Positions 1 through 64,000 of a stretch of DNA of 64,000 nt are shown here, piece after piece. Position 1 is the stretch's first letter; every line of letters starts with the position of its first letter. The translations under genes were made by a program, and so were the position numbers. Under the pieces are notes generated by a model. It saw nothing but the letters and a program-made list of their open reading frames with translations. It made no database searches and had not been told where the DNA came from. This DNA comes from Oikopleura dioica (Eukaryota > Animalia > Chordata). The stretch lies in assembly GCA_907165135.1 (NCBI GenBank), contig OU015568.1, positions 10,912,001 through 10,976,000 on the forward strand, written 5' to 3'.

Positions 1-721
1 ATCGACAGCATCACTCTCCAGAATAACCGACAAACTGTCTACGATTAGCACCTCATCTGAGTCATTTTCTCCCTATCCGAGAGAAAACTCTGGTTTCTGC
101 ACGACGATCATTCCGCCAACACCCCGAGCTCCTCCTACATCCAGATTGCACACTTCTGATGAAGGCGACTCGGCTTTGGACAGCTTTCGAAAATCAACCA
201 TGCATTTCCTCAACGATGGCGTCCTCCACTCTAACGAAGATCTTCTGATCAAGATGGAGACATCATCGCAGACTCAGAGCGAAACAACATCGGATTCACA
301 AGAATTGCGGAACAGCATCGCTGAAGAAGAATCAGTCCAGATTACGGATGATGTGACGCTGGTTACGACCAAATACATTGATGCAACTCGTCCAGCATGC
401 AACGAAGATATCCAACCTCCGTCCAAGAAGTCACATCATCGCCTAACTCTCATGTTCCTGTCCATCATCTTCGTCGGGATTCTTCTTGCGGTAATTGTAC
501 TCCTCGCCTTTCAACTCAAGCTCCTCCAGAATGAAGTGGACCGATTCTCTTCGCTTGCCAGGCACAAACAACAGCAAGTCGACTCCCGTCAGCGCGACAT
601 TGTCTTCTTTCGTGGCCAGAATCGTAAGCTCCGCGAACAGGAAGGAGAACTCCAATCAAAACTCACTACCTGCCAGAACGAAATCTTCCTCCACGACAAA
701 GAATTTCATCCTGTCCCCTAA
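1..721 (+). CDS. 5'-truncated hypothetical protein with Ser/Thr-rich region, one TM helix and a coiled coil
   Basis: The frame of ORF 146..721 is open back to position 2, and the listed start is TTG. Hydrophobic stretch LTLMFLSIIFVGILLAVIVLLAF is followed by heptad-like LKLLQNEVDRF...LQSKLTTCQNE. It may splice onward. Confidence 0.6.
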   Translation, partial: STASLSRITDKLSTISTSSESFSPYPRENSGFCTTIIPPTPRAPPTSRLHTSDEGDSALDSFRKSTMHFLNDGVLHSNEDLLIKMETSSQTQSETTSDSQELRNSIAEEESVQITDDVTLVTTKYIDATRPACNEDIQPPSKKSHHRLTLMFLSIIFVGILLAVIVLLAFQLKLLQNEVDRFSSLARHKQQQVDSRQRDIVFFRGQNRKLREQEGELQSKLTTCQNEIFLHDKEFHPVP

Positions 722-879
722 CTTTCTTGTCTCTAGAATAATCTGCCGAATAAATAAATCATCCACGAACTCGCGTAGTTATGTCAGCAACGGATATTGA
801 TATTGAACTTACAGAGTTCGAATCATCAAATAGTACTGTCTTTGATAGCCAGGAAAAGTCTTGATCTAAAAAAAATCTA

Positions 880-2092
880 TATCAAGCAAACAATTTGTCA
901 AGATAACTGTGAGAATGAAAGTAGAACAAGTGCTGATCATAAAGACGAACCTCCACGATTAATGATCACACCGCTCCCAGTTCGTTTCGAGAATTACGAT
1001 ATTGATAAGTTTTATAAAGGTTGAAGCTATTAATCGACTCCATTACGAAAGGAATATTTTCAGCCGGCCAGCCTTCAATCGATAATCTCATAGGAACTTC
1101 GTGTCTGTACCTTTGTAGGTCTCATGTTATCGACAGTCCAGTAACACCGCATAAATTTCTGAATGAAAACCGAAACAGCTATTGTATCTTGAATGACGTC
1201 GGGCAAGGAATTTATTACTTAAAGTTCAAAGAAACAAGTTGCAGGTAGTAAGAAATTTTATTCTCACCATATTCGTTGATTTTTAGTAAAGTGCTCTGTT
1301 GTTGCATCGGAAATACCTGCACCCACATGAATATCCACCAATTTGACTGTACGGGCGAGAGAATTGCACGACTCAATCGACCGAAGAGATTCGCTTGGCC
1401 TTGGGTTCCGTTTGGCCTGAGAAGAGCTGACTTATATGCAAAGATATGGCGAAAATTTAGGCAAAAAACTTCGAGCGATTCTTTTCATATCTTTATTGAA
1501 AGTTGCTCCAGCTTCAAAATGCTTAACTACGAGATCTTTCAAGAGTAACCTTTATATTGAATCACTACAGTCTTCGCGCTAAAATTCTCCAGCGACAAAG
1601 CTTCAAAGGCTACTCCATCTACGATGCCTATGCCGACAAAAAGCACGTCTTCGAAATAATGATCAGACAGCCTTCACTCAAAGAAAAGGTCAAAAAGACG
1701 GTCAGGCTTAAGTTTACTCAGAAGTTCTGCGTCTATCTATTGCCGATGAAGAAGGTAATTGCCAGAATTACCAAGGACACGTGGAAAGACGCAGTTGAAA
1801 GTAAACTTGACGATATTTTGATGGAAAGAGACCCAGTGAAAAGATCAAATGATTTCGCGTAAGTAGTACTGTAATGTCAAATCAAAAATAAATTTTCAGG
1901 CGACAAAAGTCAATGTGCAAGCAGTTCAAAATCGCGGATCATCCGATCATGGTGATGCGAATCCACCCAGAAGCCGAGAATTTTCTGACTCCTCACGAGT
2001 ACGTTTTGCTCTGTCAAGTTCTTATTTTCATATCTGTGAACAATTTTAGAATCTTGTACTATTGACACAAAAGTGCAAGAGAATCTGCATAA
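880..2092 (+). CDS. Hypothetical multi-exon coding region, possibly the continuation of the upstream gene
   Basis: Short ORFs are separated by AT-rich intron-like gaps (e.g. gtaagtagt...ttttcag at ~1860-1899). No family recognised. Confidence 0.3.
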
Positions 2093-2154
2093 ATGAGTTC
2101 AATTTCTATTCTATCTATCCGTGTACAGCATTTAAATGAGACTAAATGAACTTA

Positions 2155-2969
2155 TCAACCTCGACCGACTTGGCCAAGGTTCGTATCAGTAATTGGATTT
2201 GCAGTGAGTTGTTGAATTTTGACTAAAGCTCTATTGGCATCAGTTTGGAGCTTTCGCAACTGTTCAATGTGTAGGAGTCTAAGGACAAGAGCTGCTTCGT
2301 TGAGTGCCTTATCGCCGAGGTCGAAACCCAGTGGAATTTTGTCTTTTGGAAGCATCCTTCCACGTAGTTTTTCGAGGTCATTTTCGCGGCTCTATAAATA
2401 AAGCTCAATGAGCAAACCTTAGATTATGCTTACCGTAACAACTGCCTCAACGACTAGCCTGCAGGCCTCTAGGCTGACAACTAGATCATCTTGGTAGACC
2501 TGTACTTGTAGTTTCTTGGCCATCTGAGCTAGTCCCTCTCTGAACTCGTGTGGGACTGCAGTTTTTCTTTGTTGATCTGGTTTGTATGTTGCATAGCTTT
2601 GATCTTCCTGATATTTCGCCTTTGAAATATTTCATAAAACATGGAAGCGCATAGTTCTAAACCTGGATAGCTTTTCCAAGTAGCCACTCAATCTGATATT
2701 TCAAATTGTCAGTAAAGGGACACTCAACATGATTCAAATAATTCTTAAAATCATTCTCCCAATCTGCAGAGTTGACTTCTTTCAAGCAGGCTCTGTCCTC
2801 TGGCCTTTAAATATAAAGTTGTAGATGAAACGACAGGAATTCAGCCTTACTTGTATGCGTTGATAAACTGTCCTTCAAGCCAGATCACAAGGCTCTTTTG
2901 TTTTGATTCTTCTTGGTAATTTCCTTCGGGATTCGGATGACCAAGGGCGTATAACTTTCGACGAAACAT
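2155..2969 (-). CDS. RTRAF: RNA transcription, translation and transport factor (C14orf166/CGI-99, RLL family; tRNA ligase complex subunit)
   Basis: N-terminus MFRRKLYALGHPNP...LVIWLE and C-terminus GFDLGDKALNEAALVLRLLHIEQLRKLQ...NPITDTNLGQVGR match RTRAF (MFRRKLTALDY...LRLLHIEELRELQ...DPKTDHRLGKVGR). Multi-exon. Confidence 0.92.
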
Positions 2970-3148
2970 ATGTCTAAAATAATTATAAAAAATATAAGTT
3001 TTCTGAAGAATCGAAAAGCCAACATAACAAAATATTGTGACAAAAAGCTCAGTGTAAAGTTCCATGGCCACCATATAGAGTTTCTTGACGAGTTGCAGTG
3101 GTATCGTTATTGACATTTGTCGTCCTTCTAAGCGTCGCTCTGTAAGGA

Positions 3149-4220
3149 TCATGGAAAAAGTGGTTTTGAATTGACTGTGTATTCGTGTAAAACTTCTCTT
3201 GAGTTCCGAGCATTTGCTCCATCACTTGTTCGTAGTCTATAAAAATTCTTCACGAACTTTACTAGCCATGTAAGCTTACGGTCATTAGAGAATGTCTTGA
3301 ATTCGAAGTCATAGGCCACGCCGACATAATCAATCTCCAATTTAAACGGTCCAGGAACATCGTCCTGAAGTCGAAAGCGGAAACCCCAGATACCTTCCAC
3401 GGCAAGATAAGTTTGATCTCGCACTTTTGCGTCTTTATGCTGCTGATAAAAATGGTAGAATGGAACTCGGATCGTCTCCCATTCGTATCCGCCTTTTGTA
3501 TGAATTGGAGTAGACCACATGGAAGTTGACTGTTCGAAAACTCGATTGCCATGGACGTCAAACTCGTATCGACGACCATCACCTCGGATGCGGAATTCGA
3601 AACAATTGTATTCGATGAGATTCAGTTTATCAGGACGACCGTAGTCTCTTTCCCACGTTTTTGTGTACAGCATCGCGAAGGATTTCCACATCGAAAGTCT
3701 TCCCCAGTCAATATCCGGAACTCTCGTATCCAAGTGACCATACCACATGACACCAGTGCCAGTTTCATTCATCGTCATCTTACACTTAGAAAAGCCCTCG
3801 ATATTCTCGTCAGTCATCATGTCCCACCACTCCAAATCATTTATATCTCGGAAAGTATACAAAATGCGTTCTCTTCTCGCAGCAGTTTCAGAGAACAGTT
3901 TCTGATTCACAAATTTGGCTTTAGTTTTTCCCGATGGATCGATGTTGTTCTTCGCCCAGGCGAGTGAGCCTCGCTCTCGATTATAAAGCATCGAAAAGCC
4001 AACAGAGTTCCAATCGAATCCACTGGACTTCACTGTCAACCATAATTCAAAGGAAAGGAACCTACCTCTGTTTTGCCCTTTCTGCTTTTTGATACTTAAT
4101 ATAAGCGCCCAACTCTTCTGGTGGCAGTGACTTTTCAAAATGCTTCTGCTCCTTTGTCTTTTGCCCGCCATATTTGACCGAGTTTCGAATTGCCCGAAAT
4201 ACGTCCGTGACTCGTTGCAT
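3149..4220 (-). CDS. NDUFAF1: Complex I intermediate-associated protein 30 (CIA30 domain)
   Basis: FEFRIRGDGRRY, IHTKGGYEWETIRVPF and GFRFRLQDDVPGPFKLEIDYVG are CIA30 motifs. The start is uncertain (ATG at 4220 or 4171). Confidence 0.85.
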
Positions 4221-4327
4221 TCTGATTCAAAGAAAGTATGAATACGATTGTATTTTCTACTTGGAATTTTGAATTTGAACTATACTTTATTTTGAATAGA
4301 TGCAGAGATATAAAAATAGAAAAGTTT

Positions 4328-6236
4328 TTAAGTCCGCAAATGAGCAAAAATATCGACTTGATCCGGCCGATCGCTCCAGACATCCCCTTCACCGTATGAA
4401 TCGTCATAGTCGCTCCAGTTGTCCTCGTCACTATCTCCAGAGTACTCAATGTGTCTTGAATCGCCGACGAAATGAGTAGTTATGCTTTTAAGAGAAAGAC
4501 CGAAGAAACGACGCGGTCTGAGATCATTGTCTACTGCTACGAATTCCCAGCCGATATGATTGTAGCATGTCGAGCACACGATCACTTGCCAAGAATATCC
4601 GGGAAACCAGCTGAAAAATTGTTTGTTAATTTTTTGTTTATATAATATATTATATTAGTATCAGTAATAAAATGTTTACCTGTATTCTTCAGAAGGTGGT
4701 CCTTGATATTGTATATTTGACTGGTAGCATTCTCGCAGGGTCATCATATGATGTGCATATCCATGCGGGTTCACATAATTTCCACTGACGCCACTGGAAC
4801 TCATGACGAAAACATATTTTTTGCTTGAAAGACGATTTTGACATCTTTGGCAACCAAGGAAAACCGAAAAATTATTGAGGTGTTGCTCGAGAAGCTACAA
4901 AAAATGAAATTTCCATTGAAATTGACGATTTTACCTCTAAACGAGCTTGAGGAGAATGTTGGGCAAGGTAGGTAATTTTGAATTCACGATTAGCTGGAAC
5001 TTGCTGAGCCGCCCAGTAAGAGAGTTCTCTGGGGTTTGTTGGAATTAGCTGCTTGTTGTTTTCTGAATCATTCGGTAACTTGCACCAATCTTGAAGCCAT
5101 TTGACGATTCGTTGTTGACGCTGGAAAGGGTCCATTTTGTCGATGAGGTGCCGCGGAAGACGAGTAGTGGGATAGAGAAGACTCTGTAGATAAGGTTTCG
5201 TGTGATTTCCGAGTGTTAGACGAGCTTTATGTTTATTCTGAACGGAACCAAAAGGAGCGGAAGAGTTTACTTCAGGCAAAATGCGCACTTGGGCCATCGT
5301 GTATCCGACTTCGTCGGCATCGTAGCTTTCTCCATGACGAACCGAGCTCCAGGTCTTTTGAACAACGAAACGCTGGAGACACTCAGCGACTACAGAAACG
5401 TGGAAATTCTGGCGATCATCGGGAGATTCTTCTGTCTTGTGGCGGACGCGCATTGAACATCCTATGCAGATTTTTCCTGTGGTTTGATTCGGTTCATAGA
5501 CTGGGATATCTTTGGAGTCGATTTCGGAGATGTCGATGAAGTAACCCATCAACTTTGAGTCGCTCTAAAATTTTGACTGAAAGAGAGAATCCAACTAATT
5601 ACAAGACTTACTTTCAAGACAGCGCTCAGTAAGGCTTTTGTGGAAGGATAAACAGCATTGATCGGTACATCTTGACCAGGAAAAAGGACTAAATCCTGTG
5701 GACCATACGTCATAACCGGCAAAGTGATAATTTCATTTGCCGGGAAAAGCGTCTTTCTGGCAAAAACATCTTCCGATACCGATAAATACTTGTGCTTCGC
5801 CGCGATCGCCCAGTCAAAGTTATTCGTTTCGTTGTCTGAATTTCTCATTTGAGGAACTTGATTCTCTCGGAGGAAGACATAAAATCAAACGCTCAAATAA
5901 ACGAGTGTATCATGGATTTACCTGAATCATCAGAATTCCTCGATGTTGGCTCTGTGTTGTGCCTTGCGCGACGCACGCGCTGCCTTCGGGGTCTTTGCTG
6001 GGTGCCCGAAGAAGTTCGCTGTCTGAACTCCGAAAGCCTGGCGCGATTTCCTAAGAGAGGAGCTTACACCTCACGTATCACATTTATTTTCGACAATTAC
6101 CTAACACCACTCCAGATCGTTCAATTCTCGCGATTCCATGCATGTTCTCAAACATTCGCTCGACGACAGCGCGAAAATTCTCTGGGTTGTAATCTTCTTC
6201 ATCTTCATTAGGATCGAAGTTAAGATCTTCCGACAT
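4328..6236 (-). CDS. CRBN: Cereblon (LON-N domain + CULT thalidomide-binding domain)
   Basis: NFDWAIAAKHKYL, LVLFPGQDVP, zinc ligands CQRC/CSTC, YVNPHGY, and spliced [27 protein letters not shown] with all three cage Trp residues. Start MSEDLNF at 6236. Confidence 0.92.
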
Positions 6237-6245
6237 CAATTAAGT

Positions 6246-6911
6246 CTAAAAATGATAATTTATAACTCCAAAAAAGTACTCTTTGGAAATATTCAAAAAG
6301 TTAAGACGTTGAGGTCGATTGTTCCAGTAATCAAGCTTTTCCTGCCAAAAGTCTTCGTTAAAATTTGACTCAATAGAATAGCGTTCTTTTATTGTTCGAA
6401 GTTCGCGGATATTCTCTCGTTGAGCTGGATCTTTGTACTTTGATAACGTAGATAACGCCTTGCATTCGAAACGCCATTCAAATTCAAGCTCGTTTTCTCG
6501 CCAATATTTTTCAATGACATCGTCGGGCAGGTAGAATTTCGAGCCGTGCTTAGCCGCAATATATTCGTATTGAAACTTGTAGAAGCCTTCTGGCATCTTT
6601 TTTGAAAGCAGGTAGTTGTCGCCCCACATTTCCATAAAACCTGTCGATAAGAATAAGGGAAGACCTAGGCATCGTTAGAATAAAGACGGAATAATCCACA
6701 AAGACTCACCGATTTTTCTAAGACGACTTAAATGAAGCGCGTTGTTCATTCTATTAGCACTACGCATCTTCATCACTGTTGTTAAAACTAATGGCATAAC
6801 AGCAGCTGGGTACAAGCAAGCTCTCCAAATCCCAACGTCTCTTTTCGTCGCTCTTTCTTCCGATGATTTTGGCGGTGATGCGAGTTCAGCTCTTGAAGGA
6901 GTTCTTAGCAT
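6246..6911 (-). CDS. Hypothetical two-exon protein
   Basis: ATG at 6911. ORFs 6675..6911 and 6246..6635 are joinable across a gtgagt...gacag intron. No family recognised. Confidence 0.55.
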
Positions 6912-7192
6912 TCTATATAATGAGCGTTGAAGTAAGCATTCGAAAAAATAGAATTATTAAGAACATTTTTTAGGTCCATGGAGTTTACAGAATTGCAGAG
7001 TCAGAATTGGGTGATTTCGATTCGGGATTTTTGGATTTCTTATCTTTTGGCAAAATTTTGTCCTTCCATCCTTTGAGCTTTGCTTTTGGAGAAAAAGACT
7101 TTTGCGGATCGGACGGGGTGTGAGGAGTACTGTGAACTGGATGCTGTATTCTTCTGAATATTTTTGTTATCCTCTTGGCTTAGAAAAAATTA

Positions 7193-10100
7193 TTACTTTT
7201 CTGGTGGAAACATGGGTCTAACGGACTTTGGAGTTCGGGAGTAGCCCTCACGGGAATCCGAGCCGCTTCGGTGACTCCTTGAACCCGAACTCCTTCGAGC
7301 AGACCGGCGACCTCGGGGAATTCGCGTTGGCGTGATCATAGCTCCACTTTCTGACGCGGCTTTCGACGGTTTTCTGAAAACATAATCAGATATTGAAAAC
7401 ATAGAAGGCTCCTTACTTTGATTTACTGGGAGAAACGATTGGAAGAGACCCAGTACTGAAGGCTGGAGCTGGTTTCTTTGGACTACGCTGAACTGGTGGA
7501 TCGAAATAAGGCGGATCTATCGGAGAAATGACATCGCCAGTACGAGATTCGGAGTTTTTAGGCATTCCAAGTTCTGCTAACTCGTCGAGATCGATCGAAG
7601 ACCCGTCTTCTAAAACGAAACTTAAGAAATAAAATAATAAAATCATTACCATTTGAATCAACAAGGCTTGTGTTGCTCGAGGTTCTGGAATGTCCTTGAT
7701 GTGGCGTGTCCTCTACCATCGGAAAAACCTTCACTTGGTCGGTGTTTTCGATTACTGCGTTGCTTAGTGGGATATTGCCCGGCTGAGATTGCATGGGCGG
7801 TTGAAAGAAAAGTGCAGGAGGCGCTGATGTTTCTTCCTTGACAGGCGGAGTTTGGCTGCTCATTACGTTGTTCGTTATTTTCATAGAGTTCATGTCCCTG
7901 GTGACTCCTGAAAGACCGCTTTCGATGGTTATATTGGAGAACGAAGTCCTAGTCGAGAGATTTGCAGGAGTTCCCTCTATAAGAAAAGTTAGAAATTGAA
8001 GAAAAATGTGGTCAAACCTGTATTGAAGGCTTTGGGGGCGTCGTCCATACAGGATGATCCAACGGCTGCGTACATAAATGGCGGAGCAGAATTCACAGAT
8101 GTTGGGGCACTGGTGAAAATCGGCGGAGTCTGATGCGACGAAGATCCTGTGTCTGTGGATGGGCGCACTCCAGAAGACACTGGTTCATTTTGCGAGATTA
8201 CAGCCGGTGCTTCGTTCACTTTCTTATCGATGTATTTTATGACGTCGATATTGGGATCGAGTGTTGAACGAGTTTTTGCCGATTGCTTCATTTTTGGCTT
8301 GTTTTTCTTCGGCGCTCCGAGACTGTACAGATCTTTCATAAAACTATCTTCTTCATATTCTTCGTCGCCAGAACCTTCTTCTCGATCAATGACTGTATTG
8401 TCGTGATGATCCCAGAAGCTTTTTCTCCATCTAGAGTTTCATCGTGCTCCCGTAGAGGCTGCTCTTTAGATTTGGCGGAGCCCTTGCTGATTTCCGATTT
8501 GGAATCAATTGTCAAATCAGACAGTTTTGAGCGCGGAGACATTGATCCTTCGTCATTGAATGCTACAGGGCCGTCATCCATATCAGCGCTTCCAAAATTT
8601 GCGGTTGGAAAAGGAAACGGTTGATAAGACATGTTTTGTTGCGGATAAGACATATTCGTGTTGTAAAATGGCTGCTGTGAAGGTTGCGAAACGGCGAATG
8701 GAATGGGCTGACTTGATTGCGGCTGCGCAGAATTGGGAAACATGGGTTGTGAAGTTGGTGCGGGGAATGTATTCGTCTTTGGAGCCTGCGAGTGTGAAGG
8801 GAAAGTGTTTTGAGATAGGGGCATCGGTGCTGGATTTGCATACAATGGAGGCTTTGATATTGTCGGAGGGTAAAGAGGCTTGCCAAACGATGGTGGTGGG
8901 TTTTGAGAGTTCGCGGACTCGGCCCGTGCTGCTTGTTCGCGTTCAAGGTTGATCCTCTCGATGTGCTGGCCAGGAGAGTCTGGAATATCAGAAGGACTAA
9001 CTTGGCCAGACGCTAATCTTGAGCCCGGCTCAGAATCAGATGCGTTCGCTGGCATTTCAACTGATTCAATTGAACTTGCTGAAGCTGGAGAATGTCGAGA
9101 GAACATGAGCGGAGTGTCTTGACAATACGCTGGCGTTCTTGCTCCAGATTGCAGACCTGAAGCCATCCCGGAAGTGTAGCCAGACACCATTCCAGATTGT
9201 GTAGTTGAACTTTTCCCAGACATTTTCTTATCATCCTTCGGCGTTGCATGCGATTCTAGTGTCGGTGAACGTCGTAATTTTGGAGAAATACTTGCCCCGT
9301 GATTTGGCGTATTTTCAACGTTGTAAACTTTCGGCTGGTCTTGATTGATTTTAGTGTAGTCGAAAGGCGAGTCCGCTTTATCAGATTCGGTTGGGCGGGG
9401 ATACAACGGATTTTTAGGCAGATCGGTGTAGATTGGCTGATAAGAAGGGAAGGGATTTTGCTTTTGGTTGCTTTGTTGCGTAAAATCATAAGGTCGATCG
9501 TGATCATCAGAGTAATAATTTGGCGCATTCGTTGGATGGATGTGCTGCTGATGGTGCGCTTTCATCGTTTGCGGAGCGTACGGCGCGTGCTGCATGCTAT
9601 TTGGCGGATTTGCCATTTTCCACTGGAAGCCAACATCGTTTGGAGCTTTCTTTGACTCAAGCTTGTGGTACACATCGCTTGCTTCTGCCACAATCTGCTG
9701 ATTCGAATGGTTCAAGAGTTGTCGCAAATAGAGGTCTCTTCTGTCTTTTATCAAAATTTCTGCGCCACGCTCAGATGTTACTAGAATCTTGAAGATTCTT
9801 AGACAGTGCCTGACTGTCGTATCGGAACCCTTTGTTAGTTTGAGGAGCGTTTGAACACAAGGCTCTAGAATTCCTGGATCGACGTGTCTTTGGGGGACGC
9901 AGTTGGCAAGAATACCCGTGAGTCCTTCTGAATCGTTCGATGGTGCGTCCAGAGAAGCAACGATGCTCTGAAGAAAGCCAATATCGCTTGAAAGAGATGA
10001 TGCAACTGTAGCTGAAGCAGAGGCAGTCCATAGAGCAAAAGAGAGCGCTTCTTTGACGTTTCTTCTTCCAGTTGACCTTCTTGCTTCCTTCAAAGCATGG

Positions 10101-11053
10101 GCGAGGGAGAGAGGAAGACCAGGAGCTCCAGAAAAGTGCGTATTCTTAACAAAAGTCGAAATTAGAACGAGAAGTTGATGCTCTGGCTCAACGGGTTTGA
10201 TTTTCTGAGAAATGACATCAGCCAGATGCGATAAGAGAGCACTAGAAGACGAGACGTAGGTTTTCGTATCGGAGCAGCCGACCATTAGATTCGTGAGGAT
10301 TGTGAGCGAGGATATAAAAAGCTGCTTGGAAAAGGAATAAGCTGAGCAAGTGGCGCCAGGAGCGATGAGAAATAGAAGACATCCGAGAGTTCCAATATCA
10401 GCTTTTAAAAGATTCGAAAAAATTGTTGTTATATTTTTATTATAAAATGAGTCAAAAGGCTTTTTCGAGCCATTCCTAAAAGTGGCCCAAAGCCAGCAGA
10501 ACGCATCGCGTCTCTTCCTTCTTTCGTTGAACTAAGAGACTGCAGTTGAGTGAACATCGGCGGCAGACTCCCCTGTATGTACGAGTCTGGAATCTGCTTG
10601 ATCAAGTAGCCATTGAAAAGCTCTTGCTGAAAGTAGCGTAGCTGGAGCAGCACTTCAGCGAGCTTCGGAGAAGGAGGTCGAAGATCGAGGAGAAGTTTCG
10701 CAAATTGGTCGCGTTCCCGTTTTTCAGCATGGCGATCATCTTGCGTTTTGTTCGTGTGGCAGTTGATTCCTGAAAAATTGTAACTAACCGTAATTTTTTG
10801 TAAAAGCAAATATGCAAAAAGTGCTCTAGAAAAAAGGAAACGCGGGGTATTTACCTGTAATAGAAATTCTTGTCGTGGCTCGTATTGCAAGGAGCTTATC
10901 GATCCCAAAAGACGCAAGAATCTCCTTCGATCCTGGCAATCCCAAACATTCCTGTAGAATCGGAGTGAAATGACCAGTCTTGTGAAGAATTTGAGGGTCC
11001 ATCATCGGCATGAACCGGAGAAGAATGTCGAAACGAGTATCCAGATTCTCCAT
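7193..11053 (-). CDS. APC: Adenomatous polyposis coli-like protein (Armadillo repeats, 15-aa and 20-aa repeats, SAMP-like motifs)
   Basis: Arm repeats (LTILTNLMVGCSDTK, LSFALW, TGILANC, CVQTLL). 15-aa-like DRPYDFT and DSPFDYT. 20-aa repeats YCQDTPLMFSRHS and spliced FNTEGTPANLSTRTSFSNITIES (human YCVEGTPINFSTATSLSDLTIES). SGQVSPSDIPDSPGQ (human SGIISPSDLPDSPGQ). A frame switch near 8420 is needed. Confidence 0.88.
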
Positions 11054-11362
11054 TTTTTAAATTTTATTCACTTCTATCGCTCAAGAAATTTAATTTTCAT
11101 TTTCTCTTTTTTTTTTGCTATTTCCGCGGGAAGAAAAATTGCCGTTTCTAGATTCTCATTTGCCGCCGCGTTTTTCGATTGGCTCTTTTCGCTTTCGATC
11201 GGACAGTCGCGATAACAGTCTTTCCCTACTGTATAAAATCAAAAAATAATTCGATCAGAGGAACCAGAAAAGAAATAATGAGCAAAATGAGTCAGACTCG
11301 TCTTCCCAGCGATTTATAAAGTACTTTATTGATAGATTATCCATTCTGGGCCTCCTCCAGCT

Positions 11363-11434
11363 GGCTCGTTGGTCTAGGGGTATGATACTCGCTTAGGGTG
11401 CGAGTGGTCCCGGGTTCAAATCCCGGACGAGCCC
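11363..11434 (+). tRNA. tRNA-Pro(AGG)
   Basis: GGCTCGTTGGTCTAGGGGTATGATACTCGCTTAGGGTGCGAGTGGTCCCGGGTTCAAATCCCGGACGAGCCC; cloverleaf, anticodon AGG, nearly identical to metazoan tRNA-Pro. Confidence 0.98.
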
Positions 11435-11437
11435 TAC

Positions 11438-11442
11438 TTTTT
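11438..11442 (+). terminator. RNA polymerase III terminator (T5)
   Basis: TTTTT 3 nt after the end of the tRNA. Confidence 0.75.
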
Positions 11443-11610
11443 CGCAATTTTCTTTTTTTGCCCGCGCTGCGGGCGAATCAGAATTTTCGCTCTCCAATCT
11501 TTTTTAACGCTCGTTCTCGCAAAAAAAGGGATTACGGCCGATTTTATCTAAGATGATTTTTGTCTGAACATAGAGAACAAAAATAGAACAAAAGAAGGAA
11601 ATAGAAAACG

Positions 11611-12713
11611 ATGGGCTTCAGAAGAATTTCTTATATTAAAGTTTATGCGATTTTCTGCACTTTATTCATCTTTTATCTTCTTTCCTCTGAATGGAAAACA
11701 GAAGAATCTTTTGTCAGACAAAATCGTAAACTTCACAAGGTAAGCTTTTGGTGGAAAGAAGTATGATCATTTTTTGTGGATTAGGAAATCAAGAAGCTAA
11801 AGAAAGGCTGCACCTCCCGCGGAGCTTCCCATGATTCCGAAGAATCTCAAGAACCAGAGCCAATTTATCTCATCACTCCTACGTACGCCAGATTCACGCA
11901 AAAAGCGGACATGACAAGGCTTTTGTACACGCTGATGCATGTGGAGAGTCTCCACTGGATAATTATTGAAGACCACGACGAGAAAACAGAACTTATAACG
12001 AAATTTATCGAAAGAATTCCTACTGACATTCAGGTTTGATTTCAGCCCTTTTTCATATCTTATGAAAGTTTGAAGGTGACGCATTTGAACATGAAAACGC
12101 CGCCAATGGACAAACTGGCATCCGACGATCCAAGCTGGCTAAAACCTCGAGGAGTGCAGCAACGAAACGCAGCGATAGAATTTCTCATCAAGCATTATCA
12201 AGAAAGTCCGGAAGGATATGTCTATTTTCTCGACGATGACAATACGTACGACATCAGAATTTTCGACGAGATTCGAAAAATCGAAGAAGATCAAGTTGGA
12301 GTCTGGCCCGTCGGAATTGTCGGAAAATTACGATATGAAGGTAAAAAGTAAAAATCATTCTCAATCTCATCTTATTTCTAGGACCCGTCTGTAGCAACGG
12401 AGAAGTAACAAGTTGGTTTACAGCGTGGAAACCAGACCGTCCGTTTCCAATCGACATGGCGGGTTTTGCAGTCCGTCTCGAGAACTTCCTCGGCTCGCCC
12501 GAAGCTCGTTTCAAGCAGCGCGTCCCTCGTGGATACCAAGAGAGTCATATTCTCACCGAACTCGGACTGGACAGAACGAACGCTGTCGGCTTAGCTAACA
12601 ATTGTCGAGACGTGCTTGTTTGGCATACAAGGACGGAGAAACCGAGAATGGATGCGGAAGAAAAACTCATGAAAGCGACTGGTGCTGCTTCTGATTTGAG
12701 TATAGAAGTTTAG
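11611..12713 (+). CDS. B3GAT: Galactosylgalactosylxylosylprotein 3-beta-glucuronosyltransferase (GT43, B3GAT-like)
   Basis: Type II signal anchor MGFRRISYIKVYAIFCTLFIFYLL, IYLITPTYARFTQKADMTRL, PRGVQQRNAA, VYFLDDDNTYD (DxD), RPFPIDMAGFAV, GYQES, VLVWHTRTEKP. Confidence 0.93.
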
Positions 12714-13027
12714 AATAATCTCATTTACCTGCGTTTCTCACTGTTGTAGTCTGTATATTCTTCAAATTAATACTGAGCTTCCTTTTTCTGTGCTAAGACC
12801 TAACTATTTAATATCGCATGTATTTATTCAAAATGTGGAATAATAAATCAGTAATTCTGGTACACGCGATTTCTTTGTGCCTCGATTCGTTCTAGTTTAG
12901 CGCCAAGGGCTTCAGATACATTTGCCTCTTGCAAGAATTCGTTAGTAATCGATTAGTTTTATACATACCTTTTCTACTTGTGGTGCTCAGTCGACCATTT
13001 CGATCACGAATACGAGTGAACCGGGGT

Positions 13028-13169
13028 TTCCTTACTTGGTAAAATTCCTTACTTGGTAAAATTCCTTACATGGTAAAATTCCTTACTTGGTAAAATTTTT
13101 TCTTTACCAAGTAAGGAATTTTACCAAGTAAGGAATTTTACCAAGTAAGGAATTTTACCAAGTAAGGAA
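13028..13169. repeat. 17-bp tandem array (TTCCTTACTTGGTAAAA), 4 forward + 4 inverted copies, left TIR
   Basis: Read directly; one CATGG variant unit. Confidence 0.95.
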
Positions 13170-13704
13170 TTTTGAAGCGAAAAATATTCGAAAACCAAAA
13201 TTGACCATATTGACATGAAAAGTATTCTCTGCGACCCCCTCCGAGACAATTTTTCAGATTTCAATTTTTCTCAAATTTATGTTTCGGTATAATTTTTTTT
13301 ATACCGCCAAGCGAATTCGCTTTCGCTTCGCTTCGTACTGGAGAGCAGAATTCGCTTCGCAAAATTCCCAAATTTTCGCTTAAATTTTTGTAAAGCAAGC
13401 GGCTTCGAAATTCGGAGGATTCTTAATAAATGAGTTGGAAAGGGGCATTTTTGATGCTCTTTTTGCGCGAAAAGCCTTGCTATAAAATTTATAGTATAAA
13501 TTCAAATTTTCTCCGTCTTGTCAAGACGAGTCTAATGGTGGGTCTAATTCTTGATAATACCAAGGATTGACTAGTTAGCAAGCTGGTTACTGGAAAACAC
13601 GTTGTCACCAGCCGTTCTTATTGTAAGTTTAATAGAATAAATTTTGAATGGTCAGAAGGATATTTATGAACAGGGCTTATCTAGAATCGAAGATGACCGC
13701 CATA

Positions 13705-14288
13705 GACGCGTTTTTAGGTTGGGAACTAATAACTTTTGACTGGAACAAGATCCAGGGGAGGTTAAGGGCGCAAAATGATGCTCAGAAAAATAAAAATTTC
13801 GCACCGCATAAGATTTTTCAATTTCGGTACCAGACTTCCGTTATTGAAATTCGGTACCAATTTTGTCGTCGTATCGGTACCAAACTAGTACCAAAAAAAT
13901 CTCCAGAAAATTTCATGAAGACTAGTACCAAAAGCTAGCTGGAGGAAGTACTTATTTTCATTTGACAGCGCTCTAAAATCACGGTTTTTAGTCGATTTTG
14001 GGCAATTTTGAGGTAAATCAAGGTCCGCTTATTCAGGCCGGAAGTAACGAGGTACTGATATTTTGGTACTAGTCTTCATAAAATTTTCTGGAGATTTTTT
14101 GATACTAGTTTGGTACCGATACGACGACAAAATTGGTACCGAATTTCAATACCGGAAGTCTGGTACCGAAATTGAAAAATCTAATGCGGTGCGAAATTTT
14201 TATTTTTCTGAGCATCATTTTGCGCCCTTAACCTCCCCTGGATCTTGTTCCAGTCAAAAATTATTAGTTCCCAACCTAAAAACGCGTC
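13705..14288. mobile_element. MITE (584 bp, ~230-bp TIRs, apparent 3-bp ATA TSD) nested in the foldback element
   Basis: 13705-~13933 is the near-perfect reverse complement of ~14061-14288 (GACGCGTTTTTAGGTTGGGAAC...). ATA at 13702-13704 and 14289-14291. Confidence 0.85.
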
Positions 14289-14344
14289 ATATGATATGGC
14301 CCATATCTCATTTGAAATGAGTCATTTCCCATCGAGCAGGGGTG

Positions 14345-14955
14345 ACCATTCGGGCAAGAAATCGTCGGTTGGCCGTCCGAATGCCCGGTTAAAATCAAGG
14401 TCCGAATGCCCGGCCGAGCCGAGGTGCCCGAACCAGAGTTCGAAATTTGTTGGCCACGACTGCCACTGGCAACTGCCAATTTCGGCAGTCACATGGCAGT
14501 GGCAGTTAAATTTTTCAAGGGCTGCCAGTTACTGGCAGCTGCCAAGCTACTGCCACTTCGAAAGATATTAATTTCTTTATAAATTTTTCTTTCTAGAACC
14601 ACAAAAACAACGCTTATGATCCAAATTCACTCCCGAGACCTATATTATTCAATCTTTATAATCAAAAGAGACATTTATGTCTTAGATATCGTCTCTTTTA
14701 TATGTTTTTCTTGTCGAAAAGATTGTTTTGATCTTAGTTTGACTTTAAAAATTTTTAAAAATAATATCGAAATTGGCAGCTTTTGGCAGTCGACTTGCAG
14801 CTGCCGATTTTGGCAGTCACTTAGCAGTGGCAGTTGCAATTTTAAAAAAGCTGGCAGTCGCTTGGCAGTGGCAGTCGCCATTTTCTTTCAGATTTCGAAC
14901 TCTGCCCCGAACTGCTCGAAGATACCCAAAAATGCCCGCAATGGTCGGGCAGGTA
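14345..14955. mobile_element. Degenerate MITE with GGCAGT/ACTGCC subrepeats, nested in the foldback element
   Basis: Inverted matches GACCATTCGGGC/GCCCGCAATGGTC, AGAGTTCGAAAT/ATTTCGAACTCT and CGACTGCCACTG/CAGTGGCAGTCG around an AT-rich core. Ends are approximate. Confidence 0.55.
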
Positions 14956-15342
14956 ACCAAAGTGTCTCAAACGCCCAGTTTGGCAATAATTTTCGATTTT
15001 CAAGTCAACAGAATCGGACTGGTGATGGGATTTACGATAGGTAAGACTTACTACGGGCTAGAAAAATAAATTTCGAGGGGCTTTGATTCAGTTAGGGGAG
15101 CAAGAGAGCAAAAATAGTTGTGAAGAATGCGAAATTAAGGAATTTTCCTCGCCGGGGCTTGACCAACTGCCCGAAAGCGCTGAACTGCCCGAAAGTGCCC
15201 ATCTTCAAGTTTGGCACAATGCAATGTCCGCTCTTGCCCAAATTATTGATCAGCAAAAATTTGTCTCTGAGGGGGGTCGCACAGAATATAAAATCATGTC
15301 AATATGCTCGATTTTTGTTTTTGAATATTTTTCTTTTCAAAA

Positions 15343-15469
15343 TTCCTTACATGGTAAAATTCCTTACTTGGTAAAATTCCTTACTTGGTAAAGAAAAAAA
15401 ATTTTACCAAGTAAGGAATTTTACCATGTAAGGAATTTTACCAAGTAAGGAATTTTACCAAGTAAGGAA
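15343..15469. repeat. 17-bp tandem array, 3 forward + 4 inverted copies, right TIR
   Basis: Read directly; the CATGG variant sits third from the outer end, mirroring the left array. Confidence 0.95.
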
Positions 15470-15570
15470 ACACCGAGTGAACCAACTCATGGATTTCAGC
15501 AGATAGTCGTGTTCTTTCTTGCAAATCTTATCACACTTAAATTAGCCAAAAAGACCAGCTTACCTTGCAG

Positions 15571-16786
15571 GTGGTCAGTATAAATGTTTTAGGCGGTATA
15601 CGGATAAATGGGCTAGGACTGCTTGGTTTGATAAAGACGGAGTTCTGTCGAGAGCCTTATTTTGGTTGAAAAACGATATATTTTAGATTGTTAAAACTCG
15701 AAGAGCGACAATGTCCCGTGATCGTGACTACGAATGGAGAAAGTATTTTACATGTCCTCGCTGCTTCAGTAAGAACGCGCGAGGTAATTGTATTATCTTG
15801 ATAACTGCTATAAAATCTTTTTTTTAGTTGTTATCATTCTAGCGAAGAAAGATTCACCGAGTACACCTCCTTCTTGGTTGCCAGAAGATTTTGTTTATCC
15901 CGAAGATAGTTGCGATCCGGCAGTAGGACTAGTCTGTGAAGACAATCACTTATTTTTATCCAAAGAACCGTATTTTGCCCGTGCGAAGGAAAGCAATTCG
16001 AAGGGAAATGCTGGCCGTTTCTATATCTTGGTAAGAATTTAAATTATTTTCATAGAAATAAAGATATTTAGTGCTATTGTTGGGAGTTCGAGGAAGGTAG
16101 CGATGACTACTCAACCATATTTTTAACATTCGTCGATGAAGCAGTACGAATTATGGTTAAGTATTGTGAAGCGGATCCCATAAATGAGTTTGTCAGAAGC
16201 ATGCTGCGCAACGACTACAAGAGCGAGGTATCCCGATCGAATTTCGTCGATAGCTCGATTGGGTCGAGTGTCAGCTCAAAATGGGCAACGAATAGCGAAT
16301 TTACAAGTGTGTCTAAACAGCGACCAAGAAATTTCAAACATTCGCCACGAAGCTCTGGAGATCGCTCTCAAAGAGAAGCTCTCGAAAGCTGGTTAGAGGA
16401 CAACAACAACATCGCCATTAACGACATCAGTGCTGAACGTCCACTTCGAGACACCGATTCCCGAAGCAGCTTTACTTGCTACTCGGATCTTGAAGAACCT
16501 GCTTTGTCAGAGGAATCTGATAACGATTCCGAAAGCGAGTCGGACCCCATTGCTATTGTTACGAACAGGTAATTAAAAGAAGATTAACAAAATTAAAATA
16601 CATAGTCATACTTGCCAAAATTGCTCGAAAAAAGATGTCACTGATCGCGGAACAAATACGGAAGGCCAATGCGATATTTCAATGGAGGAAAACATGTCGA
16701 AGAAGCTCTTTTACTATTCGTTGCGAATGTCATTTTTCTTTTTCTGCCTTGCCCTGTTCAAAATATATTATTCACCATACAGATAA
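15571..16786 (+). CDS. Hypothetical multi-exon protein with Cys motifs, acidic region and C-terminal hydrophobic tail
   Basis: ORFs 15788..16042 and 16153..16572 joined through gtaatt...ag introns. The last exon reads HTCQNC...KLFYYSLRMSFFFFCLALFKIYYSPYR-stop. The start is uncertain. Confidence 0.5.
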
Positions 16787-16799
16787 ACTTATTTTCAAC

Positions 16800-17269
16800 C
16801 ATTCCCTGTGAAGCCAAAGCATCGACTTTTTCTTTGATAACATGCTTCCTTTTTATAAATCTTCACCAATCTTCAATTCCTGACTGAAAACATGACTGAA
16901 ACATACTTACTTACATTTCGTTGTCTTCTTTTGCATCAGTAACTTCTATTGAATCCCGGCAATTTATGCATATGTCGTGCTTGCAAATGTCACAACGCAG
17001 AGGTGCCTTGAAAAACCAAGCCTGGCATCGAGCACACGAAGGTAGAAGCTTATTCCGTACTAGGACGCCGCGCTTTTTGTAGTCGATGATCATTTGTTGA
17101 AGTTGATGAAGTCGATTTGTCTTCAAAGTTGATTAGAATTAATTCGATGTTTCAGTACCTCTTTTAGCTCGAGATTTGTGCTTCTCTCAAGAACTTTTCT
17201 TATCGCTTGAATTTCTCTATGAGACAAGCATTCCAAGTTGTCCTCAAGATCATCATCGAGAAGTTCCAT
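16800..17269 (-). CDS. Rab-effector (Slp-homology/RabBD with FYVE-related zinc finger) protein
   Basis: Exon 1 MELLDDDLEDNLECLSHREIQAIRKVLERSTNLELKE splices in frame to TNRLHQL...CARCQAWFFKAPLRCDICKHDICINCR, the helix + zinc finger layout of rabphilin/melanophilin/MYRIP. The 3' end is unresolved. Confidence 0.6.
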
Positions 17270-17693
17270 ATATTCCCTACACATTTCTTAGAGCTAGTTC
17301 TGTGAAGAATCTCAAAACCCATCAAATACTTCCCTTCTCCCCGAGGACATCATCAGTGTCTGACGAACTGAATTTAAAACTGACGAGGTGAAAAATAGGG
17401 GAGGATGATCAAAAGACCAATTTTGAAGATCGATAACTCTATCAAAGACACTTTATACTACTCATTTCCATTTACCGAGTCTGCAAAATGCATTAAAGAA
17501 TTACTCTTTTGACGGTATGTTTTCTATTGAAAATATGTGTTTCTTTATTATTTAGAAAAATAGTTCAGTAAGAAAGAAAAGTTGTTTTGGTTTAGAAAAA
17601 TAGTAAACAAATCGAGTTGTAGGCAGCTTTTTATGTTAAAAGATTTACAGTAAGAGCGTCATCCAGTATCTGCTTTAATGTAAAATACTGTAA

Positions 17694-20179
17694 TCAGGTT
17701 GAATAGCCGGGAGCGTCCGCATATTGAATCGGATTGAGTGTATTCATCTGAAAGTAAGCTAACGACTTTCTACTTTGGACACACTTACTGAATTCGCTTG
17801 AGGTGGAGCTGCAGCTACAGGAACGTATCCAGTTGATTGATGATGCGATGTTGCTTCTTAAAATGTTTTATTTTGTTGACTGTTTGACTACCCCTGTTGC
17901 GTACCCGTCTTGATAATTATGTTTCTAGGAATGTATTGAACTGATTCCGCGTTTTGCATGTGTTGCTCAATCACATGCGAAACAAGCTCGTCGAGAAGCA
18001 TGCGAATCAGATGAAATGATCCAAAAGTTTGAACAGATCGAAGAGTCAAGTCTCGAATAACCATCGAGCTAGAAATATTATTAAAACCATGCCGTTGAAA
18101 ATATTTCACCTGTAATAAGACCAACTCATGATAAACTTCTTTGCTTTTTCGGAATAGTTTGGATGGCTTCTCTCCGGTAGGCAAGAGTCGATAGATTTTA
18201 CGAGGAAGGCATGCCAGTCATCGAAAGATGCATGTGTGTCCAAAAGACTAACCATTCCGGAATGAATGGTTTGCACTGTTTCTAGAGGACATTCAGTCAC
18301 CCAACTGATTTGCTCGTGAATCTTCATTATGTCGATTTTCTCCAAGTCCGCGCGTTTTTGTTGAACTAAATTTTCCCCTGATGATCATTGTTAGATGAAC
18401 TTTGACTTACCGATCTCATGGTTGTTCAAAATCGGCCTTGCTTCCCGAATCAAATGAGTTAACGATGTTAGTCTTCGGAGAGTCGAGGAAAAGTGAGAAA
18501 CTGCTGTTATCTTCGCATCGATAATGTCTATAAAATCATCACAAAGAGATTGGAGAATGTCAAGAACCTTGCTGTATTGAAGTTTCCATCGATTCACGCA
18601 TCCAACTCGTCGCTTCTCTTGCGAAAAGTCGAATTTGAGAAGTATACGTTTGTGGTACATCCTGAAGCATTCAATTGAAAAAAAAAATATTTTGTCAAAT
18701 TAATCTACCTGCTTCAAAACATCAGGGATGAGAACATCGACAAGATTTTTATAGAGGATTTGATCGCACTGGTAAATCCAGCCGGAAACTCCAGGGATCG
18801 TCAAAAGCGTTTGAAACTTTTCTTTTGCCAGATGTTTTCCTTCATAGTGTTGAATGTGCCAAAAGTCGTGCCAGTACTGTTTGAGTTCATCGAATTGAAG
18901 GCCGAGAACATAGTCGAGAATTTGCTCACAGTGTTCTCGATAGGCGTCTTCGAAGAGTTCAATTTCTTCATCATCAACGCCGAATTGAATAACGCTCGCT
19001 GACAACATAGAAGAAAGCTGAGGAAATTCGGGAAGACTTCGATTTGAGTCACCGACCCACTCAAGATGTCGCTTTCGATTTGTTTCATTGACGATTTGCT
19101 GAGCATTTTGACTTTTTCTGCTTTCCTTGTCTTTTTCGCAGGTTTGGGAGCAATTTTTTCCACCTTGAAATTAAAATTTTTATTGAAAAAGTGTGGTAGC
19201 GAAAAATCTCAGCCTTGTCTAGTCCATCTCAAATATTTACCTTTGACTGGAACTCAGGATCGTTTTGTATTTGATGAAGTTGTGAGTTTTCTTTGATTTT
19301 TATGCCGTAATAATGGTATTTCGAGTTCCCACGAGTGCCGAGTCGTCGTGTTTTCAAATTCACAAAGACTGAACGAACAAGCTTCCCAAAGCTAGCTGCG
19401 TTTACAGGCTCCTTTTCTTGAGTTCATATTTGTTCCATTAAAATTCAGGTTTGAACAAGTGTGGAATTATGACTCTTTCCTGATTTGTCTGTTCTGAATG
19501 AAGAATGTAGTGGTCGTACATTCTCGCCCGTGGCAGTGAGACCCCCTGATAATGATTTACGATTTTGCATTCGTTTTTATGTGACTAACCTCTGCTGTTT
19601 CGAAGTTGTCCATTAGCCATTTTACTGTCTGTGGACTTGCTCTTTCGGTCGAGTTAGAAAACAGTCAAATTTTGCGAATACTCTACTTCTTTATAAAATC
19701 GGATCAAGAATTCTGATGTTTTAACTCGATCCCTGCTTATAGGATGCGCTTGATTGAGAACATATTCAGGTTGAGGAGTGTGTGCATGAGAAACAGCAGG
19801 CTGAGCCGTGTACTGTCCGACGACTTGGTGTTGCGGAACCGGGTTCACAAATGGCTGTGCGTTTCCATACGGTACCACTGTATGCGAGTTTGGACCCGGA
19901 TGCACTGCCACTGTGACGTAAACCTTCGATTGTTCCTAAAGTAGACACTAGATGCCTCGCGAACAAACATTCTGTGTGAAGTGATGCCAAACACTAAGCC
20001 AGTCTTTTTTCATTCAACGTGAATTTTCCGCTCCATTCCGAGAGAATGGAATAAGCTCCCACTGTGCTCACAAAAAGGGGAGACTAATTTTAGTAGAACA
20101 TTTCTTTAGATTAAAAAATCGCATGCCAAAAGATTTTTAAAAGTACCTGAGAATGATCTGGAGGGTTTTCTATTGGCAT
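17694..20179 (-). CDS. RFX: RFX transcription factor (RFX1/2/3-like, with dimerisation domain)
   Basis: Spliced DNA-binding domain [23 protein letters not shown]...[40 protein letters not shown]; dimerisation motif [23 protein letters not shown]. Confidence 0.92.
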
Positions 20180-21188
20180 GGTTGTAACTGCAGAGGGAGG
20201 AAATGTGACAAATTGCTGGGTCATTCTAAACATGTCCATGCTCAATTTTTGTTCAATTTAATGTCTTTTTGATAAATTAATTCTACTTTAACCACTCTAG
20301 AAATACTGATCCGGGCTTGTTATTTGCATTATTGTTTCTATTTAATGTTTTTTTCTACTGAAACAAAGTGGTTATTTAACTTTATAGCTTATAGAAGGCA
20401 TCAGTCTGCATCGACACGACGCCTCAAACATGTGGTAAACGGAAGGGCGTGACCGTTGCCATCATTACAGTGATTTATCGCTAGGATACAAAGTATAAGT
20501 TGATAAAAACTCCTGGTTCGGCTGTTAGGGGAAATTCGCGTAAAAATGTCTTCAACATTGCCATGGGGACGGTCTCTTTGTTTGAAAGGGTCCTTCGCTG
20601 GGCGAGTTGCCCGGCGCCCCGTGGCAGCGCACTTGGGAACAAATAGCAACACCACCACACTCGGCAGTACTCCACGAATCACCGTACTCGCCGGAGGCAG
20701 GAGCAGCGCCGCCATCGGGCCTATTTAAAATTTCATAAAGAACGCGTCTATTCACTCCGCGTGCGGAAGTGCACAGGATCTCTCGCTGCGGGCGAAAGCT
20801 GTCTTGCCTTTTGTTGTGGGCTTTTAAAATTAATTCGAGTGCTTTTAAAATGAAATAAGCTGCGTTTTGCGACTGAAATTTCTCCAAATTGGCAATGGTA
20901 GAAAATATATTTAGGCTTTTGTGTCTGTAATGAAAGAACTTTTGCAGTAAAGAAACTGTTCTTTTCTAGCGCTGGGGCGTTAGTGTTCTGTTTGTCGGCT
21001 TTCCAACGGCTTTCACGTTTTTAAAAACCTAAAAACAGAATCAGTAAAGCTCCGACGCTGATAAGCTTTATGTAACGGCTCTTGTTTATTGGTATCAACA
21101 GCTTTGAAATTTAGTTTGTTTGGGGATCTACTGGTAAGTTGCACTACTGAATGTGAAAAACAGCCAAAATTTTGTGTGAAGTTTTGAG

Positions 21189-22885
21189 TTATGAAGGGAT
21201 GAAGACCTTGAACACTTGGTGGCGTGAGAATTGAAGCTGGCATGTTGGACAGGATGCGGTTTTCGTAACGGCGAACGGGGAGTTTATGATCGTCTTATCG
21301 ACGCAATCAGCACAGAAGGTGTGACCACAGGTACTGTTGACGGTTTTACAAAGCTACTATTTCAAGCATAAAAGCTTCCCGATGTTCAACCTTTCCTAAG
21401 TCCGACTCGATGTCGTTCCTTGTCATCGTATGGTTCACAACAGATGGTGCAATTTCGAACAAAATCGAGGCATTCTGCCTGCTCGTCTTTAGCCTGCTGG
21501 AGAGTGACGATCTCCGCTGCCAGTTCTTGCTCATCGCTCAAAAGCGCAACTTCTTTCGACATTTCGAAATCTTTAAAAAGCTTCTTCATGTTCGTCGTTC
21601 GCTGGCGATGAATGTGCCCCTCAAAGCTAATGGATGGCTTGTAATTATGATCAATCGAAAAGCGAACGAACCGTAAGTATTCTAATATTTTCTCTTCGGA
21701 AGTGAGCCTTGCGATCTCGCAATTTGTCAGCGCTTCTTCAAGCTGATTGATCTTTTCGTCTTTTTCTTTCAAATTGGATTGAAGTTTTTCTAGCGATGAG
21801 AGAAGGTTCTTTTCGGTATTGAGGCGATCAATGTCGCGGCGCTTGATTTTGTCTTCAACATAATGGAAACGCTTGGCAACGTTTACATATTTCTCTTTAA
21901 CAAAAATGTTAAATTAACACGGAAACAATTAATTTCAACCTTGTATGAGATTAACCAAGTGCATAAGCTTAGCATTGTCTTGTTCCAATTGGGTGATCCT
22001 TGCGTCAACTTGAACTACCGGTAAATTCGCCTTATCAACGCAAGCTTGACTCTTATCAGGCTTTGGTTCCATGGCCGGCTTATCAACAGGCTTGGGTTTT
22101 TGATTTTCAGCAGATTCTAAAAGATGCTATTACTGAAAAAATTTCCTGATAGTTTACCTTTCCCAGTTTGAGGCGTCTCTGGCTCTGGTTCAAGATTCTG
22201 CGGATTCGGGGGATGAGACACTTCAAGCTCTTTGGCTCTCATTTGCTCCTTGAAAATATTTTCAAACTTTGACAGGCCGAAAAAGGGATCAAACCTTGCT
22301 CTGCTCAATAGCAAATGCTTCCAGCGCAGCGTTAATTGCTTCCAGATCCCCCTCGTCGAAGTGTTTTTCCGACTCCTCGTGCTCTTAAAATGATCGTTCA
22401 ACATTTCCGCCCCCATGACTTTCGAGCCTTCAATTTATGCATTTATTACCTTTTGCGACGGGCGGGGTATTGACTCGCTCAGCTTTCTTGGTAACTACTG
22501 TCGGCGGTGTTGGTGGGGTTGCCGCCAATTCTAGCGGTTTACGAACTGTTTGCTGCGGTGGAGATGGCGCACGTGGTTTTCCATCAGTTTGCGGCTGAAT
22601 ATATTATCAAATCTTTGAGATTTTAATCCGATTTAGAAGACTGTTTATCTCATTATACGAACATACAGTTGGAGCTTCTTGAAACTGCTCATTTCTCCAC
22701 GGAGTGGGCCCAAAGATTTCTTTCATATCGACCCTTGGAATATCAATTCTTCTCGGAGGACAGCTCGATGAGATCTCTCTGTCCATCACTTTGGGCTTTC
22801 CCTTCCAGATATTCGCCATCGCCTTTGCTCTTATTTTGCTGTCAATCTTGGGCGCATTTTTTAGTCTTTCTTTGAAATTGTTCAT
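21189..22885 (-). CDS. Coiled-coil protein with C-terminal C3HC4 RING finger (putative E3 ligase)
   Basis: CTICCEPYD...(intron)...STCGHTFCADCVD...CPTC, then stop at 21189. Long coiled coil upstream. Whether the upstream exons (22117-22885) belong to it is inferred. Confidence 0.7.
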
Positions 22886-23230
22886 GCTTCCGAAATTTAA
22901 CGGGGTGACAGCACTAATGTACCGACGAAGGGATAGTATCGGTCGCGTTCGCCCCGCGGCGCATTCTGATTAACTGTTATGGCTTAATGAAGTCGGGAGC
23001 ATACGAGGACCAATCGTACCCAAAAATGTCGGTCTAAAATTTATGCTGAAACGAATTCTGACTCATCCTCTTATTTATTTTCATCATATTAATAATGAAG
23101 ATAGAATCTGGGACCGATTTGTCGTGGCAACACTATCAAGTGTTTTGTACACATTTCTGTGATTAGATTTCGTCTCCTGACGATTTTTGGCAGTACTTGC
23201 TGTATCAGCGGTTGAAAATTTCGAGTTAAA

Positions 23231-23760
23231 ATGTCGAGGAGTGAATCTTTAGAAAAAGCAATTCAAGAGATTGTTCAAGAAGCAATCGAAAAGTACAAGC
23301 ACGAGCAAAGTATAAACAACTGTCACTCTTCTTTGATAACAAGTTTAAGGGCCCGCGGAGTTCCTGCAGTCTCATAAGATAATTGCACTAGAGAGAAAAG
23401 TAGAAGAACTGGAGAGGCAGCTTGCGAAGTACACGAAGGTGCAACCTAAAGTGCCAAAGAAGACACGAGAGGACAACCTTATCCTTCCGCCTGTTACGCA
23501 ATCGCTCAATCTCTCAACTGAGCAGCCGAGAAAATCGAGCCTAAGGTAAAAGACTTTCGAATTTCAATTTAAAAGTCGTCAGTTCCAATCCTCGATATTC
23601 TTCGAAGAAACTCATAAAGAAAGAAGGTCTGAATGCTTACGATGAGCGCTTTTGCCACAACTGTGTCGGCCGTAGAAATTATTATGAAAGAAAAATCGGC
23701 ACAAGCGGCTTCAACTTCGGCTATCACTGTGCAGAATGCGACAATCCTGTAAAATACTAG
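23231..23760 (+). CDS. Hypothetical three-exon protein with C-terminal CxxC...CxxC zinc ribbon
   Basis: ATG at 23231; final exon RFCHNCVGRR...YHCAECDNPVKY-TAG. Confidence 0.5.
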
Positions 23761-23899
23761 ATTGATAAAAATCATTTGAGCGTAATTTATTAATAAAAAT
23801 CTTTCACTAGAACGCGTGTTCATTGATTGACTCTTTTTCTTTTTCTTCGATGCATTGATCCTGCGTTGAGGCCGTCTCAGATTCAGCTAAACATGAAAT

Positions 23900-24127
23900 T
23901 TACTCATTTTCGTGAAATTTTTCAATTTTACCTTGGCTTTTGTAACTTTCAATCTTCTTTTGGTTTGCTTCGAATTCTTCGTCTTCTCCGTCATAGTAAG
24001 CATCAAAATCTGGCCATCTTGATTTGAGGAATCCGTAGTACGAGGCGTAGCCGATCATTATCATCGCAAACGCAGCAAGGGAACAGATCAGCCCTCGGAA
24101 CCAGTTATCGTCAGCAAAACTCACCAT
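23900..24127 (-). CDS. Small single-pass membrane protein
   Basis: True ATG; TM GLICSLAAFAMIMIGYASYYGFL followed by an acidic stretch. It may splice at the 3' end. Confidence 0.5.
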   Translation of the reverse strand: MVSFADDNWFRGLICSLAAFAMIMIGYASYYGFLKSRWPDFDAYYDGEDEEFEANQKKIESYKSQGKIEKFHENE

Positions 24128-24520
24128 GCTTCTGAATTTATTTGTATTGCTAATATTTACGAACTTCTTATTCTGTCTTATCTAATTAGTATCTTAGGCT
24201 TCTTCAAATTCTCGCTACTTACTTTCAGAAAAGAAATTTTTGAAGGAACGTCTCTCTGACACTTCAAAAACTTTGTCTCTTTGTAATTCCGGGTACCTGT
24301 AACTCAATATTTGACGTAGTAAAAAGACATTCTAAATCTCGCTCTGAGCAAATTTGCAAAGTTCAACACGCGATTTCGGCATTTTTTTTATCGAAGAATC
24401 AATTTTTTATTCGATATTTTTTGAAGTCGTGTGCATAAATTATATCGGCATTATAATTTATCATGTATCGGCCACCACTCGTGAATTATACAGAATAATT
24501 GAACAAGGTTTTTACACAAA

Positions 24521-27500
24521 TTAAGCATTTCCAGCGGCAGATTTCCTCATAGATGCGCGGCTGTGTTTTCTGAGTTTAAATTCACTCCGGTATTCGGAAT
24601 TTTCAACAAGGTGCATGTCGACGGAGTAGAAAAGCCGATCGATCTCTAAGTTGTAGAACTGGATTTGAAGAGGGTGATTAAAGCCATGTTCTTCTGCTGT
24701 TTTAATCCAAGGCGTCCAAGTGTCGTTGAAATTTTTCGGGTCAGCTTCTGGCATTAGCTTTGGAAATCTGATATCAACCGAGCTCTGGTAGTAGTCAGCG
24801 AGCTAGACATATCATATCATTCGTTCTGAAAGTGTGTCCAACAAACCTTGTCAAGTAAAAGCTTCACGATTTCAGGGTTTTGCTCGGATATGTCCGTTTT
24901 TTCTCTGTAATCCTCTACTATGTCAAACAGAGCCACAAGTTTACCAAGCTCAAGAGTAGGATCTGAATCACCCGAGCCTTCAGTCTGGCTTTCAAGATGA
25001 TGTCTCTCGAGTTTGTAGTCTCTGAAAACAACGTAGCCGGTCAGAAGTTTCCAATTCTTGTATCGAATTCCAGTGTGAAATTTGATGTTGAAGCCCTTTT
25101 CTTTTAGTTCTTCTCGGATGGGAGTCAGAAACTAAAAGAAAAAATAGACAAATGATAAAAATTTCTTATTCTGACTTCTCTTGGATCCTCGAGATTTCGA
25201 TGCGAGAATGTCTTGAGATAGTCCATATGATGCAGAATTTCATCGCGAGGGCCTGTTGTAGGAACATCTTCAATCTCGGACGCGATCATTGCCGACTGGT
25301 CAATTCCATCGAGTGGCTTGTCCGCAAAAGGCCGAGCTCTGCATTGGGACATTGATAAAAGTGTTGGAAGCCAGTCAGTCATGTCCATCAGATTGTCTGT
25401 TCTTTCTCCTCGTCGACTTTCAGGAAGAAGATTGGAATGGATAAATGCGGGAACTCTGATACCGCCTTCAAGGGTAGAAGATTTGTTTCGTTTGTATGGA
25501 AAATTGTCAGAAATCGTGGCGCGGCCACCGTTGTCATTTGCGAATACGATGATAGTATTTTCCCACATGTTGTTTCGCTGCAGTGTTTCGACTATTCGCC
25601 CGATAGCTCGATCCATTCCGGTACCCATCGAGAGAATTTGAGTCCGCTTTTTGTTGCAGTTCTTATTTGTTCGCTGGTACGTGTCTTTGATTTGGGTAAT
25701 ATCCTTAAACCTAATTAAGATCCCAAACAATATCCCGCCAAACCTTTTTGTTGATCACAATTGGTGTATGAACCGCATGAAATGAGAGATAAGCGAAAAG
25801 CGGCTCTGTTTTGTTGTGCCTCCTGACGATTTTGTTAAACTTGAATAAAATGTGAGAAACTAACAATCAATTGGTTAAATACCTCATCAGTGAGAATCGT
25901 GACTTTCTGAGTTCCATTCAAGTCGTACCGAACCTTGTCTTCGTAAACTCCATTCTTATTCGTGCCTTCTCGCAAATCGTATCCACACATTTCCATCTTT
26001 GATCCTATCAGTGGCGAGTTGAAGCATTGTCGGTGATAAACATGATGTCCCGCTCCGTTTACAGTTCCGATCCAGTGATCTTTCAGTAGGTTTCATATTT
26101 ATGAAATGTTAGGTTTAACTGGAAACGACAATTGTCAATCGACAATTGCGAAAAAATCACGTTATGTGCGGCACGTTATCTATCCAAAACACTCCACAGG
26201 TTTGGTTCCGACTTTGAATTAGAAAAAACATCTCGCGGTTACAGTCGAGTATAAAACCAGCAAAGATGTAAGTTTTGTTATCAAACGACAATCAATCAAA
26301 CATATAAAATCATCTGAAAAATGAAGATTTTTAAACAGATCGTATTTTTTGCCTCCGCTAATGCTCGCCAACCAAGAGACACATCTTTCCTTTTCGGAGT
26401 TGAAAAGATGGTGCTACACTGGACAGAAATCGAAGTCGAAAAGCTTCAAGACTATGGCTGTGCTAGTCGGGGATATTTCGACTCCACTGATCCAGCAGTT
26501 GGACTCCCAGTGGACGAGATCGACAGATCGTTCATCTGGTGGAAGAAGTGTATCAAATGTGCACGCTCTGAGTATAGCGCTTATGATTTGGAATACAATC
26601 ATTTCGACTATACTGAGATGTACGAGTACGATTCAGATACTGAGACCTGCGGTAAAAATTCTCTCAAGCGAAAATTTTCTAATGTAGCTTTATTTTAGGC
26701 GGGAGCAGCTCTATCGAACACTCTATTTGTCAGTGCGATCAGTCATTTGCCAAGAGACTAGTTGACTTAACAGGTTCACTTTCATTTGATGAAGATGGAG
26801 TTCTCATATTTTTAGCGAATGACGATTTCCGAAATTACGATACTGATTTTTGCGTCCCTTTCACACCATCGGACATTCCAACTGATGTAAGTATAATTAT
26901 AATAATTTGTTTCTCATGCTCATTTTTGAATTTAGTGTTGTTTTGATGAACAAAATGGCGCTTATGAAATCTTCAACACGGAAAAGAAATGTTGCGAAAA
27001 CGCCGTTGTGAAAGACCTCGGCACGTGTGAAGCATAAAAAACGAAAAAACGACGATCCCACCAGGGAGATTCTACTGCTTATTCTGTAAATTTGACGCAA
27101 ATATATCATATAAAACCCGGGACAAATCCGCGATTCTGTGGGAGAAAGCTTGAAGAAAATTGACCCAAGTGCCATTTGCCAATCATTTCGGTAGAATAGC
27201 CACATTCTTTGAAGTACTCGGGGAAGGTCTTTTCGTCAGCAGGTATTCCAGAGGGATGAGCGGGCAAGATATTTCTGTGTTGAAGGCCGTAGCGGTTTGT
27301 GTAGCGCCCTTTGAGAGTTAGAAAAGAAGGAACAGAATACCGAAGAGGCGATAATTTTATTTCTAGCTTTTCCTGTCATAAATTGAGCACGAGATGGCGT
27401 GCAAACTGGTTGGGTGTAGAAAGAGTCGAAGATCATTCCGTTGTTTGCTAGGAAGTCAATATTCGGCATGAAGGCATGATCGGAGTTATAAGAGATGTCG

Positions 27501-27790
27501 TTGTAGCCCAGATCATCTGACATGATAAAAATCACATTTGGCTTTTCATTCTTCGGGGCTCCAAGTTTTGCTCCCTCTTTCAGAGCCTTTTTCTTCGAGC
27601 GAAAGCTCGAGCGTATTCTTGCGCGTAAATCATCGCAGCTCGCTTTCCCCAATTGAGAAGCATCGATTCAAACTTGGCTTCGAATTTACGCTGCTCAAGA
27701 TGCCCCGGATTGTCTTTAATCGGTCAATGTCGTTTCACGCTGTCATCAATTATAGTGACCTAAGCTTCCCTGGGATTGAATGGCATTAAA
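24521..27790 (-). CDS. Arylsulfatase (ARSB/ARSI/ARSJ-like)
   Basis: PNVIFIMSDDLGYND, formylglycine motif CTPSR, GYSTEMIGKWHLG, FANDNGG, KSSTLEGGIRVPAFI, DWLPTL, DGIDQ, C-terminal ADPKNFNDTWTPW. The 5' end is approximate. Confidence 0.9.
26321..27037 (+). CDS. Secreted phospholipase A2-like protein lacking the catalytic His-Asp, nested antisense in an arylsulfatase intron
   Basis: Signal peptide MKIFKQIVFFASANA, YGC...G.PVDEIDR...KKCIKC, ICQCDQSFAK, terminal CEKKCC. It lies entirely within intron 26080-27116. Confidence 0.7.
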
Positions 27791-28751
27791 CCTAATCAGT
27801 GAACTTCAAGAGGACACGTTATGTCTTGTCTTGTGTCCGCGATATTTGGTTTCTCTTGTCCCTAATAACGTCATTCTAATTCTTGCAAGTTATGGAAATT
27901 TGACTGTTACTGTCATTAGATCTGTCACCTCTGTTCCTTTTCAAATATTGAAAGGCTTTGACGATTTTGATGCAAACTTGTATGCTGAATATTTATGATA
28001 TGTGGACATTGACCGATCCCTGCAAACAACTTGAATCGTTTCTTATATTGGTTCATTGATGACTCCATTCCCGCAAGACGCGCTTCTCGGTACTTTTTTC
28101 TATCTTTTTCCCATTTCCGTTGATAAATATTTTCAAGCTCTTGTTGTGTTAGTTTTCTCGCTTTATCACGGTTTTGAAATAATTATTTCTAAGAAACATT
28201 TTTCTCTAAAAGTTTTTGATTATTGAAATTCCGCTCCTTCCGCAGTCGCATTTTTCTCTGAATTCTGTCCTTGAACGACATATAAAGAAAAAATAAATAT
28301 TAGCGTTTTCATTTTTAATTTTCGGTGTCAGATCGTCTCCGCCACCGATAACGTATAAATTGGAGCGCCTCTCGCGTCTTATAAAGGAACCCCAAGGGCT
28401 TGGGCCAATGCAGTTCAGTTGACGTTTTAGATAATCAGCGACATAATCGGCGAAACCATCATAATTAGCTACGAGCAGGCAGTTACTGTTTGAAGAACCG
28501 TGTGGTGACATTCAACTTCAACTTTAGAAGCGTTCTTTTTCAACTTTCAGAATCTATTAGTCAGTTTATTTTTTGGTGAAACTTTCCGCGAAACAAAGAC
28601 GAACAAGATTCAAAGTTCAAAATTTTTAAGACGACAATTGTTTACATTTGTGATCTGACGTGACCCCGTAGGCGTTGAGCAAGAATGTTCTAAGCATACT
28701 TTTAAACTGAAATAAAAAAAATAAAGCAGAGTTGATTCCAGAGATAGAAAA

Positions 28752-30324
28752 ATGAGAGCCGTACCTGAGAGGATACTTTTTGGGCAGCGATTCAGCTACT
28801 ATAAGAAAGGTCTAACGCCAAATTTGAGTACGAATCTTAATATCAAGGTGATAATTCTTTTCTGGCCATTTTTATTGAGAATATATTAGTACCATGATAC
28901 AATGGGGAGTACCTTTAGCAACTCCATTCCTGTGAAATCTGATCAATTTGGGAGAATCTCTCTACCCGAAATGCAAATATCCGATGCTATTTCTACCTCT
29001 ACATGTGAAAATACAGCATTTATCCTAAAAGAGTTTGAAAAGACATCGATGGAATTCGAGCTTGATGGAAAGACAGAAAGTGTAACAGTTGACTCAGGTG
29101 TTGGAAAAGAAATTGTGAAGGAAGAATTGCGTGGAGATATTGTTGGAAATTTATTCTATCCGGCAAAGGTCAGCGTCGGATGTTTCTTTTAATTTGGAAT
29201 AATTTGTTTAGGGCGGAAAATTTCCCGTTATCATTCATATCAACGGAGGAATAAATCACATCCAAGACGCAAGATCATCTTTATTGGCTCGAGAAGGCTA
29301 TTTAGTCTTGGAGCTCGCCTACAATGTCCAGGATTACGGACAGCCAGTATTATTTACTCGTGATGGAATGCCGTTGGAATATGTCGAGCAGGCCATCAAG
29401 TAAAAAAATCGTAGGAACAATTACTCACAAAACATCCCTAGAACGATATTGTCTCACCAAAAAGCTTATGGAGACCGCGTAGTTCTGATGGGGCAATGTA
29501 AAGGGACAGACATGGCGACAGCTTTTGGATCACTGCGACCAGATCTCGTTGAATTTGTTATAGGAACGGTCGATTTTAGCTTTTTTCAAAATCTATCCAG
29601 CTGACAAAAATACCCTTTAAAAGCTCAAGCCGGAAGCACACAGCTTCCCGTCGCATCAGAACTTACCTACAAGGGCCAACGCTGGCAGAAAATGGATGAG
29701 TACATGCAAATTGATGATCTCGCAGAACTAGGAAAATACTTCAATTTACCGGAAGAATTCGGACAAGCATTTTCGCCAAAATATGGAACGTTTGTTGTCT
29801 TGCGTGGCCCTGGTGGTTTTCTGTGGAAAGGAAAATAGTTTTATTTTATAAAATAAACAATAATGATATTTTATATAAACTATGCAACAGAGAAAGAAGG
29901 CAATGAAGGAGAATTCGAGCTGAACTATGAAGCGGCAAAGTCAATAAAAGAAAGACGATTCCCTCTTGAAAATCTCAACAAACTCCATTTTTTCTCAACC
30001 CTTGATGATCGAACAATTACTCCAAGCTTTGACTTAGCAATAGAACTGATGGAATACTTTCTCGGTGATTTACCGAACTGCCATGTAGAACACTTTCATT
30101 CTGGTCACTTAGCAGGTAACATCATTTTATGTTTTAGAGGCTTATCTTAATTTTTAGTTCTTCCGGAAATTCCTGTTGTGCATTGCTCGAATATGAGTTT
30201 AGGACAACTTAAATGCGGGCTCATTTGGTCAAGTAATGAGTCAGAAGAAGAAAAGCTAAAGGAAGCTAATGAATATCGAAGCATACATAGAAGGGTCAAA
30301 GAAATTCTCCGCGAAAACCTGTGA
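28752..30324 (+). CDS. Acyl-CoA thioesterase / bile acid-CoA:amino acid N-acyltransferase family protein
   Basis: GDIVGNLFYP, GG...ARSSLLAREGYLVLELAY, LEYVEQAI, nucleophile elbow LMGQCKG, catalytic-like TLDD and HSGH. Confidence 0.8.
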
Positions 30325-30528
30325 CGTATATTATGCGATTTGCAGAGACAGTAATTACCTGCATATAATATGAAATCCTCCATATATCGTGTCGTCATTT
30401 AAATAACATGCTGCATATTGATTATTTAAATGAACGACACGGTATATGGACGTATCATTTTAAGAATTTCACACGTATGACTTTGACATTAATGTTGATG
30501 TTTTATTAATGCTCAATAAATTCCAGGG

Positions 30529-32557
30529 CTAGAAATTGATCAGAAACAATGCAAAGACAAAAGTAAATACGCCAGCTGATTTCGAAAACGCTGAATTTCC
30601 TTCATCTTTTTCTTCTCCCTCTTCTGGCCAGTCACGCCCAGATTTGCAAGTGTAAGAATTCGACTCGTCCCAGGTCCTTTGTAACGTTAAATGAATGTGC
30701 AAGCAAGAATAACAAGTACCTGTCAGTTTCTGGAATCCAGCTCCAATCAGGCTCCTTCTCATTTTGCAATTTTTGAGCTTCTTCCTCGACATCTTTCCAA
30801 ACTCGTAGAATGTTATCACTAAATTACCCCGTTCAAAGAAACTTATAATTATACAGGTCTCACCTAGCAATTCTTTGTACGATAGACTCGATTTCCGCTT
30901 CTGCGTATTGAGGAAGTTTTTCAAGACGCTCGATCAGCTTTCCAAAAACAAGAGGATAGCTTGATACATCTATTTACGATCATCGTTAGAAAAAGAATTA
31001 AATATTTAGACTCTAAACTTGACCGTTCCTTCTGCGTCAAAAGGAAATCTTCAGCTCCATTGTAATCCGCTCCGATGCCGACGTGATCCCAACCAATGAG
31101 TTCTCTAAAAACATTGAGTTCTAAAGTTTAGAAATAAGAAAGAACAGTACCCAATGTGCATCATATGATCGACAACATCATCCGCAGTTATGCAAATGTT
31201 GACTGTATTGCCATCTTCGTCGTATTCAACTGCACCTCTCTTGACGAACCCTCTTATAATCTTTTATTGGTTAAAAAGATTATTTCCCTTACGCATAGAA
31301 AACCACCATAACAACACCGTTATTTGTCTTGACCATTTGAAGAACATCATCGGGGACATTTCGAGGGTGATCGGCAATAGCTCGGGCACTTTAATAAAAC
31401 ATCGTTGAAAATATTTTCTTATTGCTTTAACATTTAACGAATATATATACCATAGAATGGATCAAAAACCTTGAGTGACTGAACATCACTGGTGCAGTAA
31501 CGTTTCCAAGAGCATCTAAAAACTTCAATAAAGAAATTTTCAGATAGAGCGCTTTCTTACCTCGCATTGTCTGAGAGCTGACATGTGAGAGATCAACAAT
31601 CATTCCCATTCTGTTCATTTCTTGCACAACCTTCACCCCAAACTCTGACAGTCCAACATCTGTCTTGCTATCAGCATTAGAGGAAGTTACCCAAGGAAGA
31701 TCGCAAGAATGAGTGAGCGTCATGTATCTTAAAATTTCGAAACTGGCGAGCGCGGTTTCTTCCTTGATTTCATTACCTCACCCCAAGATCATAAAACTGG
31801 CGCAAGACAGCTAAACTTTCACCGATCATGTGACCGCCTTCTAAGCCCATAATCGAGGCAACACTTAATCGGGATAAAACTAAAACATCCTAGAATTGTT
31901 CTTTCCCGCTTTCGATATCCCTTCCTATATTTAGCATCTCTGATCAGGGCTTCTGCTTCATTTGCTAAAAATACATTATCATTTCGTAAAAAATCGCATA
32001 ATGAACCTGTTTTGGGAACAATAAACTCATCATGTTTTTCAATCATTCTTTTGGCAACATCAATTTGTTCCAGCGCCCAAAGAACAGCATCCTTTCCATT
32101 CGAAGAACATCCCCAATAGATCGACCAAAATTGTGCACGAAGTTGTCCTTCTTTCGCCAGAGGAATGGTTGTTTGTGAGTTTTGAGGCCAGATGTTTGGA
32201 TCTGATTGTCCTGGTGGCTCGCGCTCATACAGATTAATTTTCGAAAGATCCTGAATACATTGATATAAACTTTGTTAGAATAGAAATAAAGACCTGATTC
32301 TTTGGTGTCAAGTAAGTGTAAGTCATTGGAAGATCATTGTGTCCATCAAAAACTCCATGTCCTTCCAAATATCGATTCGCCTTTTGAAGAGCATCAGCAG
32401 ATGGGGACTGATAGTCTTTTATGCAATCTGGCTTCTCTTTTCTTACTCCCGCCTTCTTTCTTGCAAATCTCTCCAATGGTAAAATTTCATGCGTATCAAT
32501 GACATCCACAAATCTGGCTGAAACGCAGCCTAATGCTACGAACTCAAAAAGCTTCAT
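30529..32557 (-). CDS. DPEP: Membrane dipeptidase (peptidase M19, DPEP-like), probably GPI-anchored
   Basis: Signal peptide, [56 protein letters not shown], hydrophobic C-terminus. Confidence 0.9.
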
Positions 32558-33032
32558 TTTCTAATCTCAGAAAAGAAGAGAAAGAAAGTCGACTTGCAGA
32601 TAACCACATTTGAAGATTTCCAAATATTTGAGTACTTATCTCTGAGTGAGAAATCATTAAATATTACGCGCTTGTCATTATTCAAGGAGAAATTTTTTTG
32701 TAGCAAAGTTTTTTGCAATCAATGAAGTTGTCGTTCTGAAAATTTGTAGAGTTGTACTTTATTAACAAATTCTTTATTCAGCTGTCGTGGCGGTTGAAAG
32801 TCAAGAGCAAAGGAGCAATTGCCAATTGAGCCGTAATTGCTTCAATCAGCAGTTGGCAGGTCTATCAACGACTCGTTCGTGGAAATGAGTGGCGAGTTAC
32901 TTGAACGCGTTCGTCCAGGCGTTTTCGGACAAAAGGCGGCATGTCCGAACTTCTGTCATAATCCATTCTTGCGGCGGCCGATTTCGCGCCGATTTCACAT
33001 CAAAACTGGATTAGACAACATTTATGCATCAG

Positions 33033-33461
33033 TAGGCTTACCGGACTAAATTTCAGCCATTTTTTCTAGCTTAGTATAGCAGTAATATGGCCTATTTTTG
33101 GAAAGCCCAAGACCCGGGCTTTCATTTGGTACCCATATCGAGGGGGTTAGGTCATGCCCGCAAGGCAATTTTTGAGGCCGGAAGTACAAAAATAGGCACT
33201 AGAACTCTTGCATCAAATTTTTCGATGCATTTAGGCGATCTAGAACATTCGACAGTCGCCTAAATGCATCGAAAAATTTGATGCAAGAGTTCTAACGCCT
33301 ATTTTTGTACTTCCGGCCTCAAAAATTGCCTTGCGGGCATGACCTAACCCCCTCGATATGGGTACCAAATGAAAGCCCGGGTCTTGGGCTTTCCAAAAAT
33401 AGGCCATATTACTGCTATACTAAGCTAGAAAAAATGGCTGAAATTTTGTCCGGTAAGCCTA
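33033..33461. mobile_element. hAT-type palindromic MITE, 429 bp, 8-bp TSD
   Basis: 206-bp arms (33033-33238 and 33256-33461) around a 17-nt loop; ends TAGGCTTACCGG/CCGGTAAGCCTA; TGCATCAG duplicated at 33025-33032 and 33462-33469. Confidence 0.92.
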
Positions 33462-33695
33462 TGCATCAGCATACCGTATTCGCCACACGATTACCTTCTA
33501 AGCCATTATAGAACATTATCTAGTGATTTTTCGCACGTTTTGTTTAGACAACTGAAGATCGGATATCAAGAAGAGGAGCGCGTGGTTAAGACCTTTTTCT
33601 TGTGTAACCGACGTTGCTTTTAATCCTGATAAGTTTATATTTGCTTATTTGCTTAGTCAACGTTTAAATTCTTACGAAAACACAGTTCGATAGAC

Positions 33696-33742
33696 TTTAG
33701 GGTTATGGGTACTTTAAGAGTTAGGGTTAGAATTAGAGTTAG
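33696..33742 (+). repeat. Degenerate TTAGGG-like repeat patch
   Basis: ttagggttatggg...gagttagggttagaattagagttagg. Confidence 0.4.
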
Positions 33743-36700
33743 GAAGCAACATTTCCAAAGAGGCATGGGAAAATTCTAGCACGCTCTCTCTTCGTGCTAA
33801 CTCTTTTTATAAATCAGTGACAGTCTCAAATGCATGCGAAACAAGGAGCACTCAGATGTTTTTCCGTCGTGTGAAGAATATTTCTGGGTCGGCTTCAGGG
33901 AAACGCCAAGTGGTTTAATCTTCATGGAACTCCTGACCCTTATTAAAAACAAGAACGAGCATAATGAGAAGCGCTTCACGGTACAATGAGTGCTCCACAA
34001 CACTTTTGCGCCGAGAATAGCGTCAGAATTTTCCGAATGAACTTTTCCAGTTCTGTTTTTTTCTTATCATAAGAACAGGTTTTAAAATGAATGATAGTAA
34101 CAATTAACGACCTGTATTTCCTGCAAATCAACGTCGTCTTATCTTTTTTTTCAAATTTATTGATAGCGAATTAAATCAGTTTAGAATGACAGATCTGTTT
34201 TCAATTAAAAATCCATCTTGCTATATTCTGAAATGAAATCTCGTCGGGTTACAAAAATGTCGCCAACACTTATTTTAAATTTCATATGCCCTGCTAACGA
34301 TGCTAAAATGAGCCACAAGACAGGTGTGATCAATGTTTGCAAGAAATGTTCTATTCGAGCACAGAATTATATACAAAGAATAAATTTTCTTGTTGGCTAC
34401 TTCTTGACTGCTTCTTGGTCTTTTTTCTTCTTCGTAAACCAAATCAGCGCATTTTTTTTTCTTCAAGAAGTCGAAAAGCCAAGCTAATTTACCCGAATGC
34501 TCAAAGAAGAAGAAATTTTTCTGAAATTTTAATTTTCAGAAAAAAAAATAATTAAAAGCGACAAAAAAAAACGCGAAAAGGCAAAGTGTTATTGAGCGAA
34601 TAAATGTGAATAAATGAGTCTCCTCTTGAGCATTATGAGATTGGATGATCCGGAACGTCCGGAAAGCTGCTAAGTGCCCGCAAATGGGCGTGAACTCGCT
34701 GATTCGCGGTCAAAAACTGTCATTCTTGGTCACCTCGGCACCCCACTTTTAGATACCTGAAGGATGAGCTATAATTGGAAGCTGGTTTATCGATGCTCAA
34801 GTTCATTAATTCCAATTTTGAGTTTTAGAACTCTGACAGGGAAACTTGTTTAACTCTACTTGATATTCATTACTCGTCAAAAAATAATTATTGTTGTCAT
34901 TTTTGTAACGAGCCCAGAGTGGTACCGTAACTAAAATTGTTTATGATTATCCGTCTAGAACAAGATCGAACGTCGTGTCTTTCTCTTGACGATTGTTAAT
35001 TAATAATCATTGACCGGTTCCTTTTTGTGTCTTCGATTGGCAAGGACTGACGAGAGCGCCCGTTTCGCTGAGGCGGTGAGATTGAACCTCTCACATGATT
35101 TTCTCGGGAGAGCGGCGTCCGCAGCGTTTTTCCTACTGGCTGGCGAAATTTCCGGCAGTGGTTCCATCCCGGCGTCTTTAAACGAAAACATTAAATTAGC
35201 TGCCCGCGTGTGTCAACAGTAGAAACGTACCGATCATGCCAAGGCCCAAGTCTTGCACAGCGTGCGCCAGATCAATCGCCGCGTTTGCATCGAACAGTCC
35301 TAGAAAAAGAGCACGCTTATTAGACGCACAAATAATCCACGGCGATTCTAGGGAGCAATTTTGTGGTGAAAAGAAGAGCGAAAGAAAAGCGCCCTGTGAA
35401 CGGATGAAAAAGCCACCACAGTAAATGCTGGGTGTTATATGATTTTTCAGCGAGAAACGTGATACAAGTGAAAGTGCTCATTACCGCCAGAGATCTTGTC
35501 CTAAGATTGTCGACTAGACTTTGACATTGGTTGTCTAAGATTTTCGATAAGACTTAGCCACGAATGTCAAGCTCGTCTCCTCGACAATCTCCTTCTAGGG
35601 ACTGAAAACATACTGAGAAACAACCCCGTTTTTTAGGAAAAAACGCGGTATAAACTCAAGTGACTTAATTTGAAGTTTTTTATTTAGAGCGCAATTTCAC
35701 GGAGGATGTGCTCTTCATCATGCTTTACCGCCCTGTGGTCTCCTCTTGTACAATATTCCTTTTAAAAACCGACGGATAACTTGAAAACGCATGCATGGTG
35801 TCTAACAGTTAACCTCACACTTTTTAACTTGGTGAACTCTAAACTGAGATTTTAAAACGTCAAGACTCGGTGTATAATGCTATTTGAACTATGCAAAGAA
35901 AAGGGGAGGAAAAGTAGCTTCTATGACCAAAAAAGAGCTTGAAAACCAAGCAAAGTATTTTTTGTTTTCTAAAAAGCAATTTTCGAATTTTCGCGCTGAC
36001 AAAAAGTTTATTCAATTTTGGACATTTTGCCACTTACTGAGTCAGTGATTCCAACTCACTTGATAGGGGACGAAATAAAATTCATTTGAAAAGTGACGTG
36101 TGTCTGAGACTAGGTTAGAATTCAATTCTATGCGGTGGTTGAAGGAAATTTCGCACCTGCGACTGGGCGAGTTATCTCAATCGGAAAGGTGACGCGCGCG
36201 CGGTTCAACAAACCACTTTTTTAGGAAAAAAAAATTGATAGCTTTGCACGTTAACTTCGACTTTCCTGCTAAAAATAGCCATTACTTTCACGATAGCTCT
36301 TAAGAGTTTCGACCGCTTTTGTCTTCGCCCCATAACAGCCTCTCAATCAACCTTTATCTTTTACAATAACCACATAAAATAAATCTATTGGAAAAAGAAA
36401 TTTCGAGCCTATTTTGATATTTTACAAAAAATGAATGTTTTCTCTAAATATTTGATTTGCGCAAAAAAAAACATGTTTTAGTTGGTTGATCCATTTTTCT
36501 CAAAACGTGTTCTTAGGACGACAGGGATGCTAAAAATAATTGCCTTCTCATGAAAACATGATCTTTTAAAGGAACTTGTTATCGATTCGAAATGTTCTTT
36601 GATTTCAAAAATTACCAGAAATCGTTGAAAATTATCGTAGCTGTCGAAACGTATATTTTTCCCCGTGACACGTTTGTCATAAATCTTGACTTTTCGAAGT

Positions 36701-38592
36701 CCTAATACAAGACATTCGAAATCCAAAGATTATGTGGTGCCGTCATTCTCACGTATTCTCAAGATTAGCTCATCGGCTAACATGACATTCTTACGACACT
36801 CAAGAGACTGTTGGACGCAATTTTTGGGTCGAGATTACGTGTGGATTATTGTTCAAATTATAGATTTGAAGACGAGTTTTTGAATCCCCGTATTTTGAAA
36901 AGATCAGCATTTCAGCAATTTTTTCTCACAGGCAATTCCTCAATTTATACTGACAACAATTTCTAAGCTGTAAATTCAGTTTATAAAACCTCGTCATTGC
37001 CCTTTAAACTGCTGATAAAAATGGCCCGGATGACGACTGGAGTCCAGGACTTGACATCCCCGCGAAATATTTAGTAAGAACAGCCTTATCGAAGGTGTTA
37101 TCGCCAGTATCGTCTTTCAGTTCAAAACTTGGGGGCCACGTTATGTTTTCTAATCTTGTTGCAGGAAAAAGTGTTTCCGATGAGTGACGAGGGCGCCGAG
37201 GAAACCGTTCCCGATTTCGATCAAAGTGCCCACGTGTGCAGCATCAATCAACTGCTCAAGCACACTTACCGAGGCCAGATTGAGCTGACATCATCCGAAG
37301 CGACAATTGCAACGTTCAAACATTCCAGAAGCAAAATAAAAACCGGGAAAATCGAAGGAATTTTCTAATCTCTATCCCAAAAGACTGTTTGCACCCTCAA
37401 AAATATGACTTCCTTACCATCATGACGCAACTGCCTTATAAACTTCGACCAAAAAATAAAAGCACTTCGCGATAAGATTATTTCAAAAGTTTTCGGCTTT
37501 AAAAAACGCTTGAAACTATCAGATTTCTGGCTATTACAAGCAGCGACATTAGAGGTCTTTTAGTTCACACAACCTTGCCCGATAAATCAACCACTATCTC
37601 AAAAAAAGAAAAGGGCCGAAAAGTTTGGATTTTAAAAGCTTAAAAAGTGATAAAACAGCTTGCGACTGCGAACCGCACGTGTCTAATCCTAGACAATTTC
37701 TTGAGAAACAGATCTAACGTGCGAAGGTAGTTAAAGGCCTGAAGGTAGCTTAGTTTGTAAGTTGGCGGTTCAAGCGTGAGGCCTCAATTAGAAGTACTTT
37801 TAAGGAGGATCAGTAGAGAGGTTGAACTGTTTCTAGAAGAAACGTTAACAATTAGAAGCAAATCCTGCTTTTTGGCAGTTTACTGGTTTTCCAAAACCAA
37901 CTTTATCCTCCAGAGCGCGGATTAGCCAAACCTCGAGATGATCGAATTTCAGTCCACTCGAATAAAACGTTTCTCTCTCGTTTTACTAACTATGTTCACC
38001 GAATGAAATTATACTTAAAATTGCATAACGATCCAAGTTCTTTATTAACTAAGATATGGAAATAGCCACAATTACAGTATATCATAGTATCATCCTCTTT
38101 TCTTAGTTGTCAATCAAAAATTAAAATAGCCCATTGTTCTCATACAATTGTATTCTTATAAAGGATATTTTAGTATGATGGAATGTTCCACTTTGTATTT
38201 GAGGAATTGAATTGGATGAGCAATAAATATTGTTTTTGGAAAGATTTTGCTGCTTTGAATAAAAAGGCACCCGAAAAATTGTTAACCCCCTTCTTCGCTT
38301 ATTTATTAAATAAAAAAGAACTGTCTACTGTCGCAGAATTCTTAGTATAAGTACCTTTCGAAGATCTTCGAGCTCTCTGATTAACCTTCGATTTCATCTT
38401 TTTCTTTTACACTTTCAAAAAATCGAGCACTTTGCTTTGGAAGCGATCCCAAGAAGAAATCTGCTGAGGAGGAACATTGTCGCGGGGGCGCCGCAGCGCC
38501 GCGAAGAATATGAGATTTCGCGATCGGAGAAATTCGCGCACATCGCTGGAAACTTGCGGCCTGGATTTATTATTTCCCTTCAATGCATAAAG

Positions 38593-39530
38593 TTATGAAA
38601 ATACATGGTGTAATGTAAAAATTTCTTTATTAAAAATAAGACGGGAGAAGGTTTCAGTGCAGTGAAAAGGTGAAATAGTGATCTCTCTCTCGCTCTTGAT
38701 TTTCAAAAGTAGTGGTCGCCTCTTTTTGATCGGAAGCCTTCCCATTCCTTGTCTAAAAATGAATGTTAAAAAGTCCAAGATTTTTATAATTATTTTACCC
38801 TTCATGGACAGGTCATGAAAAGAGTTGGCAAGTCGTGTCATCGTTGATGTTCTCCGAGGTCGCCACAATTCTTCCATGTCGATGACACTCTTGAAAAAAC
38901 ATTAGAAAATGATTTATATTGTAATGAATTAGTACTTACCGGCATTTCCTGATCGGTAGGTACGATGCAGTCTGGAAGTGGCTGTTTTTCTTCTCTCGTC
39001 GCCACCGTCTCCGAAGATGAGTTCAATTCGATTCTCTCGCCAGTTATCGGAGAAGAATTCGCAGCAGGAGTCCGCAGCAAGCTATGCGGATGTTGCTCAG
39101 GCATCAACACCCCATGTGGCGTAGAAGGCGGCATCACCAATCCGTGAGGATGAGACATTGAAGTCGACAAGCGAGGGTAGTCAGGCGGCATCACATTCGG
39201 GTGAGCGTTGTAGATCGGCATCGCCAGATTTGGCGTCGAAGTAAAAGTCGGATATCCTCGCGTATCATAGCCAGTGTGAACCATCTGCTGTCCGTGATAC
39301 CCAGCAGGCTGTACAATTTGTGGCTGACTTTCTCTGCCCACAGGAAAGTACATCTGCGGGTACGCCGAATAGCTGTGCGGGAGATAGTTCTCATTCTGGC
39401 TTCCTCTCCGATCTTTCCTAAAAAATTTAGTAGTTAAGCCCAGAGTCGGAAGGCTTCTTAGGATAGCTTACCTCTCTTTTGATTTCTTTCTCTTCTCCCT
39501 AAGCTTCTCAAAGTATCTAGCGAAGTTCAT
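38593..39530 (-). CDS. Hypothetical multi-exon Pro/His-rich protein with basic NLS-like motifs
   Basis: ATG at 39530 (MNFARYFEKLREKRKKSKE), gtaagc donor, exon with low-complexity P/H/M sequence, later PIKKRRP. The 3' end is approximate. Confidence 0.5.
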
Positions 39531-40474
39531 TTTTCAAATAAAAACTGAAGGCTAATTTTTCTGGATTTATATTTTTAGTATTGATGGACTGGTTGGTCCG
39601 CAATTGGTCTCAAAATTTTTCGAGTCTGCCCACGTTGACCAAAGCGCCAATGAAAAAAGTTAGTGATTCCTGCGATAACCTTTTAGACCCAAAGAACGAA
39701 CCATTACCTTGAAAGATTTTCGTCAACCGATTTCGGACGTTAAAAAATATTCCGAAAAGTGTGCGGGCTAATTAGCGTTATCAGGCAATTATCCTTGTTT
39801 TACAATCATTTCCGGGGTAAAACATCCCGTAAATTCAAACAACTGCATTTCAAATTACATTCCACTTGCTACCAGTAGCTACGCAGTTATATTGTCAAGC
39901 TAAACAAAATACGTCGTTAAACAAATTATGTATTTATTTCTCCCTCCAGACATGCAGATTCTGCATTGCAGAATATCAAGGACTACCAGCTGGGCTAACG
40001 TAACCCAGCCTTCCGTAAGTGCGTTTCTCCAGCATCTCATTACTATAAATATTTAGTAAATAAGCTGTCGCTTCTAATAAAAATTCCGACGTAATCTCAG
40101 AGCGTCGGAGTATTTGTAAATCTGTTCTAGTGCCCCGTCATCAAAATTAAATCAACGGAAGAGAAGGAGAGTAGTCAGACATTTACAGCTTTCTTCGTAA
40201 TAGATTAGCAGCTTGAATTTTAGATTTAGAATTTTAGAAAGAATAACGACTTTGATCTTTAATAATATTTGACAAAGATACATGTTTCTTGTCAAAGAAA
40301 ACAAATAATGAAAAGTGACCTTTCCTTGGTAGGAGAAAAAGCTTCAGTGCCTGCCTATAAAAGTCCTGTAAATAGACGGTTGCCATGATCCGGTTCCTTA
40401 TGGATTCCCTAGTCAAATAGAGAGCCAGATACGGACCGAGATAGTAACTGCGGAGGGCTAATTTTGCGGAGAAA

Positions 40475-40947
40475 ATGGGATGCGAAAGCTCAAAAGTAGC
40501 AGATGTAGAAGTTCCGGAGTCAAATATTTTCGATGACGCGCCGAGAGAACCTACCACCGGTAATTCTAGCGCAGAAAAGCATCCCAACGAGGTAAATTGT
40601 TTCTTATTTGTTTACGAATTGAACTTCAGCCTCAACAAATAATCGAAGACCTTCTCGAGAAGAACAAGAACTTGCACCTCCGAACTGAGCAGCTTTGGAA
40701 AATCATAGAGGACCAATCGGACTGCATCAAAAAAGCGGAAGAAGCGCAGAACGAGCAAAAACGACTGATTGAAGAAGCTTTTGAGACAATCCGTCGAGAA
40801 GCTCCAGAAGCGTCTGCTCCAACAATGACTGCCTTGAACACTCAGAGAGATCATTGTCATCAAACTAGCCTGCGATTTTTCCAACACATGCAGCAAATTC
40901 ACGAGTATCCGCCTAGGGATGATAATCTTTATCCTGTATTAAATTAA
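40475..40947 (+). CDS. Small coiled-coil protein with N-terminal MGCxxS acylation motif (copy 1)
   Basis: Exon 1 MGCESSKVAD... (40475-40591), 38-nt GT-AG intron, exon 2 PQQIIEDLLEKNKNL... Confidence 0.65.
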
Positions 40948-41142
40948 AACACAAAATATGTCGTTTTTAACTTTATTTTTTTTTCAATCAATGGAACTTC
41001 CATCATGGAAGACAGATATTATGGGAGGATTAAAGGAAGCATCTGTTATAGCAGTGATACCAGAAACTCTGGTAAATTGGAAGCGGAAATTTAAACCTAG
41101 TTTTTGTTTTTATAAATACAGCTCATAAACGGAAAGTCTTCA

Positions 41143-42563
41143 TTACAAAGCCATCGCATCCATGGGATTTGGCTCGTCAGGTTCTGGTTCGTGCTGCTTG
41201 CTTGCGAAGAATTTCTCCTTTTCGAACTTGAGTTGCTCTGCTTGAAGCTGGTTGGCTTCTTTTAGCAGTTTGTTGCGTTCGTTTTCGATCATGTTGAGTC
41301 TGTTCATTTGAGACTCCATGTTCATTTGGTGAATCCTTCCTTCTGCTCGGGCACCTTCCATGGCTTCGGCAAGTCGCTGAAGGAGCTTTGAATTGGTTTC
41401 TTGTTTGTTTTAGTAAAAAGAGTTTACGATCTATATAATATAGACTGTAACATGGCTAAATACATCAAGGTCGTAAAAGTTAACCAACTTAATAAACAAG
41501 CAATTTAAGAAACCGTTCCTTGAGAGCTTGATTAGATGAAAGAGCTTCGGCACCAGAGCTCTCCTTATTCAAGTTTGTATTGTTGATCATCTCGATCTCC
41601 TCGTTGTTGTCAGGTTCGTTCTCCATCGGCGAGTGGTCGATTGAAAATGGAAAAGAATAAACGCTTCCAACGAAAGAGCCTTTATCTCTGAAGAAGCAAT
41701 TTTAATTTCAAATACTTTATAGCTGGCGTTATATAAATGCTGTGACATAAAAAGTTATAAAAATAGATAGAGACGACGCCTGAAAGGATGAGGATTAATT
41801 GGACATAATTGGAGAAAAAGTACGAGTAATTTGAATTCTACAATCTGCTTACTTTTGGGGTCGGTAGATTTGCTTGAAAGCATGGTAGTGACGCATCTGC
41901 TTGACCTCTTCAAAGTTTTGCGTTTCATGGGCCTTGTGGAGTTTCTGTAGGTAAACCTTCTTTAGATTTCGATATTTTTGAGATGCGTCTCCCTGTGCCA
42001 AAGGCCCGTACTCGCTGAACAGATCGGTTCGCTCGCTGATGACTTGATTGAGTCGACGCGCGCAGTCCCGCCAGAACTCGGACTTTGTTATTCGCGGTGT
42101 GCCGTCCGTGGAGATACGAGCGTTCGCCGGCTCATTGTCGCGGAAGATCTGAGAATAATTGTTTATGACCGGCTGGTCAGACGCTCGAGCGGCATCATCA
42201 AAAGGAATCAATGGAACGCTTCCCGATGAGTCATATAAATTCATGAAATAGTTTTTAATGAATAACTTACATGTCGGTTTTCAAGCGAGTATTTCATCAG
42301 CTCGACTTCAAGAAGATAGTCACCCGGCTTCCAAATTGATTCGTTTGGTTTCATGGGTTTCAGAGTCGGTGGAGCTGCAGTCGGTGATTCCTTCGCGTCC
42401 ATTGCTGCTTGCCAAACAACGAGATCATTCATCAGCACTTGATTGACGGATGAGCCCAGTAAAATATTTGGCTGTGTGGTTACCCTAACTGTTTTTTGAG
42501 AATTCTCGGTTGTTATCGCAGGCTTTGTTAGACCGGTTGGCAGAGGGTAGATCTCAATGGCTC
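41143..42563 (-). CDS. Myb/SANT-like (MADF/trihelix) DNA-binding protein with C-terminal coiled coil (copy 1)
   Basis: IWKPGDYLLEVELM...NLYD...FWRDCARRLN...ASQKYRNLKKVY follows the trihelix W..IA..L...C..KW.NL...Y pattern. Coiled-coil last exon. The 5' end is uncertain. Confidence 0.55.
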
Positions 42564-44367
42564 TGAATAAAAGAGTTAGTCAACCAGTAGACGAGATAAA
42601 GGAAGTAAGCTGTTCCGTTTTACGCTCGGGAAACATTGAAAAATGGACTCAGATTCCGAGCTTTGGAGTCCGATTATCATGAATATCTCTACTAAGTATG
42701 ACAAATAAATCTAAAATTAGTTTGATTCACGACTTCCAGTTGATATGTTAACCAGAATGAACAATCTAAAATTAAGAAAAATACTTATTTTGCTCCTTCG
42801 TACGAGTTAGTCTCTAAATATAAGTCCTTACGCTCCAGAGATTATATCGAAGGGAAGCGGGTTGTCTTATATAATATTGTTATGTAAATTATGATACTAT
42901 ATAAGTCGAATTAAATCGTAAAATTGCGAAAACCTTCTGCTATCTTGACTAAAACTCTCTTCGAAAACGCACCGATCGGTAGTAAAAAGTGAATTTTTTG
43001 GTATGTTTTCGTTGCTCATTGCGCACCGCTTGGGAGTCGTAAAAAAAAGAAAGGAAAATCTCAACTACCCAGCCGGTAAAAAGTGATCGACCACCGTGGA
43101 TCATTGTCTAGAAAGAGCATTATTTGAGGCTGTTGCGAAACGCATTATGATCCCACGAGTCACCTTAGTGCCATCTGAGGAAGTGCGGCAAAATTTACCA
43201 TTAGGGACCTTACTTTTGGAAGTTTTAGCTTGAATGATTTTCTATGTTGTTTTGTTCTCTTTGTTATTTTCGTTGAGAGTGCGCGGTGTTTCCCCTCGAG
43301 GCGTGTACGTGTGTGTGGGGCAGTGTGTGCCTGGCTCGCTATTTCAGTGTTATGAGTGCCCTCTCGCGCCGCATCTGGTTGGTGCCGCCCGTTCCCCAGT
43401 GCGTAACGTTTCAGCGCGCGCTGATGGAACTGGCGGTGCTGCCCTGTGGCGTGTGACCTCTTTTCTCTCCCTTTGCATCGGCCAGCTGACGTAATGGCGT
43501 CCTGCCATGCTTATCTTAAGAGTTTTCTTGAATCAGTGATGTCCCGCGGCGCGTGACCACCGCGCGCGCGCTACAGGCCCAGAACAGAAGGCCAGAGGTC
43601 GATCTTTGTTTGAACAATCATTCACACGAAGGAAAAAGGAAACCAAAAATAACATGAACCCGAAAGGAAACTGAGTCCAACAAGTAAGTTCAGGAAATGG
43701 CAGCAAATCTGGCAATTTCTTCCTGAAAATAGGAGTCTGATACTATTACCCCGCATCAACCAAAATCGGAAATCAATACGGAGCGGTTGTACGGACGAGC
43801 ATGCGTTCTTATGAGAGAGGCTATCGATTTTGAGTGGGACAAGTTTGGAAGCTTGTTATGAAATGATTGTGAAGTGGAAATTCTCATGACACAATTGTTA
43901 TAAAGTAGTCGTTATGAAATTAAATGACGTGCTTATTTATATTTCAAAAACTTGAGCTAAAGTTCTTCATTATCAAAAGGTAACGTATGATGATTTGATG
44001 ACGTTTTCGAAGTAAACGTATTGTGTCGAATGTCAAGAATTACAATAAGAATACCGGACTCAAAATATGTTATACTTTGAAACTGAAAACCTAGTTTCAT
44101 TCAAAAAATCAAATCTGTTTTTCCCTGTCTTCAAAATTGGAGCCCGGGTTACACTTTGTGCTCCAAGCAAATAAAGCTGAAAATCTCTGCAAATTTGCAC
44201 AAAGCGGTTGGTTGCGTGCTTATTCCTGAGACAACAATAACGCCTTGAAATAGCCCAGTCTTCTCGAAGGGGCTATTTTTTGTGTTTAGGGTGATAAGTT
44301 ACATATTAGTATTTAAGTTTTGAACAGGACAGGTAATTGTAAGTTAAATGCAGAATTACGTCTAAAT

Positions 44368-47300
44368 TTAATAGCTTCGTCCGAACATGGTGACAGCCTT
44401 CACTTTTCGCTCGCATCCAGGACAGATACAGGCCTTTTCGTTCTCAGTCAGTTCTCCCTTTGGTGCGAATGGCATGCACAATCCCTTCGCTCCCATGGAT
44501 GGAGCTCCTGCTTCTACGTCTAAACCAGCAGAGGACAGTTCCTTGATTCTGTCTTCGCATTCTGGCAAGTCACAATAAGGAGCTTGAATGAGCTTGCCCT
44601 GGGAGAGGGCACCGCAGAACTCCTTCCACGCACGATCATTTTCATCCTTGACGATATTTTCGGTAGTAGAAACTCGAACAAGGTTCTCGTTTAGTTCTCT
44701 CTGAGCCTTCTTGAACATGTCAGATTGGATGTTATCCAATGTTTCCAAAACAGTATTCTTCGCAATGAATGGGACAGTAAGAATGCCGGAATGAGTAACC
44801 TAGAATTAACATAAATCTGACGAATAAAGAATTATTCCCTACCTTCTCCATGGTATCTCGTCGAGCAAAGACGGCCGTATTTGCTTCAAGATCCTTTGGT
44901 CCGATTTCGATTCGGAGTGGGACACCCTGGAGCTCCCAGTCGTTGAACTTCCACCCGGGCTTCTTGTCATCTCGGAGATCGGCGTGAGCTCGAACGCCGA
45001 ATTCTTAAAAATAACTTCTTTAGACGTCATTTCATATTTTAAATTACCCTTGAGCTGAGTTTCAAGCGCCTTGCAAGCACCAAAGAGTGCTGCTTTGTCC
45101 TCTTCAGTTTTGGTTGCTCCGCAAGGAACGATGACAGCTTGGTATCGAGAAACCTTTGGTGGGATAACCAGGCCCTTGTCATCAGCGTGGACCATGATCA
45201 AAACACCAATAGTTCGGGTTGTAATGCCCCACGAGTTCTGGTAGGCGAATTCTCGAGCACCCTTGCCCTTCGACTCGTCCTCGAATGAGATGTTGAACAT
45301 TTTCGAGAAGTTCTGGCCAAGATGATGAGAAGTGGCACCTTGGATAGCTCGCCCAGCAGCCTTGATGTAAGCTTCGACAGTGGTAGTGTAGTCGCCACCA
45401 GCGAACTTTTCTTTGATCGTCTTCTTTCCGGGAACCGTGGGAATGGCGAGGAGATCTTCGTAAACCTGTCGATACAAGTCCAAGATCTGCATAACTTCTT
45501 TCTCGGCTTCAGGCTTTGTGGCGAAAGCGGAGTGACCTTCTTGCCAAAGGAACTCTCGAGTTCGAAGGAACGGAGTTGGATGTTTGAATTCCCATCGAAC
45601 AACATTGCACCATTGGTTCATTTTGATTGGAAGATCTCGGTGAGACTGACATCGTTTTGCGTATATCGGGTACATAACAGTTTCGGAAGTGGGTCGAATG
45701 GCGATAGGTTCAGCAAGCTCAGTATCACCAGATTTAGTTACCCAGGCGACTTCAGGGGCGAAGTCCTCGATGTGCTCCTTCTCCTTTTCAAGAGCAGCTT
45801 GAGAGACAAACATGGGGAAGTAGCAGTTCTCGACTCCGAGTTCCTTGATGTTCTTGTCGAAAAAGTCCTTGATATGCTCCCAGATATTGTAAGCAGCGGG
45901 AAGAAGAACATAGCAGCCAGACACATCGTAGTACTCAATCAAGCCTGCCTTGGTGATGGTCTGCTGGAACCAGGTTGGCAGATCTTCGTCTTTCTTGGCT
46001 TCAACTCCAAGGCGAGTTTCGCCCTTCTTTGGGGCTTGAGCTTGCTTGGGAGCCTTTTCTTTCTTGGCAGGCTTAGCTGCTGGTTTGGCAGCGGGTGCAG
46101 CACTAGCACCTCCAGTTGGTGGTTTGTTGGCGTCATATTTCTGACCTGATGCAGCTTCATATTTTACTTTTCGGTCTTTCAATTCCCCTACTGCAGCCGT
46201 GATGTCTTCTTTCGAAGCCTTTTCAGCCTTGAGCTTTCGAACCTTCTCTCCCTGCTCGACGGTGTGTTTCCACAAGTCCATATGTGGGCTAGCAGCGGAA
46301 GTCGCGGCAGCGGCAGGTACAGGAGCAGCAGCCGATCCACCAGCAGGCTTCTTGTTGGCGTCGTAGTCGGTACCTGATACTTTCTTGAATGTCTCTTTCA
46401 ATTCTTTAAGTTTTCCGACGGCAGCCATGATTTCATCCTTTGATGCTTTCTTGGCTTTCAGTTCTCTGAATCACAGAGTAAACATGACTTATCGATAATG
46501 ATTTGGCCTACCTAACAGCGTTTCCTTGGGCAGTAGTAGCTTCCCAGGCAGCAAGAGCTCCAGAGGGAGCTGCGGAAGTAGAGGCCGCAGCGGGAGCACT
46601 GCCAGCTGGTTTCTTTTTCGCATCATAGTCGGATCCAGTTTTTGCCTTGAATTCCTTCTTCCCTTCAAGGAGTTTGGTAACAGCAGCAGTTACTTGGTCC
46701 TTTGGTGCTTTGGCAGCTTTGAGTTGACGGACAGCATCGCCAAGTTTAGTGACTTCTTCCCAAAGGGCAAGATCACCAGAGGAAGAAGCGGGCGCAGCGG
46801 CAGCATGAGCAGGCGCAGGAGAAGCACCACTAGCGGGCTTCTTATTCGCATCATAATCCTGTCCAGTCTTGGCCTTGTAGTTCTTCTTTCCATCAAGTAG
46901 TTTGTCCACAGCAGCTTTGACCTGGTCTTTAGGAGCTTTGGCGGCCTTGAGGTCTCGGACTGATTGCCCTAGTTTAGTAACCTCCTCCCAGAGAGCGAGG
47001 TCACCACCAGAGGCAGCGGCTGAAGCAGCTTGATCGGGGACTGGAGCAACTCCACCAGTAGGTTTCTTGTTAGCGTCATAATCTTTGCCAGTTTTAGCCT
47101 TGAAATTCTTCTTGGCTTCGAGAAGCTTGTTCACGGCGGCTGTAACTTGATCCTTCGGAGCTTTAGCAGCTTTAAGATCTCGGACAGCAGTGCCGAGCTT
47201 GTTGACTTCTTCCCAGAGTGCCAACTCAGACGAGGCACCTCCTGCTGCAGGGGTAGTAGGAGCGGAAGCACCACCAGCGGGCTTCTTTTTAGCATCGTAA

Positions 47301-47780
47301 TCTTGTCCTGTCTTTTCTTTGTAGTTCTTCTTTCCCTCGAGAAGTTTGTTCACAGCAGCCGTGACCTGGTCTTTAGCAGCCTTAGCCGTCTTGAGTTCGC
47401 GGACAGCATCGCCAAGTTTGGTAACTTCCTCCCAAAGAGCGAGGGCATCTCCGGCGGGCTGTGCGGGAGCAGCAGCAGCTTGACCGGGCGCAGCTTTCTT
47501 GGTGCCTTTTCCTCTAACTTGCTCTTTCGCTGGTTGGGAAGCTTGCTTGGCTCCAGTCTTTGCGACTTCCTTCGTTCGGCCGTCTGGAATTGAGAAGAGA
47601 ATAGCTGGAGTCTCCTGGAAAGTTGCACCGTTGGCTGGCTTGTAGGGTTGATCGACTCGATAGAATCCACGTCGCTGGATCTGGATGATGTCACCTTCTT
47701 TGCAGTCTCGCAACTGTTGGTCGCAAAGAAGATTCTCAGCTCGTCGCGAGTCTCGGTTGATATAGTTTTTGAAGTCATCA
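44368..47780 (-). pseudogene. EPRS1: 5'-truncated EPRS duplicate: GluRS C-terminal tail, six WHEP repeats and complete ProRS (status unknown; possible stand-alone ProRS)
   Basis: Identical to the 3' half of the full gene, reading frame intact. The listed ORF start at 47818 is GTG; the first in-frame ATG is at 46428. Confidence 0.75.
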
Positions 47781-48426
47781 AGTAAATTCAAACAACTGCA
47801 TTTCAAATTACATTCCACTTGCTACCAGTAGCTACGCAGTTATATTGTCAAGCTAAACAAAATACGTCGTTAAACAAATTATGTATTTATTTCTCCCTCC
47901 AGACATGCAGATTCTGCATTGCAGAATATCAAGGACTACCAGCTGGGCTAACGTAACCCAGCCTTCCGTAAGTGCGTTTCTCCAGCATCTCATTACTATA
48001 AATATTTAGTAAATAAGCTGTCGCTTCTAATAAAAATTCCGACGTAATCTCAGAGCGTCGGAGTATTTGTAAATCTGTTCTAGTGCCCCGTCATCAAAAT
48101 TAAATCAACGGAAGAGAAGGAGAGTAGTCAGACATTTACAGCTTTCTTCGTAATAGATTAGCAGCTTGAATTTTAGATTTAGAATTTTAGAAAGAATAAC
48201 GACTTTGATCTTTAATAATATTTGACAAAGATACATGTTTCTTGTCAAAGAAAACAAATAATGAAAAGTGACCTTTCCTTGGTAGGAGAAAAGCTTCAGT
48301 GCCTGCCTATAAAAGTCCTGTAAATAGACGGTTGCCATGATCCGGTTCCTTATGGATTCCCTAGTCAAATAGAGAGCCAGATACGGACCGAGATAGTAAC
48401 TGCGGAGGGCTAATTTTGCGGAGAAA

Positions 48427-48898
48427 ATGGGATGCGAAAGCTCAAAAGTAGCAGATGTAGAAGTTCCGGAGTCAAATATTTTCGATGACGCGCCGAGAGA
48501 ACCTACCACCGGTAATTCTAGCGCAGAAAAGCATCCCAACGAGGTAAATTGTTTCTTATTTGTTTACGAATTGAACTTCAGCCTCAACAAATAATCGAAG
48601 ACCTTCTCGAGAAGAACAAGAACTTGCACCTCCGAACTGAGCAGCTTTGGAAAATCATAGAGGACCAATCGGACTGCATCAAAAAGCGGAAGAAGCGCAG
48701 AACGAGCAAAAACGACTGATTGAAGAAGCTTTTGAGACAATCCGTCGAGAAGCTCCAGAAGCGTCTGCTCCAACAATGACTGCCTTGAACACTCAGAGAG
48801 ATCATTGTCATCAAACTAGCCTGCGATTTTTCCAACACATGCAGCAAATTCACGAGTATCCGCCTAGGGATGATAATCTTTATCCTGTATTAAATTAA
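48427..48898 (+). CDS. MGCxxS coiled-coil protein (copy 2; apparent 1-bp frameshift at 48681-48685)
   Basis: Same as 40475-40947 except A5 instead of A6. Confidence 0.55.
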
Positions 48899-49093
48899 AA
48901 CACAAAATATGTCGTTTTTAACTTTATTTTTTTTTCAATCAATGGAACTTCCATCATGGAAGACAGATATTATGGGAGGATTAAAGGAAGCATCTGTTAT
49001 AGCAGTGATACCAGAAACTCTGGTAAATTGGAAGCGGAAATTTAAACCTAGTTTTTGTTTTTATAAATACAGCTCATAAACGGAAAGTCTTCA

Positions 49094-50514
49094 TTACAAA
49101 GCCATCGCATCCATGGGATTTGGCTCGTCAGGTTCTGGTTCGTGCTGCTTGCTTGCGAAGAATTTCTCCTTTTCGAACTTGAGTTGCTCTGCTTGAAGCT
49201 GGTTGGCTTCTTTTAGCAGTTTGTTGCGTTCGTTTTCGATCATGTTGAGTCTGTTCATTTGAGACTCCATGTTCATTTGGTGAATCCTTCCTTCTGCTCG
49301 GGCACCTTCCATGGCTTCGGCAAGTCGCTGAAGGAGCTTTGAATTGGTTTCTTGTTTGTTTTAGTAAAAAGAGTTTACGATCTATATAATATAGACTGTA
49401 ACATGGCTAAATACATCAAGGTCGTAAAAGTTAACCAACTTAATAAACAAGCAATTTAAGAAACCGTTCCTTGAGAGCTTGATTAGATGAAAGAGCTTCG
49501 GCACCAGAGCTCTCCTTATTCAAGTTTGTATTGTTGATCATCTCGATCTCCTCGTTGTTGTCAGGTTCGTTCTCCATCGGCGAGTGGTCGATTGAAAATG
49601 GAAAAGAATAAACGCTTCCAACGAAAGAGCCTTTATCTCTGAAGAAGCAATTTTAATTTCAAATACTTTATAGCTGGCGTTATATAAATGCTGTGACATA
49701 AAAAGTTATAAAAATAGATAGAGACGACGCCTGAAAGGATGAGGATTAATTGGACATAATTGGAGAAAAAGTACGAGTAATTTGAATTCTACAATCTGCT
49801 TACTTTTGGGGTCGGTAGATTTGCTTGAAAGCATGGTAGTGACGCATCTGCTTGACCTCTTCAAAGTTTTGCGTTTCATGGGCCTTGTGGAGTTTCTGTA
49901 GGTAAACCTTCTTTAGATTTCGATATTTTTGAGATGCGTCTCCCTGTGCCAAAGGCCCGTACTCGCTGAACAGATCGGTTCGCTCGCTGATGACTTGATT
50001 GAGTCGACGCGCGCAGTCCCGCCAGAACTCGGACTTTGTTATTCGCGGTGTGCCGTCCGTGGAGATACGAGCGTTCGCCGGCTCATTGTCGCGGAAGATC
50101 TGAGAATAATTGTTTATGACCGGCTGGTCAGACGCTCGAGCGGCATCATCAAAAGGAATCAATGGAACGCTTCCCGATGAGTCATATAAATTCATGAAAT
50201 AGTTTTTAATGAATAACTTACATGTCGGTTTTCAAGCGAGTATTTCATCAGCTCGACTTCAAGAAGATAGTCACCCGGCTTCCAAATTGATTCGTTTGGT
50301 TTCATGGGTTTCAGAGTCGGTGGAGCTGCAGTCGGTGATTCCTTCGCGTCCATTGCTGCTTGCCAAACAACGAGATCATTCATCAGCACTTGATTGACGG
50401 ATGAGCCCAGTAAAATATTTGGCTGTGTGGTTACCCTAACTGTTTTTTGAGAATTCTCGGTTGTTATCGCAGGCTTTGTTAGACCGGTTGGCAGAGGGTA
50501 GATCTCAATGGCTC
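49094..50514 (-). CDS. Myb/SANT-like protein (copy 2)
   Basis: Identical ORFs to copy 1. Confidence 0.55.
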
Positions 50515-52312
50515 TGAATAAAAGAGTTAGTCAACCAGTAGACGAGATAAAGGAAGTAAGCTGTTCCGTTTTACGCTCGGGAAACATTGAAAAATGGACT
50601 CAGATTCCGAGCTTTGGACTCCGATTATCATGAATACCTCTACTAAGTATGACAAATAAATCTAAAATTAGTTTTAGAGTTCCAGTTGATATGTTAACCA
50701 GAATAAACAATCTAAAATTAAGAAAAATACTTTTTTGCTCCTTCGTACGAGTGCGTCTCTAAATATAAGTCCTTACGCTCCAGAGATTATATCGAAGGGA
50801 AGCGGGTTGTCTTATATAATATTGTTATGTAAATTATGATACTATATAAGTCGAATTAAATCGTAAAATTGCGAAAACCTTCTGCTATCTTGACTAAAAC
50901 TCTCTTCGAAAACGCACCGATCGGTAGTAAAAAGTGAATTTTTTGGTATGTTTTCGTTGCTCATTGCGCACCGCTTGGGAGTCGTAAAAAAAAGAAAGGA
51001 AAATCTCAACTACCCAGCCGGTAAAAAGTGATCGACCACCGTGGATCATTGTCTAGAAAGAGCATTATTTGAGGCTGTTGCGAAACGCATTATGATCCCA
51101 CGAGTCACCTTAGTGCCATCTGAGGAAGTGCGGCAAAATTTACCATTAGGGACCTTACTTTTGGAAGTTTTAGCTTGAATGATTTTCTATGTTGTTTTGT
51201 TCTCTTTGTTATTTTCGTTGAGAGTGCGCGGTGTTTCCCCTCGAGGCGTGTACGTGTGTGTGGGGCAGTGTGTGCCTGGCTCGCTATTTCAGTGTTATGA
51301 GTGCCCTCTCGCGCCGCATCTGGTTGGTGCCGCCCGTTCCCCAGTGCGTAACGTTTCAGCGCGCGCTGATGGAACTGGCGGTGCTGCCCTGTGGCGTGTG
51401 ACCTCTTTTCTCTCCCTTTGCATCGGCCAGCTGACGTAATGGCGTCCTGCCATGCTTATCTTAAGAGTTTTCTTGAATCAGTGATGTCCCGCGGCGCGTG
51501 ACCACCGCGCGCGCGCTACAGGCCCAGAACAGAAGGCCAGAGGTCGATCTTTGTTTGAACAATCATTCACACGAAGGAAAAAGGAAACCAAAAATAACAT
51601 GAACCCGAAAGGAAACTGAGTCCAACAAGTAAGTTCAGGAAATGGCAGCAAATCTGGCAATTTCTTCCTGAAAATAGGAGTCTGATACTATTACCCCGCA
51701 TCAACCAAAATCGGAAATCAATACGGAGCGGTTGTACGGACGAGCATGCGTTCTTATGAGAGAGGCTATCGATTTTGAGTGGGACAAGTTTGGAAGCTTG
51801 TTATGAAATGATTGTGAAGTGGAAATTCTCATGACACAATTGTTATAAAGTAGTCGTTATGAAATTAAATGACGTGCTTATTTATATTTCAAAAACTTGA
51901 GCTAAAGTTCTTCATTATCAAAAGGTAACGTATGATGATTTGATGACGTTTTCGAAGTAAACGTATTGTGTCGAATGTCAAGAATTACAATAAGAATACC
52001 GGACTCAAAATATGTTATACTTTGAAACTGAAAACCTAGTTTCATTCAAAAAATCAAATCTGTTTTTCCCTGTCTTCAAAATTGGAGCCCGGGTTACACT
52101 TTGTGCTCCAAGCAAATAAAGCTGAAAATCTCTGCAAATTTGCACAAAGCGGTTGGTTGCGTGCTTATTCCTGAGACAACAATAACGCCTTGAAATAGCC
52201 CAGTCTTCTCGAAGGGGCTATTTTTTGTGTTTAGGGTGATAAGTTACATATTAGTATTTAAGTTTTGAACAGGACAGGTAATTGTAAGTTAAATGCAGAA
52301 TTACGTCTAAAT

Positions 52313-55300
52313 TTAATAGCTTCGTCCGAACATGGTGACAGCCTTCACTTTTCGCTCGCATCCAGGACAGATACAGGCCTTTTCGTTCTCAGTCAGTTCT
52401 CCCTTTGGTGCGAATGGCATGCACAATCCCTTCGCTCCCATGGATGGAGCTCCTGCTTCTACGTCTAAACCAGCAGAGGACAGTTCCTTGATTCTGTCTT
52501 CGCATTCTGGCAAGTCACAATAAGGAGCTTGAATGAGCTTGCCCTGGGAGAGGGCACCGCAGAACTCCTTCCACGCACGATCATTTTCATCCTTGACGAT
52601 ATTTTCGGTAGTAGAAACTCGAACAAGGTTCTCGTTTAGTTCTCTCTGAGCCTTCTTGAACATGTCAGATTGGATGTTATCCAATGTTTCCAAAACAGTA
52701 TTCTTCGCAATGAATGGGACAGTAAGAATGCCGGAATGAGTAACCTAGAATTAACATAAATCTGACGAATAAAGAATTATTCCCTACCTTCTCCATGGTA
52801 TCTCGTCGAGCAAAGACGGCCGTATTTGCTTCAAGATCCTTTGGTCCGATTTCGATTCGGAGTGGGACACCCTGGAGCTCCCAGTCGTTGAACTTCCACC
52901 CGGGCTTCTTGTCATCTCGGAGATCGGCGTGAGCTCGAACGCCGAATTCTTAAAAATAACTTCTTTAGACGTCATTTCATATTTTAAATTACCCTTGAGC
53001 TGAGTTTCAAGCGCCTTGCAAGCACCAAAGAGTGCTGCTTTGTCCTCTTCAGTTTTGGTTGCTCCGCAAGGAACGATGACAGCTTGGTATCGAGAAACCT
53101 TTGGTGGGATAACCAGGCCCTTGTCATCAGCGTGGACCATGATCAAAACACCAATAGTTCGGGTTGTAATGCCCCACGAGTTCTGGTAGGCGAATTCTCG
53201 AGCACCCTTGCCCTTCGACTCGTCCTCGAATGAGATGTTGAACATTTTCGAGAAGTTCTGGCCAAGATGATGAGAAGTGGCACCTTGGATAGCTCGCCCA
53301 GCAGCCTTGATGTAAGCTTCGACAGTGGTAGTGTAGTCGCCACCAGCGAACTTTTCTTTGATCGTCTTCTTTCCGGGAACCGTGGGAATGGCGAGGAGAT
53401 CTTCGTAAACCTGTCGATACAAGTCCAAGATCTGCATAACTTCTTTCTCGGCTTCAGGCTTTGTGGCGAAAGCGGAGTGACCTTCTTGCCAAAGGAACTC
53501 TCGAGTTCGAAGGAACGGAGTTGGATGTTTGAATTCCCATCGAACAACATTGCACCATTGGTTCATTTTGATTGGAAGATCTCGGTGAGACTGACATCGT
53601 TTTGCGTATATCGGGTACATAACAGTTTCGGAAGTGGGTCGAATGGCGATAGGTTCAGCAAGCTCAGTATCACCAGATTTAGTTACCCAGGCGACTTCAG
53701 GGGCGAAGTCCTCGATGTGCTCCTTCTCCTTTTCAAGAGCAGCTTGAGAGACAAACATGGGGAAGTAGCAGTTCTCGACTCCGAGTTCCTTGATGTTCTT
53801 GTCGAAAAAGTCCTTGATATGCTCCCAGATATTGTAAGCAGCGGGAAGAAGAACATAGCAGCCAGACACATCGTAGTACTCAATCAAGCCTGCCTTGGTG
53901 ATGGTCTGCTGGAACCAGGTTGGCAGATCTTCGTCTTTCTTGGCTTCAACTCCAAGGCGAGTTTCGCCCTTCTTTGGGGCTTGAGCTTGCTTGGGAGCCT
54001 TTTCTTTCTTGGCAGGCTTAGCTGCTGGTTTGGCAGCGGGTGCAGCACTAGCACCTCCAGTTGGTGGTTTGTTGGCGTCATATTTCTGACCTGATGCAGC
54101 TTCATATTTTACTTTTCGGTCTTTCAATTCCCCTACTGCAGCCGTGATGTCTTCTTTCGAAGCCTTTTCAGCCTTGAGCTTTCGAACCTTCTCTCCCTGC
54201 TCGACGGTGTGTTTCCACAAGTCCATATGTGGGCTAGCAGCGGAAGTCGCGGCAGCGGCAGGTACAGGAGCAGCAGCCGATCCACCAGCAGGCTTCTTGT
54301 TGGCGTCGTAGTCGGTACCTGATACTTTCTTGAATGTCTCTTTCAATTCTTTAAGTTTTCCGACGGCAGCCATGATTTCATCCTTTGATGCTTTCTTGGC
54401 TTTCAGTTCTCTGAATCACAGAGTAAACATGACTTATCGATAATGATTTGGCCTACCTAACAGCGTTTCCTTGGGCAGTAGTAGCTTCCCAGGCAGCAAG
54501 AGCTCCAGAGGGAGCTGCGGAAGTAGAGGCCGCAGCGGGAGCACTGCCAGCTGGTTTCTTTTTCGCATCATAGTCGGATCCAGTTTTTGCCTTGAATTCC
54601 TTCTTCCCTTCAAGGAGTTTGGTAACAGCAGCAGTTACTTGGTCCTTTGGTGCTTTGGCAGCTTTGAGTTGACGGACAGCATCGCCAAGTTTAGTGACTT
54701 CTTCCCAAAGGGCAAGATCACCAGAGGAAGAAGCGGGCGCAGCGGCAGCATGAGCAGGCGCAGGAGAAGCACCACTAGCGGGCTTCTTATTCGCATCATA
54801 ATCCTGTCCAGTCTTGGCCTTGTAGTTCTTCTTTCCATCAAGTAGTTTGTCCACAGCAGCTTTGACCTGGTCTTTAGGAGCTTTGGCGGCCTTGAGGTCT
54901 CGGACTGATTGCCCTAGTTTAGTAACCTCCTCCCAGAGAGCGAGGTCACCACCAGAGGCAGCGGCTGAAGCAGCTTGATCGGGGACTGGAGCAACTCCAC
55001 CAGTAGGTTTCTTGTTAGCGTCATAATCTTTGCCAGTTTTAGCCTTGAAATTCTTCTTGGCTTCGAGAAGCTTGTTCACGGCGGCTGTAACTTGATCCTT
55101 CGGAGCTTTAGCAGCTTTAAGATCTCGGACAGCAGTGCCGAGCTTGTTGACTTCTTCCCAGAGTGCCAACTCAGACGAGGCACCTCCTGCTGCAGGGGTA
55201 GTAGGAGCGGAAGCACCACCAGCGGGCTTCTTTTAGCATCGTAATCTTGTCCTGTCTTTTCTTTGTAGTTCTTCTTTCCCTCGAGAAGTTTGTTCACAGC

Positions 55301-57684
55301 AGCCGTGACCTGGTCTTTAGCAGCCTTAGCCGTCTTGAGTTCGCGGACAGCATCGCCAAGTTTGGTAACTTCCTCCCAAAGAGCGAGGGCATCTCCGGCG
55401 GGCTGTGCGGGAGCAGCAGCAGCTTGACCGGGCGCAGCTTTCTTGGTGCCTTTTCCTCTAACTTGCTCTTTCGCTGGTTGGGAAGCTTGCTTGGCTCCAG
55501 TCTTTGCGACTTCCTTCGTTCGGCCGTCTGGAATTGAGAAGAGAATAGCTGGAGTCTCCTGGAAAGTTGCACCGTTGGCTGGCTTGTAGGGTTGATCGAC
55601 TCGATAGAATCCACGTCGCTGGATCTGGATGATGTCACCTTCTTTGCAGTCTCGCAACTGTTGGTCGCAAAGAAGATTCTCAGCTCGTCGCGAGTCTCGG
55701 TTGATATAGTTTTTGAAGTCATCATCCTTCTCCAAAATAGCCTTGGTCATAATGTTGTCAAAGTCAACAGCAACGGCTGGGGTGAGCTTGCTCTTTGGAT
55801 GCTCGGCGAGCCAAGTGATCTTCATGGTCTTCTTGAAGTCCTTGTTATCGAGGTTGAGCTTGGCGTCGACTCCGGTGATCTTGCCATTGGCCTTATTGAC
55901 CTTGGTGATGAGAAGATTGCCCCAGTTGATGAAGGTAACGTTCTCGCCTTCCTTGAATCCCTCAGCATCGGCTGACTCAATGAAAACAGACTTCGAGAAA
56001 AACATATCTTTCTCGCCAACATCTGGGTTTTTGGGATGGAAAGGAGCCTTCTCAATCTTTTCCTTGGCATCGGTAACGTTGACCTTGACAAGTCCACTAT
56101 CGAGAAGACCGAAATGACGAGGAGCAATCGGGTCGATAACCTTCTTGTTGAATGACCAGATTTTGTCCCATTCCATAGTAACAATAGCACGAGAAGAGCC
56201 CTGAGCCAAGATGAACTCGGTGAGTCCCTCAACAGTCATACCACGGCGGAGAACACCACGGACAGTTGGCATTCGAGGATCATCCCAGCCATCGACAACT
56301 CCCTCGTCGACGAAATAAGTCAACTTTCGCTTAGAAAGAACAGTGTTCTGAAGATTGAGTCGCGAGTAAGCCCAAACATGGGGTCGTCGAATGTTCAGAG
56401 CGTCAATGAACCAAAAGTACTGGTCGTCACGATCAAGATACTCGGTTGTTCTAAGAGCATGAGTGACACCCTCAACGGAGTCGACAATTGGACAAGCAAA
56501 GTCATAAGTTGGGTAAACTCGGTACTTCTTGCCATGTCGTGGATGAGCCTCGTGCTTGACTCGGTAGATGACAGGATCACGGAGGGCACCGTTGTTGCTA
56601 GCGTAGTCGATCTTGGCCCGAACACAAGCATCAAGTACGGTACCGTCTTGCATTCCTTGCCAGAGCTTCATGTTAGCGTCGACGGAGTTACCCCGGCAAG
56701 CACTAGGAAGCTTGTTGGTTCGCTGCTCTGTCATAACCTCTGGTGGCGAATTATCGCAAAAAGCCTTGCCCTCTTTGATCAGCTGATCGCAGTACTTGAG
56801 CATAAGCGGGAAGTGATCAGAGGTGTAGGTAAACATGTCAGGCTTGATCTTTAGGAGTTTCACGTCCTCGAGAATGATCTTCTCAAAATCCTCCTTTTCT
56901 TTAGCTGGATTTGTATCGTCAAATCGGAAGACAAGTTTTCCTTTGAATGCTCGTTGGTAATGAGCGTTGAGAAGAGCTGCTTTAGCGTGGCCAATATGAA
57001 GATATCCTGAAGCTTCTGGTGGAAATCGGGTAACAACTTTTCCCATCTCAGCGCCGGGAAGCTCGACAAAAGTACCCTCCTTCTTTCGACCGCCATCTGT
57101 GACCTCAACTTCGGCCTTCTTGTCAGATTTATTGGCAGGTTCAGCGAGTTTAGCTTGCTTGACTGGAGCCATTTGCTGGATGTGATTGAACCAACGGTTT
57201 ACATTGATGAACTTTTCAGACGATCCAGACCAGGCGGCTTGATCGCGAACATACGCGAAAAGAAGGTAATCAGCCACAGTGAGTTCATTACCGACAACAA
57301 ATGTTCGATAGAGAAGAGTGCTGTCTAGCTTTGCGATATCTCGATCGAAGCTTAATTTCTGCATTTAGCATATAAAAGTAGCGAGTTTGAGCTACCTGAA
57401 TCGTGCACCAACGCGCATAAAATGATCGACCTCAGACTGTTTGAGAAGATCGTTAGTGTAAAGCTCGTTCTTGCCGGTACGAGCGAGCATACGCCCAATA
57501 GTCGGGACATGTTCAACCTCGGAACCAGAGTTCAGCACAAGCTTTGTTGCTTTGCCTTCTTCAACGGCTTTTAGCTGCGCTCTAATGGATGTGTAAATAC
57601 AAAATAATAAAAATCGAAAGCGTACTTGAAAACGGAGGATAGAATAATACCCGGATTGTCATTTTGTCCGACTATGAGCTTCAT
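52313..57684 (-). CDS. EPRS1: Bifunctional glutamyl-prolyl-tRNA synthetase (GST-like, GluRS, 6 WHEP, ProRS)
   Basis: ATG at 57684; [20 protein letters not shown] (HIGH), RFDDTNP, LSKRKL, six WHEP helices, [42 protein letters not shown]-terminal FGRSY. A 1-bp frameshift lies at 55231-55234. Confidence 0.97.
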
Positions 57685-58027
57685 GAGACGTCTCGATATA
57701 CGAAGAATGCTTAAAGCCTTCTAAAAGGAAACAAATTTAGTTTCTAAGCGGAGAAAAAGTCGTCTTTATAAAGAGCTTTGAATGCAACATTTCGTCAGGA
57801 CGCCCACGCGCAATTGAAAAGTCATTCAAAATTCAAACGGAATTACGAACTCATAAGAACACGATTATTTGCTTTGATTGAAATCTAATGAAACGAAAAA
57901 ATCGAGTCAAGTCTTGACTCAAGATCGGGACCTGCTAACGTAAGAACTGCAAGATATGAGTCAGTATGTTCGGTCAGAAGATGTTTATTCCAACAACGAA
58001 AAAAGGCAACCGCAAACACGACACAGT

Positions 58028-58840
58028 TTAATAGATTCGAGTGGGCTTGCCCATGGTGGACTTGACGTAGAGAGCCTTGACGTTCTGCCAGTTCTTCTTG
58101 AGGAGGGAGACCAAGAAGTTGATGGACATGGTGAGGTTGTTGACGAGCTGATCGTCGTTCATGTCGACGTTACCGACGGCAACGTTGAGGCAGAGGACCT
58201 TCTTCATCTGGAACTTAATGGTAGCCTTGATTTCGTTGACCTTGGCCTCCATCGATTCGCTGTGGGTCAACATGGTGGGGAACTTACCAGCCTAGAATTT
58301 TATTAGTTAGTGAGGAGTGGACTTAGTTTGAATCTTACCTTGTTGAGACCGGGACCGAGAAGTCGAGGAATCTGCTTGATGATGGTCTCGGAAGCGAGGA
58401 AAGCATCGTAGCTCTTGGCGAGCTTCTTAACAAGCTTCTTGTCCTTGTTGAGCTTCTTGAGATCGTCAGTGGACTTGGAGTCGACACCGATCTTGTTGGC
58501 CTCATCGATATGGGCGGCATCACCGATGATGCAGATCTTCTGCTTTGGTCGGGGGACGTTGGGGAGCCTTAACTCCGATTTAGTCGGGAAAAATCCCTCC
58601 CCTGAGATTTAAGACTCCGGGTGCGAGTCCGTAACCATGTGAAAGGCTACTACTAGAATCATTCTAGTTCGAAGAGACTTACTTGACGGTACCGCTGAAA
58701 CGCTTGTCTTTTGCGGGATCGTAGTTCTTGAGGGTGATCTGAAGCTCAACAGTCTCGAGGAAGTTTCGCTTCTTCTCGGCAGAGCCCTTGAGGAGAGCAT
58801 CGACAGCTTCGTAAAGAGTCTCTCGGGAGACCTTGGACAT
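58028..58840 (-). CDS. RPL10A: 60S ribosomal protein L10a (uL1)
   Basis: [13 protein letters not shown]...[25 protein letters not shown] | LPNVPRPK...[11 protein letters not shown] | AGKFP...[11 protein letters not shown]. Confidence 0.98.
58573..58606 (-). promoter_or_regulatory. Putative uL1-binding rRNA-mimic RNA element (L10ARE-like) in an RPL10A intron
   Basis: Sense strand CUCAGGGGAG-GGAUUUUUCC-CGACUAAAUCGGAG has the GGGAGG...CCGAC..RAAAU core of the L1 stalk. It abuts the 3' splice site of intron 58568-58682. Confidence 0.55.
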
Positions 58841-59080
58841 TTTGTATCCGGTTTCTTATCTAAATAGAGCGAAGGTTAGCTACGGAAAGTGCCGGATATC
58901 TCTCAAAGGGGCAGCGGACTTCAGCGGGGAGTCCAGTTTGAGCACTCTAACTGGTGCAAAACGGGCTACAGGGGAAGTAGCTGCCTACACATTTAGAGAC
59001 GCGGCTTGAGGGTTTTTAGCAAAGGCTCGCGCCTTTATTTAGGCCCAGTCTGGCAGGAAAGGGGGACAGAAAAGAGTAAT

Positions 59081-59491
59081 TTATTCCTCATCCTCTTCCT
59101 CGTCCTGGTTGATCTGGAAGTACTTGAGCTCGTAGGAGGCCTTGGAGTTGGCGACGACTCGGAGCCAGTCTCGGAGGTTGTTGGCCTTGACACATTTTAG
59201 ATTTTTGAGACAATTATCAATTTTTACCTTCAAGTACTTCTTGGCGAGATATTTAAGGTATCGCTTGGAGAAGTCGATGTCGGAGGTGACGTTGATCTTG
59301 GTCTTGTTGGAGGTGACGGAGACGTTCTTGCCGAGGTTGCCAACCTTGCCGTCAACCTTGATCTTCTGCTTGAGGAACTCCTCGAACTTGGAGATGGACA
59401 TGATGTTGTCCTCAACTGGGTGGTGGCAGTCGATGTGGAAGGTTCGGATAGTCTTCTTGGACTTCTTGCCCTTAGCTGCCTTGGGAGCCAT
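59081..59491 (-). CDS. RPL22: 60S ribosomal protein L22 (eL22)
   Basis: [14 protein letters not shown]...[11 protein letters not shown]...[15 protein letters not shown] | [12 protein letters not shown]...YELKYFQI; 42-nt intron at 59186-59227. Confidence 0.98.
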
Positions 59492-59881
59492 GTTTTAGCC
59501 GATATTCAAGTCTAAAAATTAATCTTATTGGGATTATTTCTCTTTTCTATAGGTAAAAAGCAGGCGAAACTTAAAGATGGCCCATAAAATGTCTCTTAGA
59601 AAAAAGAACTTGATTTCTCTTGCACAAAAACGTTAGAAAGGCATTTTACCACGTGCGCGCTACGCGGGAACTCAGTGAGTGGTCGGCCCGGCCAATGAGG
59701 AAACGCCCGCTGCAGCGCGCCGCGACGCCGGAGGACCTATTTTTGATGGAAGAATTGGCGCTGGAAAAAAAAATGAGAAATCAAGGAAGACCATTCAAAT
59801 TTCGGATTTTCGAAGAAAAGTCTTCATAAAAAGGCTTTTTTTGAAGAAACTGAGATTTTTTCTGGGCGAAATGACGTTTTA

Positions 59882-61208
59882 TTAAATTTGAAGAACAGTT
59901 AAAATATTTGGCACAATAAAATTCGAATTGAAACCGACAGAACTCCTAGTCATGTTCCACGTTATCAAATCGAGTCTTCCAAATAATTTATATAGAATAT
60001 GACTTCTAAAACAATCCTCAAAAGTGTTATGTTTTTCTTTGAAATAATACTTTGAAGACATCGATCTATGGTTGATAGTTTGTGAAAGTTTATCGAGAAA
60101 AGGCTGGCTGGCGTAACAATTTAGATCGTTCAATAAAAAGCCTATTATTAGATGAATATTGTCACGGCTGAGAATCGACTTTATATCAGATGTTTTGAGC
60201 GCTTTTTGGAGTATTTTCAGACGATCGGATACAAGCTCCTGAAATTCGTTCATTGAAAGAAGAAGTGTCAGTGTTGCGATCATCTTTGGCTCATGATCTG
60301 GCCTCGTTTCTAAAGAATAATCATCAAAGCTACTTCTGGGAACTAAAATCCAACCTTTGGACGACTGATAAAGTGCTAGAAAAATCAAGGAAGAGCACCC
60401 AATCGACCAGAAAACGTCACTCATGATTTCTTTCCACCAAGGCGTCAGAAATCTGTCCGAATCTCTGATGAACTGTGCTAGCCAATTTCTCGTTTGATTA
60501 ATTTCCATGCCACTTTCAAGGCAACCAGATACAATTTGTCGTTCTGGAGCGCTGACAAAGAGGACTTCTCCGTTTAGACGATTTGTGTACAGCTTCACGA
60601 TAGACTTCTGCTTGTTCGATACAAGATCTCCCCAGAATTTGATGCTTGCTCTTCTGAAAACGAAAAGGTTTGATCCTTCTTTTACTTAAAATTTCCATCC
60701 TACCTGTGCGCTCTTCCAACGAAGGTCAAAAAGGAAGTGAAGCAAAATACTGAAGCAAGCAGGGTCAAATGGATTTTCCCTAGAAAATCGGCTCTTGGAA
60801 TTCCAGCAGGATTATTGTAAACGAATGGAGATTGATAACTGTCGAATAAATTCATAAGGCTTTTGAGAAGATATGATTCTGATTCAGAAAGCTCATTGAA
60901 AAGATCTTCTCGGCGAGAATAATGCGAAAGGTTCACAAAGTGAACGTAGCCAAATGTCCCGCCAGTGGATGTTATCTTTAGCAAGGCTTTGAAATTGCAA
61001 ATTATCATTGAAGAAATCAGTTGATATTTATTTGTATTTGAAGCCGTGTCAGAAAGACTGCTTTTCGAAGATTTCTCTTTCTCTGCGCCAAAGTCACCTT
61101 TTCGAAGTATTCATCAAACAATGCTTGCTTATTTTGCTTTTCAGACCGATATCTAGTGAAACGGGACCTCTGAAGATGTCGGGCTCCTTTCAATAACCGA
61201 CATCCCAT
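59882..61208 (-). CDS. Hypothetical multi-exon protein
   Basis: ATG at 61208 with an Arg-rich N-terminus; ORFs 61017..61208, 60700..61008 and 59882..60598 separated by intron-sized gaps. No family recognised. Confidence 0.5.
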
Positions 61209-61405
61209 CGATTCAAAATCTTGAAATCAAAGAGGAATAACTCGTTCATTTTCAAGTTGCGTGAAGTTCTTTTTTTGTACGCGTAGGTCAAGAAGTGTGT
61301 TTTAGGTATTATCCGTCAGGTGATAAATATGAATTAGTGTCATAATTTTTGAAGTCTAATAATTTAATTACAGTGAGAAAGAGACACACTAAAGAATCGT
61401 GCTAG

Positions 61406-63556
61406 CTAGTCAGAGTCACCACCAAAGAGATCGCCCATTCCCATGTCTTGAGCAAAGCTCGATTTTGCAACTTTATCAGGAGCATCCACGTCCGAATCGT
61501 CTGAATCGTCCTCGGTAGAGTTCGCCAAATCAACAGTCTTTCGTTTCTCGGTGGCGGCTTTGACGGGGCTCTTTTCCTTTTCGGCCTCTTTTGTTGTAGA
61601 CAAGGCTTATTATGAAGAATGAAAATTGGGATGCTTATTCTTTTCATACCTTCTTTGAGAGTATTCAAAACGTCATAATTGATATTCGTACTGAAGCGCT
61701 TTTGCTTGATTACAGTTTGAAGTGCTTCTCCCGCAGTACTAGAACAACATAAAGTTCATCTTGTAATGAAAACTGATTTACCTGTATTCCGGAAGGCTAC
61801 TTTTGTTTCTCCTTTTCCGCGGTCTTTTCGCTTTTGGTGGATTAGTGGCTTCTTCAAGTTTCTTCTCTTCCTGGCGCTTCAGCCATTCTCTGTTTTCTTT
61901 TCTGTTCTCCCACATTTTTGTCTTTCGCTGAACTTCCGCATCGTTTAGGAGCATGCTCGAAATTTCATCATCGTCAATTCCTTAAGATAATAGTGAAGAA
62001 TTCTGCTCTGACACTATTTTAAAAACCTTCTAAATCGAGCTCGCCATCATGCGTGTCTGTTCGCGAAACTGCACTTTCCGTACTTGGCTCATTGAGGGAC
62101 AACATTTCCGCGTGCGTTCTAGTGATACCAAGCGATTCAACGGTGGGCTGATAACTTTCATCTGGCAGGTCGGGTGAGGCGAATCTTTCAGTCTCGGCTT
62201 TTGAGGTAGAGGCTATTTCGGTGGAAGCGGCAAAGCTCGGATTCAATCTGGCAAGAGCTTCTTCGGGTGTTTTCATCGGATCCAAGAAGCCGGCTTTGTG
62301 CACCATTTGCAGCTCGGGATCACTTGAAATTCGAGTGTTAAACGCATCACTTAATCGAATGAGCTCTTACCTAGGGATATCATCGCCAGTGGGATCTGCC
62401 TTCTTTGGACGTCGTTTTCTTTTCGAGGCGGCCTTTTTCTGATCTTCCGTCATCGCTTGATCGATTTCGGGAATCAGCGCTTCAGCTTCGGTTACTTGTC
62501 TGTCGATCTCTTCGTTGTCGAATTTCCGCGCTGCTTCTTCTTGCGCTTTTATAAAAGAAGGAGGATCGAATTCTGATTCCAAATCAATCCGGTTGAATTC
62601 GTCAATCGTCAACTTTGCTGACGGCGTAGCTCCGAATTCATGCAGGCGTTTTCTAATCGTATTCGGTCCGATTTTGAATACTTTTGTAATATCTTCGATG
62701 TTGCATTTGAAACCGTGCATTCTAGCGGCGATTACGAATGCAGCTCCACATATTCCGGCAGGCCGACGACCTTCAGTCATCCAATCCCTGTTCATTCGTT
62801 GAACAATTCGATTTGAAGTCTCCATCACTTCCTTGTTCTTTGTCCCGGAATCTCCGAAACCAAGTTGATGAGCAAATCGATGAATATAGAATGCTAAAAA
62901 TGAACCTTTAAAAACTTAGTCATTAAGAAAAGACTACCTGGATCGAGCATATGCGGTGTGATATTCAGCTCTTGGGAAAGTTTTAGGAACGTCTTTCCGA
63001 GAATATATACATTGACTTTCAGAACTTGCGAGAAATCGAGAAGCATGAGTTCGTTTTGCCGTGGATTCAGTCGACAAGATAAATAAACGCAGGATGCATA
63101 CACCTAAATGATCAGTTTCAAACTTGCCTTTCTTAATTTCTACCTGTTCGGCTCGTCGACCTCTAGTAAAAGATTTGTTAAGTGCGAGGCGATAATAATT
63201 ATAAGCTTCATCTTCGTGTTGCTTTGGCAAACGAAGCTCTGCGCACAGCCGACAAATTGCTTCCTTTGCTTTTCGAAGAGTCACTTCTCGGTGATTTCTC
63301 GAGCCGATGTGATTTACAGAGTTGTTCAATCCATCAGCAGAGTGGAAGGTTCCGATGATACTCGAACCACCTGCATCTTCGGAAAATTGAATGGACGATA
63401 CGACTTAAAATTGAGGTTAGGAACTTGGATTTGAGAAAACAGGACGTTACTTTGATTCTCTTCAGAAACAGCTCCGCAGTTGGTACAGACAACAGTCCCT
63501 GTAGTCGGGTCTTCTTCTGCCTCGTACTGACCGCACTTTTTACATTTCGTCCCCAT
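61406..63556 (-). CDS. BRF1: Transcription factor IIIB 90-kDa subunit
   Basis: Zinc ribbon MGTKCKKC...VVCTNCGAVSEEN, cyclin folds (FTRGRRAEQV, MLLDFSQVLKVNVYILGKTF, DWMTEGRRPAGICGAA, FDPPSF), BRF1-type C-terminal exons. Confidence 0.93.
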
Positions 63557-63650
63557 TTCTAAACTGGAAATTCTAGTGCTGCACATATTGAATCAGAAAT
63601 ATATGCAGAATATATGAAAAGAAGTTACAAGAAGAAAAAGTCATGTGATT

Positions 63651-64000
63651 TTACGATCTGGTGAAGGCTTTTTTCTGAGCTTCAAGAACAATGTCATCTG
63701 GCGAGAGAGTTGAAAAATCAAACAGTGATTCCGTTCTTGGATACTCAAGCATTGAATGCAGTTTCCAGCGGAGAAGGTCTTCTCTGTCAAATCTCGAAAA
63801 TTGGGAGTGAAAGTCAAGTGCTGCGGTTTTTTCAAGCTGCTGCGCGGAATTTTCTTTCGCGGTGAATTTTTTCGCGTTTGAGCAAAACTCGAGCGCGTAG
63901 AGAATATTTGAGCTGTTATTTTGCATTCTGCGTTTGGCGATTCTTCCACAGCTGCTCTTTTTGGCAGTGGAAAATGCATTTCCGTTGAATGGTGATTCAC
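63651..64000 (-). CDS. 3' portion of an unidentified gene running off the window
   Basis: Open frame ending ...AQKKAFTRS-stop ~95 bp before the BRF1 ATG. Confidence 0.4.
   Translation of the reverse strand, partial: ESPFNGNAFSTAKKSSCGRIAKRRMQNNSSNILYALEFCSNAKKFTAKENSAQQLEKTAALDFHSQFSRFDREDLLRWKLHSMLEYPRTESLFDFSTLSPDDIVLEAQKKAFTRS

What the first reader, a model, noticed from the sequence alone, without database searches (positions are those of the whole stretch)
7193..11053. Divergent APC orthologue with intact beta-catenin-binding repeats but eroded Axin-binding SAMP motifs
Seen: Arm repeats, 15-aa-like repeats and 20-aa repeats (e.g. FNTEGTPANLSTRTSFSNITIES, VEDTPHQGHSRTSSNTSL). At SAMP-like positions it has EEDSFMKDLYSLGAPKKNKP (~8310-8355) and SIDLDELAELGMPKN (~7555-7600), against human SEDDLLQECISSAMPKKKKP. 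Known: SAMP repeats bind the Axin RGS domain and 20-aa repeats bind beta-catenin. From memory (needs verifying), O. dioica was described as having a simplified destruction complex. Inference: this may be an overlooked APC acting in a rewired or Axin-independent Wnt destruction complex.
Basis: partly seen in the sequence, partly recalled or inferred. Interest (0 to 1): 0.8.

Follow-up and report, generated by a model that had tools for sequence, protein, structure and literature searches.

The report
Compact, divergent APC gene of Oikopleura
This is a real but unusually small and fast-evolving version of the tumour-suppressor gene APC in a tunicate; it was already in GenBank as "similar to adenomatous polyposis", a 2021 paper listed it as absent, and its Axin-binding motifs are altered but still conserved rather than decayed.

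Summary

**Gene model.** The gene has 7 exons and 6 introns and runs from 11053 to 6985, giving 1247 aa.

**APC identity is firm.**
- The 20R2+CID block matches human APC (PDB 1TH1_C) at E=2.8e-8.
- The correctly spliced fourth 20-aa repeat scores 35 bits on Pfam APC_r (cut-off 19.9).
- A confident AlphaFold model of the Arm region has human APC-ARM as its top 23 structural matches.
- All non-appendicularian profile hits that carry a significant Pfam domain are APCs.

**Not new.** GenBank AAL56422.1 / UniProt Q8WS39 is named "similar to adenomatous polyposis [Oikopleura dioica]". Martí-Solans et al. 2021 nevertheless list APC and Axin as "Absent".

**SAMP motifs.** The two SAMP-like sites get no Pfam SAMP hit. 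They are the two best-scoring positions in the protein under a PSSM built from other animals' SAMPs. They keep the hydrophobic register and sit after 20-aa repeats. They are conserved between lineages whose synonymous sites are saturated.

**Interpretation.** They are diverged, not decayed. An Axin-independent complex is not supported. Whether Axin exists could not be tested here; two unchecked scan notes report a divergent Axin elsewhere in this genome.

The parts
10855..11053 (-). Exon 1 (aa 1-66), ATG at 11053. The conserved N-terminal region contains PILQECLGLPGSK at 10963-10925.
   Evidence: 95.5% aa identity to L001. In-frame stop just upstream of the ATG.
10770..10854 (-). Intron 1, 85 nt, GT-AG.
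   Evidence: the homologous 42-nt GT-AG intron is present in L001.
10476..10769 (-). Exon 2 (aa 67-164): the pre-Arm and first Arm part.
   Evidence: 81.6% aa identity to L001.
10402..10475 (-). Intron 2, 74 nt, non-canonical (GA-AG as modelled). There is no GT in the interval. The exact donor is not verified.
   Evidence: conservation with L001 and L002 stops at TTAG|, the reading frame changes, and an acceptor AG sits before CTGAT in all three sequences.
8018..10401 (-). Exon 3 (aa 165-959). It holds most of the Arm domain, two 15R-like motifs, 20R-a, 20R2+CID, a P/Q-rich linker, the 20R3-like repeat, SAMP-like 1 and the first half of 20R4.
9638..10401 (-). Arm-repeat domain, exon-3 part (aa 165-419).
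   Evidence: AlphaFold2 model with pLDDT 84 and pTM 0.80. The top 23 Foldseek PDB hits are human APC-ARM, TM about 0.71. hhalign against the Arm region of APC P0031 gives E=1.6e-4 over 207 collinear columns.
9467..9508 (-). 15R-like motif 1 (DDHDRPYDFTQQ).
   Evidence: matches the x-P-x-[DNE]-[YFW]-[ST] pattern shared with Pfam-positive 15R repeats of other APCs. No Pfam APC_15aa hit.
9338..9382 (-). 15R-like motif 2 (DKADSPFDYTKINQD).
   Evidence: Conserved in L001 and L003.
9251..9319 (-). Degenerate first 20-aa repeat (VENTPNHG...).
   Evidence: Pattern match only.
8966..9121 (-). 20R2 (QDTPLMFSRHSPASASSIES) plus sequence B/CID (SEPGSRLASGQVSPSDIPDSPGQ).
   Evidence: phmmer against PDB 1TH1_C (human APC), E=2.8e-8. 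96.6% identical to L001. This is the region matched in all non-appendicularian APC hits.
8501..8578 (-). 20R3-like repeat (DDGPVAFNDEGSMSPRSKLSDLTIDS).
   Evidence: Conserved in L001, L003 and L006.
8418..8423 (-). Frameshift site. The window has an A5 run where the orthologues have one more base and read GEKSFWDHH straight through.
   Evidence: The downstream frame still encodes FWDHHDNTVID identically. No reads covered the site.
8295..8354 (-). SAMP-like motif 1 (EEDSFMKDLYSLGAPKKNKP; core FMKDLYSLGAP at 8342-8310).
   Evidence: PSSM rank 2 of the whole protein at 5.4 bits; the L001 copy scores 10.8. Intermediates ILAGLMNSGLNSIP (L006) and ILAGLYDEGLNSIP (L003) were found. No Pfam SAMP hit.
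8205..8261 (-). Conserved box after SAMP-like 1 (LDPNIDVIKYIDKKVNEAP).
   Evidence: Present in L003, L006 and APC P0023.
7977..8017 (-). Intron 3, 41 nt, GT-AG. It splits 20R4.
   Evidence: Retaining it in public models lowers the APC_r score below the cut-off.
7650..7976 (-). Exon 4 (aa 960-1068): the second half of 20R4, a linker, and the last 20R.
7918..8045 (-). 20R4 (DDAPKAFNTEGTPANLSTRTSFSNITIES), spanning intron 3.
   Evidence: Pfam APC_r 35.2 bits, E=9.6e-9, cut-off 19.9. The orthologue P0037 scores 30.8 bits.
7654..7716 (-). Last 20-aa repeat (VEDTPHQGHSRTSSNTSLVDS).
   Evidence: 92.9% identity to L001. Conserved in L003.
7610..7649 (-). Intron 4, 40 nt, GT-AG.
7417..7609 (-). Exon 5 (aa 1069-1132).
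7554..7601 (-). SAMP-like motif 2 (SSIDLDELAELGMPKN; core at 7595-7560). It follows the last 20R after five residues, much as human SAMP3 directly follows 20R7.
   Evidence: PSSM rank 1 at 10.6 bits, above the 99th percentile of shuffle maxima. Identical in L001. L003 has SEIDLDQLAEFGLPDS. No Pfam SAMP hit.
7374..7416 (-). Intron 5, 43 nt, GT-AG.
   Evidence: An RNA joint over this interval appears in four runs (reported as 7373|7420 with 3 unplaced letters between, reads being from a divergent lineage).
7197..7373 (-). Exon 6 (aa 1133-1192): a basic Ser/Arg-rich region with an SxIP-type motif TRIP at 7333-7304.
   Evidence: 96.7% identity by tblastx. L003 has SRIPKSSRS.
7154..7196 (-). Intron 6, 43 nt, GT-AG.
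   Evidence: An RNA joint over this interval (reported as 7152|7196, 1 nt from the GT-AG model) appears in three runs, with 11, 5 and 3 reads. L001 has the homologous intron.
6985..7153 (-). Exon 7 (aa 1192-1247, ending ...SDSAIL) plus the stop at 6987-6985.
   Evidence: Substitutions fall with 3-base periodicity in the RNA reads. 82.5% aa identity to L001, and the stop is conserved. The JGI spliced model P0037 ends the same way.

Best explanation
The locus encodes the single, compact (1247 aa) and fast-evolving orthologue of APC in an Oikopleura dioica-complex genome.

It keeps the APC modules in the canonical order and in miniature:
- an APC-type Arm domain
- two 15R-like motifs
- about five 20-aa repeats, including the non-beta-catenin-binding 20R2 followed by sequence B/CID
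- two SAMP-derived helices, each placed after a 20-aa repeat
- a basic C-terminus with an SxIP-type motif

The N-terminal coiled coil and long linkers of vertebrate APC were not found.

The most likely mechanism is the ordinary one. The 15R and 20R motifs bind beta-catenin. 20R2/B regulates the APC:Axin cycle. The two SAMP-derived motifs (consensus hydrophobic-hydrophobic-x-x-L-[YA]-x-[LA]-G-x-P-K) dock on the RGS domain of a similarly divergent Axin.

Shown here: orthology, gene structure, transcription of the orthologue in another lineage, and purifying selection on each motif island. [quoted passage not shown]

The frameshift in the A5 run is most simply a homopolymer assembly error.
For: - **Sequence:** phmmer against PDB hits human APC 1TH1_C at E=2.8e-8 over 20R2+CID.
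- **Pfam:** APC_r scores 35.2 bits on the spliced 20R4 and 30.8 bits on the orthologue P0037.
- **Profile search:** in a search of 1.84 billion proteins, eight of the ten longest non-appendicularian hits scanned carry APC_r above Pfam's cut-off (one scores just below it, one has no APC domain), some with 15aa, SAMP or APC_rep/Arm as well.
- **Structure:** the Arm model has pLDDT 84 and its top 23 PDB matches are human APC-ARM. hhalign gives E=1.6e-4.
- **Database name:** GenBank AAL56422.1 is 'similar to adenomatous polyposis [Oikopleura dioica]'.
- **Selection:** pN=0.10 against pS=0.68 versus orthologue L001. Motif islands are 90-97% identical and linkers 51-68%. The SAMP-like 2 core is 100% identical.
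- **SAMP sites:** they are the top two PSSM scores in the protein and are in register. Intermediates ILAGLM and ILAGLY occur in two other appendicularian species.
- **Known biology of SAMP:** the hydrophobic motif, not the SAMP tetrapeptide, is critical for Axin binding. Drosophila APC2 SAMP1, which lacks a conserved tetrapeptide, still binds Axin (PMC4666143).
- **Dependence on Axin:** R2/B act through APC:Axin interactions (PMC4568445), and R2/B is the best-conserved part of this protein.
- **Transcription:** RNA reads from a sister lineage cover the exons and two splice joints.
Against: - Pfam SAMP, Arm, APC_15aa, APC_basic and EB1-binding models give no hit.
- The SAMP-like PSSM scores (5.4-10.8 bits) are far below the leave-one-out scores of genuine SAMPs (17-36 bits).
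- The conserved Cys of the hydrophobic motif is Leu in both sites. In site 2 one of the two leading hydrophobic residues is Asp.
- A published KAAS survey found no Axin in O. dioica.
- No Axin sequence could be examined here.
- The window copy carries an unexplained 1-nt frameshift.
- No binding or functional data exist.
Confidence: 0.65

Rival explanations
1. This is the reader's hypothesis of a rewired or Axin-independent destruction complex. Axin has been lost, or no longer contacts APC through SAMP:RGS. The LG[AM]P motifs would then be relics, or would bind a different partner. Beta-catenin control would rely on 20R/15R binding, R2/B, and beta-catenin-bridged or Arm-mediated contacts.
For: - Martí-Solans 2021 lists Axin as 'Absent'.
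- There is no Pfam SAMP hit, and the PSSM scores are low compared with true SAMPs.
- Cys is replaced by Leu and Ile by Tyr or Ala in the hydrophobic motif.
- Beta-catenin can bridge SAMP-less APC to AXIN1 in human cells (bioRxiv 10.1101/2025.10.17.683169).
- APC has a second, Arm-mediated Axin contact.
Against: - The same KAAS survey also called APC absent, and that is wrong. Its Axin negative is therefore weak.
- The SAMP-like sites are under strong purifying selection and keep register and position. Relics would not.
- R2/B, whose known role is to regulate APC:Axin association, is the most conserved segment.
- Two unchecked scan notes report a divergent Axin elsewhere in this genome.
Confidence: 0.15
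2. APC is kept mainly for cytoskeletal roles, such as microtubule plus-end or EB1 binding and Arm-domain partners. Its Wnt role would be reduced or vestigial.
For: - The basic C-terminus with a TRIP (SxIP-type) motif is conserved in O. dioica lineages and in L003.
- The Arm domain is well folded and APC-like.
- O. dioica has lost many Wnt ligands and antagonists (PMC8220140).
Against: - The beta-catenin- and Axin-related motifs (20R2/B, 20R3-like, 20R4, last 20R, SAMP-like 2) are as conserved as the C-terminus or more so.
- According to PMC8220140, maternal beta-catenin is functionally required in O. dioica.
Confidence: 0.12
3. The window copy is a pseudogene or null allele because of the 1-nt frameshift in exon 3. 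That would truncate the protein before SAMP-like 1.
For: The frame switches at the A5 run at 8423-8419, and a stop follows at 8339 in the original frame.
Against: - The shifted frame downstream still encodes conserved protein. FWDHHDNTVID is identical, and all later motif islands are 90-100% identical with low pN.
- All splice sites are intact.
- It is a single-base homopolymer difference, which is typical of assembly error.
- The orthologues are intact.
Confidence: 0.05

Closest known systems
GenBank AAL56422.1 / UniProt Q8WS39_OIKDI, 'similar to adenomatous polyposis [Oikopleura dioica]' (P0042, 1380 aa)
   Same: It is the same gene in another O. dioica lineage. blastp gives 75% identity over the full length, and about 82% over correctly modelled parts.
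   Different: The public model is wrong in four ways:
- It retains introns 1 and 3.
- It mis-splices the start of exon 3.
- It skips the true last exon.
- It fuses the downstream gene.

Because of this it scores only 15.9 bits on APC_r, below the cut-off. The window copy is a sister-lineage orthologue with saturated synonymous divergence.
Human APC (structures 1TH1, 3NMW, 4YJL)
   Same: - The module order is the same: Arm, 15R, 20R, SAMP interleaved with 20R, basic/EB1 tail.
- 20R2+CID is alignable at E=2.8e-8.
- The Arm fold matches at TM about 0.71.
- The last 20R is followed closely by a SAMP, as 20R7 is by SAMP3.
   Different: - It is 1247 aa against about 2843 aa (my own knowledge).
- No N-terminal coiled coil was detected.
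- It has 2 rather than 4 15R repeats, about 5 rather than 7 20R repeats, and 2 rather than 3 SAMP repeats.
- The SAMP hydrophobic motif is F-M-x-x-L-Y or (I)D-L-x-x-L-A instead of L-L-x-x-C-I.
- Arm identity is only about 19-20%.
Drosophila APC2
   Same: It is a compact APC with two SAMP repeats. In one of them (SAMP1) the SAMP tetrapeptide is not conserved, yet it still binds Axin. 20R2/B is the essential conserved core (PMC4666143; PMC4568445).
   Different: Drosophila keeps the hydrophobic motif, including Cys. An insect-like APC from the search (P0031) shows LLFQNCINLGMT and LLEQCIRDGIQ. Oikopleura has replaced Cys with Leu in both repeats.
C. elegans APR-1
   Same: It is a highly divergent, short APC relative acting with divergent Axins (my own knowledge, not checked here).
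   Different: APR-1 is reported to lack recognisable SAMP and 20R repeats. The Oikopleura protein keeps both in recognisable form.

Membership tests
APC (adenomatous polyposis coli) family | APC-type armadillo-repeat domain | tested here: met
   AlphaFold2 model with pLDDT 84 and pTM 0.80. Foldseek PDB ranks 1-23 are all human APC-ARM, with E from 4e-6 to 1e-4 and TM about 0.71; designed Arm proteins come after. hhalign against an APC Arm region gives E=1.6e-4. The Pfam Arm and APC_rep HMMs do not hit.
APC (adenomatous polyposis coli) family | 20-aa beta-catenin-binding repeats (Pfam APC_r, PF05923) | tested here: met
   The spliced 20R4 of the window scores 35.2 bits, E=9.6e-9, against a cut-off of 19.9. 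The orthologue P0037 scores 30.8 bits. Unspliced pieces score only 10-15 bits.
APC (adenomatous polyposis coli) family | 20R2 followed by sequence B / catenin inhibitory domain | tested here: met
   phmmer against PDB 1TH1_C gives E=2.8e-8, with TPLMFSR and SPSD[IL]PDSPGQ aligned. This region also retrieves other animals' APCs.
APC (adenomatous polyposis coli) family | 15-aa repeats (Pfam APC_15aa) | tested here: inconclusive
   There is no Pfam hit. Exactly two matches to the x-P-x-[DNE]-[YFW]-[ST] core lie between the Arm domain and the first 20R. Pfam-positive 15R repeats of other APCs share this core.
APC (adenomatous polyposis coli) family | SAMP repeats (Pfam SAMP, PF05924) that bind the Axin RGS domain | tested here: inconclusive
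   There is no Pfam SAMP hit at E<=10. A PSSM from 11 SAMPs of other animals ranks the two sites first and second in the protein (10.6 and 5.4 bits; shuffle 95th percentile 4.9), but genuine SAMPs score 17-36 bits. Binding was not testable.
APC (adenomatous polyposis coli) family | Basic / EB1-binding C-terminus | tested here: inconclusive
   There is no Pfam APC_basic or EB1_binding hit. The tail is basic and Ser/Arg-rich, with a T-R-I-P motif conserved as S-R-I-P in L003.
APC (adenomatous polyposis coli) family | N-terminal coiled-coil oligomerisation domain (vertebrate APC) | tested here: not met
   Exon 1 and exon 2 have no Pfam hit. This domain is not universal in the family; to my own knowledge Drosophila APC2 lacks it. 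Its absence therefore does not exclude membership.
SAMP motif ([IL]-L-x-x-C-I-x-S-A-M-P) | Hydrophobic motif at positions 1, 2, 5 and 6 | tested here: inconclusive
   Site 1 is F-M-x-x-L-Y, so all four positions are hydrophobic but none is identical. Site 2 is D-L-x-x-L-A, with Ile one residue upstream. L006 and L003 have I-L-x-x-L-[MY]. Cys is replaced in all appendicularian copies.
SAMP motif ([IL]-L-x-x-C-I-x-S-A-M-P) | Position immediately downstream of a 20-aa repeat, acidic run upstream, Lys-rich run downstream | tested here: met
   Site 2 begins 5 residues after the last 20R. Site 1 follows the 20R3-like repeat, has EEYEED upstream and is followed by PKKNKPK.
SAMP motif ([IL]-L-x-x-C-I-x-S-A-M-P) | Binds the Axin RGS groove | not testable with these tools

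The most novel reading that the evidence does not exclude
Oikopleura would run a beta-catenin destruction complex in which the canonical SAMP:RGS contact has been remodelled. Either the Cys-less L-[YA]-x-L-G-x-P helices have co-evolved with a restructured Axin RGS groove, or, if Axin is truly gone, they recruit a different scaffold. That would make this 1247-aa protein a natural 'minimal APC', defining which modules suffice in a chordate.
Probability: 0.15. Interest if true: 0.6.

Novelty: already known. Interest (0 to 1): 0.3.

Why it matters
It corrects a published gene-loss call. Martí-Solans et al. 2021 list APC as 'Absent' in O. dioica. The gene is in fact present, under selection, and transcribed in a sister lineage of the same species label.

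The analysis also suggests why automated pipelines miss it. The one strongly Pfam-recognisable repeat (20R4) is split by a 41-nt intron. The public protein model examined here (AAL56422.1) retains that intron and falls below the APC_r cut-off.

This weakens the parallel 'Axin absent' call, and with it any inference that appendicularians simplified the destruction complex.

The protein is also a naturally miniaturised chordate APC. It keeps Arm, 15R, 20R, R2/B, SAMP-like and SxIP modules in less than half the length of vertebrate APC. That could guide minimal-APC experiments and studies of SAMP/RGS co-evolution.

Tried and rejected
- **Pfam on raw ORFs and exon pieces** gave nothing significant: APC_r at E=0.85 and 0.016, with no Arm or SAMP hit. 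Only the spliced 20R4 passes.
- **PDB phmmer** did not detect the Arm domain by sequence.
- **The word-index search** found only three unnamed Oikopleura relatives.
- **RNA runs.** No listed run is shown to hold the stretch itself. The four runs I laid carry the same species label but come from a divergent lineage, with most reads under 90% identical.
  - They confirmed only introns 5 and 6 and transcription of the orthologue.
  - They did not cover the frameshift or intron 2.
  - A reported 137-nt 'skip' at 9162|9300 rests on 3 reads in one run with the middle unknown. I take it as a split alignment across a poorly conserved stretch, not an intron.
- **A 35-nt GA-AG micro-intron as the cause of the frame change** was rejected. 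The 'intron' would remove residues (KSFWDHHDNT) that stay conserved in the shifted frame.
- **The N-terminal PILQECLGLPGSK as a third SAMP** was considered. It scores -6.1 under the PSSM and lies in a conserved, probably folded region, so it is probably chance.
- **L006** lacks detectable exons downstream of 20R4.
- **Spink et al. 2000** (PMC384355) is not held in the library.
- **Axin.** I found no way to obtain an Axin query by reference, so I made no Axin search.

Full report
**Observation.**
- The region holds a minus-strand, multi-exon gene in a compact eukaryotic genome with 40-85-nt introns.
SAMP-like 1 is at 8354-8295 and SAMP-like 2 at 7601-7554. The FNTEGTP... repeat appears once a 41-nt GT-AG intron (8017-7977) is removed.

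**Gene model.**
- I aligned the window with two marine-metagenome contigs that carry the orthologue of another lineage: L001 (5081 nt) and L002. They are about 74% identical at the nucleotide level.
- The resulting model has seven exons: 11053-10855, 10769-10476, 10401-8018, 7976-7650, 7609-7417, 7373-7197 and 7153-6988, with the stop at 6987-6985.
- It has six introns of 85, 74, 41, 40, 43 and 43 nt, and encodes 1247 aa. L001 gives an intact 1250-aa protein with introns at the same positions.
  - **The TAA at 7195-7193 is intronic.** RNA reads from three bulk runs join 7152|7196 (11, 5 and 3 reads). Substitutions below 7153 fall with 3-base periodicity. The last exon and its stop are conserved. 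A JGI spliced model, P0037, ends the same way at ...SDSAIL.
  - **Intron 2 has no GT.** It is modelled as GA-AG and its donor is unverified.
  - **Exon 3 has a 1-nt frameshift at an A5 run (8423-8419).** Both relatives read GEKSFWDHH... straight through, and the shifted frame in the window still encodes the identical peptide. A homopolymer assembly error is the simplest reading. No reads covered the site.

**Identity.** Pfam on unspliced pieces is essentially blank, but five independent tests identify APC.
1. phmmer against all PDB sequences gives one hit, human APC chain 1TH1_C, at E=2.8e-8. It aligns YCQDTPLMFSR...SEPGSRLASGQVSPSDIPDSPGQ with the human 20R2 plus sequence B/CID.
2. I ran a profile of the exon-3 protein from three lineages against 1.84 billion representatives. 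It returned appendicularian fragments plus longer proteins matched on the same 20R2/CID block. Of the ten longest scanned with Pfam, eight carry APC_r above the curated cut-off, several with APC_15aa, SAMP, APC_rep, Arm or Arm_APC_u3 as well; one scores just below the cut-off and one has no APC domain.
3. The spliced fourth 20-aa repeat of the window scores 35.2 bits on APC_r (E=9.6e-9, cut-off 19.9). The correctly spliced orthologue P0037 scores 30.8 bits.
4. An AlphaFold2 model of aa 165-445, built on a 16-row appendicularian alignment, has mean pLDDT 84 and pTM 0.80. Its 23 best Foldseek matches in the PDB are all human APC-ARM structures, with TM about 0.71 and 19-20% identity. Designed Arm proteins rank below them. 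hhalign against an insect-like APC Arm region gives E=1.6e-4 over 207 collinear columns. It pairs LTNLMVGCSDTK with LTNLTFGDGNNK, and ALSFALWTASAS with LLSALWNLSAH.
5. Two 15R-like cores, RPYDFT and SPFDYT, lie exactly between the Arm domain and the first 20R.

The protein therefore does not belong to another Arm family.

**Prior knowledge.**
- A 90%-identity cluster of the relatives contains GenBank AAL56422.1 / UniProt Q8WS39_OIKDI, named 'similar to adenomatous polyposis [Oikopleura dioica]'. It also holds two unnamed partial CBY entries. The gene is therefore already annotated.
- That 1380-aa model retains introns 1 and 3, mis-splices the start of exon 3, skips the real last exon and runs into the next gene. 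It scores only 15.9 bits on APC_r, below the cut-off.
Martí-Solans et al. [quoted passage not shown]
- For APC this is a false negative. The likely causes are divergence and the intron-split 20R4, which is my inference.

**SAMP-like motifs.**
- Established knowledge, as summarised by Kunttas-Tatli et al. 2015 (PMC4666143):
  - The Axin-binding element is [IL]-L-x-x-C-I-x-S-A-M-P.
  - The upstream hydrophobic motif is the critical and better-conserved part.
  - The SAMP tetrapeptide tolerates changes.
  - Drosophila APC2 SAMP1 lacks a conserved tetrapeptide yet binds Axin.
- Among the APCs retrieved here the tetrapeptide reads SAMP, SGMP, FGMK, YGFP, VGIK, LGMT, IGMN or DGIQ. Oikopleura's LGAP and LGMP are therefore unremarkable.
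- What is unusual is the hydrophobic motif. Site 1 is F-M-x-x-L-Y. Site 2 is D-L-x-x-L-A, with Ile one residue upstream. Cys is replaced by Leu in both.
- Two other appendicularian species from metagenome contigs supply intermediates at site 1:
  - L006 has ...EDEDILAGLMNSGLNSIP.
  - L003 has ...DEILAG/LYDEGLNSIP across a verified GT-AG intron.
- At site 2, L003 has SEIDLDQLAEFGLPDS.
- A PSSM built only from 11 non-appendicularian SAMPs ranks the two sites first and second among all positions of the protein:

| Sequence scored | Site 1 (bits) | Site 2 (bits) | Shuffle maximum, 95th / 99th percentile |
|---|---|---|---|
| Window protein | 5.4 | 10.6 | 4.9 / 8.1 |
| L001 orthologue | 10.8 | 9.5 | 6.9 / 10.7 |
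| L006 site 1 | 21.4 | not found | not run |
| Genuine SAMPs, leave-one-out | 17-36 | | |

- Pfam's SAMP model finds nothing.
- Between the window and L001, synonymous sites are saturated (pS 0.68) while pN is 0.10.
- Conservation by segment:
  - 20R2+CID: 96.6%.
  - 20R3-like: 90.6%.
  - 20R4: 91.4%.
  - Last 20R: 92.9%.
  - SAMP-like 2: 91.7%, with the core identical.
  - SAMP-like 1: 77.8%.
  - Flanking linkers: 51-68%.
- My conclusion is that these are diverged SAMP derivatives under constraint, not decaying relics.

**Mechanism.**
- The best-supported reading is an ordinary destruction-complex APC in miniature.
- The segment conserved most strongly with human, R2/B, is known to act by regulating APC:Axin association (PMC4568445). 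This argues for an Axin partner.
- Whether Axin exists in this genome could not be tested. No Axin query was available by reference, and the window does not contain one. Two unchecked first-reader notes from this scan (s1-354922, s1-371379) report a highly divergent Axin on other pieces of the same genome. I use them only as leads.
- The Axin-independent hypothesis stays possible but unsupported. I give it about 0.15.
- A mainly cytoskeletal role is a weaker rival, and pseudogenisation an unlikely one.

**Verdict.**
- The APC interpretation is right but not new.
- 'Eroded SAMP' is half right.
- 'Axin-independent' is untested and disfavoured.
- The useful outcomes are a corrected gene model, a correction to a published loss call, and a well-defined SAMP/RGS co-evolution question.

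Noticed in passing
window 11363-11434 (+): A tRNA-Pro(AGG) gene lies about 300 nt upstream of the APC start, in divergent orientation. An 84-nt stretch around it is 100% identical to contig L001, while the flanks are about 74% identical.
   Followed up: partly
window 6911-6246 (-): A separate conserved gene (MLRTPSRAELASPP... / ...FYKFQYEYIAAKHG..., with at least one intron) starts only about 74 nt after the APC stop. The GenBank model AAL56422.1 fuses it to APC. The spacing suggests an operon-like pair. I did not look into its function.
   Followed up: no
window 10963-10925 (-), aa 31-43: The N-terminal PILQECLGLPGSK copies the SAMP hydrophobic motif (compare human LLQECI), including the Cys that the real SAMP-like sites lack. 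L003 has SVLQECFNLPGSH at the same place. Its PSSM score is low (-6.1), so it is probably chance inside a folded region.
   Followed up: partly
window 8261-8205 (-), aa 879-897: A conserved box, NIDVIKYIDKKVNEA, lies about 15 residues after SAMP-like 1. L006 has NIIEYIDKKMNEA and L003 has VDIMDYIEKKMNS. Another animal's APC, P0023, has HIVDYIDKLM about 100 residues after its SAMP. I know of no named APC motif that corresponds.
   Followed up: partly
window 10475-10402 (-); L001 805-875; L002 about 67-137: Intron 2 is non-canonical in all three lineages. With the boundary placed where conservation stops, it begins GA (window), TC (L001) or CC (L002). Alternative GG donors 4 nt further in are possible for L001 and L002. 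No reads resolve it.
   Followed up: partly
window 8423-8419 (-): There is a single-base homopolymer difference (A5 here, one base more in the relatives) that shifts the frame of an otherwise fully constrained gene. If it is an assembly error, similar homopolymer errors may affect other genes in this assembly.
   Followed up: partly
window 9397-9398: Sister-lineage RNA reads show a 3-nt insertion relative to the window. It lies in the poorly conserved linker before the second 15R-like motif.
   Followed up: no

Follow-up and report, generated by a model that had tools for sequence, protein, structure and literature searches.

An orthologue of the uL1-responsive element L10ARE in a 115-nt RPL10A intron of Oikopleura dioica and its probable action through intron retention

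The first intron of the Oikopleura dioica RPL10A gene, which encodes ribosomal protein uL1 (L10a), contains an orthologue of L10ARE, the intronic element through which uL1 is known to control how its own transcript is spliced in C. elegans and mammals (Takei 2016, PMC4937301). The gene lies in a 64-kb stretch of genomic DNA, here called the window. Intron 1 is under purifying selection and is normally spliced with high efficiency, and a mature mRNA that keeps it occurs in a sister lineage. These results are consistent with a working L10ARE circuit in compacted form, to which we assign a probability of roughly 0.6, in which binding of uL1 would prevent removal of the whole intron; the binding itself, its dependence on uL1 dose and the fate of the retained isoform are the parts of this reading that we infer.

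The layout of the gene and of its first intron is given in Table 1. The translation of exon 1 agrees with RPL10A N-termini in alignment. The RNA data comprised raw poly(A) reads from X24, a related strain, together with single-cell reads (X21) and the assemblies of two marine metatranscriptomes (X1 and X5). The exact 115-nt and 47-nt junctions are used in the X24 and X21 reads and in the X1 and X5 contigs, with 3231 X24 reads over the junction of intron 1 and 4380 over that of intron 2. Since 481 X24 reads run past 58861 and there match, in reverse complement, the O. dioica spliced leader, the 40-nt sequence of which is printed in PMC6883708, the results indicate that the RPL10A mRNA is trans-spliced at the AG of 58861-58860. 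A cDNA contig of a sister lineage (L103) reads leader, ATAAGAAACCGGATACAAA and ATG. The RPL22 gene (window 59081-59491, minus strand), with one in-frame intron of ~42 nt, is located head-to-tail directly upstream of RPL10A, and the pair is kept in every larvacean-like contig of sufficient length (L001, L004, L010, L015 and L101).

In the window, candidate introns of the form GTAAG[TA]..YAG span 34-66 nt, and intron 2 has 47 nt, so that the 115-nt intron 1 is more than twice the usual size. The original prediction, made from the window sequence, had given the intron the same boundaries as the junctions in the reads, had put it at about twice the local length and had described serial hairpins; the intron was found to fold into four of these with a minimum free energy of -36.1 kcal/mol (z -2.7), a value reached by 2 of 200 shuffled sequences. 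The last 40 nt read CUCAGG GGAG GGA(UUUU)UCC CGAC UAAA UCGGAG UUAAG, as that prediction had given them. The element is indeed present in these last ~40 nt but extends beyond them: what is conserved as a unit is the 3'-terminal 64 nt, in which hairpin P1 is followed by a linker, by the GGGGA box with hairpin P2 and by a tail, and two further conserved hairpins lie upstream of this unit.

Table 1. Positions of RPL10A features in the window.
Feature	Position	Strand	Basis or remark
RPL10A (uL1/L10a) gene		minus	exons 1-3, introns 1-2; sequence and RNA junctions
Spliced-leader trans-splicing AG acceptor	58860..58861	(-)	X24 reads and leader match
Mature 5' UTR	58859..58841	(-)	
Exon 1	58683..58840	(-)	158 nt = 52 codons + 2; ATG to second base of codon 53
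Intron 1	58568..58682	(-)	115 nt, GTAAGT...TTAAG, phase 2 in codon 53
In-frame TAA if intron 1 is retained, directly after Lys53 (AAG-TAA)	58679..58681	(-)	sequence; 53-aa ORF
Hairpin 1 (ACUAGAA uga UUCUAGU)	58652..58668	(-)	fold and alignment
Hairpin P0 (GUAGCC ... GGUUAC), directly 5' of L10ARE core	58631..58650	(-)	fold and alignment
L10ARE core, 38 nt against the full 39-position model	58594..58631	(-)	model R1
Hairpin P1 (GACUC gcacccg GAGUC)	58613..58629	(-)	covariation
GGGGAGG box	58596..58602	(-)	invariant in 20 R1 training sequences
Hairpin P2 (GGGA uuuu UCCC)	58586..58597	(-)	closing G-C pairs = last two G of box
GACUAAAU, 3' strand adjoining P2; its GA opposite GA of GGGGA	58578..58585	(-)	
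CGGAGUUAAG, 3' arm of possible closing helix, then acceptor AG	58568..58577	(-)	
Exon 2	58339..58567	(-)	
Intron 2	58292..58338	(-)	47 nt, ordinary; unconserved control
Exon 3 with stop TAA	58028..58291	(-)	
AATAAA downstream of exon 3	57989..57984	(-)	

L10ARE is known from intron 1 of C. elegans rpl-1, intron 3 of human RPL10A and intron 2 of fly RpL10Ab, and the intron carrying it is defined by lying between the second and third nucleotides of codon 53 (PMC4937301). Exon 1 of the Oikopleura gene contains 52 codons and 2 nt (AA/G, Lys53) and the position of its intron 1 is therefore identical. Introns at codon 53 were gathered through exon-wise protein searches and contig look-ups, yielding ~30 distinct loci with the same element, nGGACCUUnACCCAGGGUC-uUAAAACAAaU-GGGGAGGUA, all from metagenomic eukaryotes apart from the C. 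elegans and fish loci added later. A covariance model (R1) trained on 20 introns of other phyla only, all non-larvacean, gave one significant match in the 64-kb window, located at 58631..58594 over the full model length with 26.9 bits and an E value of 2.3e-6; the second-best match in the window scored 12.7 bits. The same model matched C. elegans rpl-1 intron 1 (GCA_000002985.3, chromosome I) at 806-843 with 46.7 bits, 47 nt after the donor G at 759 compared with the published distance of 45 nt (PMC4937301), and a fish RPL10A intron with 48.8 bits, results which tie the element of the fetched loci to the published L10ARE. Weaker R1 matches contain the variants GGGAAGG, GGGUAGG or GGGCAGG in place of the box.

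The phase-2 position in codon 53 combined with the R1 match identifies the intron 1 element as an L10ARE orthologue, a conclusion about which we have little doubt. An L1-stalk mimic linked to L10ARE had been proposed; the link is upheld, although the element is not the separate analogue then envisaged but the orthologue itself. Comparison with covariance models of L10ARE and L1-leader families had been suggested as a check, and the R1 match bears out the former, but a scan of 57900-59000 against Rfam 15 at E<=10 returned no L1 or ribosomal-protein leader family and no LSU rRNA family, only two irrelevant weak matches. With the exception of L070 (~103 nt), all other fetched R1-positive introns are longer than the 115-nt intron 1. 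Two copies of the L10ARE core were present in each of five species: L068 (285-331 and 436-474), L087 (1504-1542 and 1588-1628), L092 (1505-1543 and 1593-1634), L037 (1064-1101 and 1149-1186) and L050 (884-922 and 1385-1423, the extra copy ~300 nt upstream of exon 1). Both cores lie within one intron in the four species other than L050, and the available part of Takei 2016 (PMC4937301) makes no mention of tandem L10AREs.

The structure of the element is supported by covariation. Among 39 distinct sequences, 99% of cells kept the P1 pairs, and no shuffle reached the observed covariation score; most taxa have C-G at pair 4, where the Oikopleura-like lineages have U-A, and pair 5 is U.G or C-G. 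P2 lies beyond the published 39 nt and is closed by the last two G of GGGGAGG. Since MAFFT was unable to align the variable P2 and R2, a 3-seed covariance model of the region, did not generalise, P2 was analysed by a script, the minimum-energy rule of which over-extends the hairpin in several loci, those of the window and C. elegans among them; over the 34 loci examined, its length was 10-41 nt where it was clearly delimited. Across these 34 loci the third pair was U-A in 14, C-G in 9, G-C in 4 and A-U in 4, and the base after P2 was G in 18 and A in 11. Hairpin 1 has one compensatory change, at its innermost pair, where the A-U of the window is replaced by G-C in L004 and L102, and in P0 a G.U pair is replaced by A-U in L102 with the loop variable in length; a hairpin at the place of P0 was also seen in other phyla, by eye only.

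Two further pairings of the box were encountered. The fold of the four-lineage alignment paired the donor-proximal pyrimidine run CCGUCUUC (58668-58676) with GGGGAGG (58596-58602; columns 9-16 with 85-92 of alignment A8), with one change of U.G to C-G. This modeled pairing excludes P2, so that a two-state fold may be possible, and has almost no covariation. The GGGGAG of the box is also complementary to CUCCCC at the start of exon 2 (G/GCUCCCC; window 58561-58602, minus strand), a pairing which would enclose the acceptor and which appeared only as an over-extended P2 in the script.

The element is kept in four further Oikopleura-like lineages, represented by L001 and L002, by L004 (GCA_977009715.1), by L101-L104 and by the X24 reads. 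Between the window and either L002 or L004, intron 1 is 83-85% identical, as opposed to 69% at fourfold-degenerate sites and 48-55%, effectively random, in intron 2, and intron 1 is under purifying selection. Within the last 45 nt of the intron the X24 reads differ from the window at three positions, located in the P2 loop, the tail and the acceptor. Sister lineages have UUUAG or UUCAG at the acceptor, and the tail following GAC is UAAAU, UAACU or UUAAU according to lineage and never the GAAAU of the rRNA type. The contig L001 (ENA ERZ976220) matches the L002 lineage from exon 1 to intron 2 and encodes an exon 3 protein identical to that of the window; it represents either a recombinant haplotype or a chimera in which the metagenome assembly joined two lineages.

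Conservation among larvaceans, which the original prediction had named as a check, is thus found in these four lineages but does not extend to all relatives. L009-L015, with an intron of 127-144 nt at the same position, contain only a P1 of the Oikopleura type (GACUC/GAGUC) and UUAAAA, followed by AAUGCAAGURCGUC, and the 102-nt intron of L018, also at this position, shows a P1-like hairpin by eye only; neither contains the GGGGAGG/P2 half. With P1 and the UUAAAA linker as all that is kept in two more distant larvacean-like species, this half is dispensable in some relatives. The AT-rich 914-nt RPL10A intron at the same position in L005-L008 has no recognisable element. In the nematodes L098 (C. 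elegans, 760-762) and L016 an in-frame stop lies directly at the donor (AGG TAG), as does the larvacean AAG TAA, and it is because of an in-frame stop at the donor that many of the metagenomic matches are exactly 53-aa ORFs.

In bacteria and archaea uL1 is known to control translation of its own message by way of a copy of the site that it binds in rRNA, and mimics of that site occur in L1/L11-operon mRNAs of both domains. One motif common to rRNA and mRNA is recognised by domain I of uL1 (PMC2175363). The site in E. coli 23S rRNA reads GGUGG(H77)-GA-GGCU..(H78)..AGCC-GACCUUGAAAUA-CCACC, and GGGAGG..CCGA matches the E. coli rrn segment once only, at the L1 stalk. Oikopleura intron 1 reads GG-GA-GGGA..UCCC-GA-CU, the C. 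elegans L10ARE continues as GGGGA-GGCAA..UUGCC-GCUUUGAAAUA, the fish RPL10A intron contains ..UGGAGCC-GGCC..GUGAAAUGG, and a mouse 28S fragment (printed in PMC6052916) reads GCCGCCGGUGAAAUACCAC. Judged from sequence, the GG-GA 5' strand, the helix closed by G-C pairs and the GA-C(C/U) 3' strand of the L1-stalk type all appear to be present in intron 1, with predicted pairs G82-U101, G83-C100, [G84.A99, A85.G98] and G86-C97..A89-U94. The layout GGGGAGG...CCCGAC...AAAU, which had been likened to the uL1 site in rRNA, is present, and its GGGGA-P2-GAC part resembles the H77/H78 junction of the E. coli L1 stalk.

In Oikopleura the H77-like closing helix (CUCAG/CGGAG) contains a mismatch, is weakened further by a U-to-C change in sister lineages and lacks covariation support; the GAAAUA loop is replaced by the lineage-specific tails given above, and for the additional 5' hairpin P1 and its linker no rRNA counterpart was identified. 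The bare motif GGGAGG-N(4-30)-CCGAC was found once in the window against 0.20 expected and at least once in 19 of 100 shuffles, which is not significant window-wide, and since the word pattern alone is not significant, the argument for an L1-stalk likeness is based on its place in the conserved element of the uL1 gene and on the architecture shared across phyla. The place of the element in the uL1 gene's own intron, combined with the R1 match, is far beyond chance.

A more extended reading is suggested by these comparisons, and we hold it tentatively, as somewhat less probable than an even chance. The 39 nt published as L10ARE may represent only the 5' half of a larger structure present throughout the metazoans (P0, P1, linker, GGGGA, P2 and a G(A)C..GAAAU tail), the 3' half of which would be a true copy of the uL1 site in the L1 stalk; Oikopleura would then have a minimal form, with the copy overlapping the branch-point/acceptor region and with whole-intron retention in place of an alternative donor. 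Takei et al. describe L10ARE as unrelated to the L1 stalk and as insufficient in a heterologous context (PMC4937301). A literature search found no statement contrary to the former description, and the extended reading appears to be new within the literature searched.

Splicing of intron 1 was ~99% complete in X24. Evidence for the retained form was obtained from two 906-nt contigs, L103 and L104, which originate from two JGI samples, are 2 SNPs apart and belong to a sister lineage rather than that of the window. Each begins with a template-switch adaptor and the complete leader, continues through the 5' UTR and exon 1 into an unspliced intron 1, and then has exons 2 and 3 directly joined, AATAAA and a poly(A) stretch, indicating that a mature mRNA keeping only intron 1, with the frame stopping after Lys53, occurs naturally in that lineage. 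Retention with an immediate in-frame TAA, as had been anticipated from the sequence, is thereby documented. The X24 poly(A) reads covered the 3' part of intron 1 to a depth of ~18-30 versus ~3,400 over the exons, corresponding to retention in ~0.5-1% of transcripts. In this single bulk poly(A) run such a level would also fit the usual background of unspliced RNA, and the intron coverage is under-counted since the strains of the RNA data are 90-95% identical to the window; intron 2 was unusable as a retention control in X24 because in that strain it is too diverged to map. No alternative junction at intron 1 rose above misalignment noise among the ~3,200 X24 junction reads and none was present in the contigs, the minor joints in the reads all carrying extra letters typical of misaligned strain polymorphisms. 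Of the two splicing outcomes considered in the original prediction, retention was thus found and alternative junctions were not.

The architecture of the intron differs from that of the known circuit. The C. elegans L10ARE is a 39-nt stretch (39-40 nt) located 45 nt from the upstream donor and between two alternative donors, and use of the downstream alternative donor gives an unproductive mRNA (PMC4937301). The Oikopleura element shares with it the gene, the intron position, the 39-nt core (GGACY..ACCC..GRGUCUUAAA..GGGGAGG) and an unproductive isoform with an early stop, whereas the second 5' splice site of the two-donor architecture is absent, the P2 end of the element lies 18 nt before the acceptor, P1 has lineage-specific compensatory changes, and the unproductive form is retention of the whole intron. 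Since the element abuts the 3' splice site and a second donor is absent, the earlier characterisation of the arrangement as a 3'-splice-site variant of the circuit is a fair description. The branch point lies probably in or adjoining 58578..58585, the GAC-UAAAU strand, a placement that is by inference because the branch consensus is weak in this genome. A reading of GACUAAA/GACUAAC as a yeast-like branch site was dropped, as CTAAY is present in only 3 of the 31 candidate short introns of the window.

In Oikopleura the element is compacted, the donor being followed by two hairpins and then by P1, the UUAAA linker, the GGGGA box, P2 and GAC-UAAAU, with no second donor. In the circuit proposed, excess free uL1 would bind the GGGGA-P2-GAC part and block removal of intron 1 by covering the branch-point/acceptor region which that part overlaps or, alternatively, through the same unexplained repression of the upstream donor as in other animals. 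The intron-retaining mRNA would stop at the TAA after Lys53 with no uL1 made, and is a likely target of nonsense-mediated decay. The logic would be analogous to that of the L1-stalk mimics in L1/L11-operon mRNAs, in that free protein acts on a copy of its rRNA site in its own message, with the difference that the output would be splicing and not translation. Yeast Rpl30 and Rpl22 and human RPS13 are ribosomal proteins that block removal of an intron of their own (cited in PMC4937301 and PMC13034042), and in the proposed model excess protein would likewise act on a structured mimic in its own pre-mRNA so that the intron stays. The protein and RNA motif are different, and the sites in those genes are at or near the 5' splice site or within the intron, whereas the Oikopleura element overlaps the branch-point/acceptor region.

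Other explanations were weighed against this circuit. A regulated switch of the nematode/vertebrate type, with uL1 diverting splicing to an intronic donor further downstream (GUUAAG at 58573, for example, or a non-GT site), is the mechanism published for L10ARE (PMC4937301). O. dioica is known to use some non-canonical introns. The sole GU downstream of the element is that of GUUAAG, 5 nt from the intron end, which reads GUUUAG or GUUCAG in sister lineages and is used by no read, and this donor-like site, put forward in the original prediction, was rejected; since the minor joints are attributable to strain polymorphisms and such a donor would have no acceptor before that of intron 2, the switch is largely refuted and very improbable. 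That the resemblance is due to chance, or that the intron is the host of a snoRNA or miRNA, is scarcely credible. The bare L1-stalk word pattern is, as stated, not significant window-wide, but the R1 E value, the orthologous position of the intron and conservation in five lineages argue against coincidence, and a snoRNA or miRNA host was rejected since the Rfam scan at E<=10 returned no relevant family and no C/D or H/ACA boxes were seen by eye.

A structure that acts independently of uL1, either as a platform for another splicing factor or as an RNA switch between P2 and the pairing of GGGGAGG with the donor-proximal pyrimidine run, would account for the CCGUCUUC pairing and its single U.G to C-G change in the four-lineage fold, and Takei et al. 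suspect that additional factors are needed for L10ARE action (PMC4937301). We consider it improbable given that in vitro binding of C. elegans RPL-1 to L10ARE is direct and specific (PMC4937301) and that the alternative pairing is confined to Oikopleura with almost no covariation. An inherited L10ARE without feedback, the hairpins of which only aid constitutive removal of an unusually long intron, for example by bringing donor and acceptor together, with the retained mRNAs as by-products of slow splicing, is unlikely. It agrees with the ~99% splicing and lack of an alternative junction, with a fold that pairs donor-proximal CUUC with GGAG adjoining the acceptor, and with loss of the GGGGAGG/P2 half in other larvacean-like species. 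Against it, what is conserved is sequence and not pairing alone, the same bases being invariant from nematodes to fish (GGGGAGG, ACCC and GUCUUAAA); the intron is moreover better conserved than fourfold sites, 115 nt have been kept in a genome that shrinks introns to ~45 nt, and retained-intron transcripts were abundant enough to yield full-length contigs in two samples.

The results extend L10ARE to the tunicates. Its survival in a genome that has lost nearly all dispensable intron sequence argues strongly for a functional element. Oikopleura provides a natural minimal version, with 115 nt, one donor and one acceptor, that separates the action of the element from the choice of alternative donors, and intron 1 is a small construct suitable for binding, structure and reporter work. 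The animal element has so far been described as unrelated to the L1 stalk (PMC4937301). In nematodes, a fish, Oikopleura and metagenomic eukaryotes the core is followed by a covarying hairpin closed by the GG of GGGGAGG, and in several of them then by an rRNA-like GAC/GAAAU. Overall, this comparative evidence would make directly testable the idea that the same protein-RNA recognition may have been reused from bacteria to chordates.
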